Assembly (NCBI GenBank): GCA_963770895.1
Contig: CAVYRF010000001.1
Span: forward strand, 192,001 to 256,000
Origin: an uncultured Acidobacteriota bacterium
GTDB taxonomy: Bacteria; Acidobacteriota; Thermoanaerobaculia; Multivoradales; UBA5704
Length of the DNA: 64,000 nucleotides
Direction of reading: 5' to 3'
A program made the translations under genes and the position numbers. Below are positions 1 through 64,000 of this stretch, piece after piece (the first letter of the stretch is position 1; the number at the start of each line of letters is the position of its first letter). Below the pieces are notes generated by a model. It searched no databases. It was given only the letters and a program-made list of their open reading frames with translations, and was not told the DNA's origin.

Positions 1-754
1 GGGCGTCATGGCTCTGACCTGCGCCGCGGTCGGCGACGTCACCGCCTGGTGCCTGCTCGCCTTCGTCGTCAGCGTCGTCAACACCCGGTCGGGGTCGGCG
101 CTGATGACGGTGGTGCTGACCGTCGCCTACGCCGGCCTGCTGCTGGCGATCCGGCCGCTGGCCGGCAAGCTCCTGCGCGCCCGCGACCGCCACGGCCTGA
201 CCCCAGGTGTGCTGACCGTCACCTTTGTCGCCCTGCTGGCGTCAGCCCTGATCACCGAAGCCATCGGCGTGCACGCCATCTTCGGCGCCTTCGTCCTGGG
301 CGTCATCGTGCCCCACGACTCCAACATCGCCCGCCAGCTCACCGACAAGCTCCAGCCCATGGTGCTCCTGCTGCTGCCGGCCTTCTTCGCCGCCACCGGC
401 CTGCGCACCCAGCTGGGCCTGGTCCACGGCGCCGCCGGCTGGCTCATCTGCATCGCCATCATCCTGGTCGCCTCGCTGGGCAAGTTCGGCGGCTGCGCCC
501 TGGCCGGCCGCCTCACCGGTCTCACCTGGCGCGACTCCACCTCCCTGGGCATCCTGATGAACACCCGCGGCCTGGTCGAGCTGATCGTCCTCAACATCGG
601 CCTGGACCTGCGCGTCCTGTCCCCCGCCCTCTTCACCATGCTGGTCCTCATGGCCGTCGCCACCACCCTGGCCACCACCCCCTGCCTGGCCTGGCTCCAG
701 CGCGGCATCTGGCGCCAGGTCGCCACGGGCGGCACCCACGCCGACGCCGCCTGA
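1..754 (+). CDS. Cation:proton antiporter (CPA2/Kef-type), 5' part outside window
   Basis: Multi-TM protein with the GD..AW, FGAF..G and G.LMNTRGLVELI.LNIG motifs of CPA2 antiporters; ORF runs off the left edge. Confidence 0.9.
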   Translation, partial: GVMALTCAAVGDVTAWCLLAFVVSVVNTRSGSALMTVVLTVAYAGLLLAIRPLAGKLLRARDRHGLTPGVLTVTFVALLASALITEAIGVHAIFGAFVLGVIVPHDSNIARQLTDKLQPMVLLLLPAFFAATGLRTQLGLVHGAAGWLICIAIILVASLGKFGGCALAGRLTGLTWRDSTSLGILMNTRGLVELIVLNIGLDLRVLSPALFTMLVLMAVATTLATTPCLAWLQRGIWRQVATGGTHADAA

Positions 755-787
755 CCCGGCGCGGCGAATCTGAGGCGAAGGGGTCGG

Positions 788-1141
788 CTACCCACTTAGA
801 AAGTCGACGAAATGGCTGCCGGGATCGACACTCCGCTCAGCCCAGCGCTTGAGGGCATGGGCAATGCGCTCCGGGCGATGGTTCGGCACGCTGTAGGGCA
901 CGATCAACAGGCCATTGTGGAACTCTTCTGCACGGTACATGGTGTGCGTGAGGCGCAGGAAGTCGTCGCGATTTCGGGTGACAAAGATACGGCCTGCGCC
1001 GATAGCAAAACGGAGCTGTTCTTCGTCCACGAACCCCCGGCGGTCGATCTCGTGGACCGAAACGACGTCGAGGCCGAGGCCGCGTCCGATTTCCGCCACC
1101 CGCGGGTTCAGGTCCTCGTCGAGGAGGAATCGTAGGTTCAT
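788..1141 (-). CDS. DUF5615 family PIN-like protein (VapC45-type toxin)
   Basis: MNLRFLLDEDL...DEEQLRFA...GRIFVTRNRDDF matches the DUF5615/Mut7-C-like PIN pattern; start set at ATG 1141 (alternative 1147). Confidence 0.85.
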   Translation of the reverse strand: MNLRFLLDEDLNPRVAEIGRGLGLDVVSVHEIDRRGFVDEEQLRFAIGAGRIFVTRNRDDFLRLTHTMYRAEEFHNGLLIVPYSVPNHRPERIAHALKRWAERSVDPGSHFVDFLSG

Positions 1142-1703
1142 GAGCATCGAAATCCGCCGAACTTTTTGTGCCGGCCGCGCACCGACGGCGGCGGTCTGTG
1201 TGGGAGGGCTGCACTTCAGCGAAACGCCGAGGCAATGCTGCCCTGAGACTCGATCCGGGAATTGCGAATCGACCCCTGTCGCGGCGGGATGGTACGCGAT
1301 TTTCCCCGCAGAACCTGACCTGTACGGCCTCCCTGTTAGGGGAGAGCGTACCTCTCCGAACCAAGATCTTCGAATTGGCCGTGGAGTCACCCGCATGCCG
1401 TTCGAGGAGGCCGCCACCCACGCCGAGCAGCGGGCCGCCATGGCCGAGTTGCGCTACCTCGAAGGGTTCCCGGACTCGGTACGCCGGCTGGCCGGTGATC
1501 GCCCAGAAGGCTGCTCGTAGCAGATGGGGCGAGAAGACAACGCCCGAATCTTGATCAGCCGTAGAACCGGCCATCGTGAATATCTCTCTCGATTGGGCTA
1601 GGGAGAACGCGGCGAGCGCCGCGAGGGCTCCAATGTTTTGAGCTGGCCAGGTCCGCCCTAGTTGCGCCTGCGCTGCCCTTCACAGAAGGTAGATATTACC
1701 TCG

Positions 1704-1732
1704 TTGACGGCTCTGATTGGTGCGCCTATAAT
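1704..1732 (+). promoter_or_regulatory. sigma70 promoter TTGACG-N17-TATAAT
   Basis: -35 TTGACG at 1704-1709, 17-bp spacer, -10 TATAAT at 1727-1732; preceded by the inverted repeat AGGTA-N5-TACCT (1687-1701). Confidence 0.8.
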
Positions 1733-1776
1733 CTCCAGTGCTTGCGGTCGCATTTAGGTCGCACGGAGGTGCAGCC

Positions 1777-2379
1777 GTGACGGTGAAAGTCAAGATCCAC
1801 GGCCTTGAAGTCGCGGTCGATAACCTCGATGACCTGGACGAGTTGATTCGCCGCTACTCACCGGCCGCAGTGCAGGGGGATGCGGTTGAGGTGCGGCAGG
1901 ATGAGCCACTAGCCGCTCCGCTGGATGCCAAGCCCGCTGAGAAAGTTCGACCGTCCGACTTCCGAGGAGCGCGAGTTGCCAAAGGAGGAGTCAGGATACC
2001 TTCGGCCACGAAAAAAGAGGCAATGCTTAAGCTCTACAAGGGGCTCCGGGCGAGCACGCACCAGTCAATCATGCGGAGCTTGGCATCGAAGGGCGATAGA
2101 GGGGTTGACGTTGAAGAGGTTCGCCGTGACCTTAAACTGCACGACCGGTTCAAGATGAGCGGCTTCACCGCAGCGATCAGGCGCCGGGCTCCTGCATACG
2201 GGCTGACGGGTAATGAAGTCTTGGACGTGGAATTCAAGGGCGTGGTGGCCGGACAGCGAATCTACCTTTACAAGCTTGGTGTAGAGATGCTGGAAATGAT
2301 GCAAGAACAAGGACTTGTTCCCTCGCGCCACGTTGTAGGTTTGCATCCAAGCAAAATGACAGGGGAGGAGTGGCCATGA
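1777..2379 (+). CDS. Hypothetical protein, possible C-terminal winged-helix DNA-binding domain
   Basis: GGAGGT RBS then GTG at 1777, downstream of a near-consensus promoter; lower GC than flanks; basic helical C-terminal half. Fold assignment is inference. Confidence 0.7.
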   Translation: MTVKVKIHGLEVAVDNLDDLDELIRRYSPAAVQGDAVEVRQDEPLAAPLDAKPAEKVRPSDFRGARVAKGGVRIPSATKKEAMLKLYKGLRASTHQSIMRSLASKGDRGVDVEEVRRDLKLHDRFKMSGFTAAIRRRAPAYGLTGNEVLDVEFKGVVAGQRIYLYKLGVEMLEMMQEQGLVPSRHVVGLHPSKMTGEEWP

Positions 2380-2500
2380 GAAGACCAAGGTCCCTGGCAT
2401 ACCGTCCGAGTGATCCGGGGGAGTAAGTCCCCCACCCTCAATTACTTCCTGGCTAGGGCGGTTCTGAGGGTGGGGGGAGGACTGAACAACTGACGTACTT

Positions 2501-2545
2501 GCCTGGCTGCCTTTCGCGAGAAGACGGCCGGGCCTTTCTTTTGTT
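2501..2545 (+). terminator. Intrinsic terminator-like hairpin
   Basis: GCCTGGCTG...GCGA loop...CGGCCGGGC stem followed by CTTTCTTTTGTT. Confidence 0.55.
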
Positions 2546-3045
2546 GCACAAAGTCGCAAGCGTGTCAAGTGCGCACTGCATCTATTGAGATTGCCATCCC
2601 AGGCAAGGATAACATCTAGCATGGGCAAATGTGCTCAGCACCTTCAAGCGTCTCGCGATCGCGCCCCCTCGTCGAGCGTATGAGCGTGAGATCGACGGCC
2701 TGCATGGTAGGCGTGTCTTAGGACACCGTTGCGAAGCTCTCTCCGGAGCTTGGGAAGGTCTGCGCATCCAGCAAATGGACGAGACGCTGCGGGAGTTGCC
2801 CTGCAGCTCGTGGAGGTGGGCGAGATTTGGGGTTCTGCTACTCGAAGCAGAGGAACATACCGGTGGTCAGGGTCGGCCAGTGTGGCCTGTCCTCGCCGGC
2901 TGGCGAGATGCGGGGCCTTACCCGAAGGCAATTTCAATCTATGACAGTACCGACGGGATAGTGGCATTTGACGAGTTGCCTCCGGTCTGTCCATACTTGA
3001 AGCCGGCCGGCCTCGCTTGCGGGCGAAGGGAGGGCGCTGAGACCA

Positions 3046-3465
3046 ATGGCAACCCATGCAAAGGATTTGAGCATCTCTGATGCCTTGGACCGCGAGATTG
3101 CTCGCGAGTCAACCGACCGGTCTACCACTGGGTCCGCTCTGGCTACGGAGCTTCTCGAGGAGGGCCTGAGGATGCGCCGAACGCCTGGCGTAGTCTTCGC
3201 CGACGGTCCGGCTGGGCGGCGGGCCGTTGTGGCCGGAAGTGGCCTTGATGTCTGGGAGGTCGTCGCCAGCTGGTTGGGATCAGCCCGCGACTTTGCCCAG
3301 CTACGCCAGAACTACAACTGGTTGAGCGAGCCGCAACTCAGGGCCGCGCTGGCCTACTACGAGGCCTACCCCCAGGAGATCGACGCCCGTCTCGATCGCG
3401 AAGCACACTGGACTCCGGAGAAGGTTGCGAGCGACCTGCCCTTTGTCGCGCCTCGCAGAAGCTGA
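3046..3465 (+). CDS. DUF433 domain protein (VapB45-type antitoxin)
   Basis: PGVVFADGPAGRRAVVAGSGLDVWEVV...LSEPQLRAALAYYEAYPQEID is the DUF433 pattern, with an N-terminal RHH-like segment. Confidence 0.85.
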   Translation: MATHAKDLSISDALDREIARESTDRSTTGSALATELLEEGLRMRRTPGVVFADGPAGRRAVVAGSGLDVWEVVASWLGSARDFAQLRQNYNWLSEPQLRAALAYYEAYPQEIDARLDREAHWTPEKVASDLPFVAPRRS

Positions 3466-3580
3466 CGCTTCCCACCAACTTACCCTCGCGTTGCCCAGGC
3501 CTCGCGGGAACGTCAGATACTGCAGCTGCTGCATCTGGCACCGCAAGCACCGACTCTTCCCTAAACCGATTGTTCTTCCC

Positions 3581-4336
3581 CTAGGAAGTGCCGTGCGCAG
3601 GCCGGGCCCTGGCGATGGACTGCGCCTCCGGCGTGGGGAGGTCGGTGAGGCGCCAGAGGCCGAGGCTTTTGTCTTGGTAGGCGCCGGCGTTTTCGGGGCA
3701 GCGTTCGGCGAGGAGGGTGGCGGGAGGTGGGAGGTTGAAGGGGGGCAGGCGGAGGTTCAGGGGGCGCCATTCGCCGGTGACGACGTCGCGGTTGGCGGGC
3801 TGGGCGGGGAAGGTGGTGGTGAGCAGCCAGGTGGCGCCGCTGGCGCGGAAGTTGGCCAGGGTGGCGAAGATGTCCTGGTAGGAGAAGTGGACCAGGCAGT
3901 CGCGGCACAGGATGAGATCGGCGCGCGGCAGGGGGGCGCGGCGCTGGTCGAGATGGAGGAAGGTGCGGCCGGGGGCGGCGTGGTGGCGCTGGTTGGCGGC
4001 GACGACCGCCTTCACGATGTCGACGCCGTAGTAGGTGGCGACCGGGAGCGTCATTTCCTTGAGCCACCACAGGTCGCCGCAGGGCGCGTCCAGCAGCGAG
4101 GCACAGTGCAGGTCGGCGATCAGGCGCGGCAGGGTCTGGCGCAGCTCGGCGGTGGCGGCCAGGCTGGAGCCGGGGCCGGAGCCCGACTCGTCGCCGCGCC
4201 AGGCGTTGTCGCGGTAGATCGCGGTGAACACGCGCTCGGCGCCGCGCCAGCGCAGCGGCAGCGTGGTCAGGAAGTGCAGGCACCTGCCGGCCAGCGACCG
4301 CACCGGAGGGGGCAGGGCGGCGCGCACCCGGCGCAT
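3581..4336 (-). CDS. Class I SAM-dependent methyltransferase
   Basis: F..IY..N.W...ES.SG.GS, LLDAPCGD and Y.GVDIV motifs; GGGAG RBS before ATG 4336. Confidence 0.85.
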   Translation of the reverse strand: MRRVRAALPPPVRSLAGRCLHFLTTLPLRWRGAERVFTAIYRDNAWRGDESGSGPGSSLAATAELRQTLPRLIADLHCASLLDAPCGDLWWLKEMTLPVATYYGVDIVKAVVAANQRHHAAPGRTFLHLDQRRAPLPRADLILCRDCLVHFSYQDIFATLANFRASGATWLLTTTFPAQPANRDVVTGEWRPLNLRLPPFNLPPPATLLAERCPENAGAYQDKSLGLWRLTDLPTPEAQSIARARPAHGTS

Positions 4337-4407
4337 CACTCCCGCGGCTCCGGCGCCGATGCCGGCGGCGCCGGCGGCCCTTGCTGCGGGGTTGCCGGGA
4401 TCGCCGG

Positions 4408-5556
4408 CTAGCGGTGGAGGCCGAAGGTCTGGACCCATAGGACTCGATAGGTTGCGGTGTGGGGGTCGCGGCCCAGGGCCAGGCCGATGCCGGTCTCATC
4501 GAAGGTGGTGTTGAGGATGTTGGCGCGGTGCTCGGGGCTGGCCATCCAGGCGTCCGCGACCTGGGGGACGGTGGTCTGGCCTTCGGCGATGTTTTCGCCG
4601 ATCGTCTGCCATTCGAAGCCGGCGGCGCGGGAGCGTTCGCGCACGCTTTTGCCTTCGGGGCTGACGTGGGCGAAGTAGGAGCGGGCCAGCATGTCCTGGG
4701 CGTGAAACTGCGCCGCCTCTTCCAGCTTGGCGTTTTCGGCCAGCGGCGGCAGCTTGGCGCGCCGGCGCTCGGCGTTGATGCGCACCAGCAGCTCGCGGCG
4801 CACCAGCTCGACGTTGCGCAGGCTGGCGGTCGAGGCGGTGAAGACGGCGGCTCGCGGCGTGGCGCAGAGTACCGAGTAGATGGGGGTGTCGCCCAGGTAG
4901 CCGGCGCCGACGCCGATCTCGGTGTAGACCGGTTCGAGCAGCCGGCGGTAGCCGCCGGCGGCGGGGTCGTCGTGCCAGGCGGCGATCAGCTCGGCGGCGT
5001 TTTCGGGGCCGGTGACCAGGCTTTCATCCCACTGCTGGGCTTCGTAGCCGGCGGCGGCCAGGCGGCGCGCCATGGCGTCCTGCGGTTCGTGCTCGGCCTT
5101 GAGCGATCCTGCGGCCACGACGGCATCGACGCGCTGCTGGGCGGCGCGATCGAGCGCCGCGGAGCGCGCCAGGGGCGGCGCGCCGCCGGCGTGGCGCTCG
5201 GCGTTGAGCCGCTGCACCAGCTCGTGGCGCAGGGCTTCGCGCTGGCGCTCGCCGTCAGCGGCCAGGGCGGCCAGGGTGGCGCGATGGGAGGCGTCGTGGG
5301 CGGTGTCGCCGGCGGCCGATCCGGAAGCGGCGCCGCCGCTTGAGGGCGCGGCGGCGGTCGCGGCAGCGGAGCCCGCCGCGGGTGTGGCGGGCTTGGCGGC
5401 GGCGGCGAGCACGGTCAGGACGGCAGCGGTTGCCAGGGCGCGGGTGCCGCCTTTGCAGACGTGTGGCCTGGCGGGCGGTTGGGCGGCGGCGGGCGGGCGG
5501 GCCGCGGTGGCCGGGCGTGCCGATGGGGCCGATGCTGGGCTGGATGGCCGGATCAT
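4408..5556 (-). CDS. Secreted CAP/SCP domain protein with two CAP domains
   Basis: Two N.ER..G.PPL repeats; AQFHAQDM..RSYFAH, GENIA, WM.SP.HRANIL motifs; start uncertain. Confidence 0.85.
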   Translation of the reverse strand: MIRPSSPASAPSARPATAARPPAAAQPPARPHVCKGGTRALATAAVLTVLAAAAKPATPAAGSAAATAAAPSSGGAASGSAAGDTAHDASHRATLAALAADGERQREALRHELVQRLNAERHAGGAPPLARSAALDRAAQQRVDAVVAAGSLKAEHEPQDAMARRLAAAGYEAQQWDESLVTGPENAAELIAAWHDDPAAGGYRRLLEPVYTEIGVGAGYLGDTPIYSVLCATPRAAVFTASTASLRNVELVRRELLVRINAERRRAKLPPLAENAKLEEAAQFHAQDMLARSYFAHVSPEGKSVRERSRAAGFEWQTIGENIAEGQTTVPQVADAWMASPEHRANILNTTFDETGIGLALGRDPHTATYRVLWVQTFGLHR

Positions 5557-5628
5557 GGCTCGTGGTTTGAGCAATGGGTGTGCCCGGACCGCGGAACCTG
5601 GGCAGCGCAACTGGTACGATACATCGCC

Positions 5629-6957
5629 TTGATCGCACCCAGCCCCGCGCCTGCGCGCTTGAGCCTGCACCAGCGGCCGGTTGCCGCGCATCTGCGCATC
5701 CTTGCCCTTGCCTGGGGCGCCTGGGCTACCGGCTTCTGCTCGCTCAGCCTGGTGTCGTTCGTGCTGCAGCCTTTACAGGACGCTTTCGGCCTTTCGGAGG
5801 ACGGGCTGGCGCGCCTCACCGCGGTGGGCGTCGGCGCCAGCGGCGTGGGCGGGTTGCTGTTCGGCTGGATGAGCGATCGCCTGGGGCGGCGCACGTCGAT
5901 TGCCGTGGCGGTGGCGGCCTTCGGGCTGGGCAACCTGGTGTGCGCCCTGGCGCCGGGGGCGGGCTGGCTGATTGCCGGGCGGGCGCTGACCGGCCTGGGG
6001 GTGGGGGGGAGCTGGGGGGCGGGGCAGGCGATGATGAGCGAGACGTTCCCGCCGGCGCTGCGCGGGCGCTACGGCGCCATCGCCCAGACCGGCGCGCCGG
6101 TGGGCCTGGGGCTGGCGGCGGTGGCCGGCTCGTTTCTGGCGCCGGCGATCGGTTGGCGGCTGGTGTTCCTGGCCTCGGCGCTGCCGCTGCTGGCGCTGCC
6201 GCTGCTGCGGCGGGTGCCCGAATCCGATCTCTGGCTGGAGCACCGGCGGTCGCTCTTGCGGCAGTCCGCCGCGGCGCGCACGGCGTTGGGCGGGGGAGCT
6301 GGGGGGGATCTGGGCGCTGCGGTCGGCGGGCCGGTCGGCGGGCGGCGGCCGATCCTGGCGCAGCTGGTGGCGGGCGACCTGGCCGGGCGCTTTGCCGGGG
6401 CGTTCGTGCTGACCACGCTCAACATGTCTGCCTACTGGTTCGCGATCGTCTGGCTGCCGCGCTACCTGCAGAAGCAGCGCGGGCTGTCGATCTTCGGCTC
6501 GGGGTGGTGGACGCTGATCTTCGTCGCCGGGTCGCTGGCCGGCTACCTGACGTTTGGCTGGGCCTCGGACGTGCTGGGCCGGCGGCGCGCCTTTGCCTTG
6601 TACAGCGCCATCACCGCGCTGGGCCTGGCGATGGTGACGCTGTTCTGGGAGGCGCTGGCCGGCCATCCGGCGGCGGGCATCGCGTGCATGGCGGTGGCGG
6701 GATTCGGCACCGGCACGTGGTCGTGCTACGGGCCTTTCTTTTCCGAGCTGTTCCCGACGCGCGTGCGCGGCGCGGCGATGTCGGTGATCATGAACGTCAG
6801 CCGCGGCGTGCAGTTTGCCGCGCCCCTGGCCATCGCCGCGGTGGCCGGCCGCTGGGGGCTGGCCGGCGGCGTGGCGCTGGCGGCCGGCTTCGCGGTGCTC
6901 TCGGGCCTGTGGGTGTGGACGCTGCCCGAAACCGCCGGGGCGGCGCTGGAGGCGTGA
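5629..6957 (+). CDS. MFS transporter
   Basis: G..SDRLGRR motif A in both halves, ETFP..LRG and ELFPT.VRG, 12-TM pattern; TTG start uncertain. Confidence 0.88.
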   Translation: MIAPSPAPARLSLHQRPVAAHLRILALAWGAWATGFCSLSLVSFVLQPLQDAFGLSEDGLARLTAVGVGASGVGGLLFGWMSDRLGRRTSIAVAVAAFGLGNLVCALAPGAGWLIAGRALTGLGVGGSWGAGQAMMSETFPPALRGRYGAIAQTGAPVGLGLAAVAGSFLAPAIGWRLVFLASALPLLALPLLRRVPESDLWLEHRRSLLRQSAAARTALGGGAGGDLGAAVGGPVGGRRPILAQLVAGDLAGRFAGAFVLTTLNMSAYWFAIVWLPRYLQKQRGLSIFGSGWWTLIFVAGSLAGYLTFGWASDVLGRRRAFALYSAITALGLAMVTLFWEALAGHPAAGIACMAVAGFGTGTWSCYGPFFSELFPTRVRGAAMSVIMNVSRGVQFAAPLAIAAVAGRWGLAGGVALAAGFAVLSGLWVWTLPETAGAALEA

Positions 6958-7022
6958 TCGGTGGTGGCGCGACGGACGGGCGCCGGGGATCGGCAGGGAC
7001 GGATGGGAAGGAGAAAGGTTCG

Positions 7023-8420
7023 ATGAGCATGCCGACAATGCCAGGGGCCGTGTTGCCGGAATCCCGTCCGGGGCTGCTGCGCGCGGTGTCGCGCTGGCAG
7101 ATCGTGGGGCTGGTGCTCAACGACGTCATCGGCAGCGGCGTGTACCTGCTGCCGGCGGGCGCGGCGGCGCTGCTCGGCGGCGCGAGCGTCGGCGCCGTGG
7201 TGCTGGCGGGGGCGGCGGTGCTGCTGGTGGTGCTGTGCTTTGCCGAGGCGGCCACTCACTTTGACGAGCCGGGCAGCGCCTACCTGTATGCCCGCGCCGC
7301 GTTCGGCGGCCTGGTGGGCTTCGAGGTGGGCTGGATGTCGTGGCTGGCGCGGGTGGCGTCGGTGGCATCGCTGGCGGTGGCGTTCGCCCAGGCGCTCGGC
7401 TACCTGTGGCCGGCGGCGCGCGGCGGCTGGGAGCGGCAGTCGGCGATCGTGGTGCCGGTGCTGGCGCTGACGTTGCTCAACGTGATCGGCATCCGTTCGG
7501 GGGTGCGCACGGCGGTGCTCCTGACCATCGCCAAGGTGGTGCCGCTGGTGGTCTTCGTCACCGCCGGCACGGTGGCGGTGCTGCGCGCCCAGGGCGGCGG
7601 GCCGCTGGCGGCGGCGCTGCCGGAGGCGGCGCGGGCGATCGCCGGCGGCGCCGGCGCCGCGGCGGGGGGGCCTGGCTGGCACCGTCTGGGCGCCGCGGCG
7701 CTGCTGCTGCTGTACGCCTATGCCGGGTTCGAAAACACCGCGGCGGCGGCGGGGGAGTTCAAGAACCCGCGGCGCGACGTGCCGTTCGCCCTGCTCACCC
7801 AGATCGGCATCGTGACGCTGCTGTACGCCTGGGTGCAGTGGGTGGCGCTCAAGACGCTGCCCGGCCTGGCGACGTCGGCGACGCCGCTGGCGGACGCGGC
7901 GCGCCTGTTTCTGGGCGGCTGGGGCGGCTGGCTGCTGACGATCGGCGGCACCCTTTCCATCCTGGGCACCAACGGCAACACCGTGCTGGCCGGGCCGCGC
8001 TACCTGTTCGCCCTGGCGCGCGGCGGCTTCGGGCCGCGCTGGCTGGGGGTTGTGCATCCGCGGTTTCGCACTCCCGCGGCGGCGGTGGTGACGCAGACCG
8101 TGATCGCGCTTCCCCTGGCGCTTTCGGGCAGCTTCGTCGGCCTGGCGGCGCTGTCGGTCGTGGCGCGCCTGGGCTCCTACCTGGGCACCGCCGCCGCGGT
8201 GCCGATGCTGCGCCGCAAGCTGCCCGCCCGCCCCGGCGCCTTCCGCCTGCCCGGCGGTCCGGCGATCCCGATCGCCGCGGCGCTGCTCTGCATCGTCTTT
8301 GCCGCCAGCGCCACCCCCGGCGACCTGCTGGCCGGGGCCGTCGCCCTGGTGGTCGGCGTCGGGATCTACGCCCTGCGCCGGCCGCCGATGCCCCCCGACA
8401 CCGCGGCCGGCGCGGATTGA
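7023..8420 (+). CDS. APC family amino acid permease
   Basis: IGSGVY, GSAYLY..AFG, YAYAGFE, GEFKNP.R motifs; AAGGAG RBS. Confidence 0.9.
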   Translation: MSMPTMPGAVLPESRPGLLRAVSRWQIVGLVLNDVIGSGVYLLPAGAAALLGGASVGAVVLAGAAVLLVVLCFAEAATHFDEPGSAYLYARAAFGGLVGFEVGWMSWLARVASVASLAVAFAQALGYLWPAARGGWERQSAIVVPVLALTLLNVIGIRSGVRTAVLLTIAKVVPLVVFVTAGTVAVLRAQGGGPLAAALPEAARAIAGGAGAAAGGPGWHRLGAAALLLLYAYAGFENTAAAAGEFKNPRRDVPFALLTQIGIVTLLYAWVQWVALKTLPGLATSATPLADAARLFLGGWGGWLLTIGGTLSILGTNGNTVLAGPRYLFALARGGFGPRWLGVVHPRFRTPAAAVVTQTVIALPLALSGSFVGLAALSVVARLGSYLGTAAAVPMLRRKLPARPGAFRLPGGPAIPIAAALLCIVFAASATPGDLLAGAVALVVGVGIYALRRPPMPPDTAAGAD

Positions 8421-8433
8421 GCCGACTGAGCTG

Positions 8434-8592
8434 CTAGCCGCCGGGGCAGGCGTCGCAGATGGACACCACGTGGCAGGTGAGCCGCGTGTTGCTCGGCAGG
8501 ACAGAGCCGCCTTGCACGCCGTCCATGCGGTCGAGCTGCGCCAGCGATTCGCGGTTGAGGGTGAGCTTGCGGCCTTGCAGCTGCTTTTTCAT
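8434..8592 (-). CDS. Lanthipeptide-like RiPP precursor (52 aa, double-glycine leader), not in the ORF track
   Basis: My translation: MKKQLQGRKLTLNRESLAQLDRMDGVQGG|SVLPSNTRLTCHVVSICDACPGG; GGAGG RBS 7 nt upstream; LxLxRx5L leader motif; Ser/Thr/Cys-rich core. Confidence 0.8.
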   Translation of the reverse strand: MKKQLQGRKLTLNRESLAQLDRMDGVQGGSVLPSNTRLTCHVVSICDACPGG

Positions 8593-8688
8593 GAGCGTTC
8601 CTCCGTTGCCTGGATTGGCACCTTACCCATTGCAGTGCCAAGCGGCGTCACGTTCGCGCCATCTTCTTGATTGCTCATTCCAGAGACA

Positions 8689-8756
8689 TGGTGACGCCAG
8701 TGCGCGCCGGGACTGACTCTGGTGACCTGGTGACGCCAGTTCGCGCCGGGACCGAC
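8689..8756. repeat. Imperfect 29-bp direct repeat, 2 copies, period 39
   Basis: TGGTGACGCCAGT(G/T)CGCGCCGGGAC(T/C)GAC at 8689-8717 and 8728-8756. Confidence 0.75.
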
Positions 8757-8787
8757 CGGCACCGCGAGCTGGCGCCACCGGGCGGAA

Positions 8788-10500
8788 CTACAGCGCCCAG
8801 CCTGGCATCACGTAGGAGTAGAACAGCACGATGAGGCCGATGATCGCGGCCAGAAACGCGCTGTGCTTGAGGGTGAAACGGAACAGCCGGCCTTCTTCGG
8901 AGGCGGGCATGCCGGTGGCCGCCGCCGCCACGGCGATGCTCTGCAAGCTGATCATCTTGCCCATCACGCCGCCGCTGGAATTGGACGCCGCCATCAGCAC
9001 CGGATTGAGCCCCAGGTGGTTGGCGGTCACCACCTGGAGGTTGCCGAACAGGGCGTTGGCCGAAGTGTCGCTGCCGGTCAGGAAGACGCCCAGCCAGCCG
9101 AGCAGCGAGCTGAAGAAGGGGAAGAGCGCGCCGGTGGCCGCAAACGCCAGGCCGAGGGTGGCGGCTTCGCCGCTGTAGTTCATCAGGAACGCCAGGGCCA
9201 GGACGGTGGCGATGGTGAGCATCGGGAAGCGCAGCTGCCAGGCGACCGCGCCGACCAGCCGCACGAAGCGCCGCGGCGACACGCGCAGCACCGCGGCGGC
9301 GCCGATCGTCGCCAGCATGCAGGCGGTGCCCGACGCCGACAGGTAGCTGAAGGCGTAGATCGCGGCGTACGGCGACGGCTTCTTGACCACCGGCGGCAGG
9401 CGCAGGATCTGGTTGTGCAGGCCCGGCCAGGGGATCGAGATGGTGGCGTGGTTGAGCAGCGCCTTGATGCTGTCGACGCCCCACAGCAGCACGAAGATGA
9501 CCAGCAGTCCGTAAGGCGCCCAGGCGAGCAGCACCTGGCGCCGGGTGTGCTGCGGGCGCGCCGCGCCGGCGGCGGCCCCGGTGCCGGCGACGGCCGCGGT
9601 GCCGGTACCGGCGCCGGCCGCGGTGGCGGCGCCGGCGCCGAACGTGAAGATGCCCGCGGTGGCGTGATCGGCGGGGCGCCAGAAGCGCAGCAGGACGATC
9701 AGCGACAGGATCGCGGCCAGCGAGGCGATGATGTCGGTCAGCGCCGGCCCCAGGTTGTTGGAGACCAGAAACTGCGCCGTGGCAAACGACACGCCGCACA
9801 GCGCCGCCGCCGGCAGCACGCCGCGCAGCGCCTTGACCCCGCCCATCATCAGCATCAGGTAGGCCGGTATGAAGATCGACACCGGCGCGCAGATGCGCCC
9901 CACGTCGGAGCTCAAGCCGTGCATCGGCAGGCCGGTGATCGTCTGCAGGGTGAGCAGCGGCGTGCCGATCGAGCCGAAGGCCACCGGCGAGGTGTTGGCC
10001 AGCAGGCAGAGGACCGCGGCGTGGAACGGCGAGAAACCCAGCCCCGCCAGCATGCCCGCGGCCACCGCGACGGGCGTGCCGAAGCCGGCGGCACCCTCGA
10101 TGAAGGCGCCGAACGCGAAGGCGATCAGCAGCGCCTGCAGGCGCTGATCGCTGGTCAGGCCGCCGATCGAATCCTTGATGATTTCGAACTGGCCCGTTTC
10201 CAGCGTCAGCCGGTAGAGGGCGATGGCCCAGAAGACGATCCAGCCGATCGGCAGCAGGCCGAAGGCGGCGCCGTACAGGCTGGCGCTGACCATCGTGCCG
10301 GCGGGCATGCCGTAGACGCCCAGCGCCACCACCATCGCCGTGGCGAGCCCTGCCAGCGAGGCGATCCAGGCCGGTTTGCGCAGCACTCCGAGCAGCAGGA
10401 GAAGCACGAAGATGGGGAGCGCGGCGACCAGGGCCGACAGCGCCAGGCTGCCGCCGACAGGGAAGTACGTCTGCTGCCACTGCGCGGACAGGTCGGTCAC
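8788..10500 (-). CDS. lctP: L-lactate permease
   Basis: LQALLIAFAFGAFIEGAAGFGTP, ANTSPVAFG, FLTGSDTSANALFG, GGVMGKMIS motifs; AGGAG RBS with GTG start at 10500. Confidence 0.93.
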   Translation of the reverse strand: MTDLSAQWQQTYFPVGGSLALSALVAALPIFVLLLLLGVLRKPAWIASLAGLATAMVVALGVYGMPAGTMVSASLYGAAFGLLPIGWIVFWAIALYRLTLETGQFEIIKDSIGGLTSDQRLQALLIAFAFGAFIEGAAGFGTPVAVAAGMLAGLGFSPFHAAVLCLLANTSPVAFGSIGTPLLTLQTITGLPMHGLSSDVGRICAPVSIFIPAYLMLMMGGVKALRGVLPAAALCGVSFATAQFLVSNNLGPALTDIIASLAAILSLIVLLRFWRPADHATAGIFTFGAGAATAAGAGTGTAAVAGTGAAAGAARPQHTRRQVLLAWAPYGLLVIFVLLWGVDSIKALLNHATISIPWPGLHNQILRLPPVVKKPSPYAAIYAFSYLSASGTACMLATIGAAAVLRVSPRRFVRLVGAVAWQLRFPMLTIATVLALAFLMNYSGEAATLGLAFAATGALFPFFSSLLGWLGVFLTGSDTSANALFGNLQVVTANHLGLNPVLMAASNSSGGVMGKMISLQSIAVAAAATGMPASEEGRLFRFTLKHSAFLAAIIGLIVLFYSYVMPGWAL

Positions 10501-10532
10501 GGAGACTCCTGCGGCCCGCGCTGGGCGGGCGG

Positions 10533-11129
10533 TCAGAGCGACGTGAAAATAGACGACTGACGCCAGGGGATGAGCAACAGCACGACCCCCAGCGTGATGG
10601 CGGCATCGGCGATGTTGAAGATTCCGGTGCGCAGCGGCCCGACGCCGAGGCTGATGAAATCGACCACGGCGCCATCGTGCAGGAAGCGATCGATCAGGTT
10701 TCCCAGGCCGCCCCCCGTCAGCAGCGACAGGGCCACCAGCTGCACCGGGCTGGCGGCGCGCAGCCGCAGGGTGAAGACCAGCGTCAGGGTGAGCGCGCCG
10801 CTGACCAGGACGACGAACAGCAGGTAGCGGGCGAACACCGGCAGCGTTTCGCCGACGCTCAGGAAGGCGCCGCGGTTTTGCGCCAGCTCCAGCCGCACGA
10901 AGTCGTGCAGATACGACAGCGGCGGCGAGGTGGCGAGCGACGCCTGGGCCAGGGTCTTTGCCACCTGGTCGCAGCCGACGGCGCACAGCAGCACGCAGGC
11001 GACCAGCGTCATGCGCAAGGTGCGGTTCATCACCGCGACCGGCGGGAAGGCGGCGGCGAGCGGCGGCGGCGGCGCGTCGGCGTCCGCGGCCGGCCCGTAC
11101 GGGGTGAGCTCCACGTCCGGCATCGTCAT
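10533..11129 (-). CDS. lspA: Signal peptidase II (lipoprotein signal peptidase)
   Basis: DQ.AK, N.GAFLS, GG.GNLIDR, VVDFI, FN.AD motifs; ATGA overlap with the upstream gene (alternative start 11030). Confidence 0.92.
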   Translation of the reverse strand: MTMPDVELTPYGPAADADAPPPPLAAAFPPVAVMNRTLRMTLVACVLLCAVGCDQVAKTLAQASLATSPPLSYLHDFVRLELAQNRGAFLSVGETLPVFARYLLFVVLVSGALTLTLVFTLRLRAASPVQLVALSLLTGGGLGNLIDRFLHDGAVVDFISLGVGPLRTGIFNIADAAITLGVVLLLIPWRQSSIFTSL

Positions 11130-12151
11130 GGCGCCGCCGCCACCAGGCGGCGCTCCTGGCGGTCCCAGCGCCAGGCGGCGCAGCGCCCGTGCAGGTGGAC
11201 GCCGCCCAGCCAGCGGTCGAGGCCGCCGCGGATGTCGACCCAATCTTCGTAGCCGGCCAGCACGCGTGCGCCGACGCCGGTGGCGGCGACGGTGGGCGAA
11301 CGGTGCGCCGTGCCGCCACCGGGCGATTCCAGCCGCAGCAGCGGCCGCGGCCCGGCGGCAAGGTCCTGCAGCCGGCGCAGAAACGACAGGTCGGGCATGA
11401 ACACGCGCTCTTCCATGTCCTGCACGGCCCGGAACAGGTCGCCGAAGGCGATCGGAGCGCCGCCGGCGGCGGATGCCGCCTGGATCGCCTGCCGCTCGGT
11501 GCGCGACAGGCCGTCGCCGCAGCCGGGGAACTCTTCGAGGTGGCGCGTCAGCGCCGCGGCCAGGTAGGGCAGGCAGCCGGTGTCGGCGTGCCCGGCGAAG
11601 CCTTCCAGCCGCGTCGGCTGCGGCGAGCAGAACGCATCCCAGGCGGCGTGCGCCACGGCCATCTGCTGGGTGGTCACCGCCCGCCTGGTGTCGAGCAGCC
11701 CGGCGAGCTGGTGCGGCTGCATGCGGCCCAGGTAGTCGTCGGCCTGCACCAGGCTGATGCGGGTGAAGCCGGCGTCGTGGGCGCTGAACCAGCTGAGCAG
11801 GCGGCAGAGGTGCAGCTGGTCGAACAGGTCGTGCTCGAACCAGAGCACCACTTCGTCGTGGTGGCGGAAGCCTTCCAGGGCGTGGTCCCAGCCCGCCAAC
11901 CGGGCCAGGCACTCTTCGTAGTCGTCGTAGCCGCTCTGGGCCAGGAAGCGGGCGCGCTCGCGGCGCCAGCGCTCCAGGCTGGACGTGGCAAAGGCCGGCC
12001 CCTCGTACAGCAGATCCGCCGCCAGGGTGGTCTGGCCGGCGATCCCCGCGGCGCGCAGGCGATCGGCGGCGCAATCGCCGTTGAGGATGTGCAGGACGCT
12101 GGCCGGCGGTCTGGCGACGCGCAGCGGTGAGTCCGCCGTGGCCGGCGCCAT
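11126..12151 (-). CDS. DUF1835 domain protein
   Basis: LHILNGD...D.L.EGP...VVLWFEHDLFDQL...GLSRTE pattern. Confidence 0.75.
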   Translation of the reverse strand: MAPATADSPLRVARPPASVLHILNGDCAADRLRAAGIAGQTTLAADLLYEGPAFATSSLERWRRERARFLAQSGYDDYEECLARLAGWDHALEGFRHHDEVVLWFEHDLFDQLHLCRLLSWFSAHDAGFTRISLVQADDYLGRMQPHQLAGLLDTRRAVTTQQMAVAHAAWDAFCSPQPTRLEGFAGHADTGCLPYLAAALTRHLEEFPGCGDGLSRTERQAIQAASAAGGAPIAFGDLFRAVQDMEERVFMPDLSFLRRLQDLAAGPRPLLRLESPGGGTAHRSPTVAATGVGARVLAGYEDWVDIRGGLDRWLGGVHLHGRCAAWRWDRQERRLVAAAP

Positions 12152-12342
12152 GGACGCAACGCCGCGCGCGGCCTGGGCGGCAAGAGCTGGGGCTGGCTCG
12201 GGCACTGGCACTCTCCGCGCACCACGCGTACAGCAACCCGCGGCGCGGCGTCGATGCATTCTAAAGCATCGCACGCGCGGCGGCGATCCGCCGGCACCTG
12301 CAATCGACACCACCGTGGGCTGGAAAGGGGGGGCGGATGTCA

Positions 12343-13329
12343 CTAGTCAGACAGCGATCGCCACAGGTGGATGGCGGCGTAGGCGCGGTAGGGGCGCCAG
12401 GCTTCGGCCAGGGCGGCGACCTGGGCGGCGGTGGGGTGGGCCAGGGCTTTGAGGATGCCGAGATCCGCGGCGGGGAAGGCGTCGGCGTCGCCCAGGGCGC
12501 GCATGCGCAGGTAGGAGGCGGTCCAGGGGCCGATCCCCGGCAGCGCCACGAGGGCCGCCTGCGCCGCCTCGGGGCTGGCGGTGCGCAGGCGCGGCCAGTC
12601 CAGGGTGCCGTCGCAGGTGGCGGTGGCGACCGCGATCAGCGCCCCCACCTTGGCGCGGGTCAGCCCCAGCGCCGCCAGGTCGGCGGGCGGCGCGGCGGCC
12701 AGGGTCTGCGGCAGCGGGAAGGCGAACAGTCCGGCGCCGCCAGGCAGGGGGTCTCCCAGCCGCCGGTTGATGCGGTCGACCACCGTGCGCGCGCCGGCCA
12801 CGCTGACCTGCTGGCCGACGATCGCCCGCACCGCCGCCTCGAAGGGGTCCGGCAGCTGCGGCAGGCGCAGGCCCGGCGAGCGCGCCACCAGCGGCCCCAG
12901 CAGACGGTCGCGGCGCGCCGTGCGCAGGAAGGCGGCCAGGTCGGTGTCCAGGTCGAACATGCGCCGCGCCAGCCGCCGCACCGCGGCGGCGGTGAGGGTG
13001 GGCTTGCCGGGATCGCCATGGCCGGGGGTGGCGCCGGTGGCGGTGGCGCCGGGGAACGCCGGCGCCGCCATCACCGCCAACCAGTGCGAGCCGTCGCGGC
13101 GGCGCATGGGGCGCACCGTCAGCACGGCCGCCGTGCCGTCCAGCCGCACCACCCGCGTCACCTCGCCGGCGGTGACGCGTTCGATCGACGGGGCGGCGCG
13201 GTCGGCAAGAAAGCCCAGCACCCAGTCCAGGTCGTACGGTTCGGGCAACGGCAGGCGCAGCGGCGGTGATGGCGGGCCAGCCGCCGCCGTCGCTGCATCG
13301 TCTTGCCGGGCGCGCCTCGCCGGCGTCAT
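12343..13329 (-). CDS. alkA: DNA-3-methyladenine glycosylase (AlkA N-terminal + HhH-GPD)
   Basis: FE.AVRAIVGQQVSV, LPGIGPWTA.Y, DAFP..DLG, WRP.RAYA motifs; coupled to ada by ATGA overlap. Confidence 0.9.
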   Translation of the reverse strand: MTPARRARQDDAATAAAGPPSPPLRLPLPEPYDLDWVLGFLADRAAPSIERVTAGEVTRVVRLDGTAAVLTVRPMRRRDGSHWLAVMAAPAFPGATATGATPGHGDPGKPTLTAAAVRRLARRMFDLDTDLAAFLRTARRDRLLGPLVARSPGLRLPQLPDPFEAAVRAIVGQQVSVAGARTVVDRINRRLGDPLPGGAGLFAFPLPQTLAAAPPADLAALGLTRAKVGALIAVATATCDGTLDWPRLRTASPEAAQAALVALPGIGPWTASYLRMRALGDADAFPAADLGILKALAHPTAAQVAALAEAWRPYRAYAAIHLWRSLSD

Positions 13330-14480
13330 CGCCGCGAACGCTCGCCGGCCAGGAGCTGGCGCTTGCGCTCGGCACCCCAGCGGTAGCCGCCGGAATCGCC
13401 GTCGGCGCGCACCACGCGATGGCAGGGCACCACCAGGGCGACGCGGTTGGCGGCGCAGGCGCGCGCGACGGCGCGGGCGGCGGTGGGCGCGCCCAGGGCG
13501 GCGGCGACCTGGCCGTAGGAGCGGGTTTCGCCGGCGGGGATGCGCTGCAGCTCGCGCCAGACGCGCCATTCGAAGGCGGTGGCGCGGACGTCGAGCGGCA
13601 GGCTGTCGAGCGGCGCCGACGATGCCGACGCCGACGACGCCGACGACGATGGTGCCGACGACGCCGAGGAGGCCGAAGAGGTCGTGCCGCCGAGGGAGGC
13701 GAGAATGGCGCTCACCCACTCCGCCAGGGGGTCGCCGGGGCCGGCGGGCTCGAGGGTGGCTTCCGGGTAGTCGCGGCGCAGGTTGGCCGCCAGCTCCTGG
13801 TCGTCGTCGCCCAGGCGCACGGCGCAGATGCCGCGATCGGTCGCCGCGACCAGCACGCGGCCCAGCGGCGAGGGGGCGATGGCGTAGCGCACGTGGATGC
13901 CGCGTCCGCCGCGCTTGAAGGCGCCGGGGGTCATGCCGAGGCGGGCATTGGACTGCTCGTAGAGGCGGCTGCCGGCGCCGTAACCTGCTTCGTAGAGTGC
14001 GGTCGTCACGTCGTCTCCTTTTTTGAGTCGGGTCTTCAGGCGCTCGGCGCGCAGGCCCAGGACGTAGTCCTTGGGCGTCACGCCGAGCAGCCGCTTGAAG
14101 GTGCGCTGCAGGTGGTAGCGGCTGAGGCCCACCCGTTGTGCCAGGTTTTGCAGGGTCACCGTCTGGTCCAGGTGGCCGGCCAGGTAGGCGCGCGCCGCTT
14201 CGACGCGCCGCTCGGCGTCGCGCGGGCCGGCCTGGGCGGGGCGGCAGCGGCGGCAGGCGCGAAAACCGGCCGCTTCGGCCGCCGCGGGATCGCGGAAAAA
14301 CGCCACGCGGTCGCGCCGCGGCCGCCGCGAGGCGCAGGAGGGCCGGCAGTAGACGCCGGTCGAAGCGACGGCGTAGACGATCCTGCCGTCCCAGCCGCCG
14401 TCGCGTGCCGCCACCGCCGCCCAGGCGCGCTCCGCTTCCGCTCCCTGGAGCGCCGCTGCGAAGTGCTTGTGCTCTCTCAT
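13326..14480 (-). CDS. ada: Bifunctional Ada regulator / O6-methylguanine-DNA methyltransferase
   Basis: Zn site TGVYCRPSC...FRACRRC, AraC HTH and active site VPCHRVV. Confidence 0.95.
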   Translation of the reverse strand: MREHKHFAAALQGAEAERAWAAVAARDGGWDGRIVYAVASTGVYCRPSCASRRPRRDRVAFFRDPAAAEAAGFRACRRCRPAQAGPRDAERRVEAARAYLAGHLDQTVTLQNLAQRVGLSRYHLQRTFKRLLGVTPKDYVLGLRAERLKTRLKKGDDVTTALYEAGYGAGSRLYEQSNARLGMTPGAFKRGGRGIHVRYAIAPSPLGRVLVAATDRGICAVRLGDDDQELAANLRRDYPEATLEPAGPGDPLAEWVSAILASLGGTTSSASSASSAPSSSASSASASSAPLDSLPLDVRATAFEWRVWRELQRIPAGETRSYGQVAAALGAPTAARAVARACAANRVALVVPCHRVVRADGDSGGYRWGAERKRQLLAGERSRR

Positions 14481-14547
14481 GGATGGCAATCTACTCGCCT
14501 GCCGGCGCGCGCGCCATCCGCATGTTGCTCTACAATCCCGATCCATC

Positions 14548-15342
14548 ATGCCGCGACGACGATCGGTCTGGCGCCTGCCCCTGCTGGCCGCCCTGGCGGC
14601 GCTGGCGGATGCCGGCGCGCTCAGCTCCGGCGGTCTTGGGCCGCCGCCGCCGGCCTCGCCCGGCGCCGCGCCGGGTGGGTCGCCGGCCGCGGCGTCCGGC
14701 GTGTCCGGCGCTTCGCCGGCTGCCGCGCGGCGCGAGCTGCGCTACCTGGCGCTGGGGGATTCGTACACCATCGGCGAATCGGTGGCCGTGGAAGGGCGCT
14801 GGCCGATGCAGCTGGCGGCGGCGCTGCGCCAGCGGGGCCTGGCGGTGGGGGAGCCCCAGATCGTGGCGCGCACCGGCTGGACGGTCGCCGAGCTGGACCA
14901 GGGCATCGCCGCCGCCGGCCCGCACGGCCTCTTCGATCTGGTGTCGCTGCTGATCGGCGTCAACGACCAGTATCGCGGCGGCCAGCCCGAACCCTACCGC
15001 GCTGCCTTCGCCGCCATGCTGGCGCGGGCCGTCGCCTTCGCTGGAGGCAACCCCGGCCGCGTCGTGGTGCTGTCGATTCCCGACTGGAGCGTGACGCCGT
15101 TTGCCACCGGCAGCGGCCGCGACCTGGCGGACATCGCCCATCAGATCCGCCTGTTCAACGACGTGAACCGCCAGGAGACCGTCCGCGCCGGCGCCCACTA
15201 CGTGGACATCACTCCCGTCTCGATGACCGCCCTGGGGCACCCCGCCCTGATCGCCGCCGACGGCCTGCACCCCTCCGCCGCCATGTACACCGAGTGGACG
15301 CGCCTGGCGCTGCCCGCGGCCGCTGCCGCGCTCGGCCGGTAG
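14548..15342 (+). CDS. SGNH/GDSL hydrolase, secreted
   Basis: YLALGDSYT, ARTGWT, LIGVND, DGLHPS blocks; signal peptide. Confidence 0.9.
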   Translation: MPRRRSVWRLPLLAALAALADAGALSSGGLGPPPPASPGAAPGGSPAAASGVSGASPAAARRELRYLALGDSYTIGESVAVEGRWPMQLAAALRQRGLAVGEPQIVARTGWTVAELDQGIAAAGPHGLFDLVSLLIGVNDQYRGGQPEPYRAAFAAMLARAVAFAGGNPGRVVVLSIPDWSVTPFATGSGRDLADIAHQIRLFNDVNRQETVRAGAHYVDITPVSMTALGHPALIAADGLHPSAAMYTEWTRLALPAAAAALGR

Positions 15343-15354
15343 CCCCCCGCCTCG

Positions 15355-16587
15355 CTAATCGCGCGCCGGCAACGGCACGGCGGTGAGGACGCGGCCGGTC
15401 GAGGTGGTGGCGGCGCGGGGCAGGACGCGCGGCGCCACGGCGAGCGCGCCGACGGCGGCGGCGCGCGCCAGCAGGGCGCCGGCGCGGGTGCGAGCGAAGC
15501 CGGCGGCGCCCAGCAGGCCGGCCGACATGCGCGCGCGGGCGAGCGTCGCCGCGGTGGTCTGGCGGCGGCTGGCCGCCGTGCGGCAGGCCGGGGACGCGCA
15601 AGCGCCGGCGACGGCGCCGCCGCCGGTCTTGGCGGCGCGCCATCCGGTTGAGGCGACGGCGGCGTCGCCCAACGGGGACTGTGCGTCGTCGTCGCGGCGC
15701 AGCAGGACGGCGACCTGGAGCGCCAGGTCGCCGGGCAGCCGCAGGGCGGCGACGAGCTGGCGGGCCGGCGGCGCCAGCCGCGACAGCAGCGCGGCGACCC
15801 CGTGGTGCGCTTCGCCCGCCGCCGCGCTCGCGTTTTCGGTTGCGCCCGCGGTGCCCGCGGGTGCGGCAGACTTCACCGTGGCCGGCGGCGTGGTGGCGAG
15901 CGACAGGCGCGACAGCGCTTCGGCGGCGGCGAGACGGGCGATGTCGCAATCCGGTCCCTGGCCGGCCAGCAGGCGGTGCACGCCGATGCGCGTGGTGACG
16001 TCGATTTCATGCTCGGCCAGCAGGTCGTCGACCATCCAGGCCCCCTGCGCCGCCGCCTCCGGCCCGGCCGCGCCGTCGCGGCGCCCGGCCGCCGCCACGG
16101 CGCGCGGCTGCTCGGGGGAGGCGGCGGGGCGGGCGACGCCGTAGAAGAGCGCCGCGACCTGCGCCGCCAGCGTCGCGTCGGGGTCGAGGCGCAGCAGCCA
16201 TTGCCAGGTATCGAGCGCGCGGGCATAGGCGACGGCGTCGCCGCCCTGGCGCGGTTTGTACATCTGGCGGTGGGCCGCCAGGGAGCGATCGAACGTATCG
16301 CAGCGCGATGCGGCGTTGCGGCGCTGGCGCAAGCGCTGGCAGCGGATCGCCACCTGCAGGGCGGCGACCGCCAGGACGGCATCGTCGGCGCCGGTCAGGC
16401 ACACCGCACAGGGCCGGTTGCCGGCACGCGCCGCCAGCTCTTCCACCTGGCGGTCGAAGCTGGCCAGGTGGAAATCCGGCGATTGCCAATCCTGCGCGTG
16501 GAGCTGCAGCACAGGCATCCCCGGCGCGGGCATCGCGCCGCGCACCAGGATGTTCAGGGACGTCTTCACGCTCTCGGTTCCGACCAT
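15355..16587 (-). CDS. Hypothetical protein, DUF4202/HD-like but lacking the HD residues
   Basis: ALDTWQWLLRLDPDA..AAQVAALF resembles DUF4202; AGGAGG RBS; Ala-rich tail. Confidence 0.55.
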   Translation of the reverse strand: MVGTESVKTSLNILVRGAMPAPGMPVLQLHAQDWQSPDFHLASFDRQVEELAARAGNRPCAVCLTGADDAVLAVAALQVAIRCQRLRQRRNAASRCDTFDRSLAAHRQMYKPRQGGDAVAYARALDTWQWLLRLDPDATLAAQVAALFYGVARPAASPEQPRAVAAAGRRDGAAGPEAAAQGAWMVDDLLAEHEIDVTTRIGVHRLLAGQGPDCDIARLAAAEALSRLSLATTPPATVKSAAPAGTAGATENASAAAGEAHHGVAALLSRLAPPARQLVAALRLPGDLALQVAVLLRRDDDAQSPLGDAAVASTGWRAAKTGGGAVAGACASPACRTAASRRQTTAATLARARMSAGLLGAAGFARTRAGALLARAAAVGALAVAPRVLPRAATTSTGRVLTAVPLPARD

Positions 16588-16649
16588 CTACACCTCCTGC
16601 GACCGCCGGAGGTCAATGCAAGCCGGCTGCCAGAACCGGAACCGTCAAG

Positions 16650-17276
<627 letters not shown>

Positions 17277-17299
17277 CGCGATCTCCTCCCGCTGCCCGC

Positions 17300-19954
17300 T
17301 TACTGCCGCTGGCGCAGGTTGGTATCCATCAGCTTGTAGATGCGCCGATATTCGTCGAGCCAGCTGGTGGCGCGGATGAAGCCGTGCGACTCGACGGGGA
17401 ACGGCGCGATCTCGAAGTTTTCTTTCTTGAGCTCGATCAAGCGCTCGACCAGGCGCACCGAATCCTGGAAGAACACGTTGTCGTCCACCATGCCGTGGCA
17501 GATCAGCAGCGGTTTGGTGAGGCCGGCGGCGAACTCGATGGGCGAGCTGCGCTCGTAGGCTTCGGGATCGAGCGTCGGGGTGTTGAGGATGGCGCCCGAA
17601 TAGGTGTCGTTGTAGTCCGCCCAATCGGTGACCGGGCGCAGCGCCGCGCCGGCGGCAAACAGGTCCGGGGTGCGGAACAGCGCCATCAGGGTGAGGAAGC
17701 CGCCGTAGGAGCCGCCGTACACGCCGACGCGGGTGCGGTCGACGCCCTTGTTGCGCGCCAGCCAGTCGATGCCGTCCGCCAGGTCCTCCAGCTCGGGGTG
17801 CCCCATCTGGCGGTAGATGGCGGTGCGCCAGTCGCGGCCGTAGCCGGCCGAGGCGCGATAGTCCATGTCGATCACGACGTAGCCGCGCTGGGTCAGGAAG
17901 CTGTGGAACATGAACTCGTGGAAGTAGTAGGACCACCCGTAATGGGCATCCTGCAGGTAGCCGGCGCCGTGGACGAAGACCACCGCGGGGCGGTGGCCGT
18001 CGGTGCCCGGCGCGCCTGCCGGCGGCGTGTAGACGCGGGCGTAGATGTTGCCGGCGCCGTGCGACGACGGGATCGGCAGGATCTCGGGCATGGTCCAGTG
18101 CTGCGCCAGAAACGCCGGGCTCACCGTGTCGGTGATGCGGCGCGCATCGGCGCCGGCCCGCGCGTCCTGCACGTACAGCTCGTCGTGGTGGGCGATGCTG
18201 GAGTGGGTCAGCAGCAGCTTCTTTTCGTCGGGGGACAGCTGGAACGCGGTCAGGCCGCCCAGGTGGCTGAGCTGCTCGGCATGGCCGCTGGCCACGTCCA
18301 CCCGCCAGACGTCGTGCTGGCCGGGGTGGCTGGCGTTGGCGGTGTAGTACAGCGCGCGGCCGTCGAAGCTGGGCACCGGCGACTCGATCTCGAAGTTGCC
18401 GCTGGTCAGCTGGCGCACGCTGCCGTCGCGGGCGGCCATGGCGAACAGGTGGTTGTGGCCGGTCACCTCTTCGCTGTCGAAGTACAGCGTCTCGTTGTCC
18501 GCCAGCCAGCCGATGTCGTGGTTGGCCCAATTGATCCAGGCGCTGTCGGTGTCGCGGTGGCGCGGCACCAGGCGCGCGCCGTCGAAGTCCAGGGTGGCGA
18601 TCCACATGTCCTTGTTGTCGTTGGCCTGCACCTCGACGGCGGCGTGGCGCCCGTCGTCGCTCCATACGGCGTCGACCACGGTGACGGCGCGCACCGCCGG
18701 CGAGACGGTCTTGTCGACGCCCTTGCCGTCGCCCTTGTCGCCGTCCTTGTCTCTGTCCTTGGCGCCGTCGTGATCGCGCTGCCGGTCGCCGCGGCGCGCG
18801 GCGGGCGTGTCGACGCCCGGTTCGGCGTCGCCGCCGGAACCGGCGCCGGCCGCGGCGGCGGCGCGCTGCGCCTTGGCGCGGGCGGCGGCAGCGTCGCGCA
18901 TGGCCTTGAGCGGGTCGTCCTTGATGCCCGGCAGCGCCCCCAGGTCGAGATCGTGGCGCTGGTGATAGCGCAGGTCGAGCAGCACCAGGCTGTCGCCGCT
19001 GCCGTCGTCCGTGCCCACCAGCGGCCGGTCGTCCTTGGCTTCGACGTAGCCCTCCTCGTTGACCCAGTGCGGAATGACCGCGATCTTGCCGTCCTTGGCG
19101 TCCTTGGGCCGCGTCACCAGCAGCAGCCAATTGCCGTCGGGCGCCAGGAACGAATCGGCGATCTTGACCTTGTCGCCCAGGTACCAGGGCAGGCCCCCCC
19201 GCGTCGGATCGGCCTTTTGCAGGGCCTGGTCGCGCTCGCGCCTGGCTTTCTTTTCCTCGCGATCGTGGCGCACCGTGTCGAACAGGCGCAGGTTTTCGCT
19301 GCGCAGGAAGTCGGCCGGTTCCTCCGCCGCCGGGTCCTTGGCGAGGCGCACGTCGGCCGCCACTTCGATGCGGCCCGACGCCAGGTCGTAGGCGAAGAAG
19401 CGGTTGCCTTCGCGAAACGAGACGGCGTGGTCGCCGGTCATGAACCGCACGCGGCTCTTGGGTTCGGGGGTGCGGGTGAGCTGGCGCACGGCGCCGGTCG
19501 TCATGTCCTTGACGAACACGTCGCCCGCGTGGACGTAGGCCCGCCACCGGCGATCGCGCGACCAGGCGCCCTCGGGGCCGTCGACGGTTCCCATCTCGGC
19601 GTCCGGTACCAGGTGGGCCGAGCGCTCGGCGAGGCTGCGCCGGTAGAGATCGCGCAGCTCGCTGCCCTGGCGCTTGATCAGGTAGTACACGCTGCGCCCG
19701 TCGGCGGACCAATAGCCCTGTTCCGGCGCGTTGCCGATCCAATCCGGGTCGGCCATGATCGTTTCCAGGGTGACGCCGGAGCTGCCGCCGGCATCGACGT
19801 CGGCGGCGTCTCCCGCTGCCGCGGCGGCGGGCGACGCCAGCATGGGGACGGCGAGCAAGGCGGCGGCCGCCAGCGCCAGTGCCGGCAGGGAAGGCGGTGC
19901 CTGCAGCGGGGCGGCGCCGGCCGCTGCGGCCTGGCGCCAGAGCTTGTGGAGCAT
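17300..19954 (-). CDS. S9 family peptidase (DPP IV / prolyl oligopeptidase-like), secreted
   Basis: Beta-propeller region plus GGSYGG nucleophile, HG.VDDNV Asp and ESHGF His. Confidence 0.93.
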   Translation of the reverse strand: MLHKLWRQAAAAGAAPLQAPPSLPALALAAAALLAVPMLASPAAAAAGDAADVDAGGSSGVTLETIMADPDWIGNAPEQGYWSADGRSVYYLIKRQGSELRDLYRRSLAERSAHLVPDAEMGTVDGPEGAWSRDRRWRAYVHAGDVFVKDMTTGAVRQLTRTPEPKSRVRFMTGDHAVSFREGNRFFAYDLASGRIEVAADVRLAKDPAAEEPADFLRSENLRLFDTVRHDREEKKARRERDQALQKADPTRGGLPWYLGDKVKIADSFLAPDGNWLLLVTRPKDAKDGKIAVIPHWVNEEGYVEAKDDRPLVGTDDGSGDSLVLLDLRYHQRHDLDLGALPGIKDDPLKAMRDAAAARAKAQRAAAAAGAGSGGDAEPGVDTPAARRGDRQRDHDGAKDRDKDGDKGDGKGVDKTVSPAVRAVTVVDAVWSDDGRHAAVEVQANDNKDMWIATLDFDGARLVPRHRDTDSAWINWANHDIGWLADNETLYFDSEEVTGHNHLFAMAARDGSVRQLTSGNFEIESPVPSFDGRALYYTANASHPGQHDVWRVDVASGHAEQLSHLGGLTAFQLSPDEKKLLLTHSSIAHHDELYVQDARAGADARRITDTVSPAFLAQHWTMPEILPIPSSHGAGNIYARVYTPPAGAPGTDGHRPAVVFVHGAGYLQDAHYGWSYYFHEFMFHSFLTQRGYVVIDMDYRASAGYGRDWRTAIYRQMGHPELEDLADGIDWLARNKGVDRTRVGVYGGSYGGFLTLMALFRTPDLFAAGAALRPVTDWADYNDTYSGAILNTPTLDPEAYERSSPIEFAAGLTKPLLICHGMVDDNVFFQDSVRLVERLIELKKENFEIAPFPVESHGFIRATSWLDEYRRIYKLMDTNLRQRQ

Positions 19955-19969
19955 GCGTCTCCTTTCGAG

Positions 19970-21262
19970 CTAGTGCGCTGCGGCGGCCGCGGGGGGCGCG
20001 CCGAAGCGGTCCAAGATCCAATGGGTCACGATGTCGAGCACCTCGGGTGACATCGTCTGCTCGATCGTGGCGTATTCGTCGGGACTGCCGGTACCGGCGT
20101 CCTGGAACATGTGGTTGAGCCCCTTCAAGTTGCGGATCGTGACGTCCTTGTCGCCGGCGTCGCGCAGGGCGTGGGCGATGGCCGGCATGTTTTCGTCGGC
20201 GACCACCTGCATGTCCTTGTCGCCGAACAGCGCCAGCACCGGCACGTGCACCTTGCGCAACGCGGGCTGCGGGTCGTAGCCGACGAAGAAACGATACCAG
20301 GGGGTCGCCATGGTCCTGGCGCTGCTGTCGATCACCGCCTCGGCGTCGCCGCCCAGGGCGGCGATGTCGGCCGGCGTCGCCATCTTGAGCCCTTCGCGCA
20401 GCAGCGGGCGCAGCAGGTCGCGCCGCACCGGCTCGCTCTTTTCTTCGCGCACGATGGCCAGGATGTGGCGTTCCAGCTCCAGGCGCTGGCGCACCACCTC
20501 GTCGGGCACGTGGGCGGCGAGCAGCAGCGCCTGCGTCTGGTGCATCAGGATCGCTTCGCCCGGCAGGCCGGTGCCGGCGAGCAGCACCACGAAAGCCACG
20601 TCGCGCGAGCGGCTGGCGGCGAGCGGCGCCACGACGCCGCCCTCGCTGTGGCCGATCAGGCCGATGCGGCCCTTGGCGATCTCGGGCTGGGTGGCCAGGA
20701 AGCGCACGCCGGCCAGCGCGTCGCCGGCAAAGTCTTCGTCGGTCGCCTGGTCGTTGACGCCCGTCGAACCGCCGACGCCGCGGTCGTCCACCCGCAGCAC
20801 GGCGATGCCGGCGCGCGTCAGGCGATCCGCCAGGATCAGGAACGGCCGGTGGCCGAACATCTCTTCGTCGCGGTTCTGCGCGCCGCTGCCCGAGATCAAC
20901 ACCGCCGCCACGAACGGCCCAGGCCCGGCGGGCAGGGTCAGCGACCCCGCCAGGTGGATGGTGCCGCTCTGGTAGCCCACCTCGCGCACCACGTACGGGT
21001 ACGGCAGCCGCGGCTCCTGCGGCCGCGCCGGCGCTGGAGCCGCAGCTGGCGCGAGGGCCGGGGCCGGGGGCTGCGCGCCGGCCGGCTCCGCCGCCGCCGG
21101 CATTGCCGCCAGCAGGCCGGCGGTCAGCAGGCGCGCGGCCAGCAGGCGAGCGGCCGGCAGCCAGGCCGGCGCGGAGTGCCGCGGCACGCGTGGCGCGCAT
21201 GCCGGGAGCAGCCAGCGGGAGCGGATCTGCGCAGGGGTGATCATCGGGTCGGCGCTCGACAT
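19970..21262 (-). CDS. Alpha/beta hydrolase, secreted
   Basis: RPQEP..PYPY, GSGAQNRDEE, D.RGVG.S, GHSEG, G.KD.QV, NH.FQ motifs; start 21262 or 21244. Confidence 0.9.
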   Translation of the reverse strand: MSSADPMITPAQIRSRWLLPACAPRVPRHSAPAWLPAARLLAARLLTAGLLAAMPAAAEPAGAQPPAPALAPAAAPAPARPQEPRLPYPYVVREVGYQSGTIHLAGSLTLPAGPGPFVAAVLISGSGAQNRDEEMFGHRPFLILADRLTRAGIAVLRVDDRGVGGSTGVNDQATDEDFAGDALAGVRFLATQPEIAKGRIGLIGHSEGGVVAPLAASRSRDVAFVVLLAGTGLPGEAILMHQTQALLLAAHVPDEVVRQRLELERHILAIVREEKSEPVRRDLLRPLLREGLKMATPADIAALGGDAEAVIDSSARTMATPWYRFFVGYDPQPALRKVHVPVLALFGDKDMQVVADENMPAIAHALRDAGDKDVTIRNLKGLNHMFQDAGTGSPDEYATIEQTMSPEVLDIVTHWILDRFGAPPAAAAAH

Positions 21263-21362
21263 TACTACAGGATCGGCCGGCCGTCCTGGGCATCCTGGAG
21301 CCGCGGAGCCGCGGCACGCCCCGCCTCGGGACGGCGTTGCCGCCGCTCGCTGCTCTGCACTG

Positions 21363-21875
21363 CTAGGTGACCGGCGGCGGGGTGGCGGGCGGCGAGGTTA
21401 GCGGGGTGGTCAGGGATTTGGACATCTCGATGAAGTGACAGGGGATCTTGAGCGGCGTGCCGGGCGGAAAGTGCGAGATGGCGCCGGTTTCGACGTAGCC
21501 GCGGCGGCGATAGAAGTCTGCCAGGCCCTGCCGTACGTTGACGATGCGCAGGTCGATGGCGCGGCAGCCGGCGGCCAGGGCGTGTGCTTCGGCCGCCGCC
21601 ATCAGCTGCGATCCGACGCCGCCGCGCCGGAGCCGGCGGTCCACGGACAGCAGGCCCAGGTAGAGGCGCTCGCCGCGCGGCTCGAGGTGGACGCAGCCGG
21701 CCGGGACGCCGTCGTCGTCGCACGCCAGCAGGAAGGTGCCGGAGGCGAGCAGGCCGCGCACCGTGTCCTGGTCGATGCGGTCGCCGTCGATGAAGAAGCG
21801 TTCGACGCGAAACGCTTCGTTGATCAGCGCGGTGATCTGCGCCGCGTCGGCAGGGCCGGCGATGCTCAGGTGCAT
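21363..21875 (-). CDS. GNAT acetyltransferase
   Basis: LIN.AF.VE.FF..G.R, LLSVD...R.GG.G, FY.RRGY motifs. Confidence 0.88.
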   Translation of the reverse strand: MHLSIAGPADAAQITALINEAFRVERFFIDGDRIDQDTVRGLLASGTFLLACDDDGVPAGCVHLEPRGERLYLGLLSVDRRLRRGGVGSQLMAAAEAHALAAGCRAIDLRIVNVRQGLADFYRRRGYVETGAISHFPPGTPLKIPCHFIEMSKSLTTPLTSPPATPPPVT

Positions 21876-21954
21876 GGCGCCATCGTCAGCGGTCTTTGAG
21901 CGCGGCCGCGTGCCCGCTCTGCGTGGGGCGCCGTCGGCCGACGCACCGCTTCGG

Positions 21955-23727
21955 TTACCCGGCTCCCAGCCGGCCGGCGCGGCGCAGGCGGGTGAGGTGG
22001 GCCAGGATCTGGCGCATGGCGAGCGGGTGGGCCGCGGCCGGCACGTCGTCGTAGACCGTGGCCAGCATCTCCTGCGGCTCGTGCTTGCCTTCGCTCCAGG
22101 CCTGGAGCACCCGCTGCTCGCGCCACAGGCGGTGCTCGGTGTATTCGGCCAGCTTGGCGGCGGCGTTCTTGACCGCCGGACCGTGGCCGGGAAAGAGCGT
22201 CCGCGGCGCCAGCGCGCTCATCCGGGCCAGCGACCCCAGGTAGTCGTCCATGTCGCCCTCGGGGGGATCGACGACGATGGTGCCCAGGCCGGCCACCATG
22301 TCGCCGGCGAGGAGCGACCGCTGGCCGTGCTCCAGGAAGCACAGGTGGCCGCGCGCGTGCCCCGGCGTGTGCACCACCTCGACCACCATGTCGGGCGCGT
22401 CCTCGCCGCCGCTGCTGCTACCGGGGCCGGCGCCGCGCAACGTGTGCCGCTCGCCGTCGCGCAGCTCGCCGTCGAGGGTGCCGTGGGCCGCCAGGCGCTC
22501 GGCGGTCGCGGCGTGAGCCAGCACCGGCACGCCGAGCCGCTGGCGCAGCTCCGGCACGCCCGCCACGTGGTCGGGGTGATGGTGGGTGAGCCAGATCGCC
22601 GTCACCCGCCGCCCCAGCCGCTCGCGGGCGGCCGTCAGGGCGGCCAGCAGGCGCTCGATCTCGGCCGGGTCGGCGGCGCCCGGATCGACCAGCACCGCCT
22701 CGCCGAAGCCCAGCAGGTAGGCGTTGGTGGTCATCGCCGGCGGCAGCGTCCGGGTGGCGAGCGGGAACATCAGCACGCCCGGCCGCAGCTCCACCCGCAG
22801 CAGCGGCCCCAGCCTGGCCTGGCGCGTGTCGCGCAGGTGCGGCAGCCCCGCCGCCGGGCCCTCCTCACCCAGCACCTGCAGCAGGTGCAGGATGGGCGGG
22901 GCCGCCAGGGTGTCGCCGCGGTGCCAGGTCTGCCAGGCCGCCGCCGGGTCGATCCATTCGCCCGATTCCAGCTCGCCGGGCAACACCTGCGGCTGCACCG
23001 CTTCGCCGGCCGGCCATTCCAGCAGGAAGAAGCGGTTGTCGAAGCGCAGCGGCGCGAAGGGCGGCGTCAGCCAGCGCCCGGCGTAGACCAGCCGCGACGC
23101 ATCGGCCTCCAGGCCCAGCCCGGCCAGGATCTCGGCAAACGGCTTGCCGGCCAGCAGCTCCTGGCGCGCCGCGGCCAGCTGCTCGGGCGCCGGCCCGCCG
23201 CCAGCCGACTGCGCTCCGCCGCCGGCGTCATCGGTGGCACCGGCGCCGCTCGCGGCGCCCGCGCCGGTGGCGGCGGCCGGCCGGGCGAGCAGCAGGCCGG
23301 TCTCCTCGAACAGCTCGCGGATGGCGCATGCCAGGATGCCCGGCGCCAGCGCGGGGGTCTGCCCGTCGCCAGCGTCGTCGGCGGAGGCCTGCCTGCCATC
23401 CGCGGCGCCCGCGGCGTTCGGGGGGGGCGGGTCGGCCGGGGCCGCCGGGTCGCCCGCGCCGGCGGGCGGGACGACCTGGACCGCCGCGTCCGTGCGCGCC
23501 AGGCCGCCGCCCGGGAAGGCGTGCCAGCCGCCCATGAACGGCAGCGCTTCGCTGCGCTTGATCCAGAACACCTGGATGCCGCCGCCGCCGGCTTCCGTGG
23601 CGCGGCGCCATGGCACCACCGCCGCCGAGGCGCGGGGGGGCGGCAGGCTGCCGCCCGCCGCGGGAGCCTGCTTTGCCAATCCCTGCAGCACCGCTTCGTA
23701 GACGTTGCCCGCCGGCGTTTCGCTCAT
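21955..23727 (-). CDS. NUDIX + metallo-beta-lactamase (LACTB2-like) fusion
   Basis: FPGG..A.RELFEETG NUDIX box and RFDNRFF; THHHPDH, HTPGH.RGH, GD and PGHG MBL motifs; winged-helix tail. Confidence 0.88.
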   Translation of the reverse strand: MSETPAGNVYEAVLQGLAKQAPAAGGSLPPPRASAAVVPWRRATEAGGGGIQVFWIKRSEALPFMGGWHAFPGGGLARTDAAVQVVPPAGAGDPAAPADPPPPNAAGAADGRQASADDAGDGQTPALAPGILACAIRELFEETGLLLARPAAATGAGAASGAGATDDAGGGAQSAGGGPAPEQLAAARQELLAGKPFAEILAGLGLEADASRLVYAGRWLTPPFAPLRFDNRFFLLEWPAGEAVQPQVLPGELESGEWIDPAAAWQTWHRGDTLAAPPILHLLQVLGEEGPAAGLPHLRDTRQARLGPLLRVELRPGVLMFPLATRTLPPAMTTNAYLLGFGEAVLVDPGAADPAEIERLLAALTAARERLGRRVTAIWLTHHHPDHVAGVPELRQRLGVPVLAHAATAERLAAHGTLDGELRDGERHTLRGAGPGSSSGGEDAPDMVVEVVHTPGHARGHLCFLEHGQRSLLAGDMVAGLGTIVVDPPEGDMDDYLGSLARMSALAPRTLFPGHGPAVKNAAAKLAEYTEHRLWREQRVLQAWSEGKHEPQEMLATVYDDVPAAAHPLAMRQILAHLTRLRRAGRLGAG

Positions 23728-23907
23728 GGCCGGCTTATATCAGCTGAGCGCGGCGCGGCCCAAGCGATCCCCACCCGCCACCCGGCATCCGTCACCAGGC
23801 ATCCGTCATCCGCCATCCGGCCCCCCGCCAGCACCAGCGGCGTTAGAATGTCACCTGAGCGTCACGGTGGCGCGAGAAGCAGACATCCACAACGGGAGCG
23901 CGACCTG

Positions 23908-25965
23908 ATGAAACCAGATGCCGTCGTCCGATTGACCCCGGGCAAGCGCGTGCTGTTCCTGACCAAGGACCCGGACCTCATCCGCCGCCAGCTGCGGGGC
24001 GAGCTGGACCTGCGGATGGCGGACCTGACGGTCGATCAGCTGCTCGACGACATCAATACCGACGCCATGACGCCGGCCTGGGTCTGCTTCAGCCACCGGC
24101 CCGAGGACATCGCCCGCGACGCCTACGCCGGGTTGATCGTCGACAGCAAGCGGTTGTTCGAGCGCGACGCGCTGATCGACGGCAACTTCGAGGTCATCGT
24201 GTCGGGCCTGCGCAAGGGCGTCGGCAGCTCGCGCGAAACCGCGGTGCAGGCGGAGAAGTGGTCCGGCATCCGCATCGCCATCGCCGCCTCGTTCGCCCCC
24301 ATCCACGCCCGCAACAACATCAGTCAGGGCGTGCTGATGGGCAACCACGACCAGCTGCGGCGGCTGCAAAACGGTGAAGGCATCCCGCTGGCCGAGTTCT
24401 ACGCCGGCTACGACCCCATCACCCGCATCGTCGGCGAGCACGGCGGCCTGTTCCCGTTCTCCAAGGCGCTGGCCGCCGGCACGGTCGACCTGCCGCGGCC
24501 GCAGACCGCGGCGCGGCCGATGACCATGGCGGAAAAGCTCCTGGCCCGACACCTGCTGCCGGCGGCCGCCGGCGACCCCGGTGAGCTGGGCGACCCGGGC
24601 GACGCGGGCCAGGGCTACGTCAAGCCGGGCGACGCGGTGGTGGTCAACGTCGACGGCGGGTATTCGCACGAGTTCACCACCGCCCAGGTGCACTACTTCC
24701 TGGAGCAGGAGCACGGCGCCGCCTACACGATCAAGAACCCGGCGCGGTTTGCGGTCTTCGAAGACCACCTGATCTACGCCGACGAAGTGCCCAAGATGCG
24801 GCCCTTCGCCGAGAAGATCGAGACCCTGCGCCAGCTGCAGCGGGAGTTTCAGGCGCACACCGGGGTGCGCAACTTCGCCGCCCAGGGCGGCCTGTCGCCC
24901 GGCATCTGCCACGAGGTGGCGCGCGAGGCGTTGATCGAGCCGGGCGATTTCATCCAGGCGACCGACAGCCACACCTGCATGGGCGGCGTCAACAACGCCC
25001 TGACCTGGGGCGTCGGCGCCACCGAGTACGCCGACCTGATCCATTCGGGCTTCACCCAGGTCGAGGTGCCCGAATCGATCCGCTTCGAGCTCACCGGCAA
25101 GCTCCAGACCGGGGTCACCGCCAAGGACGTGATGCTCTACATCCTGCTCAACTACGCCAAGCGGGAGATGACGCTCGACCGGGTGATGGAGTTCACCGGT
25201 CCGGGTGTGTCGACGCTGTCGATGGACGAGCGCGCCACCCTCACCAACATGGCGACCGAATGCACCGCCAAGACCGCCATCGTCATCGCCGACGACGAGA
25301 CCTTCCGCTGGCTGGCCGAATGGCGTCCCGACGCCGATGCCGCGACGCGCGAGCGCTGGCGCAGCCGCGCCGTCGCACCCGACGCGGAGGCCCACTACCA
25401 CGGCGGCGTCCACACCATCGACCTGTCCGCGATGCGGCCGATGGTCGCCCATCCCGGCGATCCCGACCGCGGCATCCCCTCCGATCCCACCAATGGCGCC
25501 TGGGTCGACCAGCTCGGCGAAGTGAAAATCGACATCGCCTACGGCGGCAGCTGCACTGCCGGCAAGATCGACGACCTGATCTTCTACCACCAGGTGGTCA
25601 AGGAGGCCGTCGACGCCGGTCTGCGCGTCGCTCCCGGCGTCCGCTTCCTCATCCAGTGCGGCTCGGCGGCGGTGGAGGCGTTCGTGCGCGACAACGGGCT
25701 GGCGGACACCTTCGAGCGCGCCGGCGTGACGCTCATCCATCCCGGTTGCGGCGCCTGTATCGGCTGCGGTCCCGGCGTCTCCGAAACCCCCGGCGAAGTC
25801 ACCGTGTCGGCGATCAACCGCAACTACAAGGGACGGTCCGGTCCGGGGAAGCTCTGGCTGGCGTCGCCCCTGACGGTTGCCGCGTCCGCCTTCACCGGCA
25901 CCATCACCGCCTATCGGCCGGGGATGTTCGCCCACCTCGCGCACGGCGTGCCCGCGCTGCGCTGA
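23908..25965 (+). CDS. Aconitase family hydratase: LeuD-like swivel fused N-terminal to LeuC-like domain
   Basis: DINTD and G.GSSRE swivel motifs, then MTMAEK, EDH, GICH, DSHT.M.G, GSCT and CGAC.G Fe-S ligands. Confidence 0.9.
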   Translation: MKPDAVVRLTPGKRVLFLTKDPDLIRRQLRGELDLRMADLTVDQLLDDINTDAMTPAWVCFSHRPEDIARDAYAGLIVDSKRLFERDALIDGNFEVIVSGLRKGVGSSRETAVQAEKWSGIRIAIAASFAPIHARNNISQGVLMGNHDQLRRLQNGEGIPLAEFYAGYDPITRIVGEHGGLFPFSKALAAGTVDLPRPQTAARPMTMAEKLLARHLLPAAAGDPGELGDPGDAGQGYVKPGDAVVVNVDGGYSHEFTTAQVHYFLEQEHGAAYTIKNPARFAVFEDHLIYADEVPKMRPFAEKIETLRQLQREFQAHTGVRNFAAQGGLSPGICHEVAREALIEPGDFIQATDSHTCMGGVNNALTWGVGATEYADLIHSGFTQVEVPESIRFELTGKLQTGVTAKDVMLYILLNYAKREMTLDRVMEFTGPGVSTLSMDERATLTNMATECTAKTAIVIADDETFRWLAEWRPDADAATRERWRSRAVAPDAEAHYHGGVHTIDLSAMRPMVAHPGDPDRGIPSDPTNGAWVDQLGEVKIDIAYGGSCTAGKIDDLIFYHQVVKEAVDAGLRVAPGVRFLIQCGSAAVEAFVRDNGLADTFERAGVTLIHPGCGACIGCGPGVSETPGEVTVSAINRNYKGRSGPGKLWLASPLTVAASAFTGTITAYRPGMFAHLAHGVPALR

Positions 25966-27343
25966 GGCTCGCCCGAGCGGCCGGCGGCGCGGCGGTCGCG
26001 GTCGCCGCAGCCATCGGCGGACGCGGTTCGGCCGCCGCCGCCCGCGGTGCCGCCGGCGGGCCGCCGCCGGGATCGGTCGGCCGGCGACAGGCGTCCAGCT
26101 TGGCGGTGAAGAAGTCGCGTTCGGCGCGGCTGCGCGCCAGGTCGAGCGCCGCCGCAAAATGCGGTGCCGCCTGGGCCGGCCGGCCCGCCAGCAGGTGAAA
26201 CTCGGCCAGCGCCGCGGGCAGGAAGGGATAGTCCTTGAGCCTGGCCGCGTCGGCGATGCGGCCCAACTCAGCCAGGCCGATTTCAGGCCCGCGCGCGTGG
26301 CCCAGGGCGATGGCGCGGTTCAGGGCGACGATCGACGTGGGCGTCAGCTGATACAGCAGGTCGTAGATCTCGACGATCTTCCCCCAATCGGTGCTTTCCC
26401 AGGTGGCGGCGGCGCAATGCTGGGCGGCGATGGCCGCCTGCAGGTGGTACTCGCTCAGCTCGCTGCCCGTCGCTGCCAGGGTAAGGAAGTGGAACCCGCG
26501 CGCGATCAGCTCGCGGTCCCACCGCGTGCGGTCCTGGAGCGCCAGCTGGATCAAGCCGCCCTGCTCGTCGATCCGGCCCGGCAGGCGCGCCGCGTGAAAG
26601 CAGAGGAGCGCCAGCAGGGCGTGGGTTCCGGGTGTCCTCGCCAAGGGGTGGTCGTCGAGCAGCAGCGCCAGCCGGATCGCTTCGCAACACAGCTCCTGGC
26701 GCACCATGCGGTCGGGGCGGCTGCCGTGGTATCCCTCGTTGAACAGCAGGTAGATGGCCTGGTGGATCACGTCGAGGCGGGCGGGGATCTCGGTGGCTTC
26801 GGGGATCGCGACCGCCGTGCCGGCGGCGCGAAAGAATTGCCTGGCCCTGCCCAGGCGCTTTTCGATCGTATCCTGGCCGGCCAGCAGGGCGTGGGCGATC
26901 TCCGCGACGCTGAAGCCGCACAGGGTCTTCAGGATCAGGGTCACCTGCGCCGCGGTGGACAGCTCGGGATGGCAACAGGCAAACATCATGCGTAGCTGGT
27001 CGTCCTCGATCTCCTGATCGAAAGCCGGCGCGGCCGCGGGCAGCTCCTCCCGCAGCCGCAACAGGTGGATCAGCTCGGGAGCGAACAGGCGAAACTGATC
27101 GTCCCGCCGGACCAGGTCGATGGCGCGGTTGCGGGCGACCCGCATCAGCCAGGCGGAGGGGTTTTCGGGCACGCCGTGCATCGGCCACAGCTCGAGCGCC
27201 CGGCACAGCGTGTCCATCACCACGTCCTCGGCCAGCTCCAGCCGTCCCAGGCCGAAGACTCTGGCCAGATACGAAACCATCTTTCCCGCCTCGCGGCGGA
27301 AAAGATGGTTGACCAGCTCGGGCACGCTGCCTGTAGCTTCCAT
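25904..27343 (-). CDS. ECF sigma factor with DUF6596/TPR C-terminal extension
   Basis: W...G.P.NP.AWL..VARN, DD.LR..F.CCHP, YLLFNEGY, QDRT.WD, Y.LQAAIAA.H motifs. Confidence 0.9.
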   Translation of the reverse strand: MEATGSVPELVNHLFRREAGKMVSYLARVFGLGRLELAEDVVMDTLCRALELWPMHGVPENPSAWLMRVARNRAIDLVRRDDQFRLFAPELIHLLRLREELPAAAPAFDQEIEDDQLRMMFACCHPELSTAAQVTLILKTLCGFSVAEIAHALLAGQDTIEKRLGRARQFFRAAGTAVAIPEATEIPARLDVIHQAIYLLFNEGYHGSRPDRMVRQELCCEAIRLALLLDDHPLARTPGTHALLALLCFHAARLPGRIDEQGGLIQLALQDRTRWDRELIARGFHFLTLAATGSELSEYHLQAAIAAQHCAAATWESTDWGKIVEIYDLLYQLTPTSIVALNRAIALGHARGPEIGLAELGRIADAARLKDYPFLPAALAEFHLLAGRPAQAAPHFAAALDLARSRAERDFFTAKLDACRRPTDPGGGPPAAPRAAAAEPRPPMAAATATAAPPAARASLSAARARRARGGRTSPADRR

Positions 27344-27410
27344 CGGTTTGGCGTCGTTTGGCGTCGTTCGGCGCCGTCGGGCGCCGGGCGCGTCGCCTGG
27401 CGTTTCTGCC

Positions 27411-27758
27411 TTACATCGAGATCGTCGGACGGATCTCCACGGTGCCGTCGGCATCCAGGATGGGACAGCCCTTGGACAGCTCGACCGCCTGGTCGAGGTC
27501 CTTGGCGTCGATGATCACATAGCCGGCAATGGTGTCCTTGGATTCGGCATAGGGCCCATCGGTGACGGTCTTGTTCTTGCCGCGGACGACCTTGCCCGTA
27601 GAGTCAAGGCGCTCGCCGGCTTGTTGGATGTGGCCGTTTTTGGTGAGGGTCTCCATCCAGCCCATCCACTGCTGCATGACCTGCTGCATCTGCTCGGGGG
27701 ACATCGAGCGCGTCGCCAAATAGGTGTCATTGCGGAACAGGAACATGAACTGAGCCAT
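27411..27758 (-). CDS. YciI/DGPF family protein
   Basis: VTDGPYAESKD.IAGY..I.A...D.A......CP....G.VEIRP; the usual partner upstream of DUF6596 ECFs. Confidence 0.92.
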   Translation of the reverse strand: MAQFMFLFRNDTYLATRSMSPEQMQQVMQQWMGWMETLTKNGHIQQAGERLDSTGKVVRGKNKTVTDGPYAESKDTIAGYVIIDAKDLDQAVELSKGCPILDADGTVEIRPTISM

Positions 27759-27900
27759 TGCGGGTCTCCGTTTTCTTGTTGCCGTCTGGTTTCCTGGGGA
27801 CGCCCGATCCGTCGGGCGCTTTCACCCATACGACGAGTGGCGACGCGAGAACCGGACAGTGCTCAGGAGCGCCGTCGCAATGGCGGCCGGGGCCGCCGCC

Positions 27901-29745
27901 TCAGTTCGCGCTGACCACGCAGATGCCGTCGCCGGCCCAGGTCTTGAGCTGGACCGGGGTCATGGGGAGCATGGGGTTGGGGTAGCCGTGGGGGAAATTG
28001 CTGGAGTAGCCGTTGACCACCGGCACGTTGGCTTGCAGGCCGGCCCACATGGCTGCCAGGTGGCCGACAAAGAACGTGCTCCCCGGCTTGATGGGAGCAT
28101 AGATGGCGCGGCACCCTGGGGGGATGCGCGCCTGGATGCGCTGGACGCGGGCGAAGAAAGGCTTTTTGGCCCCGGCCGGCAGGCCCTTGACGTGCTGCTC
28201 GGCGATGCCGAAGACCACCAGCCCGGCCAGCAGGACGCAGCCGGCAAGGCGCGGCAACCGGCCGTGGTGCTCCAGGCGGTCCCGCACCCGGCGCAGCGCG
28301 CCTTCCGTCCCGCCCATGGCGAAAGGGATGGCCAGCAGATACACCACCGTCCAGATGCGCGCCACGGCGCGAAAGGCGGCGCCGCCGGGGACGTGCTTGA
28401 ACACCGACCACCAGAGGGTGATGGCGGGGTACGCGCGGCGCAGGTGCCACCCTTCGAGCGTGAAGCGCGGCCACACCAGCGAAAGCGCGATCAGCACCAG
28501 GACGCTGGTGGCGCACGCCAGCAGAAAGCGCGGGTCAGGGATCGCTCGGCGGTGCGTGTTGCCGGCGTCGGCTGGCGTCTGCGCCGTGAGCTTGTCGCGG
28601 CTTGCGAATGTTGCGGACGCTGCGGACGCTGCGGATGGAGCGGACACTACGCATGGAGCGGACGCCGCGGATGGAGCGGGCGGTGCACAGGGAGCCGGTG
28701 GGCGGCGCCATCGGGCGAGCAGGTGCAGGGCCGCGACGATGCTCAGGCCGATGAGGGTGAAACCGGCGAACAGGGAGCGCTCCCACGGATTCTTGGAGAT
28801 GGGGGCGAGGACCGGCAGCAGGTGGCCGTAGATACTTCCCTGCGCCACCGTGAACCACAGGCTGGGGCTGGGCAGAAAGATCGCGACGTCGTCCCAGGAG
28901 CGGTAGCCGAACTCCTTGCCAGCAATCAGGAACGGGCGGAAGCTGGCATAGGTCAGGCCCAGCCAGGCGAGGATCGCCAGGCCACAGTACAGCGGCCGGC
29001 TGCGCGCGAAGGCCGCCAGGCGCCGGGCCGCCGCGGGGTCGTACAGCAGCCACAGGGGCACCAGGATCGCCAGCCCGAACAGCAGGAACCAGCCGAGATA
29101 GATCCCCGCCATCAGCTGCAGGTACAGGACCACCAGCAGAGCGGCCAGCCTGAGCCGGCCGGGAGAGGCCAGCAGGCGATAGAGCGCCAGCAGCACCAGC
29201 GGGCCAAAAAACGCGGTCAGAATGTGCAGATGCCCCATCTGCAGGACGCGCGGCATGCCGAAGGCAAAGATGTAGGCTCCGAGCGCCGTCAGCGCCGGCC
29301 TCACCCCAAGGCCTGCGAGCAGCACGGCCATCGTCAGGAAGCAGAGGACCACGCAAGCCAGCACCACGATCTGATAGGCCAGGACGGGTGAGCACCACGG
29401 CCGTGCCAGCGCGTAGATGGGCAGCACTCCCGCCATGTGCTCCGAGTATGCCAGCACGCCATGAGCGGGGTAGAAGAACGGTGGCGACCAGAAGGTGCCG
29501 ACGTAGCCAGGGACGGTGAGCGAACGCAGCTCGTGCTCCAGCAGGTAGGCGCTCAGCAGGGGATCGCCGATGTCGGATTGCAGGCCGTTAAAGTGGCTTT
29601 CCAAGGTCGGCTTGCTGGTGTTCCACAGCCCGGCCAGACCGACAACCACAAAGAGGGCGGCGACCAGCGCTCGCGCGGCGCGCTGTGCCGGGGGGCGACG
29701 CCGGACCGCGTCGTGCCGGGCCGCGTCATGCGATGCCGGAACCAA
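27901..29745 (-). CDS. Multi-TM membrane protein, GT-C-fold glycosyltransferase-like
   Basis: GDP.L..Y, W.PPFFYP...LAYSE, R..ARIW and P.VNGYS motifs; start uncertain (TTG 29745). Confidence 0.65.
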   Translation of the reverse strand: MVPASHDAARHDAVRRRPPAQRAARALVAALFVVVGLAGLWNTSKPTLESHFNGLQSDIGDPLLSAYLLEHELRSLTVPGYVGTFWSPPFFYPAHGVLAYSEHMAGVLPIYALARPWCSPVLAYQIVVLACVVLCFLTMAVLLAGLGVRPALTALGAYIFAFGMPRVLQMGHLHILTAFFGPLVLLALYRLLASPGRLRLAALLVVLYLQLMAGIYLGWFLLFGLAILVPLWLLYDPAAARRLAAFARSRPLYCGLAILAWLGLTYASFRPFLIAGKEFGYRSWDDVAIFLPSPSLWFTVAQGSIYGHLLPVLAPISKNPWERSLFAGFTLIGLSIVAALHLLARWRRPPAPCAPPAPSAASAPCVVSAPSAASAASATFASRDKLTAQTPADAGNTHRRAIPDPRFLLACATSVLVLIALSLVWPRFTLEGWHLRRAYPAITLWWSVFKHVPGGAAFRAVARIWTVVYLLAIPFAMGGTEGALRRVRDRLEHHGRLPRLAGCVLLAGLVVFGIAEQHVKGLPAGAKKPFFARVQRIQARIPPGCRAIYAPIKPGSTFFVGHLAAMWAGLQANVPVVNGYSSNFPHGYPNPMLPMTPVQLKTWAGDGICVVSAN

Positions 29746-29828
29746 GAGAGGTGGTCTGCGGGCGGGAGAGGAGCCAGGCGGCGGCAGGTGGGAACCCCGA
29801 CCTGCCGCCCGAGCGATCGGCGCGGAAG

Positions 29829-30320
29829 CTACTGGAAGTAGCCGGTCACGTCCAGCACGACCTGCACCGTGCTGCCGGTGGCGGCGCCCAGGATGACCGA
29901 CAGGTCGTCGGCATTGGTCGAAAGCGGCACGATCGCGCCGTTGGCCAGGGCCCCGTCGGCAGTGGTGAAGTTGATCGTCGACACGGTGGGCAGCGATTGC
30001 CCCGACGGCCACAGGGCGAGCCAGCCGTTGCCGGAGGTGAACACCGGCGACACCGCCGTGACGTTGAGCGCCACCGCCGCGGCGGTGGAGGGCACGCCGC
30101 AATTACCGCGGATCGCAAAGTTGCGGGTTTGGCCGGCGGTCAGCTGAGGACCACCGTCGGTGCCGGTGGCATTGCGGGTGTCCACGACCCGGCAGGGGGT
30201 CACGGGGTAGTAGTCGTAGGGTCCGCCGGCATGTGCGGCGGAGGTCGCCACGACCAGCTTGGCAACACCAACCGTCAGCAACGCTCCCAACATCCAACCA
30301 CGTCGTACAGACCTCAGCAT
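29829..30320 (-). CDS. Secreted protein consisting of one 'TPCR..DTR...DV.GYF' beta domain
   Basis: Signal peptide, AAGGAG RBS; domain is paralogous to the C-terminus of the 30634-32469 protein. Confidence 0.85.
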   Translation of the reverse strand: MLRSVRRGWMLGALLTVGVAKLVVATSAAHAGGPYDYYPVTPCRVVDTRNATGTDGGPQLTAGQTRNFAIRGNCGVPSTAAAVALNVTAVSPVFTSGNGWLALWPSGQSLPTVSTINFTTADGALANGAIVPLSTNADDLSVILGAATGSTVQVVLDVTGYFQ

Positions 30321-30367
30321 AACGACTCCTTTTTATGCGCACAGCAGAGGGGGCGCTATTCTGCGAT

Positions 30368-30396
30368 AGCATAACCTCAAGTCTGTGACGAGTCAA
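30368..30396 (-). promoter_or_regulatory. sigma70 promoter TTGACT-N17-TATGCT
   Basis: Near-consensus hexamers with 17-bp spacing about 48 nt upstream of ATG 30320. Confidence 0.65.
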
Positions 30397-30633
30397 TCTT
30401 CTTTGTCAGCCCCCAGCGTACTTCCCGCCAGGCGGGCGCCGCTGTTACAAACTTCACACGCCCGGCTGCTAGCTGCCGGCCGCCCACGCCAGGCCGCGAA
30501 CGGTTGGCCGCGGCAAGCGGCTGGCCGCGAACAGGTTGCTGCAATTGGCTAGCGGCCCGTACCGATTGCGGCGCCATCCACTACGAATTGCACTGGTGCA
30601 GGCCACTATCCGCAAAGGCCTGACTGCAAACGG

Positions 30634-32469
30634 CTACTGGAAGTAGCCGAAGATATCCACCAGCACGTTGCAAGTTCCGCTCGACTGGGTCACTTCGATG
30701 GAGGCGTCGCCCGACGCGTCCAGGCCCAGGATCGAGTTGTTGGCAAGGATGTGGCCGGACCTGTAATTGAGCGTGGTCACGTTGGCCGGCGGCGTCGCGC
30801 CGGTGCCCGGCCAGGCCACCAGTGTGCCGCTTGCGGGCGGCGCCACCACGGTGATGTTGGCGGCGATCGCCGCCGCGCCCACCGGCACCCCGCACTGGCC
30901 GCCCAAGGTGAACACGCGCTGCGTGCCGGAGCTGAGCGCCGGGCCGCCGTAGGGACCGCTTGCATTGCGCGTATCGACCGCGCGGCAGGGCGTCAGGGAA
31001 TAGAAAGAGGTGCGCCCGCTGGGATAGAGCCCGGTGTGGCGCGCGTTCTGATGGTACGTCCCCCACGGCCACGTGGTGGGAACCTTGGGGTTCCACACGA
31101 AGACTTCGGTATCGGACGTATCCGAGCTATGGGGCGAGGAGATCGCCACCACCTCCACCGCCACCCCGTCGGCTTCCCAATCGAGCGTTTCACCGCCGCG
31201 GTCCGCCGCCGGAGTGAAGAAGCTGAAGCTGCCGGCAAAGTGCGTTCCGTCATCGCTCAGCTGGGTGCCGTTGGCGGCGTCCAGCACGGAGAGCTCCGTA
31301 TTGTTGGTGTCCAGCACTTCGAGCCCGCCGTCGCCGATGACGTCCGCCACCAGCGGATCTCCGGCGCTGACGTTGCTGGTGCCGAAGTAGTTCTTGGGTG
31401 CCGTCTTCCACAGCAAGGTGCCGTTGCCCTGGAACGCATAGACGTGAAACGCGGTGCTGGGCGAGCTCATGTCGTCGGTGACGATGACTTCGGGGTTGCC
31501 GTCGCCGTTGATGTCGGCGAGCGCCGGCGAGGTCGAAACCTGGCCGTCCACCGACACCGGCCAGCCGGCGGCGTAGGTGCCGTCGGGTTCGAACGCGTAC
31601 ACCTTGTGCGAGCCGTTCGGCCAGTAGGTGCCGGTGCCGACGACGATTTCAAGCCTGCCGTCGCCGTTGATGTCGCCCACCGCCGGCGAGCTGGTGATGA
31701 CCTGGTCGACACACTTGGGGAAGCCGGTCAGCTCCGTGCCGTTGGGGTGGATGACGTGCAGGCAGCCGCCGTTCGGCGTGTTGTAGGGCGCGCCCTCCTG
31801 GTGGGCGTCGGCGCCGATGATGATCTCCAGGTTGCCGTCGTTGTCGACGTCGGCCAGGGCCGGCGACGAGAAGATGGTGTCGCGCACGAAGATCGGCCAG
31901 CCCGGCTTGTCCGCGCCGGTGCTGCCGTTGACCAGGTAGATGTGGGCGTCCAGGGAGCCCCAGGCGACTTCGGTGATGCCGTCGTGGTCGACGTCGGCGA
32001 TCGCCGGAGCGTCGACCACCCCTTCCGGGATGCCGTCGCCGTTGAAGTCGCTGGACACGCGCTTCCACAGCAGCGTGCCCTTGTTGTTATAGGCGGCGAC
32101 GCCGCCCGGACTGGCGGGCGAAAAGAAGCCATACGGCACGACGATTTCGGCCACGCCGTCGTTGTTGATGTCGCCGATCGCCACCGTGCCGGCGCATTCA
32201 CCCGGCATCGTCACGGGAAACCCGCTGGCGACGCTGCCGTCGTAGTTGACGACGTACAGCTTGCCGGCGGCGGTGCAGAACACCACCGACTTGTGGCCTG
32301 GAGTGAGGCTGAGATCGCCGACGGTCGGATGGCCGCCGATCATGTTGCCGCCGCCCGTCAGCGTCACCGGAAAGCCGGGCTTGGCCGGAGGCACGTTCTG
32401 GGCGGTGGCAGCGGTGACCGCCAGACCTCCCAGCAGGAAGGCGCTGGCAATCACGGAAATTCTTGTCAT
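30634..32469 (-). CDS. Secreted FG-GAP/VCBS repeat protein with C-terminal TPCR domain
   Basis: Repeated SSPA.(G/A)D.N.DG..E.(I/V) Ca-binding blades with GWP/GFP motifs; ends LTPCRAVDTR...VDIFGYFQ. Confidence 0.9.
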   Translation of the reverse strand: MTRISVIASAFLLGGLAVTAATAQNVPPAKPGFPVTLTGGGNMIGGHPTVGDLSLTPGHKSVVFCTAAGKLYVVNYDGSVASGFPVTMPGECAGTVAIGDINNDGVAEIVVPYGFFSPASPGGVAAYNNKGTLLWKRVSSDFNGDGIPEGVVDAPAIADVDHDGITEVAWGSLDAHIYLVNGSTGADKPGWPIFVRDTIFSSPALADVDNDGNLEIIIGADAHQEGAPYNTPNGGCLHVIHPNGTELTGFPKCVDQVITSSPAVGDINGDGRLEIVVGTGTYWPNGSHKVYAFEPDGTYAAGWPVSVDGQVSTSPALADINGDGNPEVIVTDDMSSPSTAFHVYAFQGNGTLLWKTAPKNYFGTSNVSAGDPLVADVIGDGGLEVLDTNNTELSVLDAANGTQLSDDGTHFAGSFSFFTPAADRGGETLDWEADGVAVEVVAISSPHSSDTSDTEVFVWNPKVPTTWPWGTYHQNARHTGLYPSGRTSFYSLTPCRAVDTRNASGPYGGPALSSGTQRVFTLGGQCGVPVGAAAIAANITVVAPPASGTLVAWPGTGATPPANVTTLNYRSGHILANNSILGLDASGDASIEVTQSSGTCNVLVDIFGYFQ

Positions 32470-32513
32470 GGCTGGTTCCCAAAAAACAGCAGAGGTTGCC
32501 CCTGAGATTGCCG

Positions 32514-32542
32514 AGTCTAGACCGCCGATACCAGGCTGTCAA
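32514..32542 (-). promoter_or_regulatory. sigma70 promoter TTGACA-N17-TAGACT
   Basis: Perfect -35, 17-bp spacer, about 45 nt upstream of ATG 32469. Confidence 0.7.
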
Positions 32543-32709
32543 CGAACGGCGAACGCCGTTTGCACCACGACCACAGGCCGCCCGCCGCAGGTGGCGCCCG
32601 CGCCGGCGACCCGCGTCACAGCAGGCTTGTGAGCTGCGTCACACCGCCTGGCGCGCGGGGCAGCTCCGCGACGCCGCGCCGCTGCCGTCGACGCCGCGTG
32701 CGATCGCTA

Positions 32710-33285
32710 TCAGCCTGCGACCTCCACGATTTCCGGCACCAGGCTGCCGCCCTGCGCGGTGACCAACGCCAGCGTCACCGGCAGCCGAAATCGCCGCCGG
32801 CCGCAGCTGCCGGGGTTGAGCAGCAGGCACTCCCCATGCCATTCGATCAGCGGCTGGTGGGAGTGCCCAAACACCACCAGCCGCGCCTCGCGCAGCCAGG
32901 ACGCCGGGATCTCTTCCCGGATGTGCGTCATGCGGTACGACACGCCATCCGGCCCCGCGGCACCTCGGCTCCTGCCGTTACCAGCGCCTCCGCTCAGGCC
33001 GTCGCCTGCGCTGCTGCTTTCGCTCGCGCCGCGGCCAGAGTCTTTGCTCCCGCCGCCGGCGCCCGCGGCGACCAGGTATCCGGCCAGCACTGCCGGCAGC
33101 GCCGCCAACGCGCCGTGGTCCACGTTGCCGCGCACCGCGTGCACCGGCGCCAGCGCCGCCAGCCCGGTCAGCACCGCGGGGTCGCCGACGTCGCCGGCGT
33201 GCAGCAGCACCTGGCACCCGGCCAGCAGCTCCAGCACCCGCGGGCGCAGCAGACCGTGAGTATCCGCCAGGACGCCGATACGCAT
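32710..33285 (-). CDS. Metallophosphoesterase (YfcE-like)
   Basis: DTHG, HAGD, V.GNVD, FGHSH, NPGS motifs; Gly/Ser-rich loop insertion. Confidence 0.9.
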   Translation of the reverse strand: MRIGVLADTHGLLRPRVLELLAGCQVLLHAGDVGDPAVLTGLAALAPVHAVRGNVDHGALAALPAVLAGYLVAAGAGGGSKDSGRGASESSSAGDGLSGGAGNGRSRGAAGPDGVSYRMTHIREEIPASWLREARLVVFGHSHQPLIEWHGECLLLNPGSCGRRRFRLPVTLALVTAQGGSLVPEIVEVAG

Positions 33286-33353
33286 GCCGCCACTCTACCC
33301 GGCCGCGGCGCGGCTCCGTAGCCTCGCATGTCTTGGTATGCTAACCTATGCTT

Positions 33354-33462
33354 GGGGAGACAGGGGAGACAGGGGAGACAGGGGAGACAGGGGAGACAGG
33401 GGAGACTGGGGGGACTGGGAGGGCAGAGGGACAGAGGGGATAGGGGAGCAGGGGGAGACAGG
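33354..33462 (+). repeat. (GGGGAGACA)n 9-bp tandem repeat, polypurine tract
   Basis: Five perfect units from 33354 followed by degenerate units; intergenic between divergent genes. Confidence 0.9.
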
Positions 33463-33497
33463 TCAAAACATTCAGATCAAGAAGGAGCCGCCGCACC

Positions 33498-34697
33498 ATG
33501 CAAGCCCATTCCGCGACCACCCTTTCGCGCCAAGCTCCGCCGGCCCGGGTGGCCTTGCCCGCTCTGGCCTTGTCGGCTGTGGCCGCGTCCGCTCTTGCCG
33601 GTCGCCTGGCCGCGTCCGCTCGGGCCGCCCGGCTGGGCCTATCCGCTCTACTCGCGGCTGGGATTGCTCTTGGCGGCTTCGGCGTCGCGCCGGCTCGGGC
33701 AGCGGCTCCCAAGGTGCTGTATCCGGAGGCGCGCCTGCGTCATGCGGGGCCATCCGTGGTGGCGATCGACGGCGACACCCTGGTGGTGGCCAGCGCCCGC
33801 AATGCCAGCCCCAACGGCAGCGTAGGGGTCTACGCGCGCGGCCAGGATGGGTGGCAGCAGCAAGCCGTGCTGCGCTCCCATGGGCTGCCGCAGGATGGGG
33901 GATTCGGCACCTCGGTCGCGATTTCGGGCGATACCGTGGTGGTCGGGGCGCCGCCGTACTCCGTCTACGTGTTCGTGCGGCGGCCCGCCGGCTGGCTCGT
34001 GGAGGAGCAGGTCCCCGCTCCCCAAAGCGAAGCCTCGCCGGACTTCGGCACCAGCGTCGCGGTGTCGGGCAACCGTCTGCTGGTCGGCGGACCCACCCTG
34101 GCGTTCTCGCAGAACGTCGGCGGCACGGCCTTCGCCTACCAGCGTGTCGGCGGTGCCTGGCGCTTCGACGGCACGTTTTTCGATGCGGCGGATGACAGCT
34201 ACGGTTTTCGCGTCGGTCTGGCCGGCGACCTGGCCGTCATCGGCACCACCTTGGGCGACACCCTCGATGTTTTCCTGCGCCAGCCGCAGGGTTGGACACG
34301 GCAGCAGGCTGTGCCGGTCGGCGCCAACAACGCCAGCTATTTTTCACTGTCCGGCGATACCGTGGCGGCGGGTGGCCACGTCGAACCTCTCCAGATCTGG
34401 CAGCTGAGCGACGGCGCCTGGACCCAGCAGGCGGCCCTCCCCATTGCATCCACCGTGCTGTCGCTGGACGGCGACCAGCTTGCCGCAGCCCTCCCCGACG
34501 GCGGCGGTGTGCAGATCTACCGGCGCCAGGGGCGCGCCGGTGCCTGGCTCTTCGTCACCACCCTGGAGGAGCCGCGCGCCGACCCGGTGTCAGGCTTCGG
34601 CAACTCCGTCGCGCTCAGCGCCGGCATCGCCGCCGTCTCCTCGAACAATCCGGTCTGGATCTTCGCCCCCTCGTCTTCACCGACGCGGGGCAACTGA
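33498..34697 (+). CDS. Secreted FG-GAP repeat (beta-propeller) protein
   Basis: FGTSVAISGDT.VVGAP-type repeats; AAGGAG RBS. Confidence 0.85.
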   Translation: MQAHSATTLSRQAPPARVALPALALSAVAASALAGRLAASARAARLGLSALLAAGIALGGFGVAPARAAAPKVLYPEARLRHAGPSVVAIDGDTLVVASARNASPNGSVGVYARGQDGWQQQAVLRSHGLPQDGGFGTSVAISGDTVVVGAPPYSVYVFVRRPAGWLVEEQVPAPQSEASPDFGTSVAVSGNRLLVGGPTLAFSQNVGGTAFAYQRVGGAWRFDGTFFDAADDSYGFRVGLAGDLAVIGTTLGDTLDVFLRQPQGWTRQQAVPVGANNASYFSLSGDTVAAGGHVEPLQIWQLSDGAWTQQAALPIASTVLSLDGDQLAAALPDGGGVQIYRRQGRAGAWLFVTTLEEPRADPVSGFGNSVALSAGIAAVSSNNPVWIFAPSSSPTRGN

Positions 34698-34879
34698 AAA
34701 ACCCGCCTGGGGACTTCCGGCTGCGCCACCGGCCGGGCCGCTGAGGCCGCGCCGCGCTTGCGTGATCGGTGGGCACCAGCCGGCGACCTGGAAACGCCTG
34801 CAGGTAGCCAGCGCCTCACCAGATGGACAGCCGCGCCCGCTCCGCGGGCTGCTCACGGGCCAGGCGGCGTGCGGCGCCG

Positions 34880-36787
34880 TTAAACGGCAGCCATCGTCTT
34901 TTCGGCCTCGAGCGTGTCCGGGTCGCCTTCGGCATCTTCGCCTTCCTCGAGAGCCGTACCGGTATATGCCTGCTTGCCGGTCGCCTTCTCGATCAGCTCC
35001 AGAAGGCGCTTCTGCCGGTCGTCCATGAACCCTTCAAATGCATCGGCCCGCAGCAGGACGGGATCGATGAGATGAGATTCCAGGAAGGCGTCAATCCGCC
35101 GGCCTTCGATCGGTGGCGTCCTGTCGGTTCCCCGCTCCAGCTTTGCCAGGTACTCCGACGGTGCGGTACCGCCGATGATTCTGTTGGTGCGGTAGGAGAG
35201 AGGTGTCTTGTTGATGATGGAGTCGAAGACCCTGGGTCTGTAGCCGTGGCCCTTGCACCAGGCTTGCGGAAAGATGTGGTGAATGTCGACGTTCTCGCCG
35301 AAGAAGACCGTATGGTCGAAGTTCTGACCCGACCGAAAGTCCTGCGCGCCCTCCTTCATCAGCAGGGCGTTGATGCCCTTGTAGGCGGCGGAAATGCGCA
35401 TGCGCATGCTCTTCAGGCGGTCGGCGCGGAAGAGCGTCTCGCTCACGGTCGAGGGTTCGGGGCCATCCTTCAGCCAGGCGGGCACCTCCATAAAGTCCCG
35501 CGCGATGCGGGTTTCGACCGCGGAACCGTACAGCTCGCCAAACACGCCGTTCCAGTACCAGCGGACCAGCTTGGCGCGGATTCCCTCATGTTCCCAGGAC
35601 TCGCCGATTTCCGCGAGAATTGCCGCGAGCGGCACGACCTGTGATTGATAGGGCAGATCAAATGTGCGATAGATGTGCAGCGTGTGGAGGAATTTGGCCG
35701 CCTGGATAAAGCCGTGCTCAACCTGCATTTCATACTGCTTGTAAGCCGATAGCGGGAGGTTCAGCAGTGCCTGCCGGTTGCAGGTGACCGCGGGCAGCTC
35801 CTTGGCCGGCCTGCCGGCCTGGGCCGCGATAAGGCGCCCATCGCGGGTATGAAACAGGGAAAGGGCCTGTAGGAAGTCGGTGTTGGAGACGTCGCCGATG
35901 ATGCCGCTGGCGGTGGCGGCGGGCCGCAGCGCATCGGCGAGGCGCTGATGCCGGCCCTTGGTGCCATCGTCGCCATACCAGTCCTTGCGCAGCTCGTGTC
36001 CCGATGCGGCGTACATCGCAGTGACCAGCTCGAAGGCGTCGAGCGGTTTACCGCCGGTGTTGACCTTCTCGAAGACGACGCACACAGCCTCTTTCGAGGT
36101 CTCGCGATCGAGGGTGATCACCGGTACGCGATAGCGCTTGAAATTCTCCAAGACCTGCCTTTTGAAGGTCCGGAACTCCTCGCGGACGCTCGCCTGCCGC
36201 TCGCCTGGCCAGTGGTGGTCGAAGCCGTCCTGCCACCCATCCCAATCAAGGACCTGGGTCAGGGGGTACATGAGGGCGGCATATTCCCGATCCGGCGACG
36301 ACAGGTCCAGCACCGTTGCGCGCCCGAAATCAGCGCGCATCACTCGATCCTCCGGCACGCCGACAATGGCCTCCTCGCGCTCCACCGCGGGGTCGAGTGC
36401 CTTGCGGATGTCGATGTAGAACCAGCGTTTGACGCGCTTGTTCTTGGGTGTGACCGTTTCCACGACCTGGCCTCTGAGAATGACCTGATAAAGGGAGGTC
36501 ATGCGCTGCTGGCCGTCCAGCAGCAGCGATTGAGGTGTGGTCAGTCTGGCCGCCGCCGGTGCGCCCTCGACAGGCCGGGGCTTGAAATCGACCGGTCCAC
36601 CGGTGCTGAGCGACATGAGCGCCCCGACTGGGAACGCACGTGAAATCGAGGCGATGAGACTCTTGATCCGCTCCTCGTCCCAGACCCAGCTGCGCTGAAA
36701 ATCGGGCAGCTGAAGAAGGCCGCGGTGACAGTTCTCGAGCAGCTCGGGCAGGTCGAAGGGATTGGTCTGAAAAGTGGAGCCGGCCAT
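34880..36787 (-). CDS. GmrSD-type (DUF262 + HNH-like) modification-dependent endonuclease
   Basis: LPDFQR, LLLDGQQR and F..VNTGG in DUF262; C-terminal DIHHIFP...NKTPL...N HNH-like motif; start ATG 36787. Confidence 0.88.
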   Translation of the reverse strand: MAGSTFQTNPFDLPELLENCHRGLLQLPDFQRSWVWDEERIKSLIASISRAFPVGALMSLSTGGPVDFKPRPVEGAPAAARLTTPQSLLLDGQQRMTSLYQVILRGQVVETVTPKNKRVKRWFYIDIRKALDPAVEREEAIVGVPEDRVMRADFGRATVLDLSSPDREYAALMYPLTQVLDWDGWQDGFDHHWPGERQASVREEFRTFKRQVLENFKRYRVPVITLDRETSKEAVCVVFEKVNTGGKPLDAFELVTAMYAASGHELRKDWYGDDGTKGRHQRLADALRPAATASGIIGDVSNTDFLQALSLFHTRDGRLIAAQAGRPAKELPAVTCNRQALLNLPLSAYKQYEMQVEHGFIQAAKFLHTLHIYRTFDLPYQSQVVPLAAILAEIGESWEHEGIRAKLVRWYWNGVFGELYGSAVETRIARDFMEVPAWLKDGPEPSTVSETLFRADRLKSMRMRISAAYKGINALLMKEGAQDFRSGQNFDHTVFFGENVDIHHIFPQAWCKGHGYRPRVFDSIINKTPLSYRTNRIIGGTAPSEYLAKLERGTDRTPPIEGRRIDAFLESHLIDPVLLRADAFEGFMDDRQKRLLELIEKATGKQAYTGTALEEGEDAEGDPDTLEAEKTMAAV

Positions 36788-37019
36788 CCGTCTTTCTCCT
36801 CGGTCACGGCCCGCGGCGCTCGCGAGCCATCGCACAGACGTTCGGCTGGAAGATCGGCACGCAAGGATCGCTGCGATACCGGAAACTCCAGCGACGTGGC
36901 ATCAAGGGGGGCGCCGCAAGAGGCGCTCCGGCCCACCGCAGCGGCAGGCAATTGTCACACTGCTAGATTCCGTATCGTAGCATCTCAGGTGACGCTAGCC
37001 GGCCATGCAGGCCGCCAGG

Positions 37020-37293
37020 TTGCGGACTTCTGGAGTACGGCGGACACGGTGTTGCAGGAAAGAGGAGTCATTCCATGACCACGTTGAGAGTGGGTATCGC
37101 CAGCTATGACGAGATGAAAGCGCGGACCATGGCCGTGGCACAGGGCGAGCGGCGGGTCGCGCCGAACGAGCCGAAGGTCTGGTTCACCTCGACGGAATCT
37201 TTCGCCAAGGTCCTGTCGGCCGGCAATCGCGAGCTGCTGCGCGTGATTGCGGACAAGGCACCGGGTTCGCTCGACGAGCTGGCGCGGCTCACC
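37020..37293 (+). pseudogene. TA remnant: toxin C-terminal tail plus truncated HVO_A0114-type HTH antitoxin
   Basis: ...ADFWSTADTVLQERGVIP* overlaps MTTLRVGIASYDEMKART...WFTS.ES.AKVLS..NRELL..I....P.S.DELA.LT; homology appears to stop before the recognition helix. Confidence 0.65.
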
Positions 37294-37440
37294 TTCCGCT
37301 TACCCGCAAGCGAAGAGTCAGTTGAATCGCGACCCCGCGGAAGCGAGGCGGCGTGCGCCGATCGTTGCTGCACGGCACCGTGCCTGGCGTGACACCCGCC
37401 GCCGTCATCGCCGCCAGGATTGATCCGGAGCAAGAGCAGA

Positions 37441-37833
37441 TCAGGTGTTGCGAGCCCATGTTTTCCGCGCCGCCAGGGCCGCGTCACGATAGGCTGCGTG
37501 CAAGGGTTCCAAGGTTGCTCGCGCTGCCTTTGCGATGCTTGGCGGGGCCTTCTCCGGGTTGCCCGATGCAAAGGGCGGCTGCGGGTCGTACTCCAGCGCC
37601 AGCTCGACGAGCTGGGCATTGTCGTCCCCAAACAGGTGCGCGGCGACGCGAAGGCCAAAATCGATTCCGGCCGAAATGCCGGCAGCGGTGATGCGGTTGC
37701 GGTCCTGCACGACGCGATCGGCGACGACCTCCGCTCCGAGGAGCGGCAGGATGTCTCGCACGGCCCAGTGCGACGTCGCTTTGTAACCGCGAAGAAGGCC
37801 GGCCGCACCCAGGATCAAGGATCCCGAGCACAC
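37441..37833 (-). pseudogene. DJ-1/PfpI (InhA-like) C-terminal fragment
   Basis: VCSGSLILGAAGLL.GY.ATSHW...GISAGIDFG...LEYDP.PPF..G.P; the N-terminal half is absent. Confidence 0.8.
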
Positions 37834-37914
37834 GCTCTTTCCACACCGCGTTTGCTGGCCGGTTTCCGTCTTGATCTGTAGGTCGATCGATTGGAATCTG
37901 AGGCGCTCCAGTGC

Positions 37915-38499
37915 TCAGGTCGGGTGGATCCGGCGCAGCTCGATGCGGCCCCCATGCCTCAGGAACGGGCAGCTCCTGGCGATGTCCAATGCCTCCTGGT
38001 CGCTCGCCGCGGCGATGACGAAGAAGCCGTCAGGCGCATCCTGCAAAGCCGTCGGGGACATCCCAGCGACTTGGGTTGGCGTAAGGACCCAGCCGCTCAT
38101 GTTGAGCTTCTCGCCGATGTCGAAGTGCCGGGCGCCGAGCCGGCGCCGAGCCCACTCGACGGTCTCGGCGGTCAAGCGGGCGTCCGACCATCGCTCCCGG
38201 TTGAAATCGGCGCCTTCGCGCAGCATCAGCAGGTAGCTGGGCACGGCCAGCGCATGGCCACGGTGGTCCCCCTGCCGGCCCAGCCAGAAACCGGTGAGAA
38301 GCAGCGCCAGGCCGGCCGCGACGGCGCCGCCGAGCCGCCAGGGGTTGGGCCGCGGGCGCGCCTCCGCCAGCCAGCCTCTGTCGCGGAGCGCGGCGACTAC
38401 GCGAACTTCGAGACCCTTGGGAGGGACCAGCTCCCGGGGCAGGCGTGCCAGCTTCTGTCGCAGCCGCTCATCGAGATCGTTGTCGTCTTCAGTGCTCAT
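37915..38499 (-). CDS. Putative anti-sigma factor with TM helix and C-terminal YCII domain
   Basis: Directly downstream of an ECF; L..LPRE..PP..LE.RV, one TM, then YLL.L...GFF.I.A.S..EA..IA.SCP.L..GG.IELR. Confidence 0.75.
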   Translation of the reverse strand: MSTEDDNDLDERLRQKLARLPRELVPPKGLEVRVVAALRDRGWLAEARPRPNPWRLGGAVAAGLALLLTGFWLGRQGDHRGHALAVPSYLLMLREGADFNRERWSDARLTAETVEWARRRLGARHFDIGEKLNMSGWVLTPTQVAGMSPTALQDAPDGFFVIAAASDQEALDIARSCPFLRHGGRIELRRIHPT

Positions 38500-38521
38500 G
38501 TGAGGACTCCCACGCGGGTGT

Positions 38522-39055
38522 TCATGGCTTGCCGTCGGCCCAGTAGGCGCGCAGGGCGCGGCGCGCGCGCGACAGCTGACTCTTCGACGTGCCAGCGTCG
38601 ATGCCCAGCAGGCTGCCGATCTCTTCGTGGGTCAGACCCTCCACGTCGTGGAGGACGAAGACTTCACGATAGCCGTCGGGCAGCTCCCGGATGGCGCGCT
38701 CGAGATCGATCCTCTCCGGACCTTGGCTCGGAGGGATCCCCGGATCGACCGCCGGAGTCCCGGCGTTTGCCGCATCCCGGCTGGCCGAGCGGAAAACCTC
38801 GCGACAGCAGTTGACGGCGATGCCGAGAAGCCAGGTGCGCAGGCTCGATCGCCACGAGAAGCTGCCGAGCGCGCTTGCGGCGCGTACCCAGGTCTCCTGC
38901 ACCACGTCTTCGGCGTGGCGCCCGGAGCGCCCAAGGAAGCGCAGCACGAGAAGGTACACGGCCGGCGTATGGCGCTGGAAGAGCGCGCTGAATGCCGCCT
39001 GATCGCGATCGGCCAGGAAGGCCTCTACGAGCGATCTGTCATCTCGGGTCGTCAG
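38522..39055 (-). CDS. ECF sigma factor, probable CTG start
   Basis: AEDVVQETW, F...SSL.TWL..IA.N, LP.GYR.VFVL.DVEG.THEEI...LGI..GTSKSQL.RAR; homology extends upstream of GTG 38959 to a CTG at 39055 with GGAG 5 nt before it. Confidence 0.88.
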   Translation of the reverse strand: MTTRDDRSLVEAFLADRDQAAFSALFQRHTPAVYLLVLRFLGRSGRHAEDVVQETWVRAASALGSFSWRSSLRTWLLGIAVNCCREVFRSASRDAANAGTPAVDPGIPPSQGPERIDLERAIRELPDGYREVFVLHDVEGLTHEEIGSLLGIDAGTSKSQLSRARRALRAYWADGKP

Positions 39056-39071
39056 ATGAGCTCCAGCCGAT

Positions 39072-39101
39072 GATGAGTGGCGTGCAAGCGGTCGAGGGTT
39101 G
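39072..39101 (-). promoter_or_regulatory. Putative ECF promoter CAACCCT-N15-CACTCATC (autoregulatory)
   Basis: The same motif and spacing recur at 39193-39222 on the opposite strand. Confidence 0.7.
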
Positions 39102-39192
39102 TATGCACCGCCTCACATCGGCAGCAATCCGCCGGTGGCGGTCCGCCACCGGGAGGCGATTCGCCAAGGCTCCGCCGCTGCCGGCCGCCGTG

Positions 39193-39222
39193 CAACCCTT
39201 CGCCGGTTCCCGGTCACTCATC
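39193..39222 (+). promoter_or_regulatory. Putative ECF promoter CAACCCT-N15-CACTCATC
   Basis: Twin of 39072-39101; lies upstream of ORF 39261. Confidence 0.7.
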
Positions 39223-39260
39223 CGACGATGACGCACCAACCATGACCTCGGAGGTGACCG

Positions 39261-39905
39261 ATGCGCCCAGTTCGAGCCGCTTCACTTGTGATCGCCTTAT
39301 CCTGCCTTTCGCCGGCGGGCCAGCTCCTTGCCGGCAGCACCGTGGATCTCTCCGCGGTACGCCGCATCGACAGCGCGACGCCGCGGGATGTCCAGGTAGC
39401 GCTGGCGCTCGCCGCGGGTCCTCCCGTCAGCCAGGGAGCCGCCGTGTACATCCTGGGCGCCACAGGTTATGTCAAGGCTCGCGAAGGCACGAACGGATTT
39501 ACCTGCCTGGTCGATCGGCTGCGAGCGGATTCGATAGCGCCGACATGCTTCGACGCCGAGGGTAGCGCCACGACGGTGAAGGCGCTCCTTTTCAGGGAAG
39601 AGCAGCGAGCGCTGGGGAAAGACGATGAGCGCATCGCGTCGGAGATCGACGAAGGTTACAAAACGGGCCGGTTCCTGGCGCCGCGAAAGGCGGGAATCGC
39701 CTACATGCTGTCGGACTATAACTACCTCTTCGATCCCGAGTCAAAGAGTATCTTCCATTTCCCGGCTCACGTGATGTTCTACGGTCCGTACCTGACCGCC
39801 AAGGACGTTGGCACCGGTCCAGGCGCGCCGGATCTCACACGCCCCGGTCTGCCCGACAACATGATGGTGGTGATCCCCGCCGGGTCGCACGAGCATAAGT
39901 CCTGA
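39261..39905 (+). CDS. Secreted hypothetical protein
   Basis: GGAGGT RBS, signal peptide, GTNGFTCL...P.CFD..G...G.AYMLS...H.MFY.P pattern. Confidence 0.8.
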   Translation: MRPVRAASLVIALSCLSPAGQLLAGSTVDLSAVRRIDSATPRDVQVALALAAGPPVSQGAAVYILGATGYVKAREGTNGFTCLVDRLRADSIAPTCFDAEGSATTVKALLFREEQRALGKDDERIASEIDEGYKTGRFLAPRKAGIAYMLSDYNYLFDPESKSIFHFPAHVMFYGPYLTAKDVGTGPGAPDLTRPGLPDNMMVVIPAGSHEHKS

Positions 39906-40203
39906 TCAGCGCACCGCCGGCGGCGGCCAGCTCTCGCCGCCGCGGGTCGTGCCCGTCTCAGCAGGCGATGCGCTCGCACTTCGCGTGACGGTAAGCGGTG
40001 CCATCGTGCCCTCGCAGCGCACCAGGCAATGCGGCAGGTCCTCGCGTCAACCTCGAGTTCCCTAAGCCTGTGAAGGTCTTGCCGCGGCGAGGGATGCGGC
40101 GGCTGCAGCGCAAGCCTGCACTGCACTTTGCTGATGGAATTGCGGCCGGGTCTGCCGGCGGATAGGATGTTGGCATCACTTCGAAAGCTGGGAGGGAGGC
40201 GCG

Positions 40204-41433
40204 GTGATCTGTCCCAAGTGCGGCTTCGAGCAGCCTGACGGCGGTCTGGATTGCGTGCGCTGCGGCGTCGTGTTCAGCCGCTATCACGGCCCGCAGGCTC
40301 CGGCGGCCGGTGCCGGCGCGGCGCCGGGTGGCACCGCCAGGGGCCGGTTGTATGACGGCCCTGGGCGTTCGGATGCCGCGGCGACGGCGACGGCGCGGGG
40401 TGCGACGCCGGCGCGCGAGCAGCTGTATGAGGGGCCGGTGCCAGCTCACGCTGCCGATGCGCCTCCAGGGCTGGCGATGCGGCCGGTGCCGGGCAGGGTG
40501 GCGCCGGGCAGGGTCGCGCCGGCGTCCCCGGCGCGGGAGCAGGTGTATGGCGGGCAGGCGCCGGCGGGGCAACAGGCCCCCGGCCAGGAGAGGCTGTATG
40601 GGGAGCCGCTGCCGGATGGGGATGCGGCGGCGCCGGCGGGGCTGGCGATGCGGCCGGCGCCGGTGAGCTTCAGCATGGCGCCGGCGTTCGACTGGAGCGA
40701 GGTGATGAAGGACACGTTCCGCATTCTGGGGTCCAACCTGTTTGCGTTCGTGCTCATCGCCGGGATCGCGCTGGTGCCGGTGGCCGTGTTCGCCCTGGTG
40801 ATCTCGGCGAGCGTCAACCGGCCGCTCATGCAGGTGGCGCCGGCGCTGTTTGCGCTCGGCAGCAACCTGATCGCGACGCCGCTGGCGACGGGTGCCGTGA
40901 CCTATGGCGTGGCGCAGGAGATGCGGCGGCGCGATACCACGGTGATCGACTGCCTGCGCGTCGGCTTGTCGCGCATGGTGCCGGTGATGGGGGTTGCGCT
41001 GCTGCAGGCCATCCTGATCGGCGTGGGACTGCTGCTGTGCATCATCCCCGGAGTGATCGCGGCGGTGGCGCTTGCCGTCTCGGTACCGGCGTCGGTCGAG
41101 GAGCGGCCCGGCGTGGTGGCCTCGCTGCGGCGCAGCGCCGAGCTGACGGATGGGCGCCGGTTCACGGTGTTCACGATCCTGTTCACGCTGGGCACCATCG
41201 GCCTGGTGCTGTCGGCCATCGGGGCGGTGGCGAACGGTGCGTCGGCGGAAGCCATCATGGCGGGGCGGAGCGGCGGCGTGGGGCTGGTGTCGACCCTGAT
41301 CAGCCTGGCGACGACCGCGCTCCAGGCGACGGCGGCGGCGGTGATGTACTACCGCCTGCGCGGACTCCAGGAAGGGGTAGGGCTGGCCTCGATGAGGTCA
41401 GTGTTCGACGTGCCGGCGGGGGCGGCGCGGTAA
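40204..41433 (+). CDS. Zn-ribbon + multi-TM membrane protein
   Basis: CPKCG...C.RCG N-terminus, Pro/Ala linker, TM domain with G.LLCIIPG and SL.RS.ELT.G.R; GGGAGG RBS. Confidence 0.8.
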   Translation: MICPKCGFEQPDGGLDCVRCGVVFSRYHGPQAPAAGAGAAPGGTARGRLYDGPGRSDAAATATARGATPAREQLYEGPVPAHAADAPPGLAMRPVPGRVAPGRVAPASPAREQVYGGQAPAGQQAPGQERLYGEPLPDGDAAAPAGLAMRPAPVSFSMAPAFDWSEVMKDTFRILGSNLFAFVLIAGIALVPVAVFALVISASVNRPLMQVAPALFALGSNLIATPLATGAVTYGVAQEMRRRDTTVIDCLRVGLSRMVPVMGVALLQAILIGVGLLLCIIPGVIAAVALAVSVPASVEERPGVVASLRRSAELTDGRRFTVFTILFTLGTIGLVLSAIGAVANGASAEAIMAGRSGGVGLVSTLISLATTALQATAAAVMYYRLRGLQEGVGLASMRSVFDVPAGAAR

Positions 41434-41484
41434 AACCAGCGTGGGACCAGCGGCAGCGGCCTGCCGCCGGCGACGGCGATGGGA

Positions 41485-42321
41485 TCAGGGGCCGGCGGAG
41501 GGCGCGGCCGCGACTGCCGGCTCGGTCACTGCTGGCGGATCGACCGGCTCGCCGCCTTCGGCGCGGTCTGCCGCCGTCGGGCCCGGCACCGCTGCGCCGC
41601 CAAGCGCCGCGACCCGCGGTGCGACGCGGCGGGCGCCGGCGAAACGGGTGCGGTAGTAGGGGCGGGCCAGGTCGCTGACGATCACGCCTTCGCGCCGGCC
41701 GGCGGCGTGGATGAAGCGGCCGTTGCCGATGAAGATGCCGACGTGCGAGATGCCGTGCTTGTAGGTGTTGTGGAAGAACACCAGGTCGCCCGGCCGCAGG
41801 TCGTTGTCGGCCACCTTTTCACCCTTGGCGAACTGCTCGGCGGCGGTGCGCGGCAGCGCCAGGCCGGCCTGGCTGTACACGGCTCCCACCAGGCCTGAGC
41901 AGTCGACGCCGCTGCGCGACGAGCCGCCGCGCCGGTAGGGGGTCCCCAGGTAGCTCATCGCCTGCTCGACCAGGTGCTTGACGTGCGTCGCGAAGCGTCC
42001 CAGGAAGGAGTCGGCGTCGCGTTGCGACACCAGGTACTTCTCGCTTACCTCGCCGCCGTCGTTGCCCCGATCGTCACCGTTGCCGGCGCCGGCGGCTGCT
42101 GACGAGCGGCTGGTCGCTGCCGGAGCGGCTTCGGCGGCCGGCGTGGGAGCCGGCGTTGTGGCGATCTCGCTGGGATCGGCAAAGTCGCCCGCCTCGGCAG
42201 CATCGGGGGAGGCTTGGGAGGCGAGGGCCGATTGGGAGGGTTGAGCCAGTGCGGCGGACGGCGCTACGGCGGCAGCGAGAGCGGCGAACGCCAGCGTTCC
42301 AAGGTACAACCTTCCAACCAC
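41485..42321 (-). CDS. NlpC/P60 (C40) cell-wall peptidase
   Basis: YLG.PY..GG....G.DCSG, LPRTA..Q, PGDLVFF, SHVGI..G.G.FIHA; GTG start 42321. Confidence 0.92.
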   Translation of the reverse strand: MVGRLYLGTLAFAALAAAVAPSAALAQPSQSALASQASPDAAEAGDFADPSEIATTPAPTPAAEAAPAATSRSSAAAGAGNGDDRGNDGGEVSEKYLVSQRDADSFLGRFATHVKHLVEQAMSYLGTPYRRGGSSRSGVDCSGLVGAVYSQAGLALPRTAAEQFAKGEKVADNDLRPGDLVFFHNTYKHGISHVGIFIGNGRFIHAAGRREGVIVSDLARPYYRTRFAGARRVAPRVAALGGAAVPGPTAADRAEGGEPVDPPAVTEPAVAAAPSAGP

Positions 42322-42554
42322 GCAGACCCCCTTTTGCGCCGACGCCGGGCAGGTCGCCAATCAAAGACAGCGGGATGACAGGACGCAGTTCATACCATCG
42401 AGCGAAAAAGCCTGTCAACAGGCAATTTGAGCGACTACGGCGGTCATGCCGCAGCGGCATAGGTGGTGCCGAAAAGTCACGATTGGCGCCGCCTGCATAT
42501 GGGGGAGGAGCAACGGCGGCCGGCGGCGCGGCTGGCCTGCCGTAGACTGCGGAC

Positions 42555-43554
42555 GTGCGAGCGATGGTGCTGGAACAGGCGGGCCGGCCGTTGCGGCTGG
42601 TCCGGATGGCGCCGCCGGTGGCGGGACCGGGCCAGGTGCTGCTCAAGGTACACGCCTGCGGCATCTGCCGCACCGACCTGCACATCGTCGACGGCGAGCT
42701 GGCGGAGCCGAAGCTGCCGCTGGTGCTGGGCCACCAGATCGTCGGCACCGTGCTCGAGGCGGGCAGCGACGTGCAGCGTTTCCGGCGCGGCGAGCGGGTG
42801 GGCGTGCCGTGGCTGGGCTGGACCTGCGGCGTCTGCCGCTACTGCCTGTCGCAGCGCGAGAACCTCTGCGATCGGGCGCGTTTCACCGGCTACCACCTCG
42901 ACGGCGGCTACGCCGAGATGGCGGTCGCCGACCAGCGCTTCTGCTTTGCGATTCCCGCCGGGTACCCCGATCTGCAGGCGGCGCCGCTGCTCTGTGCGGG
43001 GCTGATCGGGTTTCGCGCGCTGCGTCTGGCCGGTGCGGTGGAGGAGGCGCGCACGGTCGGTTTTTACGGCTTCGGCGCCGCCGCCCACATCCTCATCCAG
43101 GTGGCGCGCCACCAGGGGCGCCAGGTGTTTGCCTTTACGCGCGACGGCGACGTGGCGGCCCAGCGCTTCGCGCTCGACCTGGGGGCGGCCTGGGCGGGCG
43201 GCGCCGGCGACGCTCCCCGCGGCGCTGGACGCGGCGCTGGTGTTTGCGCCCGCCGGCGACCTGGTGCCGGCGGCGCTGCGGGTGGTCGCCAAGGGCGGCA
43301 GCGTGGTCTGCGCCGGGATCCACATGAGCGACATCCCGGCGTTTCCGTACGACATCCTATGGGGCGAGCGCGTCGTGCGCTCGGTTGCCAACCTCACCCG
43401 GCGCGACGGCGAGGAGTTTCTGGCTCTGGCTCCCGCCGTGCCGGTGCGCAGCCAGGTTGCGGTGTTCCCGCTGGCCGAAGCCAACGCTGCGCTGGCCGCC
43501 CTGCGCGCCGGCAGCTTTCATGGCGCCGCCGTCCTCGCCGTCGATACGGCGTGA
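42555..43554 (+). pseudogene. Zn-dependent alcohol dehydrogenase, frameshifted near 43215
   Basis: CGICRTDLH, LGHQ.VG, C..C.YC...ENLC, PLLCAG and GFGAAAH in one frame; LDAAL.FAP.G...VCAGIHMSDIP...ER.VRSVANLTR continues in another frame. Confidence 0.85.
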
Positions 43555-43599
43555 GCGGCGGCGCTGAGTGGCCGTCAGGTTCTGGCCGCCGGCCGGGTT

Positions 43600-44061
43600 T
43601 CAGCAGTCGCCCAGGCGCTTGCCGCTCAGGTGCTGCGTCATCTTCATCGCCGGGTGGTTGCCGTGCGGCGGCGTGATGGCGTGGGTGGTGACCTCGTAGG
43701 TGGTGCCGCCGAAGACCACTTCCGACGTGCCGGAGGGGCCGTCCTGGCAGTTGAAGGAGTACGAGATCTTGTTGCCTTCCGTCTTGAAGTCGGAGTACTC
43801 GCACTTGCCGCCGCGCTTGTTCATCAGGTCGGCGAAGCTCTTGTTGTTCTGCACCTGCTCGGGCTTGATGCACTGCTTGATGGTGGTGGCCGGCATGCCT
43901 TCCGGCATCGACGGCCTGCCGTCAATTTCAATTTTCATCGAAAGCTCCCAATTGCCGGGAGTGATGTTGGGGTGATCGATCGCCGCCGCGGCGCGCGGGG
44001 CGGCGGTCAGGGCGGCGCAGACGCAGGCCGCGATTGCCGCAGTTTGCAGGGTTCGCTTCAT
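43600..44061 (-). CDS. DUF3617 family secreted protein
   Basis: Signal peptide, PG.WE, QC, C...C and C-terminal GKRLGDC. Confidence 0.85.
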   Translation of the reverse strand: MKRTLQTAAIAACVCAALTAAPRAAAAIDHPNITPGNWELSMKIEIDGRPSMPEGMPATTIKQCIKPEQVQNNKSFADLMNKRGGKCEYSDFKTEGNKISYSFNCQDGPSGTSEVVFGGTTYEVTTHAITPPHGNHPAMKMTQHLSGKRLGDC

Positions 44062-44165
44062 GAATTTCCCCCTCCGTTCGGTGGATACATGGGTTCCCAA
44101 GACGGGACGAAGTGGGAGATTGTAGCAGGGGCGGCCTGATTGCCCGCCGCCCGCAAAAGGAGCAG

Positions 44166-44897
44166 ATGGAAGCCATGCCAAACCTTTCTGACCCGACGAA
44201 ACCTTACCCTGTCGGCATCGGCGCCGCCGTCGATCCGTCACCGGCGCCGCGGCCCGCGCCGGTGACGCTGAGCGGCAGGCACGTGATCGTGCGGCCGCTG
44301 GCGCCCGCGTCCGATGCCGCGGCGCTGTACCCGGCCTCGCACGGCGCCGACAAGGAAGCCTTGTGGCGGTACCTGCCCGACGGGCCCTTTGCCGACGGTG
44401 CGGCGTTCGAGGCCTATCTGTCGGCCAGGGCTGGCGGCGCCGATCCGCTGTTTTTTGCCATCGTGGATCGCGGCTCGGGCACTGCCGTGGGCTATGCCGC
44501 CTACCTGCGATGCGAGCCGGCGCACCGGGTGGTCGAGATCGGCCACATCCTGTACACGCCGCGGTTGCAGCGCACCGCGGGCGCCACCGAAGCCATGTAC
44601 CTCCTGGCGCGCCACGCCTTCGAAGACCTGGGCTACCGGCGCTACGAATGGAAGTGCAACTCCTTCAACGCGCCTTCGCGCAGCGCCGCCCAGCGCTTCG
44701 GCTTCACCTTCGAGGGCATCTTCCGCCAGCACATGATCGTCAAGGGGCGCAGCCGCGACTCCGCCTGGTTCTCGATGCTGGACAGCGAATGGCCGCGGCG
44801 CAAGGCGGCCTTCGAAGGTTGGCTGGATCCCGCCAACTTCGATGCCGCCGGCTGCCAGAAGGCGCCGCTTGCAGCGTTCCTGCCGCCCGAGGGGTAG
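44166..44897 (+). CDS. GNAT acetyltransferase (RimJ/RimL-like)
   Basis: EIGHI..TP.LQRT..ATEA, LGYRRYEWKC...N.PS, EG.FRQH..VKGR.RD.AW motifs. Confidence 0.92.
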   Translation: MEAMPNLSDPTKPYPVGIGAAVDPSPAPRPAPVTLSGRHVIVRPLAPASDAAALYPASHGADKEALWRYLPDGPFADGAAFEAYLSARAGGADPLFFAIVDRGSGTAVGYAAYLRCEPAHRVVEIGHILYTPRLQRTAGATEAMYLLARHAFEDLGYRRYEWKCNSFNAPSRSAAQRFGFTFEGIFRQHMIVKGRSRDSAWFSMLDSEWPRRKAAFEGWLDPANFDAAGCQKAPLAAFLPPEG

Positions 44898-44940
44898 GTG
44901 GCCCGCACCCGCCGCGACAGGTGCGCGCCGGGCGCCGGCG

Positions 44941-46368
44941 CTACAGCAGCGGCGACAGCAGGCGTGCCAGCCGGTCGCCGGCGCGGTGGGCGGCGCCGCG
45001 GCGGTTCCAGGCGTCCTGGGTGATCTCGACGCTGTGGGCCAGGTCGGCGGCGAAGGCGCGCTCCAGCCGCATCGCGAACGCGGCGTCGAAGACCACCAGG
45101 TTGCACTCGGCGTTGAACAGAAAGGAGCGGAAGTCCAGGTTGGTGGAGCCGACGACCGAGACGTACCCGTCGGCGACCAGCGACTTGGCGTGGAGCACGG
45201 TCGCCTGGTACTCGAAGATGCGGATGCCGCGCCGCAGCAGCCCGGCGAAGTAGCCGTGGCCGGCGTGGCGGACCAGCGGCACGTCGGTGGTGCCGGGCAG
45301 CAGCAGGCGGACGTCGACGCCGCGGGCGGCGGCGTCGGCCAGGATGCGCACGGCGCTGTGGCCGGGCGCGAAGTAGGCGTTGGTGATCCACAGCCGCTGG
45401 CGCGCCGCGGCGGCGATCGCCGCCAGCGAGGCGGCGGCTTCACGGTTGCCGCGCAGCGGCTGGGCGTCGAGCACCAGGACGCGCGCGTGGGCCGAAGGGT
45501 GATCGCCGCCTTCGCCCGCACTGCCATGGGTCAGCTGAGCCTGCCCGGCCGGCGGTGCCGCCCCCGCCGCCCCTGCCGCCAGCGCCTCCTGCACCGGCGG
45601 CGCCGGGGGAGTCACCTGGGCCAGCGGCGGCAGCTGGAGCGGTTCGCCGCCGGCGTGTTCCCAGCCTTCCGAGAACACCACGGCCAAGCCCCAAGCGGCG
45701 GGGCCGACGACGCGCACATGGCTGTCGCGCCATGCCGTCGGGCCGCCGTGCCAGGCCGCCTTGCGCCGCCGCCGCCGGCGCAGCGGCCAGCCGGCCGAGC
45801 CGTACTCGACCGCGATGTTCATGCCGCCGGTGAAGGCGATGCGGCGATCCACCACCAGCAGCTTGCGATGATCGCGGAACGGCTGGTACCACAGGCCCTT
45901 GAACAGCGGGTTGAACAGGTGGGTGATGATGCCGCGGCGCGCCATGTCGCGCCAGAACCCGACGTGGGTGCCGAACGAGCCCAAGGCGTCGGCCAGCACG
46001 CGCACGGTGACGCCGCGCTGGACCGCCGCCGCCAGCAGCTCCAGGAAGGTACGGCCCACCTGGTCGTCCTTGAAGATGTACGACTCCAGCAGGACCTCGC
46101 TGTGGGCGCCGGCGACCGCTTCGTACATTGCCGTAAAGGCATGGCCGCCGCTGCGGAACAGCTCGACCTGGTTGCCGGCGTGGATCGGCTTGGCTTCGAC
46201 CCGCCGCAGCAGGGTTTCGAGCCCGGTGCCGTGCACGCCGTCCGGCAGGGCGCCGGCAATGCTGCCGATCCGCCGCGCGGTCAGCTCGGGCGGCAGGCGA
46301 TGGCCCAGGCCGGGCCGCAACACCGGGCGCAGGTAGCGCGCCAGCCGCCGCCGGCCGCGCCGCGCCAC
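44941..46368 (-). CDS. Cardiolipin synthase-like phospholipase D
   Basis: Two HKD motifs (HRKLLVVD, HAKSLVAD), GG.NI, GSTNLD.RS. Confidence 0.9.
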   Translation of the reverse strand: MARRGRRRLARYLRPVLRPGLGHRLPPELTARRIGSIAGALPDGVHGTGLETLLRRVEAKPIHAGNQVELFRSGGHAFTAMYEAVAGAHSEVLLESYIFKDDQVGRTFLELLAAAVQRGVTVRVLADALGSFGTHVGFWRDMARRGIITHLFNPLFKGLWYQPFRDHRKLLVVDRRIAFTGGMNIAVEYGSAGWPLRRRRRRKAAWHGGPTAWRDSHVRVVGPAAWGLAVVFSEGWEHAGGEPLQLPPLAQVTPPAPPVQEALAAGAAGAAPPAGQAQLTHGSAGEGGDHPSAHARVLVLDAQPLRGNREAAASLAAIAAAARQRLWITNAYFAPGHSAVRILADAAARGVDVRLLLPGTTDVPLVRHAGHGYFAGLLRRGIRIFEYQATVLHAKSLVADGYVSVVGSTNLDFRSFLFNAECNLVVFDAAFAMRLERAFAADLAHSVEITQDAWNRRGAAHRAGDRLARLLSPLL

Positions 46369-46372
46369 GCGG

Positions 46373-48736
46373 TCAGTCCCACAGGCGGTCGATACGCCGC
46401 CTGGACAGGGCCTGCGTGGCGGTGCGGCCGAGCAGCCGGACGCCTTCCGCCAGCGAGGCGAAGCGTTCGTCGCGAGTCAGCCCGCGCGCATAGCGGTGAT
46501 AGATCTGCTGGGCGATCACGGCCACTTTGAGCAGGCCGAACACGTAGTAGAACAGGATGTCGGCGGCGTCGCGGCCGGTTCCTCGGACGTAGCGCTCGAC
46601 GACCTCGCGGCGCGACAGGTTGCCGGGGAGCGCGGTCGGCCCGACCGGCAGCCGCTGGCGCGCCTCGTGGTCGTCAGGGTCCAGCCAGTAGGCGAGCGCC
46701 GAGCCAAGGTCCAGCAGCGGCTCGCCGACCGTCGCCATCTCCCAGTCCAGCACCGCGACGACGCCGCGGCAGTCGGCGGTCAGGACCAGGTTGTCGTACT
46801 TGAAGTCGTTGTGCAGCAGGGTGGCGGCAGTCTCTTCCGCGGCCGGCGTGCGCCGCGGCTGATGCTCGGCCAGCCAGGCCGCGGCGCGCTCGACGTCGGC
46901 GACCGGTTCGGTCGCGGCGCGGTGCCACCGCTCGGTCCAGCCGCTCACCTGGCGGGCGGTGTAGCCTGCCGGCCGGCCCAGGTCCGCCAGGCCCGCGGCG
47001 GCGGGGTCCACCGCGTGCAGCTCGATCAGGGCGTCGACCACCGCTTCGCTCAAACCGCGCAGCTGTGGCGGCCCCAGGTCCAGACCGCGCGGCAGCCGCG
47101 GCTGGCGCAGGATCGGACCGTGCACGCGCTGCATGACGTAGAACGGCGCGCCGATCACCGTCACGTCGTCGCAGGCGGCCAGCGCCTGCGGCGCTTTGGG
47201 ATAGTGCGCATGGAGGCGCGACAGGACGTGGAATTCGCGTCCCATGTCGTGCGCCGTCCTGATCGCGGCGCCGAAGGGCGGCCGGCGCAAGACCAGCTGC
47301 CGCCCGCCGTAGCGCAGCAGGTAGGTCAGGTTGGAGTGCCCGCCGGGAAACTGCTCGACCGCCAGGGTGGCGGCGTCGACGGCAGCTGCCGGCGCGGCGC
47401 CGCCGGCGGTGGCCGCGGGTCCCAAGCCCTGGGCGTCCAGCCAGGCCGCCAGACCGGCGGCGGGCAGCTCTTCGCCGTCTCGCACCGGTCCGGCCCGGTC
47501 GGCCGCGGTGACGGTGGCGGCATCGGCGGCGGCAGTGACCGGCGGCGGCGCATAGGTGGCCAGGATGCGCCGCGCCACGGTGGTTTTGTGCACCTCGTCG
47601 GGGCCGTCGTAGATGCGGGCGCCGCGCTCGTGGCGCCACCAGAACGCCAGCGGCGTATCGTCCAGCAGGCCGGCGGCGCCGTGAGTCTGGATGGCGCGGT
47701 CGAGCACCGCCTGCAGGACGGCGGCGACGTGGAACTTGACCAGCGAGATCTCGTCGCGCGCCGCGGCGGCGCCGTCGCGCTGGATGCGCCATGCGGCGTG
47801 CAGCACCAGCAGGCGCGCGGCGTCAATTTCCGCGCGGCTTTCGGCCACCCACGCCTGCACCAGCTGGCGTGACCCCAGCATGTCGCCGGGCGCCAGCTCG
47901 CGCGTGGCGGCGCGCCGGCACATCAGGTCGAAGGCGCGCTCGCAGATGCCGATCCAGCGCATACAGTGGTGGATGCGCCCCGGTCCCAGGCGCTCCTGGG
48001 CGAGCGCGAAGCCGGCGCCTTCGGCGCCGATGCGGTGGCTTGCTGGCACCCGCACGCCGTCCAGACGCAACTCGCCGTGGCTCATCCAGCCGGTGCCGGC
48101 TTCGCCCATGACCGGCAGATTGCGCACCAGCTGGAAACCGGGCGTGTCGGTCGGCACCAGCAGCATGCTGGCGCGGCCGTGGACCGCGGCGGTGGCGTCG
48201 GTGACTGCCATGACGATGCAGAAGGCGGCGCCGTCGGCGCTGCTGGCAAACCACTTGTGGCCGTCCAGGACGTAGTCCGCGCCGTCGCGGTGCGCCGTCG
48301 TCTGCAGCCATACGGGATTGGCACCGGAGCGGCCCGGCTCGGTCATGCCGAAGCAGCTGCGCATCTCGCCGCGCGCCAGCGGTGCCAGCCACCGCTCGTG
48401 CTGCTCGGGCGAGCCGTGGCGTAGCAGCAGCTCCATGTTGCCTGCATCCGGTGCCTGGCAGTTGCAGACGTAGTGGCCGAGCGGGCTCCAGCCCAGCACC
48501 TCGCCGACCAGGGCCAGCTCGGGCAAGGTCAGGTCGCTGCCGCCCCAGGCGCGCGGCAGGTGCGGTACGAAGAGGCCGAGGTCGCGGGCGTGGGCGCGGA
48601 GCGCCAGGAGGTGCGGTTCGACGCTGGCAAAACCCTGGCCGAACGCCGTGGTTTCCAGGGCTGCCACCTGGCCGGCGACGAGCTGGCGCAGTGCCGCCAG
48701 GCGCGGTGCGAGGTGTTCGGGAACGCTCCAATCCAT
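46373..48736 (-). CDS. Acyl-CoA dehydrogenase + APH/choline-kinase-like phosphotransferase fusion
   Basis: NC.APD.GNME.L, F.MTEP, RLGPGRIHH.MR, IYDGPDEVH, then GG.SNLTY, HDMGRE, LLHNDFKYDN, VLDWEM.T.G; start ATG 48736. Confidence 0.9.
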   Translation of the reverse strand: MDWSVPEHLAPRLAALRQLVAGQVAALETTAFGQGFASVEPHLLALRAHARDLGLFVPHLPRAWGGSDLTLPELALVGEVLGWSPLGHYVCNCQAPDAGNMELLLRHGSPEQHERWLAPLARGEMRSCFGMTEPGRSGANPVWLQTTAHRDGADYVLDGHKWFASSADGAAFCIVMAVTDATAAVHGRASMLLVPTDTPGFQLVRNLPVMGEAGTGWMSHGELRLDGVRVPASHRIGAEGAGFALAQERLGPGRIHHCMRWIGICERAFDLMCRRAATRELAPGDMLGSRQLVQAWVAESRAEIDAARLLVLHAAWRIQRDGAAAARDEISLVKFHVAAVLQAVLDRAIQTHGAAGLLDDTPLAFWWRHERGARIYDGPDEVHKTTVARRILATYAPPPVTAAADAATVTAADRAGPVRDGEELPAAGLAAWLDAQGLGPAATAGGAAPAAAVDAATLAVEQFPGGHSNLTYLLRYGGRQLVLRRPPFGAAIRTAHDMGREFHVLSRLHAHYPKAPQALAACDDVTVIGAPFYVMQRVHGPILRQPRLPRGLDLGPPQLRGLSEAVVDALIELHAVDPAAAGLADLGRPAGYTARQVSGWTERWHRAATEPVADVERAAAWLAEHQPRRTPAAEETAATLLHNDFKYDNLVLTADCRGVVAVLDWEMATVGEPLLDLGSALAYWLDPDDHEARQRLPVGPTALPGNLSRREVVERYVRGTGRDAADILFYYVFGLLKVAVIAQQIYHRYARGLTRDERFASLAEGVRLLGRTATQALSRRRIDRLWD

Positions 48737-48843
48737 GGCGATGGGCGGCGGACCGGCCCACGACGGTCGGGGCAGGCCGGCCAGGCGAATATATCGGCTG
48801 CGGGCCTGCGGGGCCAGGGCCGCGGGCGGCGGCCGCGGCGAGC

Positions 48844-48875
48844 AAAAAAAAGGGTGCCGCCATCTGGCAGCACCC
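48844..48875 (-). terminator. Intrinsic terminator after the pilin pair
   Basis: GGGTGCTGCC-AGAT-GGCGGCACCC followed by T8 on the minus strand. Confidence 0.9.
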
Positions 48876-48931
48876 GGCTCAAGCTCCAAAAGACCGATCG
48901 ATCGATCGTTTGGCGAAGCTTGGATGAGGTC

Positions 48932-49468
48932 TTAGTTGCCGCTGGTCTTCTGCGGCCAGCGCACGAAGTAGCCGTCGGCCCACACCAGATCACGGTTGTA
49001 ATCGGTCGGGTCGAAGCCGGTGACGGTGTAGGACGTCGTGTCGGCCGTGTTGTCACGGCCGTAGCTGACGATGCCCATGACGCCGACGCCGCCCAGCGGG
49101 TTGGTGTAGTTGAGATAGTAATTGTAGGGGTTCTTCCAGCCGTCTTGCCCGGGGACGCTCTGGATGTACTGCGAAACCAGGATCGTCGTCAACGCGTCCA
49201 CCGAGATGGACTGGAAGTTGGCGAGGTTCACCGTGCTGGCGGTCTGGCCCGCGGCGGCGGCACCGGCCTGGTCGGTCAGCCAGGAGAACATGGCGGTCCC
49301 CAGGTTGCGCATGTCGGCCTCAGTCCGCTTCTGCTTCGCTTTTTGCAGAGCGTCGAGGAAGTTGGGAATCAGCAGGGCGGCGATGATGCCGATGATCGCC
49401 ACGACGATCAACAGCTCGATCAGGGTAAAGCCCCTCTCTCCCCGGCGGCGCCGAAACACTTTCAACAT
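48932..49468 (-). CDS. Type IV pilin / GspG-like prepilin, copy A
   Basis: Class III signal RG|FTLIELL and DGW.NPY motif; AGGAGAAGG RBS. Confidence 0.92.
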   Translation of the reverse strand: MLKVFRRRRGERGFTLIELLIVVAIIGIIAALLIPNFLDALQKAKQKRTEADMRNLGTAMFSWLTDQAGAAAAGQTASTVNLANFQSISVDALTTILVSQYIQSVPGQDGWKNPYNYYLNYTNPLGGVGVMGIVSYGRDNTADTTSYTVTGFDPTDYNRDLVWADGYFVRWPQKTSGN

Positions 49469-49525
49469 CGTCCCTTCTCCTTTCCTTGAGCGACTGTCCA
49501 GCTCTCTAGCCTTGACAGGTTCAAC

Positions 49526-49558
49526 GGAAACAACAGGCGCCGCAGGGAGCGGCGCCTG
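49526..49558 (-). terminator. Hairpin with weak U-tract between the two pilin genes
   Basis: CAGGCGCCGC-TCCCT-GCGGCGCCTG then TTGTTTCC. Confidence 0.65.
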
Positions 49559-49672
49559 AGTGCATCCTGGACGAAGGGGCCTTGCCGAAAGTACTCATGA
49601 TGTGCGTCGCGCCCCGTAGCCGATATCGTGGATCGAAAGCTTAATAACCAGTTGCTGCCAGCTGCCTTGCTG

Positions 49673-50209
49673 CTAGTTGCCGCTGGTCTTCTGCGGCCAG
49701 CGCACGAAGTAGCCGTCGGCCCAAACCAAGTCGCGGTTGTAATCGGTCGGGTCGAAGCCGGTGACGGTGTAGGACGTCGTGTCAGCCGTGTTGTCGCGGC
49801 CGTAGCTGATGATGCCCATGACGCCGACGCCGCCAAGCGGGTTGGTGTAGTTGAGATAGTAATTGTAGGGGTTCTTCCAGCCGTCTTGCCCGGGGACGCT
49901 CTGGATGTACTGCGAAACCAGGATCGTCGTCAACGCGCTCACCGAGATGGACTGGAAGTTGGCGAAGTTCACCGTGCTGGCGGTCTGGCCCGCGGCGGCG
50001 GCGCCGGCCTGGTCGGTCAGCCACGAGAACATCGCGGTGCCCAGGTTGCGCATGTCGGCCTCAGTCCGCTTCTGCTTGGCCTTCTGCAGGGCGTCTAGGA
50101 AGTTGGGGATCAGCAGCGCGGCGATGATGCCGATGATCGCGACGACGATCAACAGCTCGATCAATGTAAAGCCTCGTTGACTGCGGAGCTTACGCATTTT
50201 CTGTATCAT
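49673..50209 (-). CDS. Type IV pilin / GspG-like prepilin, copy B
   Basis: MIQKMRKLRSQRG|FTLIELL; the mature chain differs from copy A at 3 positions; GAGGA RBS, ATG 50209. Confidence 0.92.
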   Translation of the reverse strand: MIQKMRKLRSQRGFTLIELLIVVAIIGIIAALLIPNFLDALQKAKQKRTEADMRNLGTAMFSWLTDQAGAAAAGQTASTVNFANFQSISVSALTTILVSQYIQSVPGQDGWKNPYNYYLNYTNPLGGVGVMGIISYGRDNTADTTSYTVTGFDPTDYNRDLVWADGYFVRWPQKTSGN

Positions 50210-50280
50210 GACGATCCTCATCCCTTTCATGGCTCCAAAGCAACTCTCGGTCAATCCGAGAAGTATCGACTGCGGCCTAG

Positions 50281-50296
50281 TGCAGGGTTGGTGCCA
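50281..50296 (-). promoter_or_regulatory. sigma54 (-24/-12) promoter TGGCACCAACCCTGCA
   Basis: GG-N10-GC spacing exact, TGGCAC box, about 72 nt upstream of pilin copy B. Confidence 0.7.
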
Positions 50297-50510
50297 TGCT
50301 TGGAAGCCGGCTGAAATCAGCCAGCAATGGACACTTGCCGTGGTGGGGCCGCGGCCGGGTGTCGAATTTTGACACCGCTCAGGTACAGAAAACGTCAGAG
50401 GGCGGCGGGCGCCGCAGAGAGCTCGGCAGAGGTATGCTACGTCCTCATTTTTGGCGCCGCTGTGACGCTTGTAACTTGATATCGCCAGTCGGTGGCCCGG
50501 GAGAACCAGC

Positions 50511-51584
50511 ATGCAGGCGATCGTGCTCAAGGAGATCGGTGAGGTGGCGCTCGGCGAACGCCCGGACCCGCGCCTCACGGGTGACGGCGACGCGGTGGTG
50601 CGGGTGACCACGGCGGCGATCTGCGGCTCCGACGTCCATATCGTGGAGGGCCGCGACCGGGGTGTGCGGCCGGGGACGATCCTCGGCCACGAGTTCGTCG
50701 GCGTCGTCGAACAGCTGGCGCCCGGCGTCGCCAACCTGGCGGTCGGCGACCGGGTGCTGGCGCCGTTCACCATCAGCTGCGGCGACTGCTTCTTCTGCCG
50801 GCGGGGGCTGACCGCGCGCTGCGTGCACTCGGCGCCGTTCGGTTTTGTCACCGCCGACGGCTTCGGCCTGGAGGGCGCGCAGGCCGAGCGGGTGCGGGTG
50901 CCGCTCGCCGCGTCGACGCTGCTGCGCCTGCCGGGGGCCGAGGTGGCCGACGAGCAGGTGCTGCTGCTGGGCGACGTCTTTTCGACCGCCTGGTCGTGCG
51001 CCGATGCGGCTGCCTTCGGTCCCGGCGACACCGTGGTGGTGATCGGCTGCGGACCGGTCGGCCTGCTGTGCGTCATGGCGGCTCGCTGGCTGGGAGCGGG
51101 GGCGGTGGTGGCGATCGATCGCATCGACTATCGCCTGGACAAGGCGGCGCGCCTGGGAGCCCGGCCGCTCAACGCGCGCGACCTGCCCGGCGGCGCGATG
51201 CCGCCGCTCGTCGCCGAGCTGACCGCGGGCCGCGGTGCCGATGCGGTGCTCGAAGCGGTGGGCAGCGCGCCGGCCCTCGACCTGGCGCTGGCGGCGGTGC
51301 GCCCCGGCGGCGTGGTGTCGATCGCCGGCTACCACACCGACGCCGTTTATCCGCTGCCGATCCAGGCCGCCTACGGCAAGAACCTCACCTTGCGCATCGG
51401 CCGGTGCAGCGCGCGCTCGGTCATGGAGCGGCTGCTGCCGCGCGTGCTGGCCGAGCGGCTGCCGCTGGCCGACATCATCAGCCACACCCTGCCGCTCAGC
51501 CAGGGCGTCTACGCCTACGACCTGTTCCGCCGTCGCGACGACGCGGCCATCAAGGTGCTGCTCAAACCGGACGGCGCGGCATAG
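50511..51584 (+). CDS. Zn-dependent alcohol dehydrogenase (formaldehyde dehydrogenase-like)
   Basis: ICGSD.H, GHEFVG, CG.C.FC..G...RC, GAQAE, GCGPVG motifs. Confidence 0.92.
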   Translation: MQAIVLKEIGEVALGERPDPRLTGDGDAVVRVTTAAICGSDVHIVEGRDRGVRPGTILGHEFVGVVEQLAPGVANLAVGDRVLAPFTISCGDCFFCRRGLTARCVHSAPFGFVTADGFGLEGAQAERVRVPLAASTLLRLPGAEVADEQVLLLGDVFSTAWSCADAAAFGPGDTVVVIGCGPVGLLCVMAARWLGAGAVVAIDRIDYRLDKAARLGARPLNARDLPGGAMPPLVAELTAGRGADAVLEAVGSAPALDLALAAVRPGGVVSIAGYHTDAVYPLPIQAAYGKNLTLRIGRCSARSVMERLLPRVLAERLPLADIISHTLPLSQGVYAYDLFRRRDDAAIKVLLKPDGAA

Positions 51585-51610
51585 TATCGCGCGGGAGCTC
51601 GCCAGCCGCC

Positions 51611-53428
51611 ATGGAATCGTCATCGATGGGTGCCCCTGAGAAAGACCGCCCGCCCGGCGGCGGTGCGCCCGGCGCCGCGGCGGCGCCGGGCTTTGCCATG
51701 CCGGCCGAATCGCGCGCCGCCCTGTGGTGGCTGCTCGGTCTGCTGGTGGCGTGGTCGTCGTGGTTCATCTATCGCACGTCGTTCGTCGCCGGCGGCCAGC
51801 GCGTGTTCTGCCTCTTCGATGACGCCATGATCTCGATGGCGTACGCCAGGAACCTGCTGGCGGGATACGGCCTGAACTGGGCGCGCTCCGGACGCCCGGT
51901 CGAAGGTTTCACCCACCCGCTGTGGACCGCCCTGATGGTGCCGGTCAACGCGCTGCCGCTCGCCCTGCGCTACAGGAGCCTGGTGGTGCAGGCGATGTCG
52001 CTCGCCCTGCTCGCCGCCAACGTCGTCCTGGTGCGCCGGCTGGTGCTGCGTTTCTTCTCGACCGAGAGGGCGCGGCACTGGCTGCCGGCGGCGCTGCTGA
52101 CCGCCTTCTACTACCCGCTCGACTACTGGTCGCTGGTCGGCATGGAAACCGGGTTGCAGGCGCTGCTGGTCACCGCCTCGGTGCTGCTTGCCTTCGACAT
52201 CGTTTGCCGCGGCCGCGATCGCCAGCGCGAGCTGCTGCTGGTGGGCGCCGCCGCCTACCTGCTGCGCATGGACATGCTGCTGATGGTCGCGGTGGTGCAG
52301 GGCTTCGTCATCGCCTGCGGCGGCCGGCGCGTCCTGGGCGCCCGCTTCTGGCAGGGGCTGGCAGCGCTGGCCGCGGTGATCGCCGGCAGCAGCGCGCTGC
52401 GCTGGTTCTACTTCGGCGACCTGCTGCCCAACACCTACTATCTCAAGCTGTATCGCGTGCCGCTGGAAGTGCGGCTGCTGCGCGGCTACAAGCTGCTGTC
52501 GATGATGATCCTGGATCACGTGCTGCTGCTGCTCGCGATCGGCGCCGGCGTCGGCGTGCTGGTGCGCTACGGCCGCGACCGCGGGCTTGCCCGGCGCCTG
52601 ATGCTGCCGTCGCTGCTGCTGCTGGCGGCGTTCGCCTACAGCGTCTACGTCGGCGGCGACGCCTGGGACATGCAGGTCAACATGCGCGCCAATCGCTTTA
52701 TCGCCTATGTGATGCCGCAGCTGTTCGTGCTGTTCGCCGCGGTGCTCAACCAGCTCGCCGACCGCATGGCCGCGCGCCCCACCGGCGACGGCCTGGGCCG
52801 CCACTTCGTGGTCGCGGCGGCGACGGCGCTGGCCTTTCTGATCGCCAACGGCCTGTGGATGGCGGACCAGGACACCGACAACTGGCAGGCGCTGGCCGTC
52901 ACCCGCAGCCCCTACGAGATGGACGTGCAGGCGGCGGTCTACGAGAAGCTGCTCAAGCTGGAACGCGCGCTGGGGCCCACCGGCGTCGTGTCGACCAGCT
53001 CCGCCGGCCTGCCCGCCTTCTTCACCGACTACCAGATGGTCGACGTCCTGGGCTACAACGAACGCCACATCGCGCGCCTGGCGCCCGCCATCCCGCTGGG
53101 CCCCGACACCTACATGAATTACGTCCCCGGCCACGTCAAGTGGGACTACCCGTACGTCATCCTGCACTACCACCCCGACGCCCTGCTGCAGCCCTGGGGC
53201 ACCGGCGTGCGCCTGGCCTGGCTCACTTCCCTGGGCTACCGCCGCGAACGCGAAGGCGACTTCTGGATCCTCCAGCGTCCCGCCGCGCCGGGCGCCGCCG
53301 TCTCCGTCGCGCCGGGCGCCGCCGTCCCCGTCGCGCCGGGCGCCCCCGCCACTCCGTCCCCGCTGTCGACCGCGCCGCCCATCCCGTCCGCCCCGCCCAA
53401 CGCCGCGCCGGGCGCCGGCACACGCTAA
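51611..53428 (+). CDS. GT-C-fold membrane glycosyltransferase-like protein (AftB-like)
   Basis: DDA.IS..YARNL..G.G..W....VEG.T.PLW, GMET, R.D, R..YFGD.LPNTYY.K, GGD motifs. Confidence 0.75.
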
Positions 53429-53748
53429 CCGGCGGCGGCCGGAGCCGCGGCAGCCTGAGCGGCGATCCGGGTGCGCAGGATGGCCGCCGCGGCGACCATG
53501 TTGCGCAAGGCCGCGTCGACCTCCGGCCAGCCCCTGGTCTTGAGGTCACAGTCGGGGTTCACCCAGATCCGCTCCGCCGGCACCACGCGCGCTGCCTTGT
53601 CGAGCAGCTCGACCATCTCTTCGCACGTCGGCACGCGCGGCGAATGGATGTCGTACACGCCGGGACCGATGTCGTTCGGATAGCGGAAGGTGGCGAAGTC
53701 GCCCAGCAGCTCCATGCGGGACCGCGAGGTTTCGATCGCCAGCACGTC
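53425..53748 (-). pseudogene. metE: Cobalamin-independent methionine synthase C-terminal fragment
   Basis: IETSRS.MELL..F....[17 protein letters not shown]...WVNPDC(D)LKTR.W.EV; only about 107 codons remain and a conserved Gly is replaced by Asp. Confidence 0.9.
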
Positions 53749-53750
53749 GC

Positions 53751-54062
53751 GCCAGGATCACCTGCCGCGAGGAGCCCGCCTTCACGCGCGACTATCTCGA
53801 CCCCGACAAGCGTTCGATCGCCAATGCTCTCACCGTGACCCTCGACGACGGCACGGTCCTGCCCGAGGTGCGAGTCGACTACCCGATCGGCCACCGCCGC
53901 CGGCGCGCCGAAGGATTCCCGCTGCTCGCGGCAGAGTTCTGCACCAACCTCGCCCGCCGCTTCGCGGCCCCCCGGCAGGCCGCCATCCTCGATCTTTCGC
54001 TCGATGACCGGCGGCTTGCGGCGACGCCGGTGCCCGCATGCGTCGACGCGTACATTCCATGA
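53751..54062 (+). pseudogene. prpD: 2-methylcitrate dehydratase C-terminal fragment
   Basis: E.P.FT.DY.DP.KRSIANA.TV...DG....V.VDYPIGH.RRR.EG.PLL...F..NL.RRF; about 103 codons remain. Confidence 0.88.
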
Positions 54063-54194
54063 GATTCCCGCGTGCGCGTTGGCGTATTTGCCCGAGGATC
54101 GAAATAGTTCCGTAGGCACCCGCGGCGCTGGAGGCCCGCTAGCCGGCTACCGAGGATGGGCTACACTGAAGCTCGATTCTCGGAGGTTGCCAGA

Positions 54195-57100
54195 GTGAGC
54201 TTGAAATCGATCCCCGCCGTGCAACGCGTCGCCCGCTTTCAGAGCCTGATCCTGATCCTGGTCCTGGTGCTGCTCTCGATCCTGCGGCCTGTTGTCGCAG
54301 GAGCGGCCGAGGACGCATCGCCCGCAACGCCGACGTCGCCGGTCGCCTGGACGCCGGCGCCTGCCGCGTCCGGTGTGTCCGCCGGCGCCGGCGAGCCGCT
54401 ATCCGCGGCGGCGACCCCGACCGCCGGGGTGCCGCCAGCCATGCTGTCGCATCTGCAGTGGCGGATGATCGGGCCGTTCCGGGGTGGGCGGACGGTGGCG
54501 GCGGTGGGGGTGCCGGGACACCCCAACCTGTTCTACATGGGGGTGAACAACGGCGGCGTTTGGAAGACCGATGACGCCGGGCGCACCTGGCAGCCGATCT
54601 TCGACGACCAGCCGACGCAATCGATCGGCTCGATCGCCGTGGCGCCGTCCGATCCGCGGGTGCTGTACGTGGGCAGCGGCGAGGGGCTGCAACGGCCCGA
54701 CCTGTCGGTCGGCGACGGCATCTATAAATCGACCGACGGCGGCGCCACCTGGCAGCACCTGGGCCTGCGCGACGGCCAGCAGATCCCGGCCCTGCTGGTC
54801 GATCCGCACGACCCCGAGCGGGTGTTCGCCGCGGTGCTCGGGCACCCCTATGGGGCCAACGCGGAGCGCGGCGTGTTTCGCTCGACCGACGGCGGCCGCA
54901 GCTGGCAGAAGGTGCTGTACAAGGACGACAACACCGGCGCCGTGGACCTGGCCTTCGATCCCGCCGACCCGCGCATCGTCTATGCCTCGCTGTGGGCCGC
55001 CCGTCAGGCGCCTTGGGAGATCGGCGGGTCGTTTGCGATCGCCGGCAGCGGCCTGTACAAGTCGATCGACGGCGGCGATACCTGGAAGCCGCTCACCCAG
55101 GGCCTGCCGGGAGCCGCGGAGGGGCTGGGCCGCATCGGCATCGGTGTCGCTCCCAGCCGGCGCGAGCGCATCTACCTGCAGGTCGAAGCCGACGCCCGCC
55201 ACACCGGCGTGTACCGTTCCGACGACGGCGGCGCCAGCTTCCACCGGGTCGACGACGAAGGGCGGGTCTCGGGACGCGGCGCGGATTTCGCGGAGATCAA
55301 GGCGGACCCCAAGGATGCCGACGTGGTGTATGTCTGCAACACCTCCACCTATCGTTCGACGGACGCGGGCGTCACCTGGACCGCCATCAAGGGCGCGCCG
55401 GGCGGCGACGACTACCATCGCATCTGGATCGATCCCGATCATCCGCAGGTGCTGCTGCTGGGCAACGACCAGGGGGCGGTGATCAGCCAGAACGGCGGCA
55501 GGACGTGGAGCTCGTGGTACAACCAGCCGACGGCGCAGTTCTACCACGTCATCACCGACGACCGCTTCCCCTATTGGGTCTACGGCGGCCAGCAGGAGAG
55601 CGGTTCCGCGGCGGTCGCCAGCCGCGGCAACGACGGTCAGATCACCTTCCGCGACTGGCATCCGGTCGGCGCCGAAGAATACGGCTACATCGCGCCCGAC
55701 CCGCTGCACCCCAACCTGGTCTACGGCGGCAAGCTCTCCCGCTTCGACTGGTCCACCGGCCAGGTGCAGGACGTCGCGCCCGAAACCCTGCGCGGCGGCA
55801 AGATCCGCTACGTGCGGACGCAGCCCCTGGTCTTTTCGCCGGCCGACCCGCACGTCCTGTACTACGCCGGCAGCGTGCTGTTCCAGACCACCGACGGCGG
55901 CCAGAGCTGGCAGACCATCAGCCCCGATCTCACCCGGCCGCATCCCGAAGTGCCCGCCGTGCTCGGCGCCTTCACCGCCGCCGACCCCCAGGCCGGCGCG
56001 CACCGCGGCGTCATCTACGCGCTGGCGCCGGCGTGGTCCGACGTACGCCAGATCTGGGCCGGCACCGACGACGGGCTCATCCAGCTCACCCGCGACGGCG
56101 GTGCCCACTGGCAGGACGTCACCCCGCCGGCGCTCACCTCGTGGAGCAAGGTGTCGGTGCTTGAGGCGTCGCACTTCGACACCGCCACCGCCTACGCCGC
56201 CATCAATCGCTTCCGCCTCGACGACCTGCACCCGCACATCCTGCGCACCCGCGACTTCGGCAAGACCTGGCAGGAGATCGTCCAGGGCCTGCCCGACAAC
56301 GAGGTGGTCAACACCGTGCGCCAGGACCGCGTGCGGCGCGGCCTGCTCTTCGCCGGCACCGAGCGCGGCGTCTACGTTTCGTTCGACGACGGCGACCACT
56401 GGCAATCGCTGCGCCGCAATCTCCCCGCGACCGCCGTGCGCGACCTGGCCCTGCACGGCGACGACCTGATCGCCGGCACCCACGGCCGTTCGTTCTGGAT
56501 CATGGACGACATCAGCTCGCTGCGGGAGCTGGACGCGCACGTGCTGGCCGCGGCGCCGGCGTACCTGTTTCAGCCCGCGCCCGCCTACCGCCTGCGCCGC
56601 GACCTGAACACCGATACGCCCCTGCCGCCCGACGAGCCCTCCGGCAAGAACCCGCCGGACGGCGCCATCCTGGAGTACCTGCTGCAGGCCCCGGTCGCCG
56701 GCCCGGTCGCCATCGAGATCCGCACCGCCGGCGGCGACCTGGTGCGGCGCTACGGCAGCGACGATCGGCTCGCGCCGGTCGATCCCAAGACCCTGGCCGT
56801 GCCGATGTACTGGGTGCGCCCGCCGCAGCCTTTGCCAGGGGACCCCGGCCTGCATCGCTTCGTCTGGGACCTGCGCTTCCCGCCGCCGGAGTCGCTGCAC
56901 CGCGACTACCCGATCGCCGCCATCCTCCACGACACTCCGGCCGAGCCCCAGGGGCCGCTGGTCCTCCCCGGCCAGTACCAGGTCCGCCTGTCGGTGGGCG
57001 GCCAGACCTTCACCCGGTCGCTCACCGTCAAGATGGACCCCCGCGTCCAGGTCACCGCCGCCGATCTGGCCCGCCAGGCCGCCCTGGCCGCAACCCTGGA

Positions 57101-57551
57101 AACCGCCATCCACCGCGACGCCGCCGCGCTGCGCCAGATCCACGATCTGCACGCCCGCCTGGCCGGCCTTGCCACCGCGGTCCAGACCGCCGACCAGCGC
57201 CAGGCCGCCACCACCCTGGACATCCGCCTGGCCGCCCTGGCCACCGGCGGCCCCGGCGGCGATGACGACGAGGATGAAGAAGAAGCCGATGCTCCAACCG
57301 GCAGCGCCGCCGACAACCTGACCCAGCTCAACGGCGAGCTATCGCGCCTGCTGGTCGCCATCGACGAAACCGACGCCGCCCCCACCACCCAACAGACCGC
57401 CGCTGTCGCCACCCTGACGCAGCGCCTGGGCGCGGTCCTCGATCACCTGGCCGCCCTCCAGGCCCAGGACCTGCCCGCCTTGGCCCTCAGCGAGCCCGCC
57501 CAGCCGGAGGGAGCCGCCGCTCCTCATCCCAAGGCAAGCCAGGCCCCCTGA
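54195..57551 (+). CDS. Secreted VPS10/BNR (Asp-box) repeat glycosyl hydrolase-like protein
   Basis: WR.IGP.RGGR, many S.DGG.(T/S)W Asp boxes, GGDD.H, GTHGR..WI; GGAGG RBS with GTG 54195. Confidence 0.9.
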   Translation: MSLKSIPAVQRVARFQSLILILVLVLLSILRPVVAGAAEDASPATPTSPVAWTPAPAASGVSAGAGEPLSAAATPTAGVPPAMLSHLQWRMIGPFRGGRTVAAVGVPGHPNLFYMGVNNGGVWKTDDAGRTWQPIFDDQPTQSIGSIAVAPSDPRVLYVGSGEGLQRPDLSVGDGIYKSTDGGATWQHLGLRDGQQIPALLVDPHDPERVFAAVLGHPYGANAERGVFRSTDGGRSWQKVLYKDDNTGAVDLAFDPADPRIVYASLWAARQAPWEIGGSFAIAGSGLYKSIDGGDTWKPLTQGLPGAAEGLGRIGIGVAPSRRERIYLQVEADARHTGVYRSDDGGASFHRVDDEGRVSGRGADFAEIKADPKDADVVYVCNTSTYRSTDAGVTWTAIKGAPGGDDYHRIWIDPDHPQVLLLGNDQGAVISQNGGRTWSSWYNQPTAQFYHVITDDRFPYWVYGGQQESGSAAVASRGNDGQITFRDWHPVGAEEYGYIAPDPLHPNLVYGGKLSRFDWSTGQVQDVAPETLRGGKIRYVRTQPLVFSPADPHVLYYAGSVLFQTTDGGQSWQTISPDLTRPHPEVPAVLGAFTAADPQAGAHRGVIYALAPAWSDVRQIWAGTDDGLIQLTRDGGAHWQDVTPPALTSWSKVSVLEASHFDTATAYAAINRFRLDDLHPHILRTRDFGKTWQEIVQGLPDNEVVNTVRQDRVRRGLLFAGTERGVYVSFDDGDHWQSLRRNLPATAVRDLALHGDDLIAGTHGRSFWIMDDISSLRELDAHVLAAAPAYLFQPAPAYRLRRDLNTDTPLPPDEPSGKNPPDGAILEYLLQAPVAGPVAIEIRTAGGDLVRRYGSDDRLAPVDPKTLAVPMYWVRPPQPLPGDPGLHRFVWDLRFPPPESLHRDYPIAAILHDTPAEPQGPLVLPGQYQVRLSVGGQTFTRSLTVKMDPRVQVTAADLARQAALAATLETAIHRDAAALRQIHDLHARLAGLATAVQTADQRQAATTLDIRLAALATGGPGGDDDEDEEEADAPTGSAADNLTQLNGELSRLLVAIDETDAAPTTQQTAAVATLTQRLGAVLDHLAALQAQDLPALALSEPAQPEGAAAPHPKASQAP

Positions 57552-57586
57552 CTGGCGCCGCTGGCCCGCCAGCGCTAAGCCTGGGA

Positions 57587-57609
57587 TGGTGGGAGGTCCA
57601 GGAATTGAA
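57587..57609 (-). mobile_element. tRNA 3'-end fragment, putative att site at island border
   Basis: TTCAATT-CCTGG-ACCTCCC-A-CCA matches T-loop(7) + T-stem(5) + acceptor(7) + discriminator + CCA in exact register; GC drops immediately to its right. Confidence 0.6.
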
Positions 57610-57858
57610 GCTCCTCGACGGGACCCGGCTAATATTCAAATCCAGGTCCTTGCGGTCGCTGCGCGAGCCTGCCGGTGAGCCGCAGCCGTCAGATCCACGC
57701 CGCTTTTCGCGATAGGCACATCGTCTTCGGACACACAGGATAGCCAGGGGGTAGGAGGCTCCACGAGTCGTCACCATGTCCTACAATGGTGTAGCGAGAA
57801 ACCGTGGGTCATTCGCTGCGCGGCATCAGACCGCGCTAGCCAGCCGGAGGTCGCGCTC

Positions 57859-59235
57859 ATGCTTACAAGGCTTTCGTTTCAAAGCTTCAAGTCGTGGCGC
57901 GATACCGGCAATATCCGCTTGGCGCCGATTACTGCTCTCTTCGGATCCAACAGCTCCGGTAAGACAAGCATCGTTCAGATGCTGCTCTTGTTGAAGCAGA
58001 CGGCGGAATCTCCTGACAGGGCACAGGTTTTGAACCTGGGTGACGATCGAAGCCTGGTTGACCTCGGTACATTCCAGGATGTCCTCTTCGCACATCAGCT
58101 GACCAATTCTCTAGACGTGCGGATCGCCTGGGCCTTGCCTACGCATCTGGAGATTGCAGATCCGACTACCAGAGGCAGCATCCTTTTCCAGGGCGACGAG
58201 ATCGAGTTTTCCACTTCTATCGAGTGGCACGCAAACGGTGAAGCCGGCCCTGGTCGGCCACTCGTCCAACAGATGCAGTATCGCTTCGCTGGCAGACAAT
58301 TTGGCATGCGGCAAGCAGCAGGAAAAAAATCCGAGTATGTCCTCTTTAGTCTACCATCCAGCTTCAAGTTCATCCGCACTCAAGGCCGCAAGTGGCCGTT
58401 GCCACCTCCAGTGAAGTGCTATGGCTTCCCCGATCAAGTAAAAGCATACTATCAAAATGGCAGCTTTCTCTCCGACTTCGAGCTGCGGTTCGAAGAGCTT
58501 TGCGGCCGGCTCTTCTATCTCGGCCCTCTCAGGGAGTATCCGCAGCGGCAATACCAATGGGCAGGCGCCCAGCCAGCGGACATGGGGCGGCGCGGCGAAC
58601 GAGTAGTAGACGCGTTGCTGGCTTCGCGCGAATCAGGGGTGAAGCTTTCCCGCGGCCGTGGAAGGACACGCACCACAGTCGAAGAGCGGGTCGCGGAATG
58701 GCTCAAGGAACTGGGTCTGATCGATTCGTTCGAAGTGCGCGCCATCGCCGGCAGCCGCCTTTTCCAGGTTTGGGTCCGACGCCACCCTGGGACACCCGAG
58801 GTGTTGATCACAGACGTTGGCTTTGGCATATCGCAGATCCTGCCGGTGCTCACGCTATGCTATTACGCCCCAGAAGGCTCCACCGTCCTTCTCGAGCAAC
58901 CGGAAATCCACCTCCATCCTAGCGTGCAGGCGGGGCTCGCGGACGTGATTATCGACGCAATGAAGACGCGCCACATTCAGATCGTCCTGGAGAGCCATAG
59001 CGAGCATCTGCTCCGTCGCCTGCAGCGGCGTATGGCGGAAGAGCAGCTCCAGCCCGACGACGCCGCGTTCTACTTTTGCAATGAAATTGGAGGAGAGTCC
59101 AGGTTGACCCCCCTTGAGCTGGACTCTTTCGGAAACATCGAGAACTGGCCGAAGGATTTCTTTGGTGACGACTTTGGCGAGATTGCTGCGATGAGTCAGG
59201 CCGCTCTTGAGCGTAGACGGAGAGGTGCCAAGTGA
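57859..59235 (+). CDS. ABC-type AAA ATPase with C-terminal DUF3696
   Basis: FKS, Walker A GSNSSGKTS, Y.GPLR, DVGFGISQ.LP, Walker B LLEQPE.HLHP, ESHSEH, G....WP.DFF; GGAGG RBS. Confidence 0.9.
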   Translation: MLTRLSFQSFKSWRDTGNIRLAPITALFGSNSSGKTSIVQMLLLLKQTAESPDRAQVLNLGDDRSLVDLGTFQDVLFAHQLTNSLDVRIAWALPTHLEIADPTTRGSILFQGDEIEFSTSIEWHANGEAGPGRPLVQQMQYRFAGRQFGMRQAAGKKSEYVLFSLPSSFKFIRTQGRKWPLPPPVKCYGFPDQVKAYYQNGSFLSDFELRFEELCGRLFYLGPLREYPQRQYQWAGAQPADMGRRGERVVDALLASRESGVKLSRGRGRTRTTVEERVAEWLKELGLIDSFEVRAIAGSRLFQVWVRRHPGTPEVLITDVGFGISQILPVLTLCYYAPEGSTVLLEQPEIHLHPSVQAGLADVIIDAMKTRHIQIVLESHSEHLLRRLQRRMAEEQLQPDDAAFYFCNEIGGESRLTPLELDSFGNIENWPKDFFGDDFGEIAAMSQAALERRRRGAK

Positions 59236-59780
59236 ACCACTCCGTGGTGATGGACACCAATGTGGCAGTAGTTGCCAACGGCAGATCGCATGCTGGAGAC
59301 AAATGCAGGCAGACTTGCATAGAGACTCTCAGGGCGTGCAGGGAGCGCCACCGATTACTGCTCGATCAGCAGGGCCTCATCATCGAAGAGTACCGCAGAC
59401 ATCTGTCGCCTTCCGGCCAGCCTGGCGCCGGCGATGAGTTTTTCAGATGGTTGTGGAACAATCAGGCAAACCCTCGGCACTGCCGACAGGTACTGGTCAA
59501 AATTGTTGAAGCTCCGCGCGGATTCGAGGAGTTTCCAGCCGATCCAGACCTGGCGGGCCTAGATCCCTCAGATCGTAAGTTCGTGGCGGTTGCGATTGCC
59601 AGCGAGGAACAACCAAACATCCTGAATGCATCCGATAACGACTGGTGGCCCTATCAGGAGGTCCTGCGAAGCCATGGGGTCGAGGTTCTGTTCCTCTGCC
59701 CAGAGTTGATGAGAGCGGAATCAGCCGGAGATGCAGGGACGCTCACTGGTTCCAAACGCCGACGGCGGCGAGGTAGATGA
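59232..59780 (+). CDS. PIN domain protein
   Basis: VVMDTNV, I..EY, D.SDRKFVAVA and D.DW acidic PIN residues; GTGA overlap with the ATPase. Confidence 0.82.
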   Translation: MNHSVVMDTNVAVVANGRSHAGDKCRQTCIETLRACRERHRLLLDQQGLIIEEYRRHLSPSGQPGAGDEFFRWLWNNQANPRHCRQVLVKIVEAPRGFEEFPADPDLAGLDPSDRKFVAVAIASEEQPNILNASDNDWWPYQEVLRSHGVEVLFLCPELMRAESAGDAGTLTGSKRRRRRGR

Positions 59781-59945
59781 CTCGCACTTCATTTCGCGCT
59801 AATGAGGGAAGTACATTCGTTCGATGTCGGCCGGCTCGGTGAAAGGGCTCAAGAGGGCGCTTGGCTCCCCTGTCAGGTCCAGCTGGCGGAAGGTGTTGGC
59901 GACTCTGACGTAAGACTTGGCGCGGTCTGTGCTTGAGCGGTGAGA

Positions 59946-60794
59946 ATGGCTCGAGCGCGCGACAAGGTGACCAGGGGCCTGGCCGGCGAGGTCAGCGACG
60001 CCCAGGATGGGGTCAAGGCACAAAAGTCGTACCGCAAGATCCTGGCGCAGGAGATCGCGACCGGCGTCGAGGAGCTGGAGCGCTCCACCAGCGGGTTGCT
60101 GCTGTCAGGATTGTCGGCGGGCCTCGACGTGGGATTCAGCCTGTTCCTGATGGGGGTCATGATGACCCTGGCAGGCCCAACCCTTCCCCGTCCGGTGGTC
60201 GAAATCCTGGTCGCCTGCATGTATTCCGTCGGCTTCATCTTTGTCATCCTGGGGCGCTCCGAGCTCTTCACCGAGCACACGACCCTTGCCGTCCTGCCTG
60301 TCCTGGGCGGGCGTGCCACTGTGCCGCAGCTGCTGCGTTTGTGGGGGCTGATCTACGTTTCCAATCTGGCAGGAGCCACGATCTTCGCGGCGATCGCTGC
60401 CTGGGTCGGTCCAGCCCTGGGCGTGATCGAACCCTGGGCGCTCGGCAAGATCGCCCACGGTCTGGTCGATCATCCCGCGCCGGTGGTCCTGGCCAGCGGC
60501 GTTCTTGCCGGGTGGATGATGGGCCTCCTATCCTGGCTGGTCACCGCCGCCCGCGACACCGTCAGCCAGCTCCTTTTTGTCTGGCTGATCACCTTCGCCA
60601 TCGGCCTTTCGCACCTGCACCACGCCATCGCCGGCACGGTCGAAGTCCTGGCCGGTCTGTTCAGCGGTCAAGGCATCACCGCCAACGCCTTCGCCCTTTT
60701 CCTACTCCTGTCTACTGCCGGCAACATCCTGGGCGGCGTCATCTTCGTCGCCATTCTCAAGTTCGCCCACGCCACCCAAGCCGGCGCGGAGTGA
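59946..60794 (+). CDS. Formate/nitrite transporter family protein
   Basis: G..EL.R, SGL.AGL..GFS, Y..GF..VILGR.ELFTE.T, H.IAG..E, GN..GG motifs. Confidence 0.9.
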   Translation: MARARDKVTRGLAGEVSDAQDGVKAQKSYRKILAQEIATGVEELERSTSGLLLSGLSAGLDVGFSLFLMGVMMTLAGPTLPRPVVEILVACMYSVGFIFVILGRSELFTEHTTLAVLPVLGGRATVPQLLRLWGLIYVSNLAGATIFAAIAAWVGPALGVIEPWALGKIAHGLVDHPAPVVLASGVLAGWMMGLLSWLVTAARDTVSQLLFVWLITFAIGLSHLHHAIAGTVEVLAGLFSGQGITANAFALFLLLSTAGNILGGVIFVAILKFAHATQAGAE

Positions 60795-60873
60795 TCCGCC
60801 GCCACTCTCTGCCACGGAGAGCCGTGCCCTTTCCGGGCCAGGGCTGTCGCGGCAAGGGTGGGATCGCCTGCGA

Positions 60874-61121
60874 GTGCTGCCCACCGCGGCCATCGACCTG
60901 TTCGTCACGGATGTGGTAATGCCCGGGCTGCAGGGTCCCGAGCTGGCGCGCCGCCTGGTGGCACACCCCGAGGCCAAGGTGCTCCTGATCTCAGGCTATG
61001 CCGAGGGCATCTTGGCCGCAGCGAGGGCGGCGATGGCTGCGGCAATTTCCTGCAAAAGCCCTTTTGCCCAGACGAGCTGTTGGACCGCGTGCGCCGACTG
61101 CTTGGCCCCAAGGCTTCCTAG
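60874..61121 (+). pseudogene. Response regulator receiver fragment, frameshifted
   Basis: IDL.VTDVVMPG..GPELA....KVL.ISGY, then FLQKPF.PDELL.RVR.LL in another frame; no N-terminal beta1. Confidence 0.75.
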
Positions 61122-61172
61122 CGGCCCTGGGCCTGCAGCCAAGCGGTCAGGCTGCGGGATTCAGCTCGAAGG

Positions 61173-61973
61173 CTAAGCGGCTCGCCTGCGTCGCGCTGTC
61201 AGGCCGCACCACAACAAGAGGCCGGCCAGAACGATCATCGCCCAGCCCGAGAGCGTGGGAATTGCTGCCACGGCGGGAGGAATACCGGCGCTCCCGGTGC
61301 AGACGGTGACGTGGTTGTCGTCCAGCGTCACGGCGCCATTGCGCGCCAGGATCCTGCCGGTCACGCTGGCGCCGGTGTTCAGAGTGATGCTGGTGAGCGC
61401 GACGATGCTTCCCCCCAGCGCGGTGCCCGTGCCCAGCGTCGCGGAGCTGCCGATCTGCCAGAACACTCCGCAGCTCGACGCGCCGTTGATGAGGAGGACA
61501 GCCGAAGCGCTGGCGGTGGTGAGCGTGCTTCCGATCTTGAAGATGAAGACGGCACTGGAGTTGCCCTGCGCGTCGAGCGTCAGCGTTCCGGTCAGCTGGG
61601 CCGAGGTCGAAAAGCAGTAGACGCCTGGCGTCAGCGTCTTCCCACCAAGGTCCTGCCCGGTCAAGTCGGTGTTGCATGGTGTATTCGCCAGGCTGTTGTA
61701 TTCGGTCGTGAGGTCGCTTTGCGCCTGGGCGGCGACGGAGTCGCCGGCGTGGATCGTCCCGCCGGTCACGATACCCGGAGGAAACCCGGTGACCGCGCTG
61801 CCCGGGCTGACACCCAGATTGCCGGTGACGATCGTCGGCGTGGCGGTGTTGGTGACCGTCGAACCGCCCAGGACCGCGAATGAGCTGAGTGGTTGACCCG
61901 CTGCCATGCACGGTAGGACGAGGAACGCAGCGACCCCCAAGGTCCTGCCGATCGAGCGACTGCGATTCATCAT
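61173..61973 (-). CDS. DUF3494 ice-binding protein with IPTL-CTERM sorting signal
   Basis: F.VL.GS.VTN, G.LGVSPG.A.TGFP, DLGG.TL.PGVY, LTLD..G...AVF.F, VFWQ.GSSATLG, GR.LA..GAVTLD.N; ends IPTLSGW-TM-RRRR. Confidence 0.92.
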
Positions 61974-62044
61974 GCGCCTCCCTTCTGCACCCTGCAGTTT
62001 GTCGTAAGTTACTTTAACCGGATGGGCTGAGCTGGATGGGCGCG

Positions 62045-62602
62045 GAGCACGGGCTGAGCGCTTGACGCACCTGGTGCGCCAACGCCTCGGGATCGAAGGG
62101 TTTCTGCAGCAAGGTGACGCCAGGCGGCAGCGGCGCCGAGCCCACGGTCCGGTCGGTGTAGCCCGACATGGATAACCGCTGCCGTCCCAGCGTTCGTGGT
62201 GGGTCAGGGCGACGATCCGCCCGGCTTCGATCAGCTCGGATGGAGAGCCTTCGAGGATGCGGGCGCCGATCAGCGTATCAGATTCCATGATCCGCCGTTC
62301 TTCGCCGGTCAGTTCGCCGGACTTGCTGAGGATCGCGTCGGGAATGCCGTCACCATGATCACTGGCAGATCGCGCCAGCGCGCGTCGGCGCGCAGCCTGC
62401 GCGTCGCCGCGTAGCCGTCGAGCCCTGGCATCATGACGTCCAGCAGGAGCAGGTCGATGTCCGAGGAGAGGCTGGCCACGGCTTCGAGGCCGTCGCGGGC
62501 GACTTCCACCTCGTGGCCGAGCTGCCACACCAAGTCCCTCAGAATGCCAAGGTTCTGCTCGGTGTCGTCAACGATCAAGATACGTGCGGCGCGCTTCATC
62601 AC
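62045..62602 (-). pseudogene. Mosaic remnant: REC N-half, HD-GYP fragment and a second REC C-half
   Basis: ILIVDD...DVMMPGLDG...PVIMVT / GIPDAIL.K.G.LT..E...[11 protein letters not shown] / MSGY...LLQKPF...LA..VR.AL, in different frames. Confidence 0.75.
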
Positions 62603-62672
62603 GGCCTCGGGGGTGCTGCGGCGTCAAGGGTCGACTCCACGCGGCCGACACTCGGACCTCCGGCGCCGGAGC

Positions 62673-62767
62673 GTCGTTCAGTCTGGGTGGCCCTGAGGTT
62701 GCCCCGACCGCGGCGCGCCTGCGGCGCGACCGCGATCGGGCCGTGGGGGCGGGCGGAGCGTCTTGCC
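62673..62767. repeat. About 95-bp palindromic direct repeat, copy 1
   Basis: Near-identical core GTTGCCCCGAC...GCGCCTGCGGCGCG...GCGTCTTGCC also present at 63679-63774. Confidence 0.85.
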
Positions 62768-62864
62768 GTTGCCCGCATTCGCCCCGGCCGATCTGCGAGC
62801 ACTCTGCTTGGCGGCGCTGTCGGCGCGGTGCGCCGATTCCAGCTGGCTGCGACGAATTGGCGGC

Positions 62865-63248
62865 TCAGCGCCGGCTGTAGGGCCTTACGACTTGGAGCAT
62901 GGGGAAGTGGCGGCCGTTGAAGGTCACAAGGCGTGCTCCGCTCACTGCCGCGGTGGCCGCGATGAAAGCGTCCGCGAGGCCGGTGCTATGGCTCGGCCCG
63001 TAGTCCCGCCGGAACTGACCAGCCAGCCTTGCGATCTCCTCCGTTGCGGGCAGCACCGCGAGCGCCAGCAGAAAGCGATCCAGGATCCGGATCTCGCGCT
63101 CGCCGCGGGCGCCGGAAAAGAGCTCGGCAACGGTGATCGCCGACACCAGCAGATCGGCCTCCTGACGTTCCAGCCACGTAGCAGCCGCGGCCTGCCCGCG
63201 CAGGTAGTCGACCAGGATATCGGTATCGACCAGCAGACGACTTGGCAT
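62865..63248 (-). CDS. vapC: VapC PIN toxin
   Basis: LVDTDILVDYLRG, S.IT.AEL..G, L.DA.IAATA, LVT.N..HF motifs. Confidence 0.92.
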   Translation of the reverse strand: MPSRLLVDTDILVDYLRGQAAAATWLERQEADLLVSAITVAELFSGARGEREIRILDRFLLALAVLPATEEIARLAGQFRRDYGPSHSTGLADAFIAATAAVSGARLVTFNGRHFPMLQVVRPYSRR

Positions 63249-63263
63249 GGGTGGCGCCAGTGA

Positions 63264-63503
63264 TCACCGCGCAACGCGGTCAAGCTCGCCGCGCAGTGCG
63301 GCGAAGTCCGGCAGGTCGGTCCGCTCCTGCCAGAGCCCCCGAGCCTCCCGGAGGAGCGGCAGCCGTTCCGAGCCCAAGCGGCTAACGACGTAGCGATCGA
63401 TCGCCTCGCGAATGAGCTCGCTCTGGCTGGTTCCGCTCTGTTCGGCGAGGACCGCCAGCTGTTGGCGCTCGCGTTCTGTGAGGTAGATCTGAGTCCTGAC
63501 CAT
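63264..63503 (-). CDS. vapB: VapB antitoxin (CopG/RHH)
   Basis: M.RTQIYL......L...A...G.SQSELIREAID...G.W.ER.D; directly upstream of vapC. Confidence 0.9.
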   Translation of the reverse strand: MVRTQIYLTERERQQLAVLAEQSGTSQSELIREAIDRYVVSRLGSERLPLLREARGLWQERTDLPDFAALRGELDRVAR

Positions 63504-63634
63504 GGGTGCCCTCGGTTGGTGGTGTATATCTGTAATGTATAACGGATCGGGCGGTCACGTTGAGGCAAGTTCTCGACAAGGAGGGCGGATTTTGGCCCGT
63601 TGCTGCTGCCCCGCCGATGCCAACGGCAGGACCT

Positions 63635-63682
63635 GCGTGATCGAGCCCTGAGCTTTCGGCAAGATCGCCCATGGTCTGGTCG
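63635..63682 (+). repeat. 48-bp diverged copy of FNT gene segment 60421-60468
   Basis: 43/48 identical by eye alignment; TGG(Trp) changed to TGA. Confidence 0.8.
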
Positions 63683-63774
63683 TTCGGCCTGGAGAGCCGT
63701 GACGTTGCCCCGACCCGCGGCGCGCCTGCGGCGCGGCCGCGATCGGGCCGTGGGGGCGGGCGGAGCGTCTTGCC
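63679..63774. repeat. About 95-bp palindromic direct repeat, copy 2
   Basis: Matches 62673-62767. Confidence 0.85.
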
Positions 63775-64000
63775 CGGACCAATCCTGTCGACCGATCCGG
63801 CCGTCGGTTGTGTTGAGTCATGTGTCTGCTTGGCAAGAACGCTTCGTCGTAGCCCCCCGACCCGATCACGGTCCCGCACGTGGGGCGATTTATTTGCGCG
63901 CCCAGGGCAGGTGGCGACCGAAGAGGGCGTGGCCGAGGCGCCGGAGGGGGCCGGGGGGTGGTGGCGGGGGTGCTTCAAGCCGGCTGACGCTGGGGGCATT

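Follow-up and report, generated by a model that had tools for sequence, protein, structure and literature searches.

A 52-residue open reading frame in a Thermoanaerobaculia genome looks like one of about 95 dispersed precursors of class I type lanthipeptides

A short open reading frame in the genome of an uncultured Acidobacteriota bacterium reads like the precursor of a lanthipeptide and stands by itself between genes of other kinds. Is it a gene at all and, if so, which enzymes would act on its product? We followed this question in the window, by which we mean the whole stretch of 64,000 nucleotides that was analysed (C1:192001-256000), and in the genome that it comes from, which comprises 8.16 Mb on three contigs at 71% GC. 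This genome belongs to the Thermoanaerobaculia within the Acidobacteriota, in keeping with the initial annotation, which had placed the DNA in a poorly explored lineage. The reading that we prefer, to which we give a probability of about 0.65, is that the frame is a genuine lanthipeptide precursor (LanA) of class I type, one of about 95 scattered paralogs, and would be modified in trans by LanB and LanC.

The open reading frame and its leader

The frame forms a complete precursor gene of 52 codons plus a TAG stop on the minus strand at 8434..8592, as taken from the open reading frame listing and the sequence, with its ATG at 8592-8590 and its stop at 8436-8434. It occupies the gap between two transporter genes named from their Pfam annotation, a plus-strand amino-acid permease that ends at 8417-8420 and a minus-strand L-lactate permease that ends at 8791. 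A Shine-Dalgarno sequence, GGAGG, is found on the minus strand at 8600..8604 (cctcc on the plus strand), 7 nt 5' of the ATG. The translation divides into a leader of 29 residues, MKKQLQGRKLTLNRESLAQLDRMDGVQGG (8506..8592, minus strand), which is delimited by NF038153 and our leader HMMs, carries an LxLxRx5L motif and ends in Gly-Gly, and a core of 23 residues (30-52), SVLPSNTRLTCHVVSICDACPGG (8437..8505, minus strand), with 3 Cys, 3 Ser and 2 Thr and thus five Ser/Thr. Every core Cys has a Ser or Thr 2-7 residues upstream. The frame and GGAGG site described in the initial annotation are therefore present at 8434-8592, and its quoted leader (29 residues, GG end) and core (23 residues) are identical to our translation.

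The 198-nt spacer between the lactate-permease gene and the peptide gene occurs as a single copy in the genome. Two tandem 39-nt direct repeats, 82% identical, lie between the lactate-permease stop and the peptide gene (8674..8751), and the 5' untranslated region contains a perfect 7-bp inverted repeat, TTGGCAC-N13-GTGCCAA (8615..8641), that we read from the sequence; neither is assigned to a strand. A scan of 8300-8900 found no sigma-70-like promoter and two terminator-like matches, both on the strand opposite to the peptide gene.

Since long chance frames are common in a genome of 71% GC, we sought coding evidence beyond the frame itself. The GC content at the three codon positions is 0.64/0.45/0.91, with a GC3 of 0.91 that is coding-like for this genome, and the corresponding values for the whole leader family described below are 0.54/0.54/0.84. 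Among 40 related genomes, one of the same genus (G001) encodes a 61-residue homolog with 66% identity (E = 1.1e-6), in which the end of the core, RLTCHVVSICxxCPG, is kept. Over 50 aligned codons the two genes have 20 identical codons, 13 synonymous differences and 17 residue changes. The homolog is not at the same locus as the window gene; its flanks map to contiguous stretches at C1:1984040-1986161, which places the G001 peptide gene in an insert of about 1 kb. A word-index search of a public protein collection returned one 52-residue relative that is 98% identical, the sole difference being a V-to-L substitution in its core. Contigs assembled from other populations span the gene only piecemeal; one of them, from a soil sequencing run, covers 8456-8606 with four differences from the window, which may be errors at its depth of 2.6; the two that are listed (8512 T>C and 8530 G>A) fall at third positions and are synonymous. 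The 52-residue frame is a genuine gene, more than a chance open reading frame.

The leader relates the peptide to a known family of precursors. When the single protein was searched, the NF038153 model (lant_leader_L1a, class I lanthipeptide) aligned with residues 1-29 at an E-value of 7.8e-4 and 19.6 bits, and in a scan of the genome the peptide scored 18.5 bits, slightly under the curated cut-off of 22 bits, which is the curators' threshold and not a biochemical feature. NF038153 was the sole NCBIfam match of the peptide; Pfam gave no match for it, and TIGR04149 gave none even at E <= 10. The motif reads L10-T-L12-N-R14-ESLAQ-L20, that is LxLxRx5L. Class I precursors of the Bacteroidetes have LxLxKx5L leaders, many of which end in GG, and often a C39 protease in the cluster, according to the passages on them in Walker et al. 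(2020, PMC7268733). The link that had been drawn from such leaders to class I lanthipeptides and C39 processing is thus borne out in print, as far as those passages go, and the window peptide carries the motif with R in place of K.

A dispersed family of leader-bearing genes

Searched with NF038153, the genome gave 43 matches at E <= 10, three of them above the cut-off. The family has a common design, with a start of MKK..., a KLxLxRETLxxL motif, a leader end of V/A-A/G-G and a short Cys-rich tail. We built a leader HMM from 79 seeds picked by regular expression and ran it on 119,748 stop-to-stop segments of at least 25 residues. In 98 of these six-frame segments the leader reached 13 bits or more and was followed by a tail that contained Cys and did not exceed 50 residues. 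A start could be assigned in 96 of the 98 (88 ATG and 7 GTG starts with a Shine-Dalgarno-like site, and one ATG without). An independent search with a 20-sequence alignment (A1) found at least 93 matches at E <= 0.01, with 150 of 445 first-look candidates scored. The family therefore totals 93-98 genes in this genome, spread over all three contigs. The initial annotation had proposed a dispersed library of precursors and had made this depend on paralogous leaders, and both are present: there are 93-98 leader-bearing small genes, and only 12 of the 98 segments lie within 15 kb of a match to LanB, LanC, LanM or C39. The lanthipeptide-related gene closest to the window peptide is LanC-like and lies at a distance of 311.7 kb; LanB is encoded on a different contig.

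Within this family the window peptide scores 29.9 bits with our own HMM. When it was left out and the model built from 77 paralogs, it was recovered at E = 9.3e-5 and 24.7 bits, at rank 86 in the same set of 119,748 six-frame segments, which indicates a real but rather divergent member. The spacer from RE(S/T)L to GG is shorter than in most of 20 aligned members, and the peptide has RESL instead of RETL. With so divergent a leader and a short spacer, it could be a substrate that is modified poorly or no longer at all. A paralog that is silent or in decay, which would be a family member by descent that has lost its expression or its recognition by the maturase, would agree with these features, with the score below the NF038153 cut-off and with the lack of a sigma-70-like promoter in 8300-8900. 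We consider this the least probable of the alternatives, and a very unlikely one, since the frame is intact with a strong Shine-Dalgarno sequence and high GC3, the core end is kept in the G001 homolog across 13 synonymous codon differences, and the 98% variant has only one conservative residue change. The two synonymous differences listed for the soil contig point the same way, with the reservation that at depth 2.6 these, like all four, may be errors. 

The cores of 96 family members have medians of 26 residues, 4 Cys and 6 Ser+Thr, and are composed of 16% Cys and 23% Ser+Thr. Ser+Thr equal or outnumber Cys in 94 of the 96, and the number of Cys is odd in 41. A Ser or Thr is found 2-7 residues upstream of 98.3% of the Cys, against 71.8 +/- 2.4% in 500 within-core shuffles. 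Judged from the sequences, this Cys/Ser/Thr pattern is what lanthionine formation would require; disulfide-only peptides would have no need of it. The leaders are better conserved than the cores, with a mean pairwise identity of 0.46 versus 0.33.

The surroundings of the family genes have little in common. No enriched 7-mer or shared promoter motif was found before the 96 genes, and a sigma-54-like -24/-12 pattern is upstream of merely 3 of them. The stretches within 5 kb of family genes make up 10.8% of the genome. In a survey of neighbours, MacB/FtsX permeases were near family genes in 12 of 55 cases against 6.0 expected, which at an uncorrected P of 0.013 is not convincing. The counts for Vgb-lyase-like propellers (3 of 5), NRPS (9 of 238), ABC ATPases (9 of 56) and FHA-sigma-54 activators (4 of 20) gave no convincing association either. 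Carriage by a mobile element was considered and rejected, as the 198-nt spacer upstream of the window gene is unique and only 29 pairs of loci share flanking DNA, mostly as one patch of 200-270 nt.

Similar libraries are found in related bacteria. In the same taxonomic family they occur in 20 of 24 genomes, with 26-70 matches to alignment A1 in 15 of the 24, and most genomes of that family hold libraries of 19-70 genes. One genome from another family of the order (G025) has 51 matches, and 15 of the 16 genomes from the remaining families have at most 7. The source genome has the highest count, with at least 93 matches to A1. A profile search of 1.84 billion representative proteins returned 9,279 at E <= 1e-3, the top matches being proteins of 45-75 residues with the same design, and a pattern scan of species genomes gave 11 confirmed loci, all in assemblies titled as Acidobacteriota or Thermoanaerobaculia MAGs.

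Candidate maturation enzymes and exporters

The proposal of a library modified in trans had also been tied to the presence of a RiPP maturase in the genome and to its absence from the 64 kb around the gene. We found that the genome has a full-length LanB, LanCs, LanMs and strong C39 matches, and that all matches to LanB, LanC, LanM, C39, YcaO and SPASM fall outside C1:192001-256000; a Pfam search of 35 of the 43 genes called in the window likewise found no RiPP maturase. Genome-wide there are one full-length LanB, one protein with only the N domain and one with only the elimination domain. LanC is represented by 9 stand-alone genes, one of which is paired with the full-length LanB, and by domains inside two long proteins. 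The genome also encodes 2 LanM, 9 C39 matches (3 of them strong), 1 YcaO and 5 SPASM matches.

The full-length LanB (1177 residues, both Pfam domains complete) and its LanC (536 residues) are encoded by a convergent pair at C2:5178405-5183583, with LanC at C2:5178405-5180012 and LanB at C2:5180053-5183583. The best solved relative of LanB is MibB (5ehk, E = 6e-47). LanB itself is highly conserved: its identity to 30 homologs, several of them labelled Thermoanaerobaculia, is 60-74%. This LanC can be aligned to LanC proteins of solved structure and has retained the HG, WCYG and CHG motifs, which we take to be the zinc and acid-base sites. The pair is located among genes for chorismate synthase, RNase II, a T2SS ATPase and an M14 peptidase. 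Neither a precursor nor a transporter adjoins it, and the distance to the closest family gene is about 16 kb.

Does the leader family go with this LanB or with LanM? Across 41 genomes the family tracks LanB, not LanM; these genomes are related and are not independent samples, so the co-occurrence is a pattern and not a statistic. All 21 genomes with at least 7 family matches have a match to PF04738, with a best E-value below 1e-100 in 18 of them. The PF04738 gene is in pieces in two genomes (G020 and G024), and one further genome (G005) is 84% complete. Four of these 21 (G008, G018, G022 and G027) have no LanM match. Among the 16 genomes without a family match, PF04738 is matched in 6 and at E < 1e-100 in one. 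The exceptions are G029, with a strong LanB and zero family matches, and G017, with a strong LanB and a single match.

Linkage in relatives agrees with this pattern. In G027, which belongs to the same order but to a different family, a tandem array of six precursors adjoins LanC and LanB and a second cluster has the order precursor-LanC-LanB (loci L075 and L076), and in G002, of the same genus as the source genome, the sole family gene is 2 kb from an orthologous LanC/LanB pair (L077). One precursor from each of these linked loci, two in G027 and one in G002, was scanned, and they scored 39.3, 38.6 and 29.0 bits with NF038153, all above the cut-off.

The two LanMs of the source genome are less obvious candidates. 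Each adjoins a precursor of its own, of the TIGR03898 type (mersacidin/lichenicidin type 2), with scores of 46.9 and 70.8 bits (cut-off 23.5), which makes LanM an unlikely partner of the leader family. One LanM has a family gene 3.5 kb away, and leader-type genes near LanM are found in some relatives, for example at G023:C32 and G005:C545, so it is possible that part of the family uses LanM.

We used complex prediction on residues 1-840 of LanB and the window peptide, with both partners supplied as alignments. The score was 0.55 (0.55, 0.55 and 0.57 in the runs), with 0.02 for the best of three controls, and the runs had a contact agreement of at least 43% and a partner pLDDT of at least 43. 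Of 157 solved complexes, 116 reach the mark that the prediction passes, as do 2 of 215 mismatches, and scores of 0.60 or below include just 18 of the 157 solved complexes but both of the mismatches that passed. The complex of NisB with the NisA leader has been solved, so the pass may reflect likeness only. The predicted complex gives weak support to a partnership of LanB with the leader.

In the mechanism that we propose, the conserved leader (LxLxRE(T/S)L...GG) would be bound by the single full-length LanB, whose gene is on another contig, at a distance of about 5 Mb of sequence. LanB would glutamylate Ser and Thr of the core in a Glu-tRNA-dependent reaction, and elimination would give dehydro-residues. 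The adjacent LanC, or another stand-alone LanC, would then add the three Cys thiols to these residues to form (methyl)lanthionine rings. The leader would be cut after the Gly-Gly, most likely by a C39 peptidase-ABC exporter. We infer that the window peptide would in this way be translated, bound through its leader, dehydrated, cyclised, cleaved and exported, and that it would have an activity. The bolder form of this idea, in which the single conserved LanB/LanC pair among housekeeping genes matures all of the approximately 95 dispersed, hypervariable precursors including the window peptide, seems to us about evenly balanced.

It is possible, although we judge it unlikely, that the window peptide is a RiPP precursor matured in another way, by LanM, by a radical-SAM/SPASM enzyme forming other thioethers or by an unrecognised maturase, with LanB/LanC serving only a subset of the family. 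One of the G027 precursors also scores with TIGR04149, the model for rSAM-modified RiPP precursors (26.9 bits against a cut-off of 25), an overlap that would favour such an enzyme, as would the 5 SPASM matches and 1 YcaO in the genome and the family gene 3.5 kb from a LanM. Unusual RiPP enzymes have also been reported from Thermoanaerobaculia, including, in the passages of that study drawn on here, a GMC oxidoreductase that makes thiazoles (PMC13083261). Against this, TIGR04149 does not match the window peptide even at E <= 10, each LanM comes with a TIGR03898 precursor of its own, four family-rich genomes lack LanM, and the placement of Ser/Thr before Cys fits lanthionine.

The end of the leader bears on its removal. 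Double-glycine leaders follow a rule at positions -4, -7, -12 and -15. In the window peptide the leader ends as M(-7)DGV(-4)QGG, with Gly-Gly at -2/-1 and hydrophobic residues at -4 and -7. Across the family, 56 of 96 leaders finish in GG and 29 in AG; a hydrophobic residue occupies position -7 in 73% of them, and 67 of the 96 have V or A at -4. Of the C39-ABC exporters, one of 737 residues (C1:1782768-1784978) scores 1073 bits with TIGR03796, the NHLP-family export equivalog, and near it are an ABC partner, an outer-membrane factor and a MacB-type pump. A second C39-ABC protein, of 1055 residues (C2:2970256-2973420), is beside a LanC and an HlyD-type protein. The usual clients of NHLP-family exporters bear a different leader, and as the strongest C39 exporter is the NHLP-family equivalog, its use for the window leader is a guess.

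These same features might describe a simpler peptide, one that is secreted unmodified or with disulfides only through a C39 ABC exporter and acts like a bacteriocin or as a signal. The GG leader with its hydrophobic -4 and -7 positions, the C39-ABC exporters in the genome and the lack of a maturase nearby would all suit it. It would be harder to square with the three Cys of the core, an odd number as in 41 of the 96 cores, with the tie of Cys to upstream Ser/Thr far above that in shuffled cores, or with a family that goes together with LanB from genome to genome and, in relatives, forms part of LanBC clusters. We regard it as improbable, somewhat more so than maturation by another enzyme, and retain the class I type precursor as the preferred reading.

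Comparison with known systems

To our knowledge, natural combinatorial lanthipeptide libraries have so far been known for the class II enzymes of marine cyanobacteria, which are prized as promiscuous tools for making libraries of cyclic peptides. If one LanB/LanC pair does mature the whole family, the prochlorosins would have their first class I counterpart, one that depends on Glu-tRNA, and the family would be the largest lanthipeptide library reported for one genome; library-style RiPP evolution would have arisen independently with a two-enzyme, tRNA-dependent pathway. The LanB/LanC pair may then tolerate about 100 different cores. A library of this kind would also explain why cluster-based mining, which looks only near enzymes, has missed nearly all of the precursors in the abundant, uncultured soil Acidobacteriota, and it would raise the question of what role about 95 different ring-bearing peptides have in one cell.

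From the Acidobacteriota, including Thermoanaerobaculia, class II and III lanthipeptide clusters and a thiazole-forming GMC oxidoreductase have been characterised (Nature 2026, PMC13083261), and the passages of that study considered here do not mention dispersed class I libraries. In the openly accessible full-text literature, we found no description of a dispersed class I lanthipeptide library. The lanthipeptide-thiazole precursors ThaA and TheA, compared here by their description in the same passages (PMC13083261), come from the same class, Thermoanaerobaculia, and also have a leader followed by a Cys-rich core, but they are clustered with a class II LanM and the GMC oxidoreductase. The TIGR04149 precursors of rSAM-modified RiPPs, from the CFB group, have a similar N-terminal leader that ends in GG; in contrast, the window peptide has no match to that model, and all 5 SPASM matches lie outside the window.

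The pinensin family of class I precursors from the Bacteroidetes (NF038153) is closer. The likeness extends to the leader motif, with R for K here, to the frequent Gly-Gly end and, in the relevant passages of PMC7268733, to a core rich in Cys, Ser and Thr and to LanB and LanC as partners. The window gene differs in being unclustered, in coming from the Acidobacteriota, in scoring below the NF038153 cut-off and in being one of about 95 related genes within a single genome. The clusters in G027 (L075, L076) and G002 (L077) share the leader family and have an orthologous LanB, in frames of 1176-1430 residues, together with LanC. There the precursors are adjacent to the enzymes, either six in tandem or single, whereas in the source genome none lies within 16 kb and the genes are dispersed.

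In its organisation the family most recalls the prochlorosins and synechococsins (ProcA/ProcM and SyncA/SyncM), where many precursors, mostly encoded far from the enzyme, are served by few synthetases and a conserved leader is joined to a hypervariable core. The leaders of prochlorosins and synechococsins are of the Nif11/NHLP type. Those systems are class II, with one bifunctional LanM in marine cyanobacteria, whereas here a class I type leader tracks LanB, the LanMs of the genome have separate TIGR03898 precursors, and the library counts 93-98 genes. For comparison, 29 precursors are given for ProcM and 79 for SyncM, which is called the most flexible enzyme reported, in the relevant part of a 2025 review (PMC12328550). 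With its class I type leader and its proposed LanB/LanC partner, the window gene would therefore work like a prochlorosin gene but is not a member of that group, and its simplest classification is as a divergent L1a class I precursor outside any cluster. As a sequence the single frame is ordinary; behind it stands a family of about 95 genes that resembles a class I counterpart of the prochlorosin libraries.

Repeats and turnover of the precursor genes

The 198-nt spacer between the L-lactate permease stop codon and the gene for the window peptide has no second copy in the genome. Just upstream of the gene's Shine-Dalgarno sequence lies a perfect inverted repeat, TTGGCAC-N13-GTGCCAA (window 8615-8641), with two tandem 39-nt direct repeats farther upstream (window 8674-8751). 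We also observed a noncoding patch of ~200 nt repeated beside several other loci of the family in the source genome (G000).

Among the related genomes, G001, a relative from the same genus, alone encodes a close homolog of the window peptide, and it does so inside an insert of ~1 kb (contig C215; locus L032:1380-2400). The two genes flanking this insert are contiguous in G000 (C1:1985380/1985384). Precursor genes are therefore acquired or lost in small units from one species to another within a genus. Within G000, two distant small arrays of family genes (C2:3875885-3877265 and C2:4747256-4748457) have in common a 272-nt stretch of 83% identity, which covers one nearly identical precursor in both arrays. 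This sharing looks like a recent duplication.

Histidine-rich cores beside LanC-like genes

Some of the family-type leaders in G000 form a sub-group with the pattern (I/L)xKETLLPLxSR, followed by cores that are His-rich and contain 0-1 Cys. Its members include C2:2709098-2709298 (L004:1447-1647), C1:1579909-1580106, C2:5020190-5020498 and C1:652844-653143. The first two are directly adjoined by stand-alone LanC-like genes, at C2:2707932-2709005 and C1:1580203-1581279 respectively.

Partial LanB-like and multi-unit proteins

A 925-aa protein carrying only the N-terminal, glutamylation domain of LanB is encoded in G000 at C2:4507910-4510684 (L047:7910-10684), adjoining a gene for a 2634-aa product. 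The elimination domain, at C2:3339409-3340281, occurs alone in a separate 485-aa frame. These single-domain proteins may be LanB-like enzymes that have been split up or have taken on another role.

Some public proteins (the set of P0002, P0005 and P0015) match the family profile more than once: frames of 168 and 132 aa contain two leader-plus-core units each, and a protein of 1447 aa matches in nine stretches. Gene callers may have fused tandem precursor genes into single frames in these cases, or the proteins may be genuine precursors with multiple cores.

Other genes in the window

Two genes on the minus strand are unrelated to the peptide finding. One (window 61176-61973) encodes an ice-binding-like protein (PF11999, E = 4e-65), and the product of the other (window 4411-5691) is a secreted protein with a CAP domain. 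The window also contains an S9 prolyl-oligopeptidase/DPP-IV-like gene (17303-19954, minus strand), which belongs to a type of peptidase that trims the leader of some lanthipeptides. It is 9 kb away from the gene for the peptide, and nothing in our analysis connects the two.
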